Shown: in pieces, positions 1 through 64,000 of the stretch | How positions within the stretch are numbered: the stretch's first letter is position 1 | How the letters are laid out: every line of letters starts with the position of its first letter | Notes under the pieces: model-generated | Databases searched by the model: none | What the model saw: the letters and a program-made list of their open reading frames with translations, nothing else | Told to the model about the DNA's origin: nothing | Position numbers and translations under genes: made by a program | Assembly: GCA_051362555.1 (NCBI GenBank) | Contig: CM120642.1 | Span: forward strand, 9,114,001-9,178,000 | Direction of reading: 5' to 3' | DNA: 64,000 bases | DNA from: Lingula anatina | Lineage: Eukaryota; Animalia; Brachiopoda

Positions 1-677
1 TATCAAATAAACAGCGTGTCTTAATTTGTACTCTCAGAAAATTAAAGCATTGTAAACACTTCACAGAATTGTTAAAAAAATGAAGCAAAGATAGGCCTAT
101 GCTTCCTACTACTAAGGTAATTTCGGTCGATGCCATTTTGTCTACTTCGACTCAAACGCTAGCAGCCAACTATCGGGTGGCCTGTCCGACCTTCAGTCCA
201 CCAAATACCACGACGCTCTTGTCGACCCTTTTTTTGCTCCAAAAAGAAACTGGTATGTGCTGCTCTGGACAGAATGTCACTGAAATTTTCCGGGCGATGA
301 TCGCTGGCCGCGGCCAGCCTTTCGTATAATTGTAAAAGGGTGATATCTCCATGTCCAATATCAATGGCAAACCAATCCAAAAAGACGGCCCCCGTTCTCT
401 TTATGACTTTAATTGTCGTGTATTTTGAAATTAAAGCAATAATAACTCTTCTTTTCGGCCAAAAAATGAATTTTCCTGGAGTAAACAACAATTTTCCCAT
501 ACTTACCATACTTACCAAGTTATGAATCCATTTTTACATTCAAAGTTAGTCCCTGTTTTATTTCTAAAAAGTTTGGTATTTTGTTAAAATCTCTTAAGAG
601 CTTGCGGAATTAGCCGAGAATTGCCGATTGCATTTTCCTGCAAATTCAATAACGATGTTTGCGACAACCAACTTCCT

Positions 678-716
<39 letters not shown>

Positions 717-814
717 GCGGTTTGGGGGGGGGATTTTTTTTTTTTTTTTTTGGAGAACGGACGAAAATCGGTGCGCGCGCAGGATGTCATCCATAAAATT
801 AAAAAAGTGTGGCC
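1..814. mobile_element. Harbinger/Tourist-like MITE (5' end outside window), in an intron of GORAB
   Basis: Colinear and highly similar to the complete copy at 54943-56019. Ends in the TIR AGGATGTCATCCATAAAATTAAAAAAGTGTGGCC followed by TTA (815-817). Confidence 0.85.
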
Positions 815-874
815 TTATGAAGTGTAGGTAGAGGCCATTTATAAACAAATGATTATGTCATACTATTTCCGCAG

Positions 875-3274
875 GTGAATCTCATCACAAACCCCAAGCT
901 GCTGCTGCTGCTGCTGCCAGAAAACAGGCCCAACTCAACAAACAACGAGCACAAACACAGAAAGATAGATATCTACATCAACGTAACATGCAGAATTCTT
1001 CCTCAAACACGCCACAGACGGAGCTTCACCCCTCACAGCGACTGTCCCAACCCAAACCAGAGAGCAAACCAAGTCAAAAGAGCCAGCAAGAGAATAAACC
1101 AACACCATCTAATAAAAATCCTAATCAGTCAGATTGCAGTGACAATAAAAAACAAAGGAAGGACCAAACTTCCACCAACTTTACAAAAAGTGATAATGGA
1201 CATGGAGAAGAACCTAAGAAGACAGAAGATAGTGAAAATGCTAATGTGGAAGAAGCAGATCTGAATGAGAAAGAAATATTAGAGTATGTGTATCTTTTTG
1301 ATTATTTTCATCTTTGTGATAAACCGTGATGTTTAAGTAAATCTGACATACAATTTGTCTTCTTAACGATACATATGTTGTCAAGATATTTCTTCTTTTT
1401 TATCCATATTTCCATAAAATGAATACCCAAAGGGCTTAAATTTATGATACTATTTGAGGTGTAAAATTACTGTGATATATTCAACCCTGACATTGAATAA
1501 AATGGCTTTTTCCTTTTCCTAAAGCCTGGAGGTGTCCAACATGATAAAATTCCAGAAGCAGCAGAAGATGATTGAGGAAGCCAACAAAAAGAAAAGGCAA
1601 ATGCTGGCACAAGCAATAAAGGAAAGGTATGTGCATAGATGTGAGGAGAAATTAGCCCAACAATTGTCATCACATTAATGCTCGGCATTCCCAATAGTTT
1701 GCATTGCCATTGGTATTATAATATTGACTGTTTGTCCACTGAAGAGATGATATGGCTGGACAGAAAAAGCTTTGAGTAGTCCCTTCTGATGTTAATAAAA
1801 TTATGAACTTGGACAACTGAACATGGAAAATTGACAAAACATAGGCATTTCTTTTTACAAGTCAAATGTGTATTTTGCTTACTTCAGCAGAACTGAAAGA
1901 AAGGAAAACATGCTGATTTTAAAGAAATAAAAATGTTCCATGTAATTTTCTTGTAGGAGTCAAAAAGCCAAAGCTGAAGCAAGTAAACTGATACAAATAG
2001 AGAAGGAACTGAAGCATTTAGATGACTTACTGACAGTTGATGTCTCCATTCTAAGAGACAAGATAGAGGAGGCTAGCAGGGACTACACTGAGGCTCAGTA
2101 AGAAAAAAAATTCTTTCTCTCTTCCCTTTCCCGTTTCTCTTTCCCCCTATCCCTGCCACCCTAGCTGTCACACTAATGAAGGTCTGATATCACTAAATAG
2201 CTTCTACGTTTAAGTCTGATCTGAGCTGGTTGTTTGGATTTGCATCTAAAAGGCACCTAAACTCACTGTTTTGGTGAAGCAACTGCACCATTGAAAAATA
2301 TCCATTTTGTTACTGCTTTCTACTCTGTTAAGTTAAATATGGCTCACAAAACAATTGAGTTTTAGGGGACTAAAAGTTTTCTATCTTAAAGATATTTAAA
2401 GTCTCAGCTTACCCTTTTTTTTCACGATTTCTCCTGAAAAGGTCAAATATCAAACTGCAATTACCCATTTTCTTATATGGGATATTAATTGTGAACAGTT
2501 AACAGGTTTTGTTGAAGCATATAAAATCCAATTGTAGGGTATAATTATTTGCCTTTTTACTTTTCTAGGAAAAGATATGAAAGGCTGGAGAGGGAATTTA
2601 TAGAAGCAAAGGTTGATCTCCACAAGACAGCTGAAATGAAAGAGCAATTAACAGAGCATTTATACAGTCTAATCTACCAGAATGAGATGAGAAAATCCAA
2701 AAAACTGAGTGAGCTGACAGCCAAGCTGGAATTGGCAGAGCTCAGTTCAGAGGAAATCAGTACCACATTACCAGACCTTCCTCCTCTGAGTATGTTTAGT
2801 GCAGTGCCTGCTGGTCAGACATTGAGAAGCCCAACACATGGACAACACCCTAATTTGAGCAAACAAGACACACCCACTGGTCAAGAAACCACACCCACTT
2901 CCAAGGAGACCACACCCACTAATCAACATGATAAATCCAGTAGTCAGAAAGATGTGCCTACTAATCAGAACACGCCCGTTACACAGGACCAGAACAATAA
3001 ACCCAATGGAAATGAACCAAAATCAAGTGATTCAGGAAAGTCTGATGTATCAGTGAATCCATCAGTTGTGACCACACAGCCAGGAGAGAATACCTGTACG
3101 CCACAACCTGAAAAAGCAAGTTCTGTGATTTCAGATAAAAATGGTACTGAGTCCAGTAGTGCTGAGAATATTGCCAGTGATAGTTCTTTGCTTACTGCAG
3201 GTCCCAAAGAATTTGATACCACTGGAACCAAAAATGAAAGTACTGCTGCAGTGGCATCCACTAGTAACAGCTGA
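875..3274 (+). CDS. GORAB: RAB6-interacting golgin (GORAB/SCYL1BP1), 5'-partial; exons 875-1283, 1525-1626, 1957-2097, 2569-3274
   Basis: GT-AG exons join in frame. Coiled coil QQKMIEEANKKKRQMLAQAIKERSQKAKAEASKLIQIEKELKHLDDLLTVDVSILRDKIEEASRDYTEAQKRYERLEREFIEAKVDLHKTAEMKEQLTEHLYSLIYQNEMRKSKKL matches the GORAB conserved domain. The start exon lies upstream of the window. Confidence 0.9.
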
Positions 3275-5463
3275 GAGAATGACATGAGTGTAACTGTCTT
3301 TATTAAGCTCATAGCAATTCGGGGGTTTTCCCCTTTACAGAACCATGAATCATAGTGGTATTTCAGGTCAATCAGCCAGCTGGAATTATCTAGCTGCTTA
3401 AGCACTCATACTTAAATATTTTATCATGGGAAGCAATTGTGGGAGAAATATGATGGTCATACAGATATTTTTATTACCATGTAGTAGGGGTTCACTCACA
3501 AAGAGGGATATTTGTTCACATACCTAGAGGACAAAATTGGAGGTGCCCATTTAATGCTTAAATGTGATATATGATAGATTCATATTAGTGTTCAGGTTCA
3601 CCGGCTGATCCAAGATTTCAAGTGAAAGGTGGTAAATTGAGTTTAGTAATTCTATGGGCAGTACTTCTTTGTACAGGAAAGTTTTGGGCTTTCAAGTTTT
3701 TCTCACTGCCATTCTCAAGTAGGGACAGGGTCCCTGATGAGAAAACTTGGATCTTCCTTTCAGTGCTGTAACAAATTGGGCTCAGTATACACAAACGGGA
3801 GCATTATTTTTCTATGATTATTTTAATAGTGGTATTGATGTGATATATTTGCACTTCTATATGTTTTAAAAATCCAACTGGATAAGCAGTGATTATTTAT
3901 AGCAGCAATAACATGCTATGCAACAAGATTTCACTGACAAAGCATCTGGGTTCAGCATGATGATATTATATTTACCAAATTTCTTTTTTGTGATGCTGTT
4001 TTTCTCTGAGTTTCACAACGATGACAGATGGTTACGTGAACAGGGCAGTGGAACTGTACAAGATCTGTCAATTTTGTTATCTAAACTTTTTTCATATCAA
4101 CACAAGCATGAGTTAAACGATCTAGTCATCAAAATTAAAGTTTAATTTATGCAGTGACGGTAATTTTGATACTGCTGTTATTTGATATCACAATCAGGCG
4201 GTGCGTGATTTTCTGTTTAAAGTAAAATTGTCCTGATATCTGGTAAAAACTCAATTTCAACAATTCAGTTTACGTGCACTTGCAGTAACGGTTTCTTTGC
4301 GAGTGGTAGGGCTGAGTGACTAAGCAAGTCAAGTAGGGGCTACTATTACGCTAGGAACCCCATTCCCTGATAAAGGGGACTTATGAAAACTCGAACATAA
4401 GGATGCAAAATGCAATTCTTAATTTGCCTGTTATTTAGGACAAAACTTACTGCAACAATATCGCCATGGGGAAGTGATGTTGTTTAATTGACATATCTAT
4501 GTTTTCATAATGATAATAGGGGGTTGTGAGGGCTAAAACGTGCTTCATTTTTTATTGTTAGGGGAGCTCAGTGGTTCCCTACTTCCTTGCTATGCCTGTG
4601 GGTGCTTTCGTTACTACTGCATTTATTTGATATTCGTGAACCAGATACTGTGAAGGTTCACACACTTCTTCTCAGCAGCAGAACATGCAATTTATTAAAT
4701 GTCTTTTCTTTTAGAAGGCGAAATATATTGAAAGTTAACTGTGTATGTTGTTGATGTGAAGTTAACCAAGCATACCTAACCCTGCTTATGTCTTAAACAT
4801 TATGACTTTGAGTAACCCATGTTTTTCAGTTTTTCCCCTAAGGTTTAAACAAAATCGCCTGAAAACATGATGAACCCCCCACCCCCACCCCAATATACGC
4901 CTTCCTCGGGGCTTGGTGGGGGTGCAGATTGATCTTATCCTTCAGTTTCTTTTACTAAAACCGAGTGCAAAAGGTTCTCAAAGCAGGCTGTGTTAGATGC
5001 GCCATCTAAAATCGTGTTCCTCCAACACATCACACTAGCCTAATATTTCTCACGATCAATTCTGTTTTATGCTGTGACCTGTACAGATTTGATGACACGC
5101 GAATTTCTATTGTCTTAAAATGCCCTTTTTGGTCATCCTTCATTCCCAAGATTCTAAACCCTTGTCTTTTTAAAATGAATGAAATGAATAGTTATCATTT
5201 ATCTTAATTTTGATTTGGGGTTTTACAGTTACCTGTATCATTTTAATATTTAGCATATATAATTCATACTTGTAAAATGTTAATGCTTGACCTTGGACGA
5301 CATCCCACCTGCTACATTACGGTAGCATAAAACCTAGATTCACTCACACCACACTGAACAACATTATCATAACTAATATCATCCTATTACCATAAACCAC
5401 AAGCAGCCGCCGCCTGAAACGAACCAACGGCCAATTTAATATATAGGCTAGCATGTAAACATC

Positions 5464-8400
5464 ATGGCGGAGTACGGCAGTACTAGGAGAAGAGTGGTAC
5501 ACACCACGACGGAGAAACTGATCTCGCGGACGGCCAAAGCAGACGACGACGATGTCGAAACAACGGAGACCGTCATCACGTCTTCCTCTGTCTGTGGCTC
5601 CGATGGTGCAGACGATCGTTTTGACGGAGGTCGTGCGGGTGTTACCCGCCGCGCCCTGTCGGGGTACAGCAGAGGCGGCCTGGGAGAACAGAGGGAGGAA
5701 TACTCATACAGGAGGTACCAGAGCCCGTATGCCACCACGGGACCACAGCACAGCCGCTGGGCCCTGGGCTGGAGGGTGAATGCCACCAATCTCGCCGTCT
5801 TTCGGATTATATTTGGGGCGTACATGGCGTGGGACGTGCTCATGACTGTTCAAAAAGGTAATGAGTAACATGATATCATTAGATGCAGGCAAAGCAAAGA
5901 AATGTGTGTATTTTCAAAATAATCCTTCTACTACTTATAGCGAGACCCAGTTGTAAATATGTGTCTTTTTTATGATGAATTAAGACCTTACTTAATGCAA
6001 TGCTGTAAACGTGATTTGCACTCAGAGTGAGACCAATTCAGACAACGCCCATATTAAAATGGAAATGGGCGTCAAACGCGTCACCAGAGGAATTTTTTGC
6101 TATCGCCCAGAGTTGTGATTTTTCACACATATATCTAACATCTGCAGTAGAGAAAGCTATGCCATTTTGAAAAACACCCTTATTATCAGACAATCCTATC
6201 AGCCCTGTATGCGTCTGATATTGCGGTTTTGGTTCACGTCCGTTTTCAGATAGCCCTCTTCTAACCACCAGTTAAAACATTGATATGAAGAGCCGGAATT
6301 GAAGCTTTATTTAGACCCTGGGTCAGCGGACTCATTAGCTTTGAACACAAAGCCAGAAAAGACATAAAGACGCCCTTATCATCGTAACAACAAAAATCGA
6401 TTCCAGTGTGCACTTCTGGCAGGGCAATCTGTCAATGTAATAAGTAGGCTTACTCCATCTATCCATCATTTTAGTGGGAAACACACACAGCTAACAGCGT
6501 GTCATCCCGCGATGAGCTTAATTCTGCATGTCTTTTATTTACTCCATCTCCTTGGGATGAAGTAAAAATGATCGTACTTCTATTCTTTATCTCACCTCAA
6601 ATGTTTTTGTTTTTTTTTTTTTCGTAATTTTGTCTTGGTTTATTATTTATCATCATCGTATTCTTTTTTCAAATTGTAAGAAGTGGTCTTCATGATAAAA
6701 TTACAACAAAAGTCAGAGATGAGCTGAAGACAGTTTGCATAATTACCATATTTGGTAAATAAAAACGTATATCCCACATATGGGTAGATAAAGAGGGAAG
6801 AAAGACAGCAGAGTACCAGTTAGTCCCAAGCAGCGTCCTCTTCCGTAACGCAATAATGATTGTCATATATAAATTCTAAATTTTAGACTGCCTTCTAACT
6901 ATACTGTAATGGCTGATTTAACACCAATTAACAAAATACCGACCAAAGAAGTTCCTGTTAAGTTAGGACATTGGTAAATAGATATAAAATGAACCGTTGG
7001 CTCAGCTATCCCCACCTCTAACCTGTCTTGCTTGTTGTAATATTTTAAGCTCAAGTCATTTTGGCATTTTTGAACAAATTACTAATTTAAAAAATAGGCC
7101 TGTATGCACTTATAATTATCGGTATATATATATATATAATTAATTTAAACCAAAAATGAATAAAAAGTGTTTCTCCTTTTGGCATCCCCGTTCTTGTTAT
7201 TTGCTATCGTTTAAATCTTGTGAAGTAGAGGTCTAAAGGAAATTTTATCTCAATTCGTAGCGTTGTCTATCTTCGTCTTATATTCGTGTTTTGTTTTATC
7301 AAAATCTTTAGGATTCTTAAAAATACTTTCACACCAAACTGATTGAAAAGTTACTGAAGCATATTCAACATTTTCCCTTTCTTGTAAAATCTTCGAAAAA
7401 TGATGAGGTGAACTTAGTTAAGAAATATATAGTGATGTGCATGTGATCATGTGGTTATTAAAAAAAATACCTCCTTTCACTTTGTTCCCTGTATTTTACT
7501 ACGTTTTCAAATGATTCATTTTAGGTATAGTATTAACTTTAAGTCAGTCAGGTCAGTTGTAAATAAGCAAGTCACCTCTAGCAATATAGTTGCTTTTCTC
7601 CGGGATCAGTAACATTTCTACAATACCAGGTGTATTCACTTAGCGTACACGTAAAAAGACATTAATACCTAAGCGTGGGTTGAAAGGCACGCAAAAAACT
7701 GTTGCCAACTGAGGCGGTGTTCGTCGTGACGTCAAAATGATGCAAGCCTAGTTCAGATTTATCATGTCTGCGTCTAATAGCTGTTTCAAACTGCCCTGAA
7801 GATGTTGCTATAGTTACGCAATGTAGCAGGCCTAGATCCACTAATTGACTAGATGAAAATACAAGACACTGGAATCAATCTTAATGTAAATTCATTATTT
7901 TTTTCAAAATGTAATTTTATAATGTTAAATAATGTGTTCTCAGCGTATAGTTACGGCTTAACTTGTCAGTTTGTAATGCAAACTTGACTTTCACTGACTA
8001 CTTATATATTTCAGGTGATATAGACCAAAATTTTGGCGCCAGTTTTCCCGAACTCAACTTCAAATACTTCCTTGCTCGTCGAGTTCCTAAACCAGACCCG
8101 GCAATTGTGTTGTACATGTTTTGGGGCGTGGCAACATCGGCAATTCTCATAAGCATTGGATTATTTTATCGCTTAGCGTGTTTTCTATTTCTGGTGCTCT
8201 TCACATATCTCAACCTCCTGGAGAAAAGCCGACACAGCAATAATTACTACCTCTACACGCTTGTAGCAATACTCATGTGTGTAACAGACTGCAATGCTGT
8301 TTTATCGCTGGATTCCTACTTTGCCAGTGGGTCGAATCGGAAAGAAAAGGAGAAACATATTCCAAAATGGCAGCTAAAAGTTTTCCAATTCCAGATCGTT

Positions 8401-10516
8401 ATCTGCTATTTTTTCGCAGGAGTTGCTAAAATCAATTATGATTCCGTTGTGCGTGGAGAGCCAGTGAGGTCAAGATTGATAAAAGATGCCAATGCTCATT
8501 ATATCTACTCTTTAATTTTCCCGTCAGAGATTGTGGACGACGCTATTGGACATAGCTTCAGTCTTTCTTGCATGATGTTCAATCTATCCGTTGGGTTTCT
8601 GTTGCTTAACTCAAGAACCCGGCTGGCAGGGATCCTTCTCACCATGTTTGTCTTCGTGGCAAACCGTGTCTTTCTAATTGGGCATTACCCTTGCCCGGTG
8701 ATGATGGCAGCAAATATTCTGTTCCTGGAGCCGGAAGCTCTCACCGATTTCATCAAGTCTCTTACATACAAATGGAAAGGATACCAGCATGTCTACGTCA
8801 GTACCACCTACGTCAGTTATGCGCCAGTGTCAAAGTTGGTGAAATTGTTCTTAATTTTGTATTGTTTATTGCAAGTAACAGTCCCCCTCCGCCATCTTGT
8901 CTATCCTGGTGACGTAAGCTGGACAAACGAGGGCCACCAGTTCAGCTGGAGGAGGGTTGTCAATGAGGAAGACATGCTGATGAATGTTGTCTTGAAACCG
9001 AAAGATGGCTCTAGCGGCCTTCGTTATGACCCATATCAGGTATGACTGTAAAATCTTAGAATTACAAATGACTGACACGCCCTGTTTTTGAGAAAGTAAT
9101 TTTTTTGTACATGCCGATGCTAATATCTTAAAACATATACCATTGTAGGGTATCCCCTTACATATTGTCCTTGACTGTGTTTCGATGCACCGACGAAATT
9201 TCTAACATCTTATGACCATTCATGTAGTTGACTTGTATGTGGCCTTGAAACAACTGTGGTACTTATAATTGCTGCTAAATCATTTTCAAAGACAATAATT
9301 AGATTAAAAGTCATCCTCCCGTTTTCCAGTTACGTTTAACGGATCGTCAAGTAAAAATGATGCTGACGGACGCTGAACTTATCCTGCAATTGGTAGACCA
9401 CATCAAGCAGCGTCCTGGTAAAGACACCAATTTGAAACCCGGTACTTTTGGCGTCCATATCGACATGTGGAGATCACTTAATGGCAGGTAGGAAAAAAGG
9501 TGGTCACTGGAGAGATCCTCTCTCTCTTTTTTTTTTTCACAGACAAAAAGCCAATAACATAAACCGAAAAAGTTTGGTTGGACTCTCCTCGGAACCTGAT
9601 AGATAAAAATAGGTTTTGTTTACTTCTGTATTCAATCTTTTTTATTTCAATTACTCATTCATGTATAAGTCCATATTTATCTTTGTATTTTTATTACAGA
9701 CCATTTCAGAGATGGATTGATCCAGAGACCGACCTCACCAAAGTCGATCCAGATGCGTTTCACGCCACCTGGCTCCTCCCAAAACACTCGGACCACGAGC
9801 TGGACTTTCCAGAGCTGCGAGAGTACGTCGAAACGGTTGCTAAGAAGGGATTTAATACAGCTTTCTTCATTGCTAACCCAGGGGAGGTAAATTTCATAAT
9901 TTTGGATATTGTTCACATTAGTTCGGTGTTTCGAGCACCCGGCCACCAGACAAAAATAATAAATAAAGCAAAACTTTGCGACTGTTGTATCGGTCCACGT
10001 CAAGTACATCGCACTTCAAAGATAGATAATATTATACCAAACTAACATGGTCTTTCCTTAAATACGACTTTTACTGTCCTGTTATAGCTTCAAAACATGA
10101 AATTAAAATTCGTCTTCGTTTCAAGCAACTAAACGGAACTAATTGGCTTGCCTTTCAACATATACATTATTTACAATATCTAGCGTGGTTTATTATGGTA
10201 TTGCCTTCGATCCTTTCAGTTTTTCGAAGCCTACCTGAACCGCGAAGACTGCAGTGTCTACATAGCCACGGTATCGGGTAAAATAGACGTTCTGTTGACG
10301 GCAACGGCGGGAAAAGTCAACCTAGAATTGGAAAAAGAAACCAGAACGCTGGAGCCCGGCAGCAAGATCACCCTACCATCTTCTGGTCCACACAGAGTGT
10401 CTGCAAAAGGAAAGTCTCCTGCTATATGGGCATACACATACAAATGCTCTGTGGGTGCGTTTGAGAGAGCCTTGGGTATGTTCAGTTATGCAGGATGGTT
10501 AGATATGAAGAAATAG
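5464..10516 (+). CDS. HTTM-domain / vitamin K-dependent gamma-carboxylase-like membrane protein, ~686 aa; exons 5464-5857, 8015-9039, 9330-9487, 9700-9886, 10220-10516
   Basis: Exons total 2061 nt and are in frame. Motifs: LAVFRIIFG, NNYYLY, LSLD, YFFAGVAK, PLRHLVYPGDVSWTNEGHQFSW, SLNGRPFQRWIDP, plus a GGCX-like C-terminal segment (FFIANPG...TLEPGSKITLPSSGPHRV...AYTY). No symbol given because key motifs differ from the GGCX orthologue. Confidence 0.88.
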
Positions 10517-12297
10517 ACAAGACGCGTGCGCAGCAGTGACGAAGATCTCCGTCTCTATAACCTATGGTTATCATTTTTTTATGATTTTTTAATGTGTGCT
10601 TTTGTCATTATTTTATGTTTAACAATCTCTTCACTTGAACGACGTTCAAAGAATTTTGATGGAGCAATGCGAGCACATTTATAGCTCAGCTTTTGTAGGG
10701 TGTGAACAAGTACATTGCAAACTTGAAAATTATATTTTAAGTCGTGCCAATGTTGAAAGAACAATTTTGGTTGTGCTGATATATTAATCATAGGTAGAAT
10801 AAGTGCGTCCGTCTCGAATTGTATTTTCCAAGCTGGTTGACTGTAGCTGTTGTTATCTGTCGCAATTTTAATGAAATGTTATTTTAGAAAGTTACGTACT
10901 TGCTTTTGCCGGTATATGTTGTATAACTTGTAGGCGCATTTGAATTTTCAAGGCTTTCACTGAGATAACAATTCAAGTTTGAAATAGTATAGCATGTTCA
11001 TTAAGCTATCAAAGCCAGGATGGCATTTAATAAATATAATAGTCGAACAATCATTTGCCACATTTATTGTGATGTGCTTCAAAGAAGTAATACCAATACT
11101 TCAACGATATGCTTTATAGACTTTAGTAATTATATCAAACTACCATAAAAGCCTTTAACTTTTAAATAGAGCGAGCGTCCATAATTGTTTTATGTCTATC
11201 AGCAGATGATGTTTATATTTAGAAATCAAATAAATATGCCTGATATATTAAAAGAAAGGAACACTTGTCTACGTTTGACGATACATTATGGAGACAATAA
11301 CACGCGTTGCCATGTTTTTCAGTATTTCAAGATAATCCATATCAGAATCTCTCTCTTTCTCTCACGCTTAAGTCTGTTTAAAAAATCACATCTAAACCTG
11401 CTAGTTCATTTTTATTCCAAACATGTTATACATGACGAAGTGATATTTTAATTACAAATTGTACAGGCTCTTTTCGTTTTGTAATCTGGGGTCAATCCAC
11501 AATGTACAATTATAGACTTTCTCTAAGGTTAATATGTTGTTTTGCAGACCTTAGAAAAGTTATATATCGAATAATGGGGGGGGGGGGGAGGCAGCTATTG
11601 AAGACCTATCTATAACGCCTAGTCTAGGTGCTTACTGAAGAAAAAATAAAAGACTTGATGGCCTGGGAGCAAGAAAAGGCTAACATTTTGTTTGGATTAA
11701 AAATACTTTTCAGAAACCTCAAACTGCCACACAACTGGGGCACAACTGCCTCCCCTGCCTTCACCTTCCAGGCATAGATCCTAACATCTCTGCTCACGTA
11801 AATTCTAAATGTCATTCAAATAGGACAAAGAACTAGTTACAAGCCAAGAGTTCACTCTGCTGCTGCTGCTGTTGTGAACTGTGCATCTGGTCGTCTGCTA
11901 GAATCCGGCCAATTTGAACGGAAATGACGCACATGCAGTCCCTCCACTTCACCAGACCATAGAACGAGCACATCGTGATTATGATTGCCTCAGACATTTT
12001 TGGTACGCATTTGCACAATGTTGTCAGAGGAAATGGCTATAGCAAAACCATGACACATGAGTGAGTAAACTGCATACCTCAAGAAATGCCTGTATTGCAG
12101 TCACTGACAGTATGCTTAACTACTGGGCTAAAAGGCAATGTCTCTCTGAAGGTGTCACCAGTTCTCAAGACACCAAACGCATCCATGAAGAAGCACTGCT
12201 ACCTGCGATTATTTTATCTTAATCAGTGAATAGATGCTTGGCACTTCTGTTGATGCTTTTACATAGTTAAATAGCCATCCATGCCCCTATCACTGGT

Positions 12298-15200
12298 TCA
12301 AGACTTAAGAACGTCTGCCAGGTCCACCATGCCATATTTTCTGTAATGAAAATATTATCTGTGATTCCTTCCATTACCAATGAATCAGCAGATTATAATG
12401 AATACACAGTTTGCATACATACATGATTTATATGCACTAAAATACCTTAATTGCGATATAATCCTGTTATCAAATTGAACTTTTTTATTCTCGATTACTC
12501 TCTTATGAATTAATTTTCCCAATATATATACCCCTTGAAAAAGTGAATTTCTGACTATTTCTATTAAATAAGCAAAATGCTTCTAATGTACCTTTTGAAA
12601 AAGTCAAACTCTTGCCATTCTTAAAAAGGAAAATTTGCAATGGCAAACATAATGCATAAATCAAAACATTAACTAATAGAAGGAGAAATAACATGTGATC
12701 ACAGGAACAATTAAGATTATTTACCTCGCCACTTCTTCACCATTCAGTCCCAGAATAGAGTCCCTGGTTTTGTGGTCTACTCTCACCAGCTCAGTGAGGA
12801 AAGATCCATAGGCCATCACCACCTCATGGTCATGACCTGATATGAAATGAAATGAAAAAATAGCATAACTCTTCACCTTCTAACTCGGTCAATTGTTCAT
12901 TATTTCCTACAAATCTCACAGAACAGGTTTGAACTGGCATTAACTGAATTTAGCATGAACATCATCCAACTCAAATCTTGGGGTAATTTAAATAATTTTT
13001 GGTCCCAGTCATTCACAGGATTTATCAAACAAAACAATTACAAAATTATTATATATTTAAGATTTTTTTAATGAAATTAATTTTTAAACTAATTTAATAT
13101 TACCTTGACATTTGGATAAGAGATTCATCACAGACTGCAGCCAGCCACTGTTAACAACCACACCAGGTAACCATGGATACAGTGAAAGACAAGCTCCCAG
13201 CACTTAAAATTAAGTCAGCACTGAGTTATAATTTTTTAACTGCAGTGCATTTTGACATTTACATTAAGGTGCAACATTTAAATGATATTTCAAGATGTTA
13301 CTTTAACTATTTTGAAATAAAAAATACATATTCTTCTCTCCAGACTTGTCTTGATTTCATTCTGTTTTACCACCATGGCCATGCTAATAATACAAATCTC
13401 TAACAGAAAATTAAGCAATTATTGCCGGTAACCAAAGTTTATGCACAGAAGTCTCATATATACTAGCTTGTCCCCAGTAATTGATTATTTTCTAGTTCAT
13501 TCATACCTTGCATTCCTAGAAACCACAGCTCTGATATTTGATCCCAATCCTTCAAGAAATCTTGACTCAGCATCATCACATACTTTCCCCCTTTGGTTCC
13601 TTTATGTGTGTGTGAGCTGCCCAGAAGTTTCAAAGATGCAGTGAAAAATTTTTTCAATTCTGACTCCGGCTGATCTGTGAGCTTTGCCTGATGTTTGAGC
13701 AGCATAAGTCCAAGAACATCAACATTAGCCATGAGAACTACATACTTCTTGTGTTCAGACACTGAAAAAGAACAGCAATTGGACTCTACTCAAATTGACA
13801 CTCAAAGACACACACAAAAAAAACATAACTGAACACAACATTATCGTAAAATATACTTCAATGATTTTTTTAAACATCAGACTTAAAGAAAAATACATAT
13901 TTGTCAAATTACAGCAAAACAAATACAAACACTTTCAAGTTTTACCTACCAAGTGTTGGCAAGTTGGTTACAATGAATTGTGAAATTTCTCTAAAGACAG
14001 AATGTTCAGTTGCTAATATGGGCTCCGTCACTGTAATATTGAGGAATATTCCACAAAGAGTGGCCAGTGCTACCTGCAATTGAAAAAAAAAACATCTCAA
14101 AAATATAAAAAAGACAGGGTCACTTATCTGTTAAACATATCCAGTTATGCTAATGTTCTTTTAAGATTAAAATCCGTTTCAAATGCAATCATGTAGATGA
14201 AAAGGTGTCTATCAAATGTATACTCCACTACATTTTCCTTGAAACATTTTTACATGCTTTCTTCAGTATAATAACAATGCTATGACAAACAACAACAAAG
14301 GGTTAATTTACTTATAAATAATCAATAATGGAGGTTCTAAATGTGTCTTAAAGATACCATATAGGGAACACAATGACACGCACATCAAATCATTACATCC
14401 CATCTCTTATGAAACCTAATTAGCCATATAGTCCATCAGTTAAACAGGCTAAAGTATTAGCTGGCTAAAAGCAGAAACAGTTACTGAACAAATTTACAGA
14501 ATTTCACTGGCAAAGCTTTATATTAAGTGGGAGATTGAACATGTCAAGGATTACACAGATTTTCAGGCACTCGGGTTTTACCAAAAACCCACCTCTGCAT
14601 CTCTGTCAGTCCCAGAAATAAACTTTGTCCACTGGAAATTCAGATATTCTGCTAACAGAACATGTCCATCATGGTCTATAATCATTTTTCTAGGATCATC
14701 CTCTGCAGTCAAATGACATAAACATGGCAATAAAAATCTCAACAAGTCAATATTTTCTGAGAAAGAGCATGTGCTATTGTAAGGCTGCAGGCTACATGTA
14801 TCTGTTAGTTCTGATTTTTGAGATGTCTTGGAGTCCTGCAATTCCGGAGATTCCACTTCCATTGGTTCTTCAACACTACTGGTATTTTCACTGTCTGTAA
14901 TGTTTGCCTTGCTAGAACCTTCTGTGTTGTTTTTGATGCCATGATTACTAAATGTCTTCATTTGTGCTGATTGATCTTTAATTATATTAAAAGACTGCCA
15001 ACTGAAAGAAAAGTTTAGACATGTTTAGAGATAATTATTTTTCAATTTTTTCACCTACCACTGTCAACTGGTAAAACACTTTAAAACTTGAATGTGCTTT
15101 CAAAATAGACCATAATTATTTAATGTCAATGTGAGCAAATCAATGTGAGCAAATCCTAGCAATAAACTTTGCCAAAACTACAGGCTGTTGAGAAAAATAA

Positions 15201-18200
15201 CTTTTTGAATGTCAGCATAAACTAAGATCAGAGACCCATCTATCTAAGCACAAACCTGACAGTTATCAAATAAGGCAGTAAGTTGTAGACATCCTTCCTC
15301 AGTGCAGAGGTCTCCTCCGCCAACCAGGCCCCCAGCACTCTCACTGAAGCATATACCAATGGCACAGCTGGCTACAAAAACAAATGCAGCAGTTCAAAAT
15401 CCATTATCACATATATCACTCAGGGTTGCCATTAATATTGGTCCATTAATAGGCCAGGTGTCAGTCATCATCTGCTATTTTTTTTCTATTGTTATGTATG
15501 GGTTGTGAATTTCTAGGAATGGTGGAGACAAATAAATGAATTGGTCTGTTTTTCCTGTATTATCTGTATATTCTCATTAAATAGAATGTGAAGCTATGAT
15601 CTCAACTATTCCATCATAAAAATTGTAAACAAAAAACATGTTCACATTTGACAAAAGCAGGCCACAATTCATTGCCACCGAGAATAACCATACCTTATCT
15701 ATTCCTTGAGAAGACATCTCTTGAATGTAGAATATAACTGCATTGAAGGCCCCCACAAGGGCAGAGTGCACCTGTTTGATCTGGGTCTCCTCCCACTCCA
15801 ATGAAGGACCCTCTATCATATAACTGATAATATGCTCTAGTAGCATGTAACAATAGGTAAGAAGCTCAGATTTTTCTTCAACCTACAAAAAGATAATGAT
15901 TTCATTAACCCTGTGATATCATCCACTTTGTTTCAATTGCATCAGTATCAAAAACATACAGCAGTGTGATAGAGGTTAAATCATAGGCTTTTCTTCAATC
16001 TGAAGGAGTAATAGTTTCAAGAGCTCTGTGAAATTTGGGTATTGAACTTAAAAAATCTATAAAGGAAATGAAATATCACAAAAAGTCTAATTCAGCTTCC
16101 AGAACAATGAGAAAATACATTAAGATAGTTATCTGTTCAATTCCTTGTCTAACACAAAAGTAAACTCATGTTTTAATCCCTGAAAAAAAAAGAATGAAAG
16201 AAAAAAAATAAAGTTTGGAATTATCCAATACCTTGGGAAAAAAACGATTCTGGACTACAAGAATACTTATCATGTTTTACCTTTTCTAAGCTCTGGTTTT
16301 CTAATCCCATTCTAACCTCTATGCAGATAAGATGGATCAAGACTAGAAGAAATTTTCTTCCACGCTCTCTCTGGGAAATCTGTAGAGCCCAAGGAACTCC
16401 AAGAGTGTCTACCATCACAGAGGACAACTTTAATGCTGGTTCTCTCTGAGGCTGACCTAAGGACAGAAATGGAAAATATATATATAGCAATGTTAAAAAC
16501 AGGTATTGCATCAAATTAATATGATAAAATAAGATAAGCTGGGATACAAAGCTTGTTAGCACATCATATGGAAAAAATTGGATCATTACAACTTCTGTAA
16601 GCATCTTTTTTCTCCCATAAATTGAACCATGCATTTGTCATAAAATGCTTTTTCAAGCTCTTACCAATCTTACTCTGCAAAATGTTTGATAACTCTTCCA
16701 AAATGGCTGCACTCCATGTTCCAGAGTTTAAAGTACCCTTATAAATAAATCAAGAATACAGTTGAAGGGAAAACATTTTATCAGCAGAAAAATTACAGAG
16801 GTGTTGAAAACAAAAACATACAACTGTGCAATGTGCTATAATCAAGTCATAAATATATATTTTCATTTGAAACAATCAACAAACAACTTTTAATCACATA
16901 TATCTTACAACAACCTTAGAGGATGAATTCTAGCTATTTAGAAAAAAATCCAAAACAAAAGACTGCCATTATGGTGTTAGCCTCAAACCAACTCACCTTT
17001 CCTGAAGTAGACACCAATGCATATAAATGTTCACACCATTCAAACTTCTTACTGTCCTGTAAAGTAAAGATAGAAGTAAACAACAGGTAGCACTTACTAG
17101 TAGTGCTATTATGTTTACTTTCTAGGAGAAATTACCCAAATATTCATCTACAGGTCAATCAGCATCTTACTATAACATCTGACTGACCTTTTCCCTGACA
17201 AATTCCTTGACTGAGTGTTCCAGAAGTTGCATCATACTGTCCATGTTCCTTTGCCAAACCCTGTAGCCATCATGGTGCAGAAGATTCAGGAGGATGTTAA
17301 AGGCCTTCTCAGCACCTGAAATATAATGAACCATTAAAAAGATACATATATATACTACTACATTTCATACAGTCACAGTGGATTTAACGCATCTGCATCA
17401 ACTCTTTGGTTTTACTAAAAATAGACTGAACTTGATAATAAGCACCCAGCAATACCAAGTTTTCATTTAAGATAATGTTGTACTACTGCCCAATATTTAA
17501 AACATCACATGTAACAATTAGAGTGCTTAGTTTTTGTGCATGGTCAAGGTGTTCTGTTTCACAATCTAGGTAAACAATATCGCATTCATACAAACAAAGC
17601 AAAATATCCAGTGACAACATAATAGGAAAATTTGTTACTAGAACAACACTTCTTTGTAAACTAGCCTTACCATAACAGCCATTTACAATTGCACTGCACA
17701 ACTTGGGAACCGTTTCGCCTTGTCCAGTTATACTTCTGCCCTCTGGTGTCAACACAATGGCAGTTAAGCACTCATAACAACTGTCTACAATGCCCTTATC
17801 AGTTTCATCTTCAGGTTCTGACACACATATCAGATCACAGAAAACTGGTAAATTAACCAACATCTGAGGATGAGTTACCTGCAATGAAACAAATAACTGT
17901 TTTTTTTTTTTTGTTCTTATTCAAATATTTGGAGAGACAGAGATACATATTCTGTAATTCCAAAAATATTTTAAGTAGTTTTTAGATCACTCAAAATATA
18001 TCTTAACCAAGCCAAACATTGTTATAAGTTTTAAGATGAGTTTTCAAAATACTAAAGGGACTAGGCGCTCAGAACAATACGTTATCTTCCTGTGTTTAGA
18101 TTTTGTTATAAAAACATAGCTTAATTTCCCCATAAAGTCGCCCTCATGTCATTTGGACAGCCATGCAGTTTCAGCAGATGTCCCATATTTTGAATGACAA

Positions 18201-19464
18201 CTAAACTGCATACAAATTAATCCATCTTATTATCACTCAACACAAAAGAGATGGATCTTTGAACAATTCACTATATACAGGGGCAAATCCAGAGATATTT
18301 TCTGACAGTCTTCCAAATTATCTTTGTTGATCCATCCACCATTTTTGACCGCCTTCCGACAGAAAAAATTACATACCCATCAATGTAAACTTGAAAATCT
18401 GACCGTCTTCCGGAAGACCCAGAAGACTGCCTAAATCTGCCCCTGATATATGCCACATTTTAAATCTGGTGTGATACAAAGAGTTCCAGAAGATTCGGTT
18501 CACACAAAACACAAAAACACAAACACTCATACCATTGTGGGATCTGTGCAAAAAGACTGGGTACACATACACACAAACACAAACCTACCATTGCGGGATC
18601 TGTGCAGAAACATGATAGCACTGTCACTCCCAGGGACTTGAACATTTTCTCAGGGCAATCTTCTGGACATTTCTCTGCAAAGGAATTTTTGTTGAATTGG
18701 AAATCAATTTTATACAGTTCAAACACAAACTTTGCTATTATGTCAAACAATTATAATTTAGCAAAATGCATTTACAGAGTATTTAAATGTTTTTATCATT
18801 TTATACTTATCTCACAAAATTTAGAAGCAAAGAAAAATTTCATTCGTATTGCACATTGTATAACTGTAAATACAACTGGTTTACAATGAGCTCTGACAGT
18901 TAAGATTTATGTATGGTTTCTTCCCTACTTGTTTTTAGAAGCCTGTTTATAAACTTGAAACCCACGGCCTCAAAGAGCTGGTGTCTGTCATCAGGACCAC
19001 ATTCCTCAGCACGGACCACTTTAGTAACCTTCAAGTGATATGGTGTTGTTATTTACTTGACGCCAAATCATGAAAATGCTTTGTGTGCACTAAATATTGT
19101 CTGTGATATTCAGTCTTAATACATCATTTTTATTTTTGTTTTAGTTAAAAACCAGAAAACAGACCTGGGGTGAAAGAAAACTTTTTTCAGCAAAACACTG
19201 TTTCTTATCTTGACCTATTCCTTCCAATGAGTACATATATAGAAAGACTCTCTCAAATGTTTGTTAAGATTATGATATGGTTGAGTCGGGCAATTTCAAA
19301 TTCAATTTCAAATGTCGAATATTGATATTTGTAAACATGAAATGCAGTAATTTATACAGGTCAACCTAGGTTCAACTTACCATTAAAAGAGCAGCAAACC
19401 TGTCATTGTCCGATTTTGCCGATTTCAGCATGTGAAGGCATCTTTTGAGAGTCGGATTTGCCAT
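12298..19464 (-). CDS. NCDN: Neurochondrin (~15 exons; includes 19381-19464, 18929-19028, 18589-18674, 13507-~13761, 13104-13202, 12725-12836, 12298-12340)
   Basis: N-terminus [28 protein letters not shown]|VTKVV...[13 protein letters not shown]. Internal motifs [52 protein letters not shown]-terminus [13 protein letters not shown]. Some internal exon borders are approximate. Confidence 0.92.
18278..18445. mobile_element. Short hAT-like MITE in an NCDN intron
   Basis: Imperfect TIRs CAGGGGCAAATCCAG ... CTAAATCTGCCCCTG. No exact 8-bp TSD. Confidence 0.55.
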
Positions 19465-20734
19465 CTCAGTACCACAGATCGTATATTATACACGTGCTTT
19501 CTCTCTCATTTCTATGTTCATTTACCTACACCACGCTGTACGTACGACAATAACCTCTGACCTTGAGATATACACTCAGCTCAGAGCGGAAGTAGCTCTT
19601 CATGAGACCACAATCCACCTACCAGACCAGTGGCTCTTCTAACTGACCGCGTTGGAATAACGCGAATTTTAAAGCATTACAATATTTATCACTTTCTTCG
19701 TATCTAAACTTGAATTATTTGCAATGATCCATCAAATATTTCATGAGACATTATGCAATCTATAAAAAACAATGGTCATGGAAGGCAAAGGAAACCATTG
19801 ATTCTAGGGCACCAAGCAGCTAAGAAAAAAGTGACATCAAATGTTGGTTAATAAAACGTCAAATAATCCAAATAATAATACTCAGCGTGGACGGGTTTAT
19901 ATATTTTTCCAGGTAACTGAAAGAGGCTTGATATATAGGGTAGAGCCTATATTCTATTTGTTAAGGGGGCAACGATCAATTTAAGCTCGTGCAGGTAGAC
20001 TACATGTAGGCCTACATTCTAAGAGAATGTTGAAACGCGACAGTGCAGATATGTATATTCCATGTAATGCAGGCAAATTACTATTACCAGGTTATTTTAC
20101 GCAACTCAAATGCTATCCACATGCAAAAATTAATAAAATTCATTAAATTAATTATAGTAACTCAAATCGGGCTTTAGAACTCCACCTTCTACAAATGTCT
20201 GATGTCCATCAAGTTAACGAAGTCCGGAATAAAAGGAAAAAAGAAAGAGAGAGAGAAAAAAGAAACGAAAGGTAATTCTTTGATATTCCTTTGTTTTATT
20301 ACCAGTGTGTGTGAATTTAGTGGTCTGAAGTAGCCATTTGATTATTTTATAGAACCCGAAATATTTTTTTTTCTTATTAATTATTAAAATAGTTAAACGC
20401 GTATTTGTAACCAGGAAAAAAAATTGTATCTTGTGTTGCTGCTAACATTGCACCGTGTTTATTATAAATTTAGGGGGGGGGGGGCATTTTATTGCGCGAA
20501 TCTGGAAAAATATAATTATATGTGGACGTTTCCTCACTCTTAGATTCATCTACAGGTCTAGTTACCAGACTGACTTTTCTTACGGACCTGACCAAAAAGA
20601 CACAAGGGGTAATTCTAAGACAGTATAGTTAATGGTGAAGTAACAAGATTCTGGTTTTTAAAAGTGAATTCTGACCACAATGTTGAGGGGCTTGCATCAG
20701 TTTCCAATTCCTACCCCGGCTTTAGAGCATCTTA

Positions 20735-21583
20735 GACTGGGTTCCCACACATTTAGATCGATCCATCTGGATCGACGTAACTCCCTGGGGGTTCACGCTA
20801 AATTGCTGTCAGCCGAGCAAACACAAAAATTACTTACAGCTTTTAGTAGGGGGAACAGACATTTAAGCCGGCTAAGCTGACAGCAATCTAGTGGGACTCC
20901 CCATGGGGATAGATCCATCTAAATTCTGTGGGAATGTTTCTTTAAGGGTACATTCCCAGAGATTTAGAAAGACCTAACTCCCTGGGGGTTCACAGTCAGC
21001 CGAGCGCGCACCAAATAGTTAATTACCCCCTTACAGCTTATGGTAGGCGGGACAGACGCTTCAGCCGGCTAAGCTGACAGTAATCTATGGAGACTCCCCA
21101 CAGGGATAGATCAATCTAGAATCTGTGGGAATGGGGTCTTAGGGTGCTTTCCCAGAGATTTAGATCGATCTAAAGATTAAGATTTAGATCGACCTAACTC
21201 CCTGGGGGTTCACGCTAAATTGCAGTCAGCCGAGCGGGCACCATAGTTAATTGCCCTCTTACAGCTTTTAGTAGGCGGGACAGACGCCTAAGCCGGCCAA
21301 GCTGACAGTAATCTAGTGACTCCCCACAGGGATAGATCGATCTAAACATCTATGGAAATGGGGTGTTAGAGTGCATTCCCATGGATTTAGATAGATCCAT
21401 CTAGTTCGACCCAACTCCCTGGGGGTTCACGCTAAACTGATGTCAGCTGAGCGTGCACGGTAGTTGATTACCCCTTAACAACTCTTAGTAGGCGGGACAG
21501 ACGCTTAAGCCGGCTAAGCTGACAGCAATTTAGTGAGACTCCCCATGGGGATAGATAAATCTCAAGTCTGTGGGGATGGGGTC
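20735..21583. repeat. Four head-to-tail copies of a ~195-225 bp palindromic MITE-like unit
   Basis: Units start at ~20735, 20946, 21142 and 21369, each separated by TTA/TAA. Each has terminal inverted repeats (TTCCCA-AGATTTAGAT ... ATCTA-A-TCTGTGGGAA) and internal arms (TGCTGTCAGC ... GCTGACAGCA). Confidence 0.85.
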
Positions 21584-22217
21584 TTAGAAAAGCGAACAGA
21601 AAATGAGAGCCAAATATGGGTTTTGGTTAATTTTGATGCAGTATTACCAATTGCTAAAAAGCTTGATCACCACCACATTTAAATTATACCATTTTGTGGA
21701 CATGGAAAATCTCAAGTTGTGTTGCAGATATCAAAGGTACTAATAGCATTTATGCGATTGCAAGAACAAAACTATATGGAACTTGAGAATGAAAAGACAA
21801 GTTAAAATGCAATCAAGTTTATTTTTCAGATATCCATCAGAGAATTAACTACCTCAAATTAAAACGGGACAGTTTTTTATTTCTTGTGAGAACAGGTGAT
21901 AGCCAATTACTACACCGCTCCACAGAGCATGTATTGTCATTTTACAGTCCAATTTGAGAATCCAACTTTACACCTCTATTTTAAGAGTTCGTGTGTCCAG
22001 GTAAAATAAAACTGCGTTCCTTTACAGTGAGACTTCACTTTCATAAACTTTCAGATTGAACTTTCATAAAAAAGGAAATTTCAGACACTGATAGGAGAAA
22101 AATAGCCAAAATAAAAATCACAGGAAAGCTGTTATTTGAGTAATTAAGACAGTTCTTATGATAAATTACTGAAATGCTTTTGATCTTGCCAGCAAACAAG
22201 TTTTGGTCAACTGAAAA

Positions 22218-24603
<2,386 letters not shown>

Positions 24604-25077
24604 CTAACACGTCTCAGCTTATATACTCCACAAACTTATCTAGAAAATACTATTGTCGAGTCATCATTTTCACATCCGTTATCTATCAGCTGACTCCATC
24701 ATCTCTATTTATATACGATGACGTGTTTCCTTAACCTGATGATCACGTGATTTCGTTTTGCAATCGTGACTTGACAAAAGAACCGAAAATCAAACTCCAA
24801 AGGTCAACGAATACCTCAAGTCTACCCTTTGTTATGCCTTTATAAGTATCTTGATATTAAAATCCCTAATATTATGCGAATACCAAGAAATTATGCATAA
24901 CATTGGCCATTTACTCAAAATACGAACAAAGAAAATATTGGAAATCAAAACCCAGTTAAATATCCATTTTTACTACCCATCTAAAGAATACAGAATGTGA
25001 GAAACCTGGACTAATGCTTAATTAATTGTACAGTAATAAGATTCAGTGATTTTTGATGACATTAAAGAAATATTTAC

Positions 25078-25150
25078 CCGTATTTTTCTGCAGTGAAATG
25101 CTAGCGATCTCTTCAGCAAGTGCTTAGTCAGCTTCTTTCCTGCTATTTGC
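25078..25150 (-). other. Probable non-coding first exon of polyubiquitin
   Basis: Acceptor TTCTAG lies just before AATCAACATG (~24560). Candidate donor CGG|GTAAAT at 25077. A 5'UTR intron directly before the ATG is typical of polyubiquitin genes. The upstream boundary is a guess. Confidence 0.45.
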
Positions 25151-25597
25151 CGACGCGCAGAATAAATAGTGTACAATTGATTATTCAGGGTCACCGCTTA
25201 AAAAAAGAGATCCAAATTAACCATGCAAAATAAATGAAAGACAAATAATCTTATGATATTTGAAAGCAGGACAAGGCCAATAATACATTTTCTGAAATAA
25301 GAAATGTTTGATTTGAATCAAATTGACACATAATGGAAATACAATTTTACACGCGCAATGATATTACTTGAGAAAAAGGGCTATCTTGATTTGACCTCAA
25401 AGTTGATTGGTTAAATGCCATAAACAATAGTGCAGCGAGATTTTTTTCTTATTAATACTTTTAACTCTGAAGCAAATCATTACATGAATTGTTTTTGTTT
25501 ATATGTAAGGATATAATATTATAAATCTGTTTCATTTTAGAAATAAGTATTCACGTTTATCTGCATTCTTCTCCTTTCTTAGAGATTTCCACATCAC

Positions 25598-25643
25598 CCA
25601 ATCAAAGCTCTTGTTCTATATCAGCAAATGAAATTTTCCCACG
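25598..25643 (+). promoter_or_regulatory. CCAAT box plus a near-consensus ER stress element (ERSE) upstream of calnexin
   Basis: CCAAT at 25598-25602. CAAAT-N9-CCACG at 25625-25643, one mismatch to CCAAT-N9-CCACG. A probable non-coding first exon ends at the donor AAG|GTCAGT (25769). Confidence 0.55.
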
Positions 25644-26391
25644 TTTTATGCACATGGCCAAACTTTACACCGGCAATAGGGAGATGATTATAGCATTTCT
25701 TTGCTAAATTTTTTTACGATCAAGTATCAAAGTACCTGATTTAGGGAAAGAAAGTTTACTTTCAGCAAGGTCAGTATGTTTAGCACGAAATCTCATGTTA
25801 AAATTAAAATTTCCCTAAGAATATGAATGAAGCATCTTTGCGCTGAAAGAGATAAACCACAATATTATTTTGTCTTCGCTGTTCAGTCTCTTTTATACAC
25901 TACACTCCAGTGTACAACACCAAAAACTGCACTACACTGTGCAGTAGGTAGTGTACTGTAGTTATAATTGCAAGGTGTCTGCTAGTTGAAGATGCGAGGG
26001 GCAATAGAGAGAAAGGGTGGGGAACGTTCCTCCATTTGAAAAAAGAAAGCGGGAGCAAAAAGTTGTAAATTGAATTATAATTATTTTATTTCTTTAAAAT
26101 TTTAAGACAATATTTTTATTTCTTGATTATTTTTGTCAAGCTCCAGAATTTACTAAGATGACGGTCTGGATGAAAGGTTATTGTTTTCAGAGTAAACTAA
26201 ATGACTGCACTTGGGTATTATTGTCATAATTTCATCACATGGACTGCTGTAATCAATAGCTCGATCGATCATGTTAATTCATATTCATAAATCTTAATGC
26301 TGAGATATATTCTTAGACATCACTTAATTGATCTGAATTGTCTTTTATGCCAATACATTTCAGAATAAAAGGGAAGAGTATCAAAACAAAG

Positions 26392-27938
26392 ATGAATAGT
26401 TGGATGTTTTTAGTGTTGATGCTGACTGTCTGTTGTCACATTGTGAAGTCAGAAGGTGAAGCGGAACCTGTAGAAACTGAAAAAAAGGTAAAGAAAATTT
26501 ACAATAGTATTTCATGATATATAATGATTTCACATTTTTTGCTGTGGTGGATAAGATCTTTTTATAATTTAGTCTAAAATCACTTACAGTCCTGGTCCTG
26601 AAATATTTATTGTTTGCATGTTTGTGTCACTGAATGTCGTATGATCATATTTGTGGTAATTTGTATAAATGTGTAATTAAATCTTCATTTACTGTTGTTG
26701 TAGGTCCAGTATTTCCCACCAGAAATTTCTGGAAGTCCACATTTCTTAGAGACATTTGATGATCCTGGTGTTTTGAATAATAAGTAAGAAAGTAAACTAG
26801 TTAAATCTTTTATAAGTTTCAAGCAAAGGAAGTGTTCTTTGGGCATTGCAGTAAAAATAAACCATGTAATGATTAATTGCAGTGCTGTCATTGTAAGCCC
26901 TTTATACTTAATGATAATGCTGGGTTTCAGTAAATGAGTCTAAAACCACATAAAATTACTAATGAAAACCACACTAGTAAAATATAATGTATTAAAACAC
27001 ATCAAATTATGTTAGGTATTTTTTAAAATAATGAAATGAATAGTGAAATTGTCAAATGCACATTACAATGATTTAACTTATAATTGTTTTTAGATGCCCT
27101 ACATCTACATTTGATGGAATAATGATCATAGGATTTTTAAGTCATAACATTTTAGAATATTTCCTTTTATTTTTCTGTTTAATAGTAAAATTCCCTTTGT
27201 TATAGGTGGATTTTATCAGATACAAAGAAAGATGACACAGAGGAAGCCATAGCAAAATATGAAGGTCAGGAGATAAGTTGACAGACATAAGAAATGTTCA
27301 AAGCTTTGTTTAGCTAGTCTGGCTTCACTAATATTGTTGATATGCAATGTAACACCCATTGTCCACAACCTAAACCTTCACTACCTAAATTGATGAATGC
27401 ATATCTTGATTTGAAGCACCAATCCATGACAGACTAATGACAATTTCTGATCAGGTCTGAAATATGAAAGCAGTTTTTCTCAACATAACAATAGTTGCAC
27501 ATATCCCCTCTTAGTGTTTCATTGCTGTGATGACCTAAGTTCTCCGAAAGGTTGGTGATGATGGTAATTAATGTTTATCCCAATGGCTTGGTAAACAATT
27601 ATTTAGCACAATTAGCAGAGTTCTAGTCTTAGTATGAAGAACCTCAATGTACACAAAGAGATGAGGTGAGGTAGAGGAAGTGGTTGCTGTGAGCTTGCAT
27701 AAATTAAACCTGTGGAATTCATCAGAAGTATTCTTATTCCACTACAGGCATGCTATTTCATGGCATTCGTTGTTAATTGTCTCTGCAGTGTACTTGAAAT
27801 TCATATATTGCTGCTTTGGCAATGAGTGGAATATTTTTGTTGCATTGTTTACAAATGATGAAGTAAACAAAAAGAAAATAACGGGCAAGAGTCTGACTTA
27901 AGGTAAAATGTTAAGCTCAGTTCTTCATTCTGACAGTG

Positions 27939-27982
<44 letters not shown>

Positions 27983-30900
27983 GTAGGAAAGTGGAATATT
28001 GAAGAACCAAAGTCCAACCCATTGCAGGGAGATTTGGGACTAGTATTAAAGGTGAGAGGATTAAGCATATAAAAGCACAAAAAAACTGAAGAGAATTTTT
28101 GCCAAAATACTAGGATTTTTAAGACGTAGTTACATTTCCAGAGATCAACTACTATCTGACAATTATTTCTTCATGCTTGTGCAATTCAGCTGAGCATTTT
28201 TCTCTTTTAAACATTCTCTAGTTGTATGCATGTTGTACCATTCTTAGATAACTGATATCCTTGTTCAAAAATAATTTTGTTAATACAGTAATTATGAGTA
28301 AAATTTTGTCTTTTTGTCTTTTCTAAATAAAACCCCATATTTTGGAAAAGATTTAAGAAGCATCTGTGCAATAAGAGCAAAGAACCAAACTGAACAGAAA
28401 GAATGTATACTATATTCTTCATTCCAGTCACGTGCCAAGCTTCATGCCATAGCTGCCAAGTTTACCAAGCCATTTGAGTTTACGGGTCAACAGCTGGTAG
28501 TGCAGTAAGTACTATTTATAATTACATATTCATGCTATATAATAATGATGATGATAAAAGATCTGTTCAATTTTTAACTGCTAAAAACCTAACAGTGATA
28601 ACCAATCTCATCAGATGCATTGAAATTAGTTTCAAGGTCAAATGTGATGCTCTTATAGGTTATAGATATAGTTGTGATAGTGCTGATGCCATAGCTATAT
28701 TCATTTAGTACACTTGAAAATAAATTTCCATTTAAATTGTATATGATCACCGTATCTTTGGTACGTTTGGTAACAATAATTTCCTTATACAAGCACAAAA
28801 TAATGAGGGTAATCTAATTGGACTTTGTGATATGAGTACAGTTTAATGTTTACCAAGCTGTTTTTAATCATTTATCAGTTATAGTATAAGGGAAAGAGAA
28901 CTTAATTATGCAAAATGATGCAGATAGGTTTTGTGATAAAAACACAAGTGTTACTTAGTTACGTGTCAGGAAAACATGGCACCTTCATATGCAGTTCTGT
29001 TATCAATAGGAAGTCACAATTCATGTGATAGTGAAGGTGTGTGTGTGTGGGTGGGGGGGGGGGGGGTGATTTTCAAAGCAAAATAAGAAGAAGAAATAGA
29101 AAGAATGAAAAGTCAAGAAAGAAACCCACAATAATGTTACTAATATTTTGGACAAATTGTCAGCGAATGAACAAAATATATACAAAGGATTTTAAGCATC
29201 TCAATTTCAATTTTAAAATTAGATATGAAGTGAAGTTCCAGGAAGGAATGGAGTGTGGTGGAGCCTATATCAAACTGTTATCTCATTCTAAAAACATGAA
29301 CCTGGTATGTAAACATTTTGTGTGTGGCTGAGAGTATTGGCACTTCTGCTTGGTGTTTTTAAAACTTGTTCAGTTTCTAAGTATTGCATTATTGAATTTA
29401 AATTTTGTTTGAATCAGTGTTAATGAAATAAATAAAATATTGATAAATAAAGCAGTTTTTTTTTTTGCACTGGCTAACATTTTGTATTTCCCAATAAGAT
29501 TAAATAAAATGGCATATGCATTGCACATGATATGTTGTTTAGAGATGTGTATATTCTTTCTCATTTGTTTTCAGAAAAAACTGAATGACAAGACCCCTTA
29601 CACCATCATGTTTGGCCCTGACAAGTGTGGAATGGACCACAAGCTACATTTTATTCTCAGACACACCAATAAAAAGTCAGGGCAGGCAGAGGTAAGAAAG
29701 ATATCAGAGAGATGAATGCACATGTTTTAGAGAATTTGACAGTTACAGATATGTAGAATGAAATTATGTCCAATATGATGCTTATTATGAGTTTCAGCAT
29801 GATATATTTCTCATTACTCTAAGCTCCTAGAAATTAGGTTATAATACCATCTTGCCAATTTTTTTGAAAACCAAGTTTATCACATATTTTGTAACAGGCT
29901 GTAATTTGCAGGTGTTGAAGTGAAATTTCTTTTACACAGTCCAGTTAGAATTGTGAAGAAAAGAAATACCAACTTGTGTTTTTAGAATTTAGGATATGTC
30001 TTTTCTTTTTAGGAAAAACATGCGAAAAAACCATCTGGCAGTTTGGATGGTTATTTCACAGATAAAAAGACTCATCTCTTCACTTTAGGTGGGTTAAGAT
30101 TGACATTTGCGAATTCATTTTTTAATGGGAAATAACAGGTCTTTTTACCACTTACACACTTTTGTTGGATTACTGATTGGACTTGGTAAATTAGAATAGG
30201 TTGTTCAAGAGCATTTGGAAAAATACATTTCCTCAAACAGGTTCTTTTAATACATTTTCGTCATTTAGCCTGTGATATATGAAGTGCATTGCCTTGACTG
30301 ACTTTTAAATTTGTTTCTCTCCAGTTATTGCGGATGACAATTCATTTGAGATCTATGTTGATCAAGAATTGGTTAATAGTGGTAATCTCCTGGAAGATAT
30401 GACGTAAGTTGCCTTATGTAGATAAATGTCTGTATTTATGTATAGCAGTAAAAAAGCTGTGCAAAAATATGAAATTTTTAGTCTTAAATAGAAATAAAGC
30501 TTTGCAATAGTTAAGAGATGTATCAATATTTGAATGACGTGTTACAGAAAATATTTGCAGCCAGCTAAAGGTGAAAGAAGACTTTTGTAAATCCTAAGTT
30601 CTTTGTCAGTGTTTGTGCTATTTTTCAGCCCACCAGTAAACCCACCTAAGGAAATTGAAGATAAGAATGATAAAAAGCCTGAAGACTGGGATGAAAGAGA
30701 AAAGTAAGTTTTTTGTGTAATATTTGCCACGAATTTACTAGTTTATATTTCACATTTTAGTTGGTTACAGTTGGTCACAACATGACAGAAAATGAAAAGG
30801 TACTCAAGGTTTTATTGGTTTAAAGTCTGAAGTATACCCTGTGCTTTTATGCAGCTGTATTATAAAACTTGCAAGGTTTGGTATAATATAGTTAACATTA

Positions 30901-33900
30901 AAATTTGAAACGTCATAAATTCAATCCTGATGCAATACACGTCATAATTTTCTCAGAATCCCAGATCCTGATGCTACCAAGCCAGATGACTGGGACGAGA
31001 CTCAACCAGAGACCATAGTAGATCCAGATGCCGCAAAACCAAGTGGTTGGTTGGATGACGAACCAGAGCTCATACCTGATCCAGAAGCAGAAAAACCTTC
31101 CGATTGGTAATTAGATTATTTATTTGCAATATAAATATGTAACCAGAATAGCTATATGAACGTGATATATAGTGGATCCCCCACCCCCCACGAATATTTT
31201 TAAAAAAGACTGTTTTGCAAGTCTGTGAATTTGAATTAAAATTGTTGCAGAGCAAACAAGCTATTGCTGCTATTGCAGGTCAAGCCATCTGCTGGGTAGA
31301 CCAGAGAGGCTGATAGTTATGCTATCACATATGACTTTCACTAGCATATGCAGTCTTTTTAAATCTGTCTCTGGTCTTAAATTACTTTCCACATATAGCA
31401 ACTCACTAGACATCCAGTATTAATATCATAAACTTCTCCTAGTGTATAAGGCAGTGTTGTAATTGATACTTGTTTAACAATATCAACATTGTACATTGCA
31501 GGGATGAGGACATGGACGGCGAGTGGGAAGCACCACAAATTAGTAAGACTTTCTTATTTGTGATTAAACATCATGAAAACTATTAAAGATCTAGAAGAAA
31601 TATTACTAAGTATTCTTTGTGGACATTTATACAGACATTTGTATCTGTCCTTGGTGTCTTATCAGGGGAGATAGTGGATGATGAATGATATCTACTAATG
31701 GAATCAAAATAACTAAATTTAATCACCATCTTTTAAAATAAAGATTAAATATTGTACAAATAAATTCTTGATAAGGTCCATACCTTAAAGAACAATGTAC
31801 TTAGTATTGTAATATTTTGCTTATTTAGATAGTGCTTGTTTTTATAGTTCCGTGGTGGTAATTTCAGGCAACCCCAAGTGTGAGGGTGCCCCAGGGTGCG
31901 GCAAGTGGACCCCACCCACCATCAAGAACCCCAAGTACAAGGGCAAGTGGTCTGCACCCAAGATTGACAATCCCAACTACAAGGTAAATGGTTATAAACT
32001 ATGTTAGATTATGTACCTTATGTTGAATGGAATGTTATCCAATATAATATTACAAGTTCAATCATTTTCTGTTTCATTTGACCATGTATTAAACAACCAT
32101 AAAATTCAGCAATCCTGAAAGAAAATGCCAAAGTTTATAAATGAGTACAAATGTTATAAACATGTAATGATGGAAGTTGTGTGTATCCTTTTTTTGCAGG
32201 GCAAGTGGAAACCAAGAATGATTCCAAACCCAGACTACTATGAAGATCTCACTCCATACAAAGTGACCCCATTTGTAAGTCCAGTATAGCATGATTCCTA
32301 CTTAAAAAATGTCAACTTCATCATGGGAGATATGACACTGCTTTATATATACAAGATCCAGTAAAAGTCTTCTGGATCAAATATATCTGGATATTCGGCT
32401 ATTGTAATTATGCCCCTTCCCCTCCTTCCCCCATACAGAGCTTCACACCTCAGTGCTTACATTTTTTAAGGCCACTTTCCTCTCTGTACAAAAGTACTGC
32501 AAATTACTTTCAAACAAGTCAGTGGTTGTTACTGTGAGATAAAAAAATTTGATGCATCAAACTGGAATTTCTATGCGTTTTTTAAACTTCTTTTTAATTT
32601 TTCAGTCGGCTGTAGCATTAGAGCTTTGGACAATGACAGAGGACATTTTGTTTGACAACTTCATCATCACAGACAGCAAAGCCACAGCAGACTCACTTGC
32701 TGAACAGACCTGGGCTTTGAAGAAGAAGGAGGAGGAGAAAAAAATTAACTCATCAGGAGTAAGATTGTGAAAAGAAATATTCATGATTTTATCATTTGAC
32801 TTCTTTTTTATTTTATTTTTTTATTAATTCTTTTTACTTTTAAGATTCATAAATAGCAGAAATTGAAAATTATAATGCTTTTAATTAGATATAAAATACT
32901 CAAGGCAAGTGGTAAATTTCCATTAACATTTCAGTTTGCAGTCTCTCTGCTAAAATATCCTTCAAGAAAGGAAAATGAAATCATATTCATTATATTGCAT
33001 TTGGAGTGTTGATTTTCAAAGTTTGTTAAAGATCGATAGTACATGTTTGAATTTTTTTCTTCTTTAGCTTATACATAAGCTTTATGGACAAGCATTTTCT
33101 TCAACTGATCCCTTTGTTTTCAGAAAAGTGTTATAGATGCAGTCATGGATGCTGCACAAGAGCGTCCCTGGCTCTGGGCCGTTATAGCCCTCGTAGTAAT
33201 CCTCCCTGTTGTCTTAATAGTAGCATATTGCTGTATGTCCTCTGATAAACCATCTCAGGTAAGAGGGCGAGACTGATTTGAGTCCTGTCAGCAGATGTGA
33301 GATTCAGTGGGGTCAAGGTCGTATCAAATGGATCATGGGATAGCTGGCCTACAAGTCTTCTGAATGGCTGGAAAATGTTGAAAAAAGGTTGCTTAAGATA
33401 AGCAAGCCAACACCATTTTCTGTCAAGCAGTTACCCCCACTGAGTTTCACCTTGCTGATGTTTTCATCATTTGTTTTTCAACTGTGTGTTTTCTTCTGTA
33501 GGTCGGCATATTCCGACAGTTAAAGGATGCTGCTGAGGAGCGTAAATGGCTGTGGGGTGTTTACGCATTTGTTATTCTCATGCCTGTAGTTGTTTTATCA
33601 GTTATTTGTTGTCCAAACAGAGGCCCTCTTAAGGTCAGTTTGGCCTTTGTTTATTTTATGTTATTTATCTTTTTTATTTAGTTCCTCTGAAATGAATTTA
33701 TCTATTTATTCAAAATTGCATTGAAAATTCTGATTTCATGGAGAATTTGAACTTGGAGAATTATTTGTGTCCAAATTTCTGTTGTCTGAACCTTTTAAAG
33801 TTTTAGTTTTCTTTAGTTGGTTGCATGATCTTTACTCACCAAGAGCAAAAGTAACAACAAGTAAAGTATATGAATCTGATTTGTTAGAATAAAGAAACCA

Positions 33901-36900
33901 TTGATTTTTTTCCACCAAGCTTGACATTTTATTTGAGAGGTTTTTGAGAAGTGAATGTTTCTTATCACTACAGTATGAAAGTGTTTCTTTTATCAGAAAA
34001 AGCATCAAGTAAAATTCCCTTTGAATGAAAATATGTGCAGATTGAATATATCATTTGGTATGCTTTAGGTTGATGACATTGCTGCTAGAAAAAAATTTGA
34101 TGATGAAAAGACAGAAGCAGAAGAAGAGAAAGAGGAGGAAAAAGCTGGAGAGGAAGAGAAAGCAGGTAACATTTCTGTTTTGAATTGATATGTTTTTTAA
34201 TTCTTGACAAGTAAATTAAGTAGTAAAAAAGGAAACAAGATTATTTTGCGCTTGCAAAAGCTTAATGCAAAGGAATTTTAAAGGATATCTTGAAAACAAC
34301 CAGCACATCCTTAAATTTTAAAGAATGCAGAGAGGTCTAGTTTTGAAAGTTGATATCTACAGAACAGTGTGATATTTTCTTAAAATAAAGTGATGTAAAT
34401 TGATTGATCTTAAATGTGCTGAATTAATGACAGTTAAGTTTGATTTTTAATTTTAAATTTATTTATTTTATTTTTATTTTATTTTTTATTTTTGAGACCA
34501 TTTATTAGGTTGTATTTTTTTGTATTGTAGAAGCTAGTGAAGAAAGCAAGGCAGGTGGAGATGCAGGAACAGGTGTGAGGAGAAGGACAAAGAAAAGTGA
34601 CCTAGAGGTAGAGGAGGAGGTGAGTTGTCTGTACATAGTCTGATCACCTCTGTTTATGTTGTACCTGACATCTAGCTTGACCAAATTTTACATTATATAT
34701 TCCAACATGTGTATTGACAGTGAAATTGATTTTTATGTACAGACACAGATGTGTCTGTACATATAGCCATCATCTGCGTCTGTCGTCGCCGTCGTCGCTG
34801 TCGTCGCCGCCGTCGCCGTCGCCGTGCACTTTTACCGATAACACGATAAGTGGAAAACCATTTTGCCTTTTGACTTGAAACTTGCAGAACTGATGAATAT
34901 TCATAATACGCAGGTCAAGTTCGAAAATCAGCATGATCGGGTCACTTTTAGGGAATTTATGCTGTTTTTTCACTTTTTTCAGCATATATGCAGCACCGAT
35001 AACACGATAAGTGGAAAACCATTTTACCTTTTGACTTGAAACTTACAGAACTGATGAATATTCATAATACGCAGGTCAAGTTCGAAAATCAGCATGATCG
35101 GGTCACTTTTAGGGAATTTATGCTGTTTTTTCACTTTTTTCAGCATGTATGCAGCACCGATAACATGATAAGTGGAAAACAATTTTACCTTTTGACTTGA
35201 AACTTACAGAACTGATGAATATTCATAATACGCAGGTCAAGTTCGAAAATCAGCATGATCGGGTCACTTATAGGTAATTTATGCTGTTTTTTCACTATTT
35301 TCAATATAAATGCAACACTGATAACACAATATAAGAAAAACGGATTGGCCAATTGTAATTATACTCACAGGAGTGGTCAATCTTACTAAAATGCAGGTTG
35401 AGTTCGAAAATAAGCATAATCGGGCCATTACTTAAGAAGTTATACTGATTTTTCACATTTCCTCAGATTCAATTATTAGGCATGTTAACAGTCTCATTAT
35501 TTAACTAATAAGATGCCTAAAAGTGTTTGTTTGATATTTCCTGCATCTTTACAACATTGTTAGTTGATTGTGTAAAAAACATGGTAAACTTGTTATCATG
35601 TATTGTGTAATAAAGTGTCAAAAATGGAAATAAACTCATATCATTGCAGTTTGTCATATTCAATCATCCACTATGTTCAGAATCTCAGAATGGAGGAAAT
35701 TGGACATTTAACACTGTTCTATTGATACTTTTCCCATCTCACCAATTTTCTTAGTTGGACATATAAAAATGGCAGTAAAATGTTTATATTGTTTTATGTT
35801 AAAAAAGTGTTAAAAATGGAAATAAACCCATTTCAGAACAGTGCTGTCTTGTTTACGTTTTGGCATTATCAAGGCGTGACTTTGAAGTTCCATGGGCCTG
35901 AAGACCTTTGCTAGTCACATTTTCTGAATATCTGTGATACAAATATTTTATAATAAAAAATTGATGGTCATTTAGCTGTTAAACATTATGTAATATTGCA
36001 TCAAAATTTGAAGAAACCCCTATTTTGGGCACTGCTTCCATGATGACCATTTAAGGAAAATCATGTCACTTACTGTTCTCAAACTTACAGGAAAGAAAAA
36101 TGGGACTAAAATACAGCTTCAGTAGGCAATGCAGTCTGTTTGGTATTTTTATGTACAGACACAGATGTGTCTGTACATATTGCCATCACCTGCGTCTGTC
36201 GTCGCCGATGGCGATGGCGATGCCGATGCCGATGCCGGCGCCGTGCACTTTCCTTGTAAACACGATAAGTGGAGGGCAGTTTTACTTTTTGGCTTTATAT
36301 TTACAGAGCTGATGAATATTCATAAAACGCAGGTCAAGTTCGAAAATCAGCATGATCGGGCCATTATTGTAGAAGTTATGCTGTTTTTTCACTTTTCAGC
36401 ATATTTTTCACATTTCCTCAGATTCAATTCTTAGGCATGTTAACAGTCTCATTATTAAACTAATAAGATACGTAAAAGTGTTTGTTTGACATTTCCTGCA
36501 TCTTTACAACATTGTTAGTTGATTTTGTAAAAATGATGGTAAACTTGTTATCGTATTGTGTAATAAAGTTTCAAAAATGGAAATAAACTCATATCATTGC
36601 AGTTTGTCAGATTGAATTATTCACTATGTTCAGAATCTCAGAATGGAAGAAATTGGACATTTAACACTGCTCTGTTGATATTTTTCCCATCTCATCAATT
36701 TTCTTAGTTGATAATATAAAAATGGCAGTTAACTGTTAATTTTGTTTTATGTTAAAAATTGTTAAAAATGGAAAAAAAAAACATTTCAGAACAGTGCTGT
36801 CTTGTTTACATTTTGGCATTTTCAAGTTGTGACTTTGAAGTTCCATGGGCCTAAAGACCTTTGCTAGTCACATTTTCTGAATATCCATGATACTAATATT

Positions 36901-38524
36901 TTATTATTAAAAATTGATGGTCAATATGCTGTTAAACGTTATGTAATATTGCATCAAAATTTGAAAAAAAACTATTTTGGGCACTGCTCCCATGATGACC
37001 ATTTAAGAAAAACCATGTAACTTACTGTTCTCAAACAGTACAGTAAATATGTACAGATGTGTCTGTACATATTGCCATCACCTGCGTCTGTCGTCGCCGT
37101 CATCGCTGTTGCCGGCACCTTGCACTTTCATTGTAAACACGATAAGTGGAAGGCAGTTTTACTTTTGGGCTTCATATTTAAAGAGCTGATGAATATTCAT
37201 AAAATGCAGGTCAAGTTCGAAAATCAGGATGATCGGGCCATTATTGTAGAAGTTATGCTTTTTTCTTTCACTTTTCAACATATATGCAACACTGTAAACA
37301 CATTTCAAGGAAAACCGATAGGCCTGTTGTCGTGAAACTCTCAGGAGTAATCGATCTTACTAAAACGGAGGTCAAGTTCGAAAATTGGCATGCAGCCTGA
37401 GTTGGAAAAGCAGTCTAATTGGCTTCTTTTTCTGGAAGTTATACATTTTCAAAGTGTGAACTTGAACTCTCATGGGCCTGAAGCCTTATGCTTGTTACAC
37501 ATTTTACTTTCATTGGTATTACCTGTTGAGCATAATTAAAATTTGATGTTGAATTTACAGTTTAACATAATGTACTTTTGCATCAGAATAAACAGTAGCC
37601 TATTTTGTGCATAGTTATTTCCTGCTTTTTGTCTGTACATTTGACAGCTTTGCTGCCTTGTTATTTATTTATTTATTTATTTTGACAGTTAAACAGTTTT
37701 TTGTGAAAATTTAATTTTTCACATATTGGCATTTTCAAGGTGTGACTTTAAAGTTCCATGATCTTGAAGACTTTTGCTTGTCACATTTTCTGAATGTCCA
37801 TGTTACTAATATTTTATTAATAACATTTGATTGTCATTATGCTGTTAAACATTATGTAATGTTGCATCAAAATTTGAAGAAACCCCTATTTTGGGCACTG
37901 CTCCTATGATGACCATTTAAGGGAAATCATGTCACTTACTGTTCTCAAACTTACAGGAAAGAAACATGGGTCTAACATACAGCTTCAATAGGCAACGCAG
38001 TCTGTTTGGTAAATTTTTCTGGCAATTTAACAGTTTTTTGTGAAAATTTAATTTTTCACTTATTTGCATCTTTATTTTCTGTTCTTTGTCTGTACATTTG
38101 ACAGCTTTGCTGCCTTGTTATTATTTAACAACAGCTTTATTATCTAAAAAATTGTCTCAGAACAAGGAAGGTGATGATGAAGAGGAAGAAGAAGAGGAAG
38201 CTAGTGAGTCACAAAGCAATAGTTCACCAAGGTAAGCATTTTTTATCATTTAGATGTACAGCTATTTCTTACAAATTGCAAATTAATTACAGTGATGTGT
38301 TATAATAGATAAAAAATAATAACGAAACAAAAGAAGTAACCATTTCTGTACAGTGTATACAAAATACTTGTGTAATGGGTCTCATATTTTTGACATAATT
38401 AATCAGAACTTTTTTCTCATTCATGAGTCTTTTAATATTTCTATTGGGGTGAAAAATTTAATTTAATCCTATGTTTTTGCTTTTCAGAAAATCTCCTAGG
38501 AAAAGAAAACCAAGAAAGGACTAG
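26392..38524 (+). CDS. CANX: Calnexin; exons 26392-26487, 26704-26783, 27206-27264, 27987-28051, 28428-28504, 29223-29304, 29575-29691, 30013-30088, 30325-30403, 30629-30703, 30957-31106, 31502-31542, 31868-31983, 32200-32274, 32606-32758, [33124-33258 or 33502-33633], 34069-34165, 34531-34619, 38161-38231, 38488-38524
   Basis: Signal peptide; lectin motifs [20 protein letters not shown] and [11 protein letters not shown]; P-domain repeats ([35 protein letters not shown]); ERPWLW-TM-CC; acidic tail ending [14 protein letters not shown]. Confidence 0.96.
27938..27981. repeat. (TTA)n microsatellite directly before a calnexin acceptor
   Basis: Direct reading; it abuts TGTAG|GAAAG at 27987. Confidence 0.9.
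33124..33258 (+). CDS. CANX: Calnexin transmembrane exon A
   Basis: 135 nt, phase 0-0, cag|...|gtaag. Encodes [45 protein letters not shown]. Confidence 0.9.
33502..33633 (+). CDS. CANX: Calnexin transmembrane exon B (paralogous alternative exon)
   Basis: 132 nt, phase 0-0, tag|...|gtcagt. Encodes [44 protein letters not shown]. Confidence 0.85.
34731..38119 (+). mobile_element. Helentron/HINE-like non-autonomous element, family B, with a nested family-B copy (36147-37662), in a calnexin intron
   Basis: 5' hairpin TATGTACAGACACA-G-ATGTGTCTGTACATA; (GTCGCC/GATGCC)n microsatellite; 161-bp tandem units (CAGGT at 34911, 35072, 35233, 35394); 3' subTIR TGTCTGTACAT followed by stem-loop GACAGC-TTT-GCTGCC and TTGTT. 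T-rich insertion site with no TSD. Confidence 0.8.
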
Positions 38525-39282
38525 GGTATAGCAGCAAGAAAATGTAGTTAGATAAGAATAAACAATTACCGTGATTTCAATCTTTTACAAACAGTGGGCA
38601 TCAATCAATTTTTACAACAAGTCTTGTATATACTACTACATGAATTGAGCTTGCTACTTTTGTTACTTTGAATTTTGTTAACTTTTTGTGTCTGTGTCTT
38701 GTGATTGTCAGACTGCTGAGGTTGGACTTTCTAAATGTTAATTATTACATATAACTGACTGTCATTGGGGAAATCAAAAATGACAAATCTTTTTGCTATC
38801 TTTGTTGATATTATTGTCCAAACCATTGAAAAAAAACCAAGGTGTATAGAAATTTAGTGTGTTTTCAATTTAATTAATTGTTAATGGAAAATAAAAATTG
38901 GAAAAAAAAAGGACATGGTTTTTCTAATTTAACTTTTCAGGCAGTGTGTTATTCGTATTGAGCCACTGTCACGTTATTATGTCCTCCTATATTTATACTA
39001 CTTACCTTTCCTTATTAAGATCTTAAAAGTCCTATAGAACCTCAAATAAAAGTAAATGTATTTCCTGAAATTTCAGGAAGATCATGGCAAGTCTAATGTC
39101 TGGTCAAATACTTTGAACTAAATAATTTAATTAGAAATTATATAAAATATTGATCATAAGTGTAAGAACTGGTTGAGCAGCGGTCCTTGAGTTGGGAAAA
39201 TTGGAAAGAGTTTTTACTTTGAAAAAAGGATTTATAAAAGTTAACCTGTCCTGAAATGATTTCTAATAATGACCTGAAGTAA

Positions 39283-42200
39283 AATAATCAGAAAAACAGC
39301 TGTTGCTTTGGCACACATCACCTAGCTTAACCACAAACATTAAATCCTTGTAAATATTATTGTAACAGTGGTGCATTGCAGCTTTCCTAAAATGTGAAAC
39401 TATAGGTTGATAAGTGGGAAATTAAAACCTGATGGAGGAACTGGAAAGATATATTAATGGAATAATATTACTGGTACATAAAAACTAATTTCTTGAAAGA
39501 CTTAACTTGCTGATGGTACTCAGCATTTCCACAGCTTCAGTGTAATTCATTAACTTGGGGATTCTAATGTTTTATTGACCTATTTGAAGTGAGATAAGCT
39601 TGGTTTAATTTAGTCTGAATCAAGCCTTCTCTTCCAATTTTCCACTTCATCATCATCAGTGACAAGTCATTTTTTATGGTGCCTCTGAACTTCCTTTGTA
39701 ATAGGCAAGTTTTAGCTTAATTTATCAGGCAAGTGCAAAATCCATTGCAGAAAGTTCAAAAGGGCACTATTCTTTTAATAGGTGGATGCCATATGGAATA
39801 AAAGACAGCCTTAATTGGAGTAAATAATATAATATAATATTGATACATACTCTTACACAAGATTACAAATAACAGGATGTCCTGATGAAAATTACTGTTC
39901 TAGAGTTTGATTGTGAATAGATAAATTCCATGAAAAATGATGTCATGTTTGATCAAATTAGATTCCATGAGTTGAATGGGGAACATTCAACTTTTCCAAT
40001 GTAGTGCACTTTTTATTTTAAGGATGTAGATAACAGGGGTAGCTATCTTCTAAACCGACCAAGATATACCAACATGTTACATATCAATAGAAAGCTTATT
40101 TCAACAGCTTTTCATTTCATATCCTTATTTTATTATGTAATCGTTATGTAATGAGATATAATGCTTAATAGGGGTACTCAACATGATCTTTACACCTTAA
40201 AAACTAGAAGTCCACTACAAATGGACATGTGTAGACAGCTTGACTCGTGAGCCCTCATTGGGATCAACAAGAATGCGCCTCAAATTAGCGATATGTGTTA
40301 AATTAGCAGAGATATCAAAATAAACCTGGTTTCCAGTTCAACGAGACCCCCTTGCCTAACTAAAGCACGCGTAAGTTGAAAACGGAGCTGATGTTATGAA
40401 ATCCCAGACACATGATTTCAGACAAACCTTAGATCTAACGAATGAATGCCAGTTTTCATCGGTTGAGAGTTCTAATTAATTTTGACACTGGTCTAAATGG
40501 TTCTCTTGAAGCCATAAACTGAAGCTGAGAAATCAGCCTTTTAGTGCTCCCCGGAGATTCCAACGTTATATAATCAGTGAGCTGCATTGGCAAGCTGAGA
40601 AATTTAGTTATTTATACTGGTTCAGCCCTCTACTCACTGCCTATGTAACTGTCACTATGTCTTTCATCCATTTTTAACATATTATTGAACATTTTCAACC
40701 GGAGGCCCCCTCCATGCATTGACAGCAGCCACCATGTTAGTCGTGACGTCAGCCTTCTTCACCACGTGACACCTAGGGGGAGTGCCTTTGCCCATATACG
40801 TCTCATCTATATGTCTGCTTTTTAAAGCTTTAATAGATCATCAGAATTAAGTTCACTGATAAATTCAAAATGAAAAGTATTGTTTGGCAAGTGAAAGCGG
40901 GATGTTACTCACAGAATGTGAAAGGCTTAGCAGCAATCTAGTACGGGAAATATACAGCTGCACAGTGAAGCTGCCAATCAAACACATATATGGACAAGTG
41001 TGACCTACTTAAAAACTCAGACACGCTACCACAGGGGTAAATCAGCAATTAGGCTAAAATTACGGGTTTATGTGTAAACTTCCATTATGTTAAGATATGC
41101 TGATATGTAGTTGATATTTCATCTATCTAATACTGACAAATTCAGAAAAACACCCAAATTTTACTGTTTTACTGTTAATTACTACCTTAAATCATATTTG
41201 GAGCTTGAAATAAAAAAAAGATTCTGGTAAATATTAAACAAATGATAAAGTATAGTTTGATTAAAAATCACTAAGACAGACCTGACCGATCCATCTTATC
41301 ATTGTGTGAACATGACCAGAGTAAACAGAGTCTCTCCAGGTGTATACACACACTGTGTGCTTAACAGGCAGGGAGAGGAATTTTCAGCCATGCCTTTTCC
41401 AAGTACTGGATCTATACCAGGCATGAGTCACCTACACTGCTGTGATGAATACATGTAACCACAGAGGCTTTTATATGTCTGGGTTGGTTTTGCTGTTCTC
41501 TTTGTAACTGCTGTGATATCATCATATACACATGGAGGAGGACGTTGTAAGTCTGCTTTTTAATTTTTTTGTTGTTACTTTATTAATTCTAGGACTTCAT
41601 CAGCTTCTTCTGTGTTTAGTTTGTATATTTAATTAAATTGTTTTCTGTTAAATGCTTAGACTCGCGCTCTCTCTCTCTCTCTCTCTCTCTCTGTTCATAT
41701 GTCTGTTTGTTTGAGAAGTTCATCAGGGGCCATCAAATATATACACATCTGTGCATATCAACCTGTTTCTCCTTTATAGCCAGTAATTTATGTACCAGGC
41801 TCATTCATTCCTACATCAACACATGTTCCCCCCCCCAGACTGCAACTTGGCAGTACTAAGTACATGCATATGATGACTAAACTGGTCCATGCATATTGCA
41901 TATATATACATATGTATATATATATAGTTGTACTGTATAACATGTATCAGCCAGTACATGATTTACCTGTCCAAATATTTCACGCAGACCTCTTGGTGTG
42001 TATGTGTGAGTGTGTCATAATGTATGGTTCTGATCTCAAGGTTGATAATATACTGGGTACCTACATGTAGGTTACATAAAAATTAGGGTTTTAACCTGCC
42101 TTGTCCTCAATTCTGTATGATTTCAGTAGGAGATATAAAGGAGAAATTTAAGTATCTGCTGAGACTAATTTAAATGATGGAAATCATAACGTGAAGTAGG

Positions 42201-43042
42201 GGGTTATCTTCTTCATTGTGTTTGATGCCCTTTACTGATAGTATTATCTTTGTATATTATGAAACAATTTAACTTAATTAACTGCATTTCCAGAAATCTT
42301 GTGAAATTAATAGACCGACAACTTTAGCAATGTCCACCTGTGAAGAAAGAGGTGCTCTCAGTGGTATGTTTTATTTACATTTATAATTTCTTTTTGTTTT
42401 CCAATTTTCTTTATTTCTGTTTATAGTTGAAGCATTCATTTAAACTTTGATTTTTATTATTTGCCGATTTATCAGTTTCAGTTGTTATATTCTGAAGAGT
42501 TTTCAGTATTATTGTCATTCACTTAAATTTCTTTCGTCATATATATTAACAAATTCTAAGTATGTCCAATGGGCAAATTAATGTAACTTATTAAAAATTT
42601 TACATGATAAATGATAATAAATATATGCAATACATATTTCTTATGAAAACAGATTGCAGTGATTAATGCCTGACATTTCATTGAAGGGTTTGGAAATCCA
42701 CTCTGTACTCCTAGAGGGGAGGAAAACACATCCCCTGGGCCAACAGGAGTGTCACCAGAGTCACAAGAACTGTCACCAAGGTCCCAAGAAAGACTAAGGC
42801 AGCTTAAAATAGATTTGTCACAAGGGAAAGGTGTGTCAGTGTTTTACGTGATAGCTTTGGACCCAGTGTTGGACAGTTTGGTACTATAGTAGCCTGATAG
42901 TGAAGTTTTAAAAAAAAATTTTTTTGATTATCAGTATCATATGATTAATCACATTTTAATATACCTTGCAATACATATCAGTATGGAATTCCCTGATACT
43001 AATTAATATTGTTATAGTAATGATATTTGGAGGCATTTAATT
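39283..43042 (+). repeat. Segmental duplication, copy 1 (upstream region and first exons of the kinase); copy 2 at 49835-56551
   Basis: Homology starts at AATAATCAGAAAAACAGC in both copies (39283 and 49835) and is colinear once the TE insertions are removed. Confidence 0.92.
40022..41186. mobile_element. Kolobok-like non-autonomous DNA transposon (TTAA TSD, GG...CC termini)
   Basis: TTAA at 40018-40021 and 41187-41190. Imperfect TIRs GGATGTAGATAACAG / CTGTTAATTACTACC. The paralogous site at ~50545-50565 is empty. Confidence 0.75.
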
Positions 43043-43492
43043 GGAATTTAGATCATAATTGAATAAAACTATTCACTTGGATTTGATAATGATTAATCTA
43101 ATTAAGTTTCTGCAAAACAGTAATTCTACAAAGTGCTGCATTTCAAAAACAGGTTCATTATTTATCATTACATACAATATATCTTGATTTTCAGCTAAAC
43201 TTGAATATGACAAGAATAACAAAGTCCACGTGAATTACTGTGATGATAAATCTGGCCAATTCAAGTATGTCATATGATTTGTAGGACACATATTCAAGAC
43301 TATTTTAATTGTTAATTAATAAAGTTTTACATAAACTTTGAAAGATGTACAAATCATGTCTTCATTTGTTTTCTTAATGAACCAAGAAATTGATTGTAGC
43401 TAATAAATTCAAATTGGTATGCCATCAATGCTCATACATTTATAAATAATGTTTCTCAATCAGCTCTAATTTTCAAAATATTCATTTGAAGA

Positions 43493-46374
43493 ATGAAAGA
43501 TATTGGCAAAGTATTAGAAACTGACCAGGAAAATAAAGAAGAGGTGTTGAATCGTGTAATGCAGGTCATTGAGTTCATGAAATCCCAAAATGCACCACAG
43601 GGTGTGGCTTTAAACTCTGCAAAGGTACGAGTAACAGGGAAGAATATGAAAAAGGCTTATATATCTTATTTGAATTATTTCTTGTGATTTAACAACATAT
43701 TTTTGATATAATGTAAAGACTCATTTTCAAGATTGTCATATTGGCAGGTAATTCCTGATCTCAATCTTACTCTATATTAATTATTAGCTTTCATTATGGA
43801 ATATCTTTTTGTAAGTCATAATAGAAAACAATGTTTTGTATGGACAATGTTTATGCATAATTGTTTAACAAACTCTGCTGACCTAGCTATCATCCCTAAT
43901 CAAAATAAGTGAAAAATAAAAATAAAAATGCCAGTCTAGCTAATACTTAAATATTTTAGACTAAACCACAGTATGGATACTATGAAAAAGGTCAGCATTA
44001 TACAATGAACATGGATCAAATTTTGGGAGGAGGAGTACATGGGAAAGTTGTTATGGTCTATGATGAAAAAACTGAAGAAAAGTCAGCCTTTAAAAAGGTA
44101 TGTTTTAAAAAGATGTAATTTTAGTCCTAAAATGCTGCAGATTTTGAGTGTTTGATGCTAATATATATGTTGATTTATTCGTTGAAATTTCAATGGGAAT
44201 CTGTTAAATTGTTTAATTTTACTCAATGCACTTAGTATGTCGTGTAAGTTGATGAATGGGGAAAAGCTGCTGCTCTTACTTACTAGTTATTTCTTTTTCT
44301 TTTCTTTACATTTTATATTATTTAATATCTCAGGTAATGTTACTAGACTTCAGGGAGGAGGAGATAAGAGCTTGGGTGGCTATGGAAGATAATCCACATT
44401 TTCCAGAGCTGTACATGCTAAAAGTAGAGGGAGATAAAGTATTATTATTCATGGAACCCTTACAGCCAAGTAAGCCTTTACAGTTGTTTTAAAATCTTTG
44501 AACATACATATATAGATATTGAACTACAAATATATCCAACTATGAAGGGTGTGCATACACATATCATGAAATTTAATTAAAATATATCAATTTTTTTTAC
44601 TGTATTAATTTGTTTAATTATTTGTTTATTTATCTTAGAAATAACTTTGACTGAAGTCATAGACCAGTATTTTTCCCAGCTTCAACAACAAGGTCCAGCA
44701 GCCCAGTGGTCATTTTCCATCTTTGTGGTCAAAGGTCTACTTGAAGCCATCCAAGCACTTCATGAAAAGGGGTACACACACAATGATCTTCACAGTGAGT
44801 TACAAAAACTTAGATAAAGCTGACAGTGAAAGTCACTGGAATATCTACCAGTAGAATGTGCCAATTAAAACCAAATAAATGTGTCAGATATCTAGTTCAC
44901 GCAGTTAGCCATTGGACTTCCTGTCTACACACAAATTGTACATGTACATGTATGTACAGTGTATTTCAAGGAATGGTCACAGTTATTGCCTTAAGAGGCA
45001 TTAAACAGGATTTTGAAATGAAAAAATGAACATGACTGTATTGGTTTTGAAACTCAAGCATGTAACAGACTACGTTATATCATTTAAGAGAGTTATATAT
45101 GTGTATCTTTGACTTACATGTGTAAAAGCACAGACTGTACTAATTACATTTAAGACAGCTTAATTCCCATGCCTTTTTTTATTTGCAATTTATAGACACT
45201 TCTGCAACAATACATTAATTTCTATTATATTGATTACTTTTATATTTTTGCAGCTGGTAATATTCTCCTTGAAGACACCAAGTCTAGTATGGAAGTCAAG
45301 GTTGTTGACCTTGGCCTTGCTGAGGTCATTCCTAATCCACTGACAGTGACCAGCAAGGCCAAGGTCACAGATGACCTGTGGAACATCCTGAGAACTTTCA
45401 TTGCACTTTGTGCTGGGTATACATTTGAATCCACTTATGACATGACAAAACACTGGAGAGATGCATTACATTATGTAAGTTCATTATGTTGAAAGACAAT
45501 GCATGGGTTTGCACAAATTGGCATTAATTCATTCTTGGTTTAGAAACATTTTGACAAGAAACATCTTTGCACCTCGAAATGATTGCATGCATTGAATCTT
45601 TTCTAATTCACTATTCTTTTTTTAATCACTGCAAAAAAATCTTATAAAAAAAAAAAAAAACCTTTTTGCTCTTACAGAGTTGGTGGGAAGGGGGGCTCAA
45701 AAATTAAATGACCTTTTTACAATGGCATAGAACTTAGATCAAATGTTCATTCTGTTCAAAATATTAATTAACCTTAACCTGAACTTCTTTATATATTTTC
45801 AAGGTTGATGAATCATTTCGTAAAGAATTTGAGGAAATTGTTGCTTTTTGCATTGATGCTGCTTTAAACTTTGCTACGGAGCTTCCAGCTGGAAAACTAC
45901 TTAATAAATTGAATGAGGCTGGAGACATTGCTGAAGGTGAAATTTTTTTTTTAGATATTTAAGTATCGAATAAATAAGTATTTTGAAACAAGTTTATTCT
46001 GCAAGTATACAACACTTTCACCATTAGGCAAAGGCAGAATAGGCACCGGCCTTGTCTATGATTTTCCCAGTTGATTCATTAATTTGTTATTTAGCTGACC
46101 CAGTAAGATTGGTCTGAACCCCTACCGTTTGTTCTAAGATTAATTAAAGGGATAATAACTTTTCGTATGAGATCTATATTTCACAAAAACATTTTTCAGA
46201 AAAAAAAACAAGGACTAACTTTGAATGTAAAAATGGATTCATTAACCATTGGTAAGTATGGGAAAATTGTTGTTTACTCCAGGGAAATTCATTTTTTGGC
46301 CAAAACATAGTTATTATCCCTTTTATAACCTTATTCTGTATACCATCAAATGGCTCTCTTTCCCCCTCTTTCTT

Positions 46375-46422
<48 letters not shown>

Positions 46423-47652
46423 TCATTTTGTGTCTGGTCTTATTTTAAAATTCAGGAAATTATATTAACATTTTATTTCAGACCTGAAAGATTGCATGAG
46501 TGTTTTGAAAGGTATCTTCTTTAGTGATGGTTTCATGCCAATTCACCCAGATCAGACAGACAAGGTAATTTTCACTACATTAATGTAATATAAAAAATAA
46601 GATAAGAAAATTGTCATTTTTTAAATGTAGTTATTTTTGATCAAGGCAATGTGTAGTCTATTAGTTCAAGTTTTTAACCAAACCAAATATTTGAATTCTG
46701 TTTTCAAGGAAATAAAATGCAGATTTTTATCTGCTGTTTGAATAGAAGAATTGATCTAAAAAATCTTCAACACACAGTGTTTGAATTCATCTATTTATAA
46801 TTACACCTACTGGTATCTTTAACAATTTTCTGATTTTTCACTTAGACGACTGCAGAACCCCAGGCTGTCTTTGGGGTCAATGACACACTGAGCAAGGAAG
46901 TGCATATGAATTTAACTGAGGAGCAAAAAATCGCAATTGAAAAGCTTTTCAAGCAAAAAGGATGGTCAAGTCCGGTAATTTACCTTTTTAAATTATTTAT
47001 GATATGTAAGTCGTGAAAATTTTGACATTTGACCCCACAGAAAGATGTTGTTGTTTAAATGCGCAAAATCTGTCCACCCTGTGACTTTGAAATTCCCCCT
47101 CTATAATGCTATGCCTGTATCATCCTAGATCTATGTTAAAAAAAGAAATTTTGTTTACCATCCCTGTTTACAGAGAATTGCCATTTGTTAACCAACTTAT
47201 CAATTTTGTATGACCTTATGGTATATTAGCTACTACATATTTATCAGTAACTCATGTTTTATTTTAAAATTTCTGATAGGAAATATAGAAAACATCTCAA
47301 ATTACAGCTTCATTTCTGACCTTTTAATTTTCAGATTAAATGTGAAGAATCAAGTGTCCTGGAAAGAAATTTCAATAAGATGGATCTTTTGGAAACGGTA
47401 AAAGCCTTCAATTGTACAGCTTTAATTGATGGCAGCAGCCAGAATGAGATATTTCTTTCTCAGCTGGTGGTCGATATATAATCAACTGTGATTGTTGTGT
47501 AAACAGCATGTCTAAGCTCATAGATTTGGGGGGAAATTAATACACATTTGATAATATATATTTTTATATGTTGTGAAAACAAAATTACTGAAAAAGAAAC
47601 AGTTTTGGGTACTTGTCAGGCTAGAGCTCTCCCCCCCCCCCCTCCCTGCATG

Positions 47653-47683
<31 letters not shown>

Positions 47684-47894
47684 TCATATCTTTGAAAATT
47701 AATATATGTTTGTATTCCAGGATGGAATAGAAGATACACAGTGTGACAGTTTGGACACTACAGATGGGCACAGTGTAGACCTGACTGACCATAAGGCTGG
47801 CAACAGTATGGACCAGAAACCTGCCTATAGGTCTTTAAGAATGACGTATCTGATGGGAAGACTTCATGAGTTAGAGCTCAATCTGTCTCATTAA
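43493..47894 (+). CDS. Divergent Ser/Thr kinase related to MAP3K14 (NIK) / MAP3K8 (TPL2), ~454 aa from the first in-frame ATG; exons 43492-43624, 43960-44097, 44334-44469, 44639-44794, 45254-45474, 45804-45936, 46482-46564, 46846-46974, 47335-47397, 47721-47894; upstream exons ~42294-42363, 42653-42830, 43195-43264
   Basis: G-loop LGGGVHGKV; AFKK; FREEEI; catalytic loop HNDLHTGNIL; VVDLG; DDLW. The pre-kinase motif GVALNSAKTKPQYGYYEKGQHY resembles NIK [21 protein letters not shown]. Exons are in frame with no internal stop. The true start is uncertain. Confidence 0.8.
46148..46321. mobile_element. Short Kolobok-like MITE in a kinase intron
   Basis: Perfect 13-bp TIR AGGGATAATAACT / AGTTATTATCCCT flanked by TTAA / TTTA. 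A related inverted copy lies at ~431-597. Confidence 0.7.
46374..46418. repeat. (CT)n microsatellite
   Basis: Direct reading. Confidence 0.9.
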
Positions 47895-49271
47895 ACTGCA
47901 GATATAACAAGGGGGGGGGGGGGGGGGGGTAGTGTTCATATGGGTTACTTTGCAAATTAAAATAAAATTATGCATGAATTTGATTTAGGGCATGCTGCAA
48001 AATAGCATTGACAATCTTTTATGCTTTTTTAAAAACTTTTGTGAGAAACAAATGGGTAGTTTTCATGCAGTGCAAGTGTAGAGCTGTCTTAGAGAAACCT
48101 GATTGATAAATAGATTAACCTACATGAGTAAGAGTTATGCCTCTCTCATTAAAAAAATAGTATTATAATGTGACCTATGGATTGGCCATATGTTTGTGCC
48201 TTGTGATATACCCTTTACTAGGTTACAAGTTATTTATGTATAAAACTGAGTCAGAGCTGTATCTGTCTCCTATAGACCAGTATGAGTGTCTAGATTTACG
48301 TCTTTATAATTAGCAATCAAAATTCCATTTTAAAATACAATTTTATATAAGATATGCATAAAGTTTGAAATGGAGTGAAGCAATAACCGCAAGAAATATT
48401 GGTGCTATGGTATTTTAACAAATGATATCATATCCATCGGTTTTATAAGCCTGGAATAGTCTTATTATATGGTTCTTCTGATTTATCCAAAATGTTTCAA
48501 GAGGTGTTTAAAATATTGCATCTCTGAATCCCTTTATTTATGACTTTGACAAATTGCATTTTAATATTTTTTATAAGCCTTGCTGCTGAAATGGGGATTT
48601 CTTTCTCATTTTCTTATATTTCCTACAGGTTTTTGGAAAAAATTTAGAATATTGTTCATTTTTTTCTTTTTTGTTTATTTTGAGATGTGCAATCTGTTTT
48701 GAAGATAAAAAATTGGGTTAAATTGTTATTTTGAAAATATGCATATTTATTTTGTTGACAACAGATACAGGTATTTATTTTGTATCAGGATAACTGAGCT
48801 TGAATCAAATCATAATGTAACATATCACCCAACTTAATACAATGGTTATCAAAATTTGATCCTGGTGTATGAAAACTGTGAAATTACCGTTGGAAAGCAA
48901 TAAAACTGAGCTTTTATTTTTACGTAAGTTTACTTTTTACCTTCTTCACATATCGATAACAGAAGTAATCGTATCTGCAACAGAATAAAAAATATTTACC
49001 ATTATTCTTCATCATAAAGATTGTTGGCATGAATAAAACTGAAGAATAATTGAACTTTTTCCCTCCTCATCATTATAAGACCATTTCATTTAGTAGGTTG
49101 ATTTGGCCAGCAATTAGTATGTATGTAAGGGCCATTCAAAATTAGATACCTTGCACTATATAGCTTCTGTGCACTCACTCCACGGGAACTTTAGCCAAAT
49201 GCAATAAGATTAACAGACTAACACAGAGCTGGCGATTATATACGTTGAGAACAAGAGGAGGCATGTGTATC

Positions 49272-49550
49272 CAGTGGTGGATTTAGAGGGGGGTAAGGGC
49301 CCAGGGTCCTGACACCCCCCCCCTTCGGTTTTTGAAAAATGTATCACACCAATTTTCCCCTCTTGAAATTAAAAATTTTAGCTGAATCATAGTTCTAAAC
49401 AGCACCCAAGGGCAACATTTGGCCTCCAAAACATTTTTGGGGGCCCTTGAGCAGGCCCCGATCCCCACACCAAGGGTGTGATGGTAGGCTTCGCATCCAA
49501 TGTCTGTCGTTCTGGACCTCCCCCTTCAAATAATCCTGGATCCGCCCCCA
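49272..49550. mobile_element. hAT-like MITE, TIR family similar to 18278-18445
   Basis: CAGTGGTGGATTTAG ... CTGGATCCGCCCCC imperfect inverted ends on a GC-rich island within AT-rich DNA. Confidence 0.5.
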
Positions 49551-50622
49551 TTTATCTTTTAATTTGTTTGAGTTTGTGCGCACTAGCTTGTACAACATAA
49601 CTGGTACTGAACAGCCCCTATTACATTGACTGAATATTTTTAAGTTCCTCTGTGTGACGTGATGTGCCCTCATGATAGGGCTTGCCCCAGGAAATGGACA
49701 AATAAGTAATATATGCTTTATATATACTTTCTGCATCAAACTGAGCTAGTGAAAATGTACATAGATAAGTTTTTTTTTTAAATCTAGGCTCATGTCTGAA
49801 TTTGATCTTTATAATTTATAAGAGTGGGTCAATGAATAATCAGAAAAACAGCTGTTGCTTTTGAACACATATCACCTAGCTTAACCACAAACATTAAATC
49901 CTTGTAAATATTATTGTAACAGTTGTGCATTGCAGCTTTCCTAAAATTTGAAACTAAAGGCTGATAAGTGGGAAATTAATAGCTGATGGAAGAACTGGAA
50001 AGATATATTAATGGAATAATGTAACATAAAAACTAATTTCTTGAAAGACTTAACTTGCTGATATGGTACTCTAAAAAGCATTTCCAAAGTTTCATTGTAA
50101 TTCTCAGACATTAACTTGGTGATTCAAATGTTTTTATTTGAAGTGAGATAAGCTTGCATGGTTTAATTTAGTCTGAATCAAGCCTTCTCTTCCAATTTTC
50201 CACTTCATCATCAGTGACAAGTCATTTTTTATGGTGCCTCTGAACTTCCTTTGTAATAGGCAAATTTTAGCTTAATTTATCAGGCAAGTGCAAAATCTGT
50301 TGGAGAGAGTTCAAAAGGGCACTATTCTCTTAATAGATGAATGAAAGACAGCCTAGCTTGGAGTAAATAAGATAATATTGATACATGCTCTTATACAAGA
50401 TTACAAATACCAGGATGTTTTGATGAAAATTACTGTTCTAGAATCTGATTGCGAATTCCATGAAAAATGATGTCATGTTTGATCAAATTAGATTCAATGA
50501 ATTGAATGGGGAACATTATTCAACTTTTTCAATCAGTTATAATTTTTATTTCAAATGATATTTGAAGCCTGAAATAAAAAAAAATTCTGGTGAATATTAA
50601 AAAAATGATAAAGTATAGTTTG

Positions 50623-51318
50623 GGTACGTACGGATAAAATTTAGTCCCAAAATATGACACGTCCCTATACTCCCGTTACCGATAGATACATAAAGGAAAA
50701 ACTGAAAAAACGTCTTTTTAGATTTAAATACCGATAGATCCGATTTTTTATTGCTGTCCTATATATTTGCGTTCCTATAGATACGACGTCCTCATAAACC
50801 CACGTCCTTTAAATAAACATACCTACAGATCCAGAACACTGTTTAAAGCGTTCTCAAAATGTAACATTTGCACACTTTTAAAAAATGTGTTCTGTTTCAT
50901 GTTTACGACGCGTTCCCGAACTTTAGAGTGTGATAGGCGTGTAGACGCGAACGTACATGTATGTCTTGTTTGAACACCTAATAAATATATAAATACAATG
51001 AATATAATGAATAAATAATAAATATCAAGTTGTAATCAAGTCAGATCACTAAGTGGATCAGTATTCGCAGCCAGACTGTCACTCGAAAGCCTCATCCCTG
51101 AACCACAAGTTGATATCAGCCTTTTAGCCGATTACGATGTCAGATAGATGGATGTAGTGGTACCTGGATCTAAAGATACGTGGGTTTATAGGAATCTGTT
51201 GGTGGATCTATCGGAACGCAAATTTAACGAGACGTAAATCTATTGAGACGTGTATGTATAGAGACATATCTATCGGGACAAATATTTTACTGGGACGTTT
51301 ATCTATATGGTGGACCCC
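50623..51318. mobile_element. MULE/foldback-like non-autonomous element
   Basis: 9-bp TSD TATAGTTTG (50614-50622, 51319-51327). Long imperfect inverted arms (e.g. ATAAACCCACGT / ACGTGGGTTTAT, CGATAGATCC / GGATCTATCG). The site in copy 1 (~41251-41259) is empty. Confidence 0.8.
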
Positions 51319-51875
51319 TATAGTTTGATTAAAAATCACTAAGTCAAACCTGACTGATCCATCTTATCATTGTGTGAAAACATGACCAGAGTAAACAGAG
51401 TCTCCGGTCTCCAGGTGTACATACACACACCAGGCATGAGTCACCTGCACTGCTGTGATATAACCGCTGTGATATCATCATATACACATGGAAGAGGACG
51501 TTGTAAGTCTGCTTTTTTAATTTTTTTTTTTTTTTTTTGTAGTTACTTTATTAATTCTAGGACTCCATCAGCTTCTCTGTGTTTAGTTTGTGTTTTTAAA
51601 CCAATTATTTCCTGTTAAATGCTTAGACTGGATCTCTCTCTCTCTTTCATTGTCTTTCCCTCTCTCTCTCTATTCATTTCGTATGTCTGTGTGTTTGAGA
51701 AGTTCATCAGGGGCCATAAAATACACATATCTGTACATATCAACCTGTTTAATAGGTCAGCCAGTAATTTGTATAGGCCTACCTGGCTTATTCATTCCTA
51801 CACCAACTCATGTTCCCAGACTGCAACTTGGCAACTTACTATAAGTACATGCATATGATGACCATTAAACTGGTC

Positions 51876-52163
51876 CATCGCGAGCCAGTTACTTCCAAAG
51901 CTGTAATTAATTCTCGACTGCGCTCGGAGGAGATTCTGACACCTTGATGCATGCCCAGTAGTATCTCTAAGCTGTGGAGTTCATCAGTTTAGTTGTGATG
52001 ACTCAAGCATACAGACGCGTTATATGGCTAGTGGTAGTGCTTGTTGTTGCACAAAATCGATAACTGCGACCGCCATTTACTTTCTAACTTCCTGCTGCGC
52101 ATGCACCAAGGTATAAGAATCTCCTTAATTAATTACAGCTTTGGAAGTAACTGGCTCACGCTG
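51876..52163. mobile_element. MITE with ~35-bp TIRs (hAT-like CA...TG ends)
   Basis: CGCGAGCCAGTTACTTCCAAAGCTGTAATTAATT / AATTAATTACAGCTTTGGAAGTAACTGGCTCACG. Absent from copy 1. No TSD visible, because an adjacent region is deleted. Confidence 0.75.
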
Positions 52164-52266
52164 CCAGTAATTACGCCGCGGTGTATTCAGGGTACAGACC
52201 GTGATCACAAGATACCGCAAATAGATTTTTAGAAAGTAGATTTTTCATGTGAACGCAGCCTTAATT

Positions 52267-52440
52267 GGGGGAATCTCGATAGTCCGAAGGTTCATTGGTC
52301 CGAAGGTTCATTGGTCCGAAAAGTGGTAACATTTTCATCGACTTTTTAATCAAAGGTTCATTGGTCCGAAGGTTCTATAGTGAACATTCGGACCAATGAA
52401 CCTTCGGACTATTGAACCTTCGGACTATCGCTACGGCCCC
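52267..52440. mobile_element. Foldback/MULE-like MITE built from 16-bp subrepeats
   Basis: TSD CCTTAATT (52259-52266, 52441-52448). GGGG...CCCC ends. Tandem TCCGAAGGTTCATTGG in the left arm and its reverse complement in the right arm. Confidence 0.8.
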
Positions 52441-52622
52441 CCTTAATTAACTGAGTTTCCAGAAATCTAGGTTAAATTTCCAGGAATCTAGTGAAATTAA
52501 TAGACTGACAACTTTGGCAATGTCCACCTGTGAAGAAAGAGGTGCTCTCAGTGGTATGTTTTATTTGCATTCAATGTTATAATTCTTTCTTTTCTTTAGT
52601 TCTGTTTAGTTTTAAGCATTCA

Positions 52623-54834
52623 TTGTACCACCAGCGTAGGCGCTGGCGGTACACATGGTTTTAGTCCCGACCCGCATGTTCCGCCCGCTCCTGCGGCTCC
52701 TCTGGCTCCGCCGCCATCTCACCGTTACCGCTTCTCCTCCTAGACGGTAAGGGCCTCCATACCCATCTCTTGGATTTAGGTCACCTATAATCTCAACTCG
52801 TTCCACGTAAAATTTGGGCTTTGTCAGAATTGGGGTCTAGGTGTGGCACTCATTGCAATGCACCCTTGTCCAAAAATGGCAAAATTAAATGCTAATTATC
52901 TACCCTACGGAAGGAATTATGGGAAAAATTTCTACAGACGGCTATCCGAAAGTCATATGTGGAGATTTCAAATATGCCCTTGGATTTGACCTTTGACCTT
53001 TATTTCAAGGTCAAACGAGTCAAATATTTCAAAAAAACGAATTTTTTTTCGAAAAAAAAATTATTTGCGCTGATATTCAGAAACTACACAGACCTAACCT
53101 ATAATATTATTGGAAGGTGCTACCCTTCGGGTCATCTTTCATCTCTGTGAATTTGGGGTCAACCGGTGCATTTTCCTGGGAGTAGCGGCCATAATATAAA
53201 GAAACTGAAAACTGTCTTTAATTCGGGAACCGTTAATGCTAGAGACCCATTCTTTTTTGCATTTTGTAGAGCATGTAAAGCCCAACACTGTAGGTGGTCT
53301 CCGTTTTTTTGTATTCCATACGGTTTTCGAGTGATGCTGTATCAAAAAGTACATTGTGGTGGTGAAAGCAAAATGTGCAATACGGTAATGGATAACAAAT
53401 TTTGAACTCCGGGAAAATAAAACATAAGGCTTGGCGAGGCAGACAACTTCTGGTCAAAAATGACATTAATTCATGAAATTTGAACATCTGGAACTTATGA
53501 GCACCTCCCATTTCAAGAATTTCAACCAAAATGACCTTATCTTTATTTTAATTTATTTTTTCTGTAGAAAGTTTATGCACATTATTGTAACTCCAAAACT
53601 GGAACATTTAGTCCCTTATATCTCCAAAACTGGGGGAGATAGGTCCATAGTTACTTTTAAAGTTGAATAGGAAGTCACATACTGGCAATCAAACTGTGAC
53701 CTTGAAATTGACCTTTGACCTACTTTTCACTATGAACTGAACTTTGCAACGTTTAAGTCCCTTTTATCTCCAAAACTGGCAGAGATAGGTCCATAGTTAC
53801 TATTGAACTTGAATAGGAAGTCATATACTGGCAATCTAAGTGTGACCTTGAAATTGACCTTTGACCTACTTTCCATCATTAATTGAACTTTGCAAATTTT
53901 GGTTCTCTTTCATCTCCAAAACTGGCAAAGATATGCCCATAGTTACTATTGAATTTGAATAGAAAGTCATAAGAGGCAGTTTACTGACCTTGAGGACATT
54001 GAGGTAACTCCGAAATTATAACATTTAGTCCCTTATATCTCCAAAACTGGCAGAGATAGGTCCATAGTTACTATTGAACTTGAATAGGAAGTCATACACT
54101 GGCAATCTTAATGTGACCTTGAAATTGACCTTTGACCTACTTTTCACCATGAACTGAACTTTGCAAATTTCCGTTCCCTTTTATCTCCGTAACTGGCAGA
54201 GATAGGTCCATAGTTACTATTGAAGTTGAATAGGAAGTTTTATACTGGTAATTTTTCTGTGACCTTGAAATTGACCTTTGACCTACTTTTTATGATGAAC
54301 TGGTTTTTGCATTTTTTCTGGCCTTTAAATCTGCAAAATTGGCAAAGAAATGCCCATGGTTACTATTGAACTTGAATAGAAATTCATATACAATGATATT
54401 GAAATTGACCTTGGACCTACTTTTTCACCATGAACTGAGCTTTGTATATTTTCTTGCCCCTCATATCTTCAATGCTAGCAGAGATGTTCCCGGTGTTGCC
54501 CCTAGGTTTTCTCTTTTGTCAGCATATATGCACCACTGACAACACATTTCAAGGAAAACCAATAGGCCTTTTGTCTAGAGAATCACATGAGTGATCAATG
54601 GTAGGAAAATGCAGGTCAATTTGAAAATCTGCTTGATTGTACCATTTTTAGTTATATTTTTTTGCATACTTTGAGAACTCTTGTTGATTTAATTTTATAG
54701 AGCTTGTCAAGCACAAGACTGGTGTCCCTTTTTTTTTTTTTTTTTTTGGAGGGGGGAGGGTTTCCATACGAATGCGCTTACTCCAGCTGGTGGTACAATA
54801 TTCGGAGGCGGTATCGCCTCTCTGATCCTCTAGT
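52623..54834 (+). mobile_element. Helentron/HINE-like element, family A, complete
   Basis: 5' hairpin TGTACCACCAGCG-TAGG-CGCTGGCGGTACA; GC-rich microsatellite-like tract; 146-bp tandem units (53621, 53767, 53913, 54038, 54184, 54330); 3' subTIR GCTGGTGGTACAA; stem-loop GAGGCG-GTAT-CGCCTC; CTAGT end. Inserted in a TT site that is empty in copy 1 (~42439). Confidence 0.85.
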
Positions 54835-54942
54835 TTATACATTGATTTTCATTATTTGCCGATTTATCAGTTTCAGTTGTTATTCTGAAGAGTTTTCAGT
54901 ATTGTTGTCATTCACTTAAATTTCTTTCATCATATATATTAA

Positions 54943-56019
54943 GGCCACACTTTTTTATTTTTATGGATGACATCCTCTGGGGACCCCAAAATCGGTGCGA
55001 GCGGGCGAAAAAAAAAAACAGTCCAAAAAAAAAAAAATGCTTAAGAAAAGTTATGTTTTCAGTACACAGCTGGAAACACTAATTTACCACAGAAACACTT
55101 ATCAAACTAACAACATGTCTTTATCCATTCTCTCAAAATATTAAAGCAATGTGAATAGGGCCTACTTGGTAGAAAGGTAAAAGGTCATGAATATATATGC
55201 TGAATATTACCAAATCTATTTAAGGTTATTTCATGTATTCTGTAGGTAGGCCCCTATAGCAATCAATAAAACAAATATCAAATAAACAGTGTGTCTTTAT
55301 TTGTACTCTCAGAAAATTAAAGCATTGTAAACACATCACAGAATTGTTAAAAAATGAAGCAAAGATAGGCCTATGCTTCCTACTACCAAATCTAAAAAAG
55401 GTAATTTCGGTCAATGCCATTTTGCCTACTTCGACTCACATGTAGCAGCCAACTATCGGGTGGCCTGTCCGACCTTCAGTCCACCAAATACCACGACGGT
55501 CTTGTCGACCCTTTTTTCGCTACAAAAAAAACCTGGTAGGCCTGTGTGTTGCTTTGGACAGAATGTCACTGAAATTTTCCGGGCGATGCTCGCTGGCCGC
55601 GGCCAGCCTTTCGTATAATTGTAAAAGGGTGATATCTCCATGTCCAATATCAATGGCAAACCAATCCAAAACGACGTCCCCCATTCTCTTTATGACTTTA
55701 ATTGTCGTGTATTTTGAAATTAATCCTAGAGATGAATTTGACGGCAAAGCGGTGATAATACACATGCGCAGAAAGCTCATTTTCCACACTCGGAACTACT
55801 CGGATGTCTCCGCAGTCGACAATGACAGTATGGAGCTTGCGGAATTAGCCGAGGATTGCCGATTGCATTTTCCGGCAAATTCAATAACGACGTTTGCGAC
55901 AACCGACTTCCTTGGGGGGTGGGGGGGGGGGATTTTTTTTTTTTTTTTTTTTTTTTGGAGAACGGACGAAAATCGGTGCGCGCACAGGATGTCATCCATA
56001 AAAATAAAAAAGTGTGGCC
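54943..56019. mobile_element. Harbinger/Tourist-like MITE, complete (1077 bp)
   Basis: Perfect 34-bp TIR GGCCACACTTTTTTATTTTTATGGATGACATCCT. 3-bp TAA TSD (54940-54942, 56020-56022). Empty site TATTAACAAATTC in copy 1 (~42544). Confidence 0.9.
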
Positions 56020-56549
56020 TAACAAATTCTAAGTATGTCCATGGTCAAATTAATGTAATTAACTTATTAAAAATTTTACATGATAAACGATATCCAATAT
56101 ATAATCAATATGCAATATGCTTTATATATATATATTTTATGAAAACAGATTACAGCGATAATGCCTGACATTTCATTGAAGGGATCAGAAATCCAATCCG
56201 TACTCCAAGTGGGGAGGAAGACACGTCCCCTGGGCCAACAGGAGTGTCTCAAGTGTCACCGGAGTCACAAGAACTGTCACCAAGGTCCCAAGAAAGACTA
56301 AGGCAGCTTAAAATAGATTTGACGCAAGGGAAAGGTGTGTGTGTGTGTGTGTTTTACATGATAGCTTTGAACACTGTGTTGGACAGTTTGGTACTATAGT
56401 AGCCTGATAGTGAAGTTTTTTTTTTTTTTTTAACTAGATTATCAGTATCATGATTAATCACATTTTAATATACCTTGCACTATATATCAGTATGGAATTC
56501 GCTGATACTAATTAATATTGTTATAGTAATGATATTTGGGGGCATTTAA

Positions 56550-59500
56550 TTGTACCACCAGCGTAGGCGCTGGCGGTACACATGGTTTTAGTCCCGACCC
56601 GCCTGTTCCACCGGCTCTGCCGGCTCCGCCGCCATGTCATCGTTAACGCTTCTCCTCCTAGACTACAAGGGCCTGCGTACCCATCTCTTGGATTTAGGTC
56701 ACCTATAATCTCAACTCGTTCCACGTAAAATTTGGGCTTCGTCGGTGCTGGGGTCTAGGTGTGGCACTCATTGCAATGCATCCTTGTCCAAAAATGGCAA
56801 AATTAAATGCTAATTATCTACCCTACGGAAGGAATTATGGGAAAAATTTCTACAGACGGCTTTCCAAAAGTCATATGTGGAGATTTCAAATATGCCCTTG
56901 GATTTGACCTTTGACCCTTATTTCAAGGTCAAATGGGCCAAAATTTTCAAAAAAACGAATTTTTTTTACGAAAAAAAATTATTTGCGCTGTTATTCAGAC
57001 ACTACACAGAGTTAACCAATAATATTATTGGAAAGTGTTACCCTTCGGGTCATCTTTCATCTCCGTGAATTTAGGTTCAATCGGTGCATTTTCACGGGAG
57101 TAGCGGCCATAAGATACCGAAACTGAAAATTGTCTCTAATTCGGGAACCATTAATGCTAGAGACCCATTCTTTTTTATGTACAGACACAGATGTGTCTGT
57201 ACATATTGCCATCACCTGCGTCTGTCGTCGCCGTCGCCGATGCCGATGCCGGTGCCAGTGCCGATGCCGATGCCGTCGCCGTGCACTTTCCTTGCAAACA
57301 CGATAAGTGGAGGACAGTTTTACTTTTTGGCTTTATATTTACAGAGCTGATGAATATTCATAAAACGCAGATCAAGTTCGAAAATCAGCATGATCGGGCC
57401 ATTATTGTAGAAGTTATGCTGTTTTTTCACTTTTCAGCATATATGCAACCCTGTAAACACATTTTAAGGAAAACCGTTAAGCCTGTTGTCACGAAACTTA
57501 CAGGAGTGGTCAATCTTACTAAAACGCAGGTTGACTTCAAAAATCAGCAAAATCGGGGCATTATTTTAGAAGTTATGCTGTTTTTTCACATTTCCTCAGA
57601 TTCAACTCTTAGGCATGTTAACAGTCTCATTATTGAACTAATAAGATATGTAAAAGTGTTTGTTTGACATTTCCTGCATCTTTACAACATTGTTAGTTGA
57701 TTTTGTAAAAAAGATGCTAAACTTGTTATCGTGTATTGTGTAATAAAGTGTCAAAAATGGAAATAAACTCATATCATTGCAGTTTGTCAGATTCAATCAT
57801 TCACTATGTTCAGAATCTCAGAATGGAGGAAATTGGACATTTAACACTATTCTATTGATATTTTTCCCATCTCATCAATTTTCTTAGTTGATCATATAAA
57901 AATTGCAGTAAACTGTTTATTTTGTTTTATGTTAAAAAAAGTGTTAAAAATGGAAATAAACCCATACCATGTCAGAACAGTGCTGTCTTGTTTCACATTT
58001 TCTCAGATTCAATTCTTAGGCATGTTAACAGTCTCATTATTTAATTAATAAGATACGCAAAAGTGTTTGGTTGACATTTCCTGCATCTTTACAACATTAT
58101 TAGTTGAATATGTAAAAATGATGGTAATCTTGTTAACGTGTATTGTGTAATAAAGTTTCAAAAATGGAAATAAACTCATATCATTGTAGTTTGTCAGATT
58201 CAATCATTCACTATGTTCAGAATCTCAGAATGGAAGAAATTGGACATTTAACACTGCTCTATTGATATTTTTCCCATCTCATCAATTTTCTTAGTTGATC
58301 ATTTGAAAATGGCAGTAAACTGTTTATCTTGTTTAATGTTAAAAATTGTTAAAAATGAAAAAAAAAAATTCAGAACAGTGCTGCCTTGTTTACATTTTGG
58401 CATTTTTAAGTTGTGACTTTGAAGTTCTATGGGCCTGAAGACCTTTGCTAGTCACAATTTCTGAATATCCATAATACTAATATTTTATTATTAAAAAATT
58501 GATGGTCATTATGCTGTTAAACATTATGTAATATTGCATTAAAATTTGAAAAAAAAAATTTTGGGCACTGCTCCCATGATGACAATTTAAGAAAAACCAT
58601 GTCACTTATTGTTCTCAAACTTACAGGAAAGAAACATGGGACTAAAATACAGCTTCAGTAGGCAATGCAGTCTGTTTAGTAATTCTTACTGCCAGTTAAA
58701 CATTTTTTTTTTTTTTTGAAACTTTAATTTTTCACATATTGGCATTTTCAAGGTGTGACTTTGAAGTTCCACGGGCTTGAAGACCCATGCTACTCACATT
58801 TTCTGAAAATCCATGATACATATATTTTATTATTAAAAATTGACGGTCATTATGCTGTTAACCATTATGTAATATTGCATCAGAATAGAAGAAAACACAA
58901 TTTTGGGTGCTGCTGCCATGATGACCATTATGGGAAAACCATGTTACTTATCATTGCCAAACTTTCAAAAAAGGAATACAGGACTAAAATTCAGTCTGAG
59001 TTGGAAAAGCAGTCTAATTGGCTTTTTTTCTGAAAGTTATACATTTTCAAAGTGTGAACTTGAACTCCCATGGGCCTGAAGCCTTAAGCTTGTTACACAT
59101 TTTACTTAATTGGTATTACTTGTTGAGCATAATTAAAATTTGATGTTGAATTTGCAGTTTAACATAATGTACTTTTGCATCAGAATTGACAGTAGCCTAT
59201 TTTGTGCATAGTTATTTCCTGTTTTTTGTCTGTACATTTGACAGTTTTGCTGCCTTGTTGCATTTTGTAGAGCATGTAAAGCCCAACACTGCAAGTGGTC
59301 TCCGTTTTTATGTACAGACACAGATGTGTCTGTACATATTGCCATCACCTGCGTCTGTCGTCGCCGTCGCCGATGCCGATGCCGATGCCGATGCCGATGC
59401 CGTTGCCGGCGCCGTGCACTTTCCTTGTAAACACGATAAGTGGAAGGCAGTTTTACTTTTTGGCTTTATATTTACAGAGCTGATGAATATTCATAAAACG

Positions 59501-62500
59501 CAGGTCAAGTTCGAAAATCAGCATGATCGGGCCATTATTGTAGAAGTTATGCTGTTTTTTCACTTTTCAGCATATATGCAACCTTGTAAACACATTTTAA
59601 GGAAAACCGTTAGGCCTGTTGTCATGAAACTCACAGGAGTAATTAATCTTACTAAAATGCAGGTCAAGTTCGAAAATCAGCATGATCGGGCCACTATTTT
59701 AGTAGTTATGCGGTTTTTTCATTGTTCAGCATATATGCAACGCTGTAAACACAATATAAGAAAAACAGAAAGCCCAATTGTCATTAAACTCACAGGAATG
59801 GTCAGTCTTACTAAAACGCAGGTTGAGTTCGAAAATCAGCATAATCGGGGCATTATTTTAGAAGTTATGCTGTTTTTTCACATTTCCTCAGATTTCCTCA
59901 GATTTAATTCTTAGGCATGTTAATAGCCTTATTATTTAAGTAATAAGATACGTAAAAGTGATTGTTTGACATTTCCTGCATCTTTACAACATTGTTAGTT
60001 GATTATGTAAAAATGATGGTAAACTTGTTATCTTGTATTGTGTAATAAAGTGTCAAAAATGGAAATAAACTCATATCATTGCAGTTTGTCAGATTCAATC
60101 ATTCACTATGTTCAGAATCTCAGAATGGAAGAAATTGGACATTTAACACTGTTCTATTGATATTTTTCCCATCTCATCAATTTTCTTAGTTGATCTTATA
60201 AAAATGGCAGTAACCTATTAATTTTGTTTTATGTTAAAAAAGTGTTAAAAATGGAAATAAACCCATTTCAGAACAGTGCAGTCTTGTTTTAGTTGGGGTT
60301 TTCAGTCCGTGAGCTAAATTGTCTGAAAATTTCTTAATTCTATTTGCTCTGTGTTATTCAATGTACTGTATGTGAAAATTGTGTATTCTTATAGAATTTT
60401 GTTGACTAGGGAGTGTCCTGTCTGTGTTTGCTATTGGAAGGTGTACTTATGTATTATTTATTACAAGTTATGGAGCAATTACTTTGAAAATTGTTTAAAT
60501 CTACCTCACCTCACATTGTAGATACTGCCATTTATGCAGTTACACTGTACATGTGTTGCACATTGATTTGCACTGTATTATGTATAACATTAAACTCTCT
60601 CTGGTCATCCTGATTCAGATTTTGCTCATAGTTGCAACTTTTTAATAGCAACACTTATCAGTTTATTTCAGCAGAAAAGGGTGTGCCATAGTTCGTTTCT
60701 GTTCATTTTGTTGACATACTGTATTGTTAATTATCCTATAGATGCTAATTTACTGTTATACTTTTTATGTACAGACACAGATGTGTCTGTACATATTGCC
60801 ATCACCTGCGTCTGTCGTCGCCGACAGCGATGCCGATGGCGATGCCGATGGCGATGGCGATGCCGGCGCCGTGCACTTTCCTTGTAAACACGATAAGTGG
60901 AGGGCAGTTTTACTTTTTGGCTTTATATTTACAGAGCTGATGAATATTCATAAAACGCAGGTCAAGTTCGAAAATCAGCATGATCGGGCCATTATTGTAG
61001 AAGTTATGCTGTTTTTTCACTTTTCAGCATATTTTTCACATTTCCTCAGATTCAATTCTTAGGCATGTTAACAGTCTCATTATTAAACTAAGAAGATACG
61101 TAAAAGATTTTGTTTGACATTTCCTGCATCTTTACAACATTGTTAGTTGATTTTGTAAAAATGATGGTGAACTTGTTATCGTGTATTGTGTAATAAAGTT
61201 TCAAAAATGGAAATAAACTCATATCATTGCAGTTTGTCAGATTCAATCATTCACTATGTTAAGAATCTCAGAATGGAAGAAATTGGACATTTAACACTGC
61301 TCTATTGATATTTTTCCCATCTCATCAATTTTCTTAGTAGATCATATAAAAATGGCAGTAAACTGTTAATTTTGTTTTATGTTAAAAATTGTTAAAAATG
61401 GAAAAAAAAAAAACATTTCAGAACAGTGCTGTCTTGTTTACATTTTGGCATTTTCAAGTTGTGACTTTGAAGTTCCATGGGCCTGAAGACCTTTGCTAGT
61501 CACATTTTCTGAATATCCATGATACTAATATTTTATTATTAAAAATTGATGGTCATTATGCTGTTAAACATTATGTAATATTGCATCAAAATTTGAAAAA
61601 ACCTATTTTGGGCACTGTTCCCATGATGACCATTTAAGGAAAACCATGTCACTTACTGTTCTCAAACAGTACAGTAAATATATATAGATGTGTCTGTACA
61701 TATTGCCATCACCTGCGTCTGTCGTCCCCGTCATTGCTGTCGCCGGCGCCGTGCACTTTCATTGTAAACACGATAAGTGGAAGGCAGCTTTACTTTTTGG
61801 CTTTATATTTACAGAGCTGATGAATATTCATAAAACGCAGGTCAAGTTCGAAAATCAGCATGATCGGGTCATTATTGTAGAAGTTATGCTTTATTATTCA
61901 CTTTTCAGCATATATGCAACACTGTAAACACATTCCAAGGAAAACCGATAGGCCTGTTGTCATGAAACTCACAGGAGTAATCTATCTTACTAAAACGCAG
62001 GTCAAGTTAGAAAATCTGCATGATCAGGCCACTATTTTAGTAGTTATGCTTTTTTTTTTCACTTTTCAGCATATATGCAACACTGTAAACACAATATAAG
62101 AAAAACAAATAGGCCAATTGTCATTAAACTCACAGGAGTGGTCAATCCTTCTAAAACGCAGGTTGAGTTAAAAGATCAGCATAATCGGGCCATTATTTTA
62201 GAAGTTATGTTGTTTTTTCACATTTTCTCAGATTCAATTCTTAGGCATGTTAATAGTTTCATTATTTAATTAATAAGATATTAAAAGTGTTTGTTTGACA
62301 TTTCCTGCATCTTTACAACATTGTTAGTTGATTTTGTAAAAATGATGGTTAATTTGTTATCGTGTATTGTGTAATAAAGTTTCAAACATGGAAATAAACT
62401 CATATCATTGCAGTTTGTCAGATTCAATCATTCACTATGTTCAGAATCACAGAATGGAAGAAATTGGACATTTAACACTGCTCTATTGATATTTTTCCCA

Positions 62501-64000
62501 TCTCATCAATTTTTTTAGTTTAATTTTGTTTTATGTTAAAAAATGTTAAAAATGGAAAAAAAAAAACATTTCAGAACAGTGCTGTCTTGTTTACATTTTG
62601 GCATTTTCAAGTTGTGACTTTGAAGTTCCATGGGCCTGAAGACCTTTGCTAGTCACATTTTCTGAATATCCATGATACTAATATTTTATTATTAAAAATT
62701 GATGGTCATTATGCTGTTAAACATTATGTAATATTGCATCAAAATTTGAAAAAAACCCATTTTGGGCACTGCTCCCATGATGACCATTTAAGAAAAACCA
62801 TGTCACTTACTGTTCTCAAACTTATAGGAAAGAAACATGGGACTAAAATATAGCTTCAGTAGGCAATGCAATCTGCCAGTTAAACAGTTTTTTTGTGAAA
62901 TTGTAATTTTTCACATATTGGCATTTTCAAGGTGTGACTTTGAAGTTCCACAGGCTTGAAGACCCATGCTTGTCACATTTTCTGAAAATCCATGATATGT
63001 ATATTTTATTATTAAAAATTGATTGTCATTATGCTGGTAACCATTATGTAATATTGCATCAGAATAGAAAAAAAAACAATTTTTGGTGCTGCTGCCATGA
63101 TGACCATTATGGGAAAACCATGTTACTTATGATTGCCAAACTTTCAAAAAACAAATACAGGACTAAAATGCAGCCCGAGTTGGAAAAGCAGTCTAATTGA
63201 ATTCTTTTTCTGGAAGTTTTACATTTTCAAAGGGTGAACTTGAACTCCCATGGGCCTGAAGCCTTATGTTTGTTACACATTTTACTTACATTGGTATTAC
63301 CTGTTGAGCATAATTAGAATTTGATGTTGAATTTGCAGTTTAACATAATGTACTTTTGCATCAGAATTGACAGTAGCCTATTTTGTTATTTCCTGCTTTT
63401 TGTCTGTACATTTGACAGCTTTGCTGCCTTGTTTTGTATTCCATACGGTTTTCAAGTTACGCTGTATCAAAAAGTACATATTGGTGGTGAAAGCAAAATG
63501 TGCAGTACAGTAATGGATAATAAATTTTGAACCCCAGGAAAAAAAACATAAGGCTTGGCAAGGCAGACAACTTGTGGTAAAAAATGACATTATTTCATCA
63601 AATTTGAACGTCTGGAACTTCAGAGCACCTCCCATTTCAGGAATTTTGAACAAAATGACCTTTTCTGTATTTTAATTATTTTTTTCCGTAGGAAATTTAT
63701 GGCACATTATTGTAACTCCAAAATTATAACATTTAGTCCCTTATATCTCCAAAACTGGCAGAGATAGGTCCATAGTTACTATTGAAGTTGAATAGGAAGT
63801 CATATACTGGCAATCTAAATGTGACCTTGAAATTGACCTTTGACCTACTTTACACCATATACTGAACTTTGCAACTTTTTAATGCTTTTATTTTCAAAAC
63901 TGGCAGAGATAGGTCCATGGTTACTATTGAACATGAATAGGAAGTCAAATACTGGCAATCTAAATGTGACTTTGAAATTGACCTTTGACCTACTTTTCAT
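56550..64000 (+). mobile_element. Second family-A HINE-like element, interrupted by family-B insertions (~57174-59259 and ~59307-63432), running off the window
   Basis: Segments 56550-57173, 59260-59306 and 63433-64000 concatenate into a sequence colinear with 52623-~54200. The intervening blocks begin with the family-B 5' hairpin and end with the family-B 3' stem-loop. Confidence 0.85.

Follow-up and report, generated by a model that had tools for sequence, protein, structure and literature searches.

Among described systems, the closest to the one reported here is Drosophila Dscam1, a type I protein in which duplicated, mutually exclusive exons 17.1 and 17.2 (TM1 and TM2) each encode the entire transmembrane (TM) segment together with the juxtamembrane region (PMC7685093, PMC8042237), and in which exclusion has been attributed to steric hindrance together with RNA structure (Yue et al. 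2013). A topological argument against including two such anchors in one protein is given, in general terms, by Hatje et al. in a survey of human mutually exclusive exons (MXEs) whose main text does not name calnexin or CANX (PMC5740500). Two properties have been assigned to the anchor of mammalian calnexin: Tyr, Thr and Leu residues on one TM face of the human protein bind non-glycosylated membrane clients, and mutation of Tyr plus Thr reduces this binding (PMC9753464); palmitoylation of both cysteines of the mammalian protein biases it towards rough ER and translocon (PMC9913998). The main text of the latter review is silent on splicing and isoforms; further papers cited for comparison are PMC6071210 and PMC13762713.

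Calnexin is usually treated as a single-anchor housekeeping chaperone, but the large animal group considered here keeps two anchors. We describe, in the brachiopod Lingula anatina and in many molluscs, a calnexin gene that splices in either of two anchor exons, designated A and B. We are highly confident that this A/B splice switch is real, expressed and conserved. With good confidence we further conclude that the exons are copies predating the brachiopod-mollusc split, and that they yield two proteins having a common lectin domain and tail and likely differing in client binding and palmitoylation.

Two alternative anchor exons in the Lingula calnexin gene

The window, a 64,000-nucleotide stretch of Lingula anatina DNA to which all coordinates refer, contains the calnexin locus, modelled as 20 coding exons on the plus strand (26392-38524). 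The model is open through to the stop with either exon A (589 aa) or exon B (588 aa), and corresponds to the two RefSeq isoforms of L. anatina calnexin, X1 being the A form (586 of 589 residues identical) and X2 the B form (584 of 588). The exon upstream of A is 100% identical to L. anatina calnexin, the calnexin domain PF00262 is found on the matching RefSeq protein, and comparison with calnexin in PDB 8rjc gives an E-value of 7e-200. The expected make-up was confirmed: the protein has a signal peptide, the lectin and P domains, a single Pro-containing TM helix and an acidic cytosolic tail. The first 15 coding exons (26392-32758, plus strand), encoding the signal peptide, lectin and P domains and ending in phase 0, have AG/GT borders, an open frame and a match to the RefSeq Lingula protein, with junctions present in RNA reads from 31983 on. 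The shared acidic tail (34069-38524, plus strand) is encoded by four exons (34069-34165, 34531-34619, 38161-38231 and 38488-38524) with the frame open to the stop; read junctions lead into 34069 and 34531, and two reads continue from 34619 into the letters of the 38161 exon.

Between these parts, on the same strand, lie exon A (33124-33258, 135 nt), an intron of 243 nt (33259-33501) and exon B (33502-33633, 132 nt). A preliminary description made from the DNA letters had proposed two phase 0-0 exons of these lengths and spacing with good splice sites, and this holds: both exons have AG/GT borders and the phase that it gave. The translations also bear out the motifs it read in both: each exon encodes a whole anchor with a WLW motif, a hydrophobic helix containing a central Pro, and two cysteines. 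The two peptides score 93 in global alignment, whereas 2000 shuffles average -10 and reach at most 24.5; pS and pN, taken across 34 core codons, are 0.70 and 0.36. The pair thus shows the features by which tandem duplication of exons is recognized, being adjacent and homologous, of similar length and of the same phase. Inclusion of both exons, or of neither, also keeps the frame, and the A+B form contains no stop, so that a frame shift cannot enforce their exclusion.

Use of the exons was followed in four (X1, X4, X7 and X8) of nine Lingula-labelled RNA runs, aligned to 31800-34800 from a sample of about 6% of X1 and X4 and about 25% of X7 and X8. A joint was listed only if at least three reads at two starts supported it in a run. 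All four junctions foreseen in the preliminary description (32758>33124, 32758>33502, 33258>34069 and 33633>34069) occur in the reads. In run order, joints from the upstream exon to A numbered 9, 7, 27 and 16 (total 59) and to B 4, 0, 7 and 6 (total 17, of which 12 come from a row displaced by an allele where exon B begins); those from A to the downstream exon numbered 40, 14, 12 and 13 (total 79) and from B 6, 1, 1 and 16 (total 24). Neither the A-to-B joint (33258>33502) nor one skipping both exons was listed in the four runs, the limit being three reads per run, such that up to eight A-to-B reads over the four could go unlisted. Entry and exit counts stand in like ratio for A (59/79) and B (17/24), so there is no excess pointing to hidden co-inclusion.

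The exons are therefore expressed as alternatives in Lingula, as MXEs are defined: each is joined to both flanking exons, and co-inclusion and double skipping are absent or rare. Mutually exclusive use, proposed earlier on grounds of topology, is upheld by these junctions, with the qualification that RefSeq isoforms X1 and X2 of Ostrea edulis carry both exons. Exon A supplies the major form and exon B the minor form, with 41 of 179 junction reads (17, 5, 17 and 43% by run); B share varies significantly between the runs when reads are counted (p 0.0004) but not clearly when distinct starts are (p 0.065).

Some alleles in the RNA runs depart from the window. Several sites are fixed for a different state in runs X7 and X8, among them those giving Ile>Val, Ala>Thr and Val>Ile within exon A and the opening codon of exon B; a tail exon in X1 and X4 has an allele with 6 inserted bases (34123). 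These differences (33124-33633 and 34123) leave the diagnostic anchor residues unchanged.

By eye, tandem ubiquitin-coding, polyubiquitin-like repeats occupy 22220-24560 on the minus strand, with one more copy past a gap, head to head with calnexin and about 1.8 kb from it; a further tandem repeat at 20760-21580 has units of about 180 nt with internal inverted parts. A repeat bearing GTC/GCC runs occurs several times in the long calnexin intron (34730-38100), and reads at 34729-34800 pile up to 10-40x exon depth with loose ends, so that this family is transcribed at many loci. Downstream of calnexin, on the plus strand (42300-47850), is a spliced gene with kinase-like motifs, the last part of which matches XP_013389415, a protein grouped in the calnexin cluster beside a 1194-aa fused model.

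The A-B intron and possible mechanisms of exclusion

With a GC content of 0.43, the intron between the anchors lies above the range of 0.24-0.35 spanned by 18 others in this gene (one intron of more than 800 nt being set aside). It also folds better than its shuffled counterparts (z -3.45, 0 of 200 shuffles reaching its value; repeat runs gave z -3.35 and -2.77), a property shared by one of the 18 other introns (31107-31501, z -3.2). The predicted stem has 8 + 16 pairs, 24 in all, formed by a 5' arm at 33287-33312 and a 3' arm at 33435-33459, both on the plus strand; pair probabilities in the 5' arm, which is part of inverted repeat I9, are 0.70-1.0, and the 16-pair helix was attained by 2 of 300 shuffles. 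The duplex of the two arms is put at -39.7 kcal/mol, the best other partners giving -23.6 and -22.1 kcal/mol. Within the 3' arm lies the branch site predicted for exon B (33455-33459), a consensus match whose adenine, 33458, is covered by the end of the stem with a pair probability of 0.96.

From this predicted branch point to the 5' splice site of exon A the distance is 200 nt along the intron, but about 30 nt if the stem forms; a steric limit of 50 nt has been given for the distance between 5' splice site and branch point (PMC5740500). A mechanism may be sketched in which the stem in the 243-nt intron pairs with the branch site of exon B and would bring it to about 30 nt from the 5' splice site of exon A, a placement that would block joining of A to B and make A the default exon. 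As a model built on predicted folding, we give this account of exclusion in Lingula a chance close to even, on the lower side.

Splicing proteins might instead bring about exclusion, as might a distant branch point close to exon A if the stem loops out the intervening AGs; in either case the proximal branch site would not be masked. We consider this quite possible, with the odds somewhat against it. A second branch consensus is present at 33273-33277 (intron position 18, the adenine lying 18 nt from the 5' site), and distant branch points are reported to enforce exclusion of OGDH exons 4a and 4b (PMC7969005). The comparative data also lean this way. Of 33 metagenome loci recovered, four are genomic (L001, L025, L006 and L007), each having A followed by B in the order seen in Lingula, and a conserved stem was sought in all four and not found (z +0.2 in L001, +1.1 in L025, and -1.7 and -1.8 in L006 and L007). 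Against it, the AG-free zone before exon B extends for only 57 nt, so that even a distant branch point would depend on the stem, and the proximal branch consensus is exactly where the 3' arm stops.

No docking or selector partner stood out in the flanking introns, and Rfam returned one chance match (E 0.95) in the upstream exon and none on the stem. In L001 the A-B intron is 76 nt long and its predicted branch point, a consensus match, lies at 35 nt from the 5' site, an arrangement that fits a steric block operating without a stem; a branch point within about 50 nt of the 5' site was not evident in L025, L006 or L007. The closely related, bivalve-like loci L006 (120-299) and L007 (2505-2684) differ at five sites over the initial 180 nt of this intron, fewer than in its middle, and it opens in both with a GC-rich hairpin close to the exon A 5' splice site.

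Ancestry and residue patterns of the anchors

Separate A-only and B-only RefSeq isoforms are present in 15 species of brachiopods and molluscs, comprising Lingula, four oysters, Ruditapes, three Mytilus, four Haliotis, Patella and Aplysia, and both forms from Bradybaena are in GenBank. A HMMER search with the exon B peptide gave 37 matches, headed by a Mya arenaria model with A and B in tandem, and a profile of 14 B-type segments matched 51 proteins, where a word-based query made from only the exon B peptide had given no match. No B-type protein from a named annelid, cephalopod, arthropod or deuterostome was among the matches, which is weak evidence as to range. The conservation in related invertebrates that the preliminary description called for is thus borne out by named isoforms and by the four genomic loci. 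Of the observations it said would overturn its proposal, namely absence of exon B reads along with lack of conservation, or routine co-inclusion, none was made.

A tree of 45 anchors, built from the few available columns (41), included 13 A segments, 13 B segments and 16 outgroup rows with one anchor each; in 5 of the 13 species the A or B label was given by likeness and not by genomic order. The A segments group together with support of 99/95 and the B segments with 94/97, and in all 12 other pairs each exon is nearer its orthologues than its paralogue. A duplication specific to Lingula was rejected, with p-AU 0.033 for a clade uniting Lingula A and B. Since A and B fall in separate clades, one duplication older than the divergence of brachiopods and molluscs is indicated, and such an event would explain the A/B pattern. 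That divergence is Cambrian or earlier.

Substitutions between the Lingula exons and their relatives give pN of 0.12-0.35 against pS of 0.63-0.99, synonymous sites being near saturation, in agreement with the selection on both exons claimed at the outset; among close pairs there are 4, 2 and 2 synonymous changes and no nonsynonymous ones. As judged from these counts, both exons are conserved under purifying selection. The substitution pattern and the junction reads together rule out exon B as a dead relic.

The residues that separate the two classes were placed by mapping the anchor columns onto mammalian calnexin through PDB 8rjc, with Pro494, Cys502 and Cys503 numbered as in PMC9913998. Both anchors have in common the WLW motif, a central Leu/Met-Pro kink and the last Cys, which is kept in all 26. 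The luminal Tyr at TM position 6 is absent from all 13 A segments but present in all 13 B segments and in 15 of 16 single-exon outgroup rows. At the cytosolic end the pattern reverses: Cys-Cys, following an invariant Tyr, occurs in 13/13 A and 2/13 B. The preliminary description had placed a Cys-Cys module in each exon, which holds for Lingula, but in relatives exon A alone keeps it; exon B usually lacks the first of the two canonical cysteines, with Cys-x-Cys in 9 of 13. Ser and Pro are found in every B and no A segment, and most B segments have Gly-Pro as well; Lingula exon B, with Ser near its cytosolic end, reads Cys-Pro-x-x-Gly-Pro where exon A ends in Tyr-Cys-Cys. Leu at TM position 12 is general (13/13 A, 11/13 B), but where mammalian YxxT has Thr, A and B alike have Val or Leu, and the full YTL/YxxT set (Tyr at TM position 6, Thr at 9 and Leu at 12) is therefore in neither exon. 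Mean hydropathy of A exceeds that of B in 11 of 13 pairs, by 0.1-0.7.

On balance we favour the view that the two anchors differ in function. Analogy with the mammalian residues suggests, with similar moderate confidence, that B keeps a Tyr-bearing face for clients inside the membrane and that A is a dually palmitoylated, more apolar anchor; the isoforms would then likely differ in membrane-client binding and in palmitoylation. Because Thr is missing from both exons, the mammalian client-binding result transfers only in part, which weakens the case for clients of B. It is also conceivable, if unlikely, that the exons are exclusive but their anchors do one job, both being kept to meet splicing or expression needs in some cells. 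The retention of WLW, the Leu/Met-Pro kink and the last Cys in both anchors, together with their close mean hydropathy, accords with this view, as does the finding that the two Dscam anchors differ by localisation and not biochemistry (PMC7685093). Opposed to it are the class-specific invariant residues, which hold over brachiopod, bivalves and gastropods, and the greater proximity of each exon to its orthologues already described.

We regard as very unlikely the proposal that exclusion is not strict and that some species make a real A+B isoform, a two-pass calnexin with its acidic tail in the ER lumen. It is supported by Ostrea edulis, where RefSeq X1 (XP_056010540) and X2 (XP_048778294) contain both exons, RefSeq alternative isoforms being usually based on RNA-seq introns, and by the unbroken A+B frame of the Lingula gene model; A+B also appears in models from Mytilus coruscus, Magallana gigas (three UniRef entries) and Mya arenaria (partial) and in the fused Lingula model. 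Such forms make up 7 of 110 proteins of at least 400 aa, and other than the two from O. edulis they are genome-project or UniRef models, one of them fused to a neighbouring gene. Gene predictors readily fuse in-frame duplicated exons. The four Lingula runs listed no A-to-B row beside 79 reads from A to the downstream exon and 17 into B; among the cluster members listed (15 of 28 for M. gigas), 14 of the 15 species with both RefSeq isoforms have no A+B record; and the two are never joined among the 31 long proteins that come from short Logan/JGI contigs (23 B and 8 A, a set biased to B by the search and from assemblies that drop rare forms). The A+B gene models are probable annotation joins that need checking, although exclusion may be leaky in oysters.

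Comparison with known systems

A broader and more tentative proposal is one that we think more apt to fail than to hold: lophotrochozoans since the Cambrian or earlier would have divided the jobs of the anchor between a Tyr-bearing form acting as intramembrane chaperone and a Tyr-less, dually palmitoylated form for translocon and lectin work, and regulated splicing, which an RNA stem across the branch point would govern in Lingula, would tune the chaperone by tissue or stress. The exons in any case furnish a natural variant pair on an identical lectin domain and tail, suited to a swap test of the role of the anchor, and are relevant to stress studies of oysters, mussels and abalone that measure calnexin as one transcript.

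The likeness to Dscam1 in architecture does not extend to the kind of protein involved, Dscam being a receptor at the cell surface, sent to dendrites or axons by its anchors, and calnexin an ER housekeeping chaperone; nor to the exons themselves, whose differences in calnexin fall on residues that map to client binding and palmitoylation. With mammalian CANX both exons share the WLW motif, the Pro494 kink and the Cys503 position, B the Tyr of YTL, and A the Cys502-Cys503 pair. Unlike CANX, in which one anchor carries both features, they are here divided over two exons, and the Thr of YxxT is in neither.

The preliminary description knew of no earlier account of such a switch in calnexin. A literature search, covering few subscription journals and no supplements, found no paper on alternative calnexin anchor exons, but both isoforms already stand in automated RefSeq records: pairs from Lingula and molluscs (for example XP_013389410 and XP_013389412) are the identical two isoforms, annotated as X1 and X2, without statement of exclusivity, A/B orthology, age or residue differences. 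The novelty lies in recognising, for a core ER chaperone, a single ancient A/B switch together with its residue pattern, the isoforms themselves having been annotated automatically. Vertebrates also have two calnexin-type anchors in one organism, in the paralogue pair calnexin and calmegin. Unlike that whole-gene duplication, in which the lectin domain and tail differ as well, only the anchor is exchanged here.

Follow-up and report, generated by a model that had tools for sequence, protein, structure and literature searches.

A predicted intronic stem between two mutually exclusive membrane-anchor exons of calnexin in Lingula anatina

For exon 17 of insect Dscam, steric hindrance and RNA structure were reportedly invoked together by Yue et al. 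in 2013. This exon is a two-exon cluster that encodes alternative transmembrane segments (PMC8042237), and the structure assigned to it in the table of one review comprises 15 bp over about 1000 nt (PMC6027157). A steric limit on the distance from donor to branch point, at ~50 nt, is described for vertebrates, where the tandem duplicated exons 4a/4b of OGDH and 2/3 of alpha-tropomyosin are kept apart by a donor-to-branch distance of less than ~50 nt (PMC7969005; PMC5740500). In these genes, the branch point lies linearly near the donor, with a long pyrimidine tract free of AG after it. The same review table ties docking/selector helices of 13-22 bp to mutually exclusive exons in Dscam1 (exons 4, 6, and 9), 14-3-3zeta (exon 5), srp (exon 4), and human ATE1 (PMC6027157).

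The locus described here lies in a window of 64,000 nt, the whole stretch of Lingula anatina DNA that was analysed, and concerns a calnexin gene. Typical calnexin has a single transmembrane anchor, whereas in Lingula the anchor exon is duplicated and its copies (exons A and B) are used alternatively. Like Dscam exon 17, the calnexin pair consists of two alternative transmembrane exons; unlike it, the calnexin stem is predicted to span 24 bp over 173 nt, lies wholly within the intron that separates the two exons, and occurs in another gene and another phylum. As in Dscam1, 14-3-3zeta, srp, and ATE1, a long intronic helix, here a predicted one, accompanies exclusive exons. However, those systems depend on competing helices and an exon that is looped out, whereas the calnexin stem has no competitor and encloses intron only. 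The 3' branch candidates of calnexin lie ~200 nt from A's donor and come close only when the intron is folded, and its AG-free zone measures 55 nt, in contrast to the arrangement in OGDH 4a/4b. We found no description of the calnexin pair in the accessible literature, although genome-wide tables of predicted exclusive exons could list it, and the accessible portion of a paper on scallop calnexin makes no mention of isoforms or exons (PMC9680081).

Two alternative anchor exons and their either/or use

The calnexin gene in the window contains 20 introns within its coding part and encodes a full luminal domain (Pfam PF00262, calreticulin family), and its product follows the calnexin layout of a single anchor, then juxtamembrane cysteines, then an acidic tail. 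The peptide of exon A has an exact match in one protein, whose record name is Lingula anatina calnexin isoform X1. The peptide of exon B, used alone as a protein search query, gave no matches. RefSeq holds two near-identical Lingula calnexin loci, in each of which isoform X1 carries exon A and isoform X2 carries exon B; the calnexin of the window differs from both by a few residues. Exons A and B are 135 and 132 nt long, both phase 0-0, and encode homologous peptides, as expected of a mutually exclusive pair of neighbouring exons (Table 1). Joint inclusion of A and B would leave an open frame of 633 aa, and skipping of both would also keep the frame (544 residues).

Table 1. Features of the calnexin exon pair and its spacer intron (window coordinates; junction reads are sums over four RNA runs)
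Feature	Position	Strand	Basis or remarks
Constitutive calnexin exon upstream of the pair	32606..32758	+	Ends in phase 0; joints 32758->33124 and 32758->33502
Exon A, the major form; 45 codons for a transmembrane anchor that ends in AYCCMS	33124..33258	+	Translation; RefSeq isoform X1; junction reads 71 upstream, 83 downstream
A-B intron, 243 nt, GT..AG	33259..33501	+	No listed read removes it as an intron
Branch-like motif ACUGAU within a 4-bp hairpin's loop; its A33276 lies 18 nt past A's donor	33272..33277	+	Motif match, predicted fold
5' arm of the closing stem	33287..33312	+	Pair probabilities
Inner hairpin 1	33316..33350	+	Predicted fold; absent from the first-pass annotation
Inner hairpin 2, holding both nested stems of the first-pass annotation	33360..33430	+	Predicted fold
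3' arm of the closing stem, ending on CUGAU (A33458, -43), candidate branch point	33435..33459	+	Predicted fold
Pyrimidine tract and exon B acceptor; AG-free zone of 55 nt; looser branch candidates at -35 and -21	33460..33501	+	
Exon B, the minor form; 44 codons for the second transmembrane anchor, which ends in [10 protein letters not shown]	33502..33633	+	Translation; RefSeq isoform X2; junction reads 19 upstream, 13 downstream
Next constitutive exon after the pair, where the acidic cytosolic tail begins	34069..34165	+	Joints from A and from B

The use of the two exons was followed in four of nine RNA runs from three studies, taken by species label, with 6-30% of each run read and a splice joint listed only when at least three reads supported it. 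Joints of the upstream exon to A were covered by 9, 7, 27, and 28 reads and those to B by 4, 0, 7, and 8, and joints to the downstream exon were covered by 40, 14, 12, and 17 reads from A and by 6, 1, 1, and 5 from B, for a total of 186 junction reads. Exon B thus accounts for about 5-22% of junction reads per run and is the minor form in all four. At the three-read threshold, neither an A-B joint nor a joint skipping both exons is listed in any of the four runs. Since listing starts at three reads, up to two A-B reads per run could be hidden, and the read depth at the start of exon B leaves room for about two in one run and for none in the others. Independent inclusion of the two exons predicts ~13 A-B reads against none listed (rough P 0.009). 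A and B are therefore used as mutually exclusive exons at the RNA level. Because the A+B frame is open, decay following a frame shift is not the cause, and because A+B has no early stop, exclusion acts at splicing or at a later, non-standard step. With exclusion seen in RNA and decay ruled out, an active block is needed, a role for which the stem described below is well placed.

The runs also carry variation of their own. X19 and X21 show many fixed exon differences from the window (33133-33246 and 32665-32716), more than X13 and X16, and may come from a divergent population useful for covariation. The acidic-tail exon has length alleles at 34123-34126: in X13, 80 of 119 reads carry a 6-base insertion, as do 15 of 36 in X16, whereas in X19 8 of 25 reads show a 3-base deletion. 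Elsewhere in the window, one ubiquitin unit and the beginning of another (24289-24552, minus strand) probably represent a polyubiquitin gene; they lie in head-to-head orientation to calnexin, ~1.8 kb ahead of the calnexin start codon. The 3.5-kb calnexin intron at 34620-38160 holds a 161-nt tandem unit in about three copies (34834-35331), with related copies beyond, near short GTCGCC-type arrays; this unit is likely a nonautonomous element.

The exon pair extends well beyond Lingula. Among the first 10 protein clusters, eight contain both A-type and B-type isoforms (Ostrea, Lineus, Tubulanus, Babylonia, Gigantopelta, Littorina, Dreissena, and Mya), and those of Owenia and Octopus bimaculoides contain A only. 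Among the next 10, one (Octopus) has a diverged B that ends the protein early, and the other nine, including amphioxus and tunicate, have one type, the calnexin records examined from these two chordate groups showing a single anchor type. A tree of 28 short segments separates A from B with support of 99/96 over 42 columns only, and this split fits one duplication before these phyla diverged. Judged from the sequences, the pair fits one ancient duplication common to Lingula, nemerteans, snails, and bivalves. The juxtamembrane cysteine motifs differ by anchor across three phyla, with YCC in A and CLCP or CCP in B.

The isoforms that RefSeq lists for Mya and Dreissena each carry just one exon of the pair. 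For Ostrea edulis, the RefSeq records X1 and X2 (P0009, P0130) contain both A and B, arranged in tandem, so the oyster may keep the two apart incompletely or not at all; such isoforms would have two anchors, with the acidic tail on the lumenal side of the ER. P0008, an older Lingula gene model that includes A+B, was set aside as evidence, as it also fuses other genes. In the protein group P0154, P0156, and P0023, the Octopus isoforms include a B-like exon that has diverged, and they lack the acidic tail at their end; in a Ridgeia gene model, another hydrophobic stretch comes after A and may be an annelid B.

The predicted stem and its variation

Folding of the A-B intron (33259-33501) gave the stem arms, coordinates, and pair types reported in the first-pass annotation, with 24 bp rather than ~23: 33287-33294 pairs with 33452-33459 and 33297-33312 with 33435-33450, interrupted by one 2x1 loop. 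Pair probability is 0.90-1.0 for 23 of the 24 predicted pairs and 0.70 for the remaining one. The three G-U pairs said to form on the sense RNA only are present (33294:33452, 33301:33446, and 33303:33444). Of the two further G-U pairs thought to extend the stem, 33287:33459 is well supported as the end pair (probability 0.9), and 33286:33460 is weak (0.27-0.3). Both named nested stems recur in the predicted fold, and the closing stem is retained when both exons are included. A pairing of A's donor with B's pyrimidine tract, with a probability of ~0.78 in the bare intron, is lost from the best fold once the exons are attached and was rejected.

The intron folds with -78.1 kcal/mol, a value equalled by none of 200 shuffles (z -3.45), while the antisense strand gives z -0.24, so that folding is confined to the sense strand. 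A first helix scan that allowed unlimited small loops was too permissive and was repeated with at most one loop; the stem lies far beyond shuffles in both, and in the stricter scan it reaches -43.0 kcal/mol against a shuffle mean of -18.1, which none of 1000 shuffles attains. Of the clean helices that span at most 250 nt, it ranks second in strength on the plus strand of the 64-kb window, behind the inverted repeat at 52237-52469, and it does not appear in the top 12 of the minus strand. The repeat at 52237-52469 is near-perfect, has inner short tandem units, pairs on both strands, and is MITE-like. Within the calnexin stem, the two inner hairpins together give z -2.03. A search against Rfam 15 gave no match at a family's gathering score inside the A-B intron and three chance-level hits nearby.

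The intron also stands out within its own gene. Seventeen introns were folded, three longer than 460 nt being excluded; at 25 shuffles each, the A-B intron reaches the lowest z, -3.86 against -2.53 for the next, and its folding energy per nucleotide is -0.31 kcal/mol/nt compared with -0.12 to -0.22 in the other introns folded. Its G+C content of 43% is the highest of the 20 introns, the other 19 having 24-35%. The introns at 31107-31501 and 31543-31867, on either side of a 41-nt calnexin exon, fold somewhat better than shuffles (z -2.53 and -2.39, 25 shuffles).

Alleles were collected from genome runs with the same organism label: of ten such runs four were taken up, and three of these cover the locus, the most divergent, X10, yielding no contigs. 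Six single-base alleles fall in the A-B intron, two at unpaired sites, one outside the stem in weakly paired sequence, and three at paired sites. Each of these last three leaves its predicted pair intact (U-A>U-G, G-C>G-U, and U-G>U-A, the final one in a pair that is only 0.3 probable), and since 57% of transitions at paired sites keep a pair, this would happen by chance with a probability of ~0.19; for lower polymorphism, P is 0.09. The alleles G-C>G-U and U-G>U-A lie on one haplotype, with an arm duplex of -37 versus -39 kcal/mol. All pair-keeping alleles are one-sided, no two-sided change occurring among the three covering genome runs, and the pattern is compatible with selection on the stem, for which it is weak evidence.

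A pattern scan for orthologues yielded four loci in metagenome contigs, of which one spans the A-B intron, two begin inside exon B, and one is a spliced transcript, and none in genome contigs or viral contigs. The spanning locus (L003) provides one orthologous A-B intron of 480 nt, which is clam-like, its exon peptides resembling those of Mya and Dreissena. This intron folds with z -2.16, as against +0.28, +0.69, and -0.30 for three control stretches of the same gene, and with -0.28 versus -0.15 kcal/mol/nt. It contains two long inner hairpins with z -3.79 and -2.91, picked post hoc, the better of which is matched by one of 200 shuffles. There is no clean end-to-end stem in it (198 of 200 shuffles are as good), it folds equally well on the other strand (antisense z -2.40), and its alignment to the Lingula intron is noise. 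A stably folded spacer intron may therefore be common to Lingula and the clam-like gene, a statement that does not extend to the 24-bp stem itself.

Splice signals and explanations of the exclusion

The first-pass annotation took the CUGAU that ends the 3' arm for the likely branch point, and it correctly placed the stem 29 nt from A's donor and the motif 43 nt from B's acceptor. CUGAU is the only strict YTRAY match between -12 and -70 (positions with a minus sign are counted from B's acceptor, those with a plus sign from A's donor); as a candidate defined by motif match, it has company in looser YTNAY matches at -35 and -52, in a CTRAY at +18, and in UUCAA at -21, a further looser candidate read from the sequence. 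With the stem formed, the predicted distance from A's donor is about 47 nt to the -43 candidate with the bottom helix opened for U2, 36 nt to -35, and 50 nt to -21, compared with ~200 nt along the linear RNA. The effective donor-to-branch distance of about 30 nt in the earlier proposal is thus revised to ~47 nt. When folded distance was modelled across the gene, each of the 17 introns stayed within 50 steps in 87% or more of the structures sampled, and the A-B intron was not set apart; on these models, the trait that marks it from the others is stability, not distance.

Our preferred explanation, to which we assign a probability of roughly 0.55, is that the predicted, fixed 24-bp stem blocks A-B joining by drawing A's donor too near B's branch point. 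The stem would form on the nascent RNA and loop out ~170 nt, leaving A's donor about 36-50 nt from any 3' branch candidate, at or under the ~50-nt limit described for vertebrates. No single spliceosome could then assemble from U1 bound at A's donor and U2 bound at B's branch point, so that A's donor would join the downstream exon and B's acceptor would be reached from the upstream exon alone. The -43 motif would also be partly buried, which would contribute to B remaining the minor form. The weakest point of this reading is that modelled distances come out short in every intron, and spliceosome helicases may open such a stem. The earlier claim that the stem prevents A-B joining agrees with the exclusion seen in reads, the open A+B frame, and the well-placed stem, the blocking step being the part that we infer. 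Its variant, in which masking of the branch point prevents A-B joining, did not hold, since splicing from the upstream exon to B needs the same branch point; masking cannot select against A-B and alone would just lower the use of B.

Such masking could nonetheless be the stem's whole contribution, with the stem acting as a regulated repressor of B that only tunes the A:B ratio through burial of the -43 motif, and with splicing proteins or the order of intron removal enforcing exclusion. The -43 box is the costliest of the candidate signals to open (8.6 kcal/mol versus 1.6-3.4 for the others), B is minor in all four RNA runs, stem-loops that hide branch sites have been described for poison exons (PMC11802352), and the clam-like intron has no closing stem, though the isoforms listed for Mya and Dreissena carry one exon of the pair each. 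We nevertheless consider this account rather unlikely, as it requires a second, unseen mechanism of exclusion and masking needs less than a 173-nt enclosure. A different role would fall to the stem if B used the distant branch point A33276 at +18, which would block A-B joining directly, the stem bridging it to the pyrimidine tract and hiding the intervening AGs. Between the +18 motif and B's acceptor there are 15 AGs, 14 of them within the stem and the remaining one 5 nt away; one allele (33277 T>C) changes ACUGAU to ACUGAC and keeps the motif; and opening the donor, the +18 box, and the tract costs 9.6 kcal/mol, as against 14.8 kcal/mol for the -43 box. Distant branch points are described as enforcing OGDH 4a/4b (PMC7969005), and RNA structure as able to bridge branch point and acceptor (PMC5378181). 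However, no pyrimidine tract adjoins the +18 motif, the linear AG-free zone is just 55 nt, one of the 19 other introns likewise has a CTRAY within its first 50 nt, and the clam-like intron shows no comparable motif close to its donor, which makes this use of the stem unlikely. In its linear form, as in OGDH 4a/4b, steric exclusion calls for a long AG-free zone, which is absent from the A-B intron given its 15 AGs from +18 to the acceptor.

The remaining explanations fit the evidence least. That the stem is a decayed inverted-repeat insertion without a role in splicing appears improbable, although such an element is present in the window (52237-52469), the two extending G-U pairs could equally be a direct repeat of 2 nt (TG) on either side, the intron resembles foreign DNA in being G+C-rich, and the stem was not found in the one orthologue. 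Against this, the window holds no other copy (best other match E 0.52), and in the three genome runs, at 80% likeness, just one or two allelic contigs cover the stem, whereas repeats are covered 200 nt away, although a filter can drop contigs. Copy number was judged from the window and the contigs of public runs, at which scale low copy numbers remain compatible. All three inner mismatches become G-U pairs in the sense RNA, for which the chance expectation is 1 in 8, and the stem nearly exactly fills the space between the splice signals. With no second copy in the window, allelic contigs only, and sense-only folding, the stem is unlike the high-copy MITE that the first-pass annotation had named as a possible source. 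Its cited precedents, Dscam1, 14-3-3, and srp, work by competing pairings, and it is very improbable that an arm of the calnexin stem changes partners as the docking or selector sites of Dscam1 exon 6, 14-3-3, and srp do. Systems of this type are common for insect exon pairs (PMC4691838; PMC6071210), but across 32276-34530 no alternative partner of either arm comes within 15 kcal/mol of the main pairing (-22.0 for the 5' arm and -17.3 for the 3' arm against -37.9), and the introns flanking the exon pair fold no better than shuffles (z 0.05 and 1.84).

A broader and speculative reading, which we regard as improbable in its entirety, joins several of these elements. The calnexin anchor switch of lophotrochozoans would predate the split of brachiopods, nemerteans, and molluscs, and its lock would consist of spacer folding free of sequence constraint. 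In Lingula, the stem would bridge to the +18 branch point and hide 14 decoy AGs, and where the lock has decayed, as in the oyster, the product would be a calnexin with two anchors whose acidic tail is flipped to the lumenal side of the ER.

Meaning for calnexin

A strong, sense-specific predicted stem thus occupies the spacer of an ancient in-frame exclusive pair, and a link between the two is plausible. A single non-competing stem in a 243-nt intron offers a near-simplest test of whether folding alone can impose the donor-to-branch limit and thereby render two in-frame exons exclusive, the examples of such exclusion in the cited literature coming from insects and vertebrates. The oyster records with A+B provide a natural comparison. 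For the protein, a core ER chaperone keeps two alternative anchors with differing juxtamembrane cysteine motifs in three phyla. The juxtamembrane cysteines of mammalian calnexin are palmitoylated and influence where the protein localises, and the switch between anchors may therefore change where calnexin acts.
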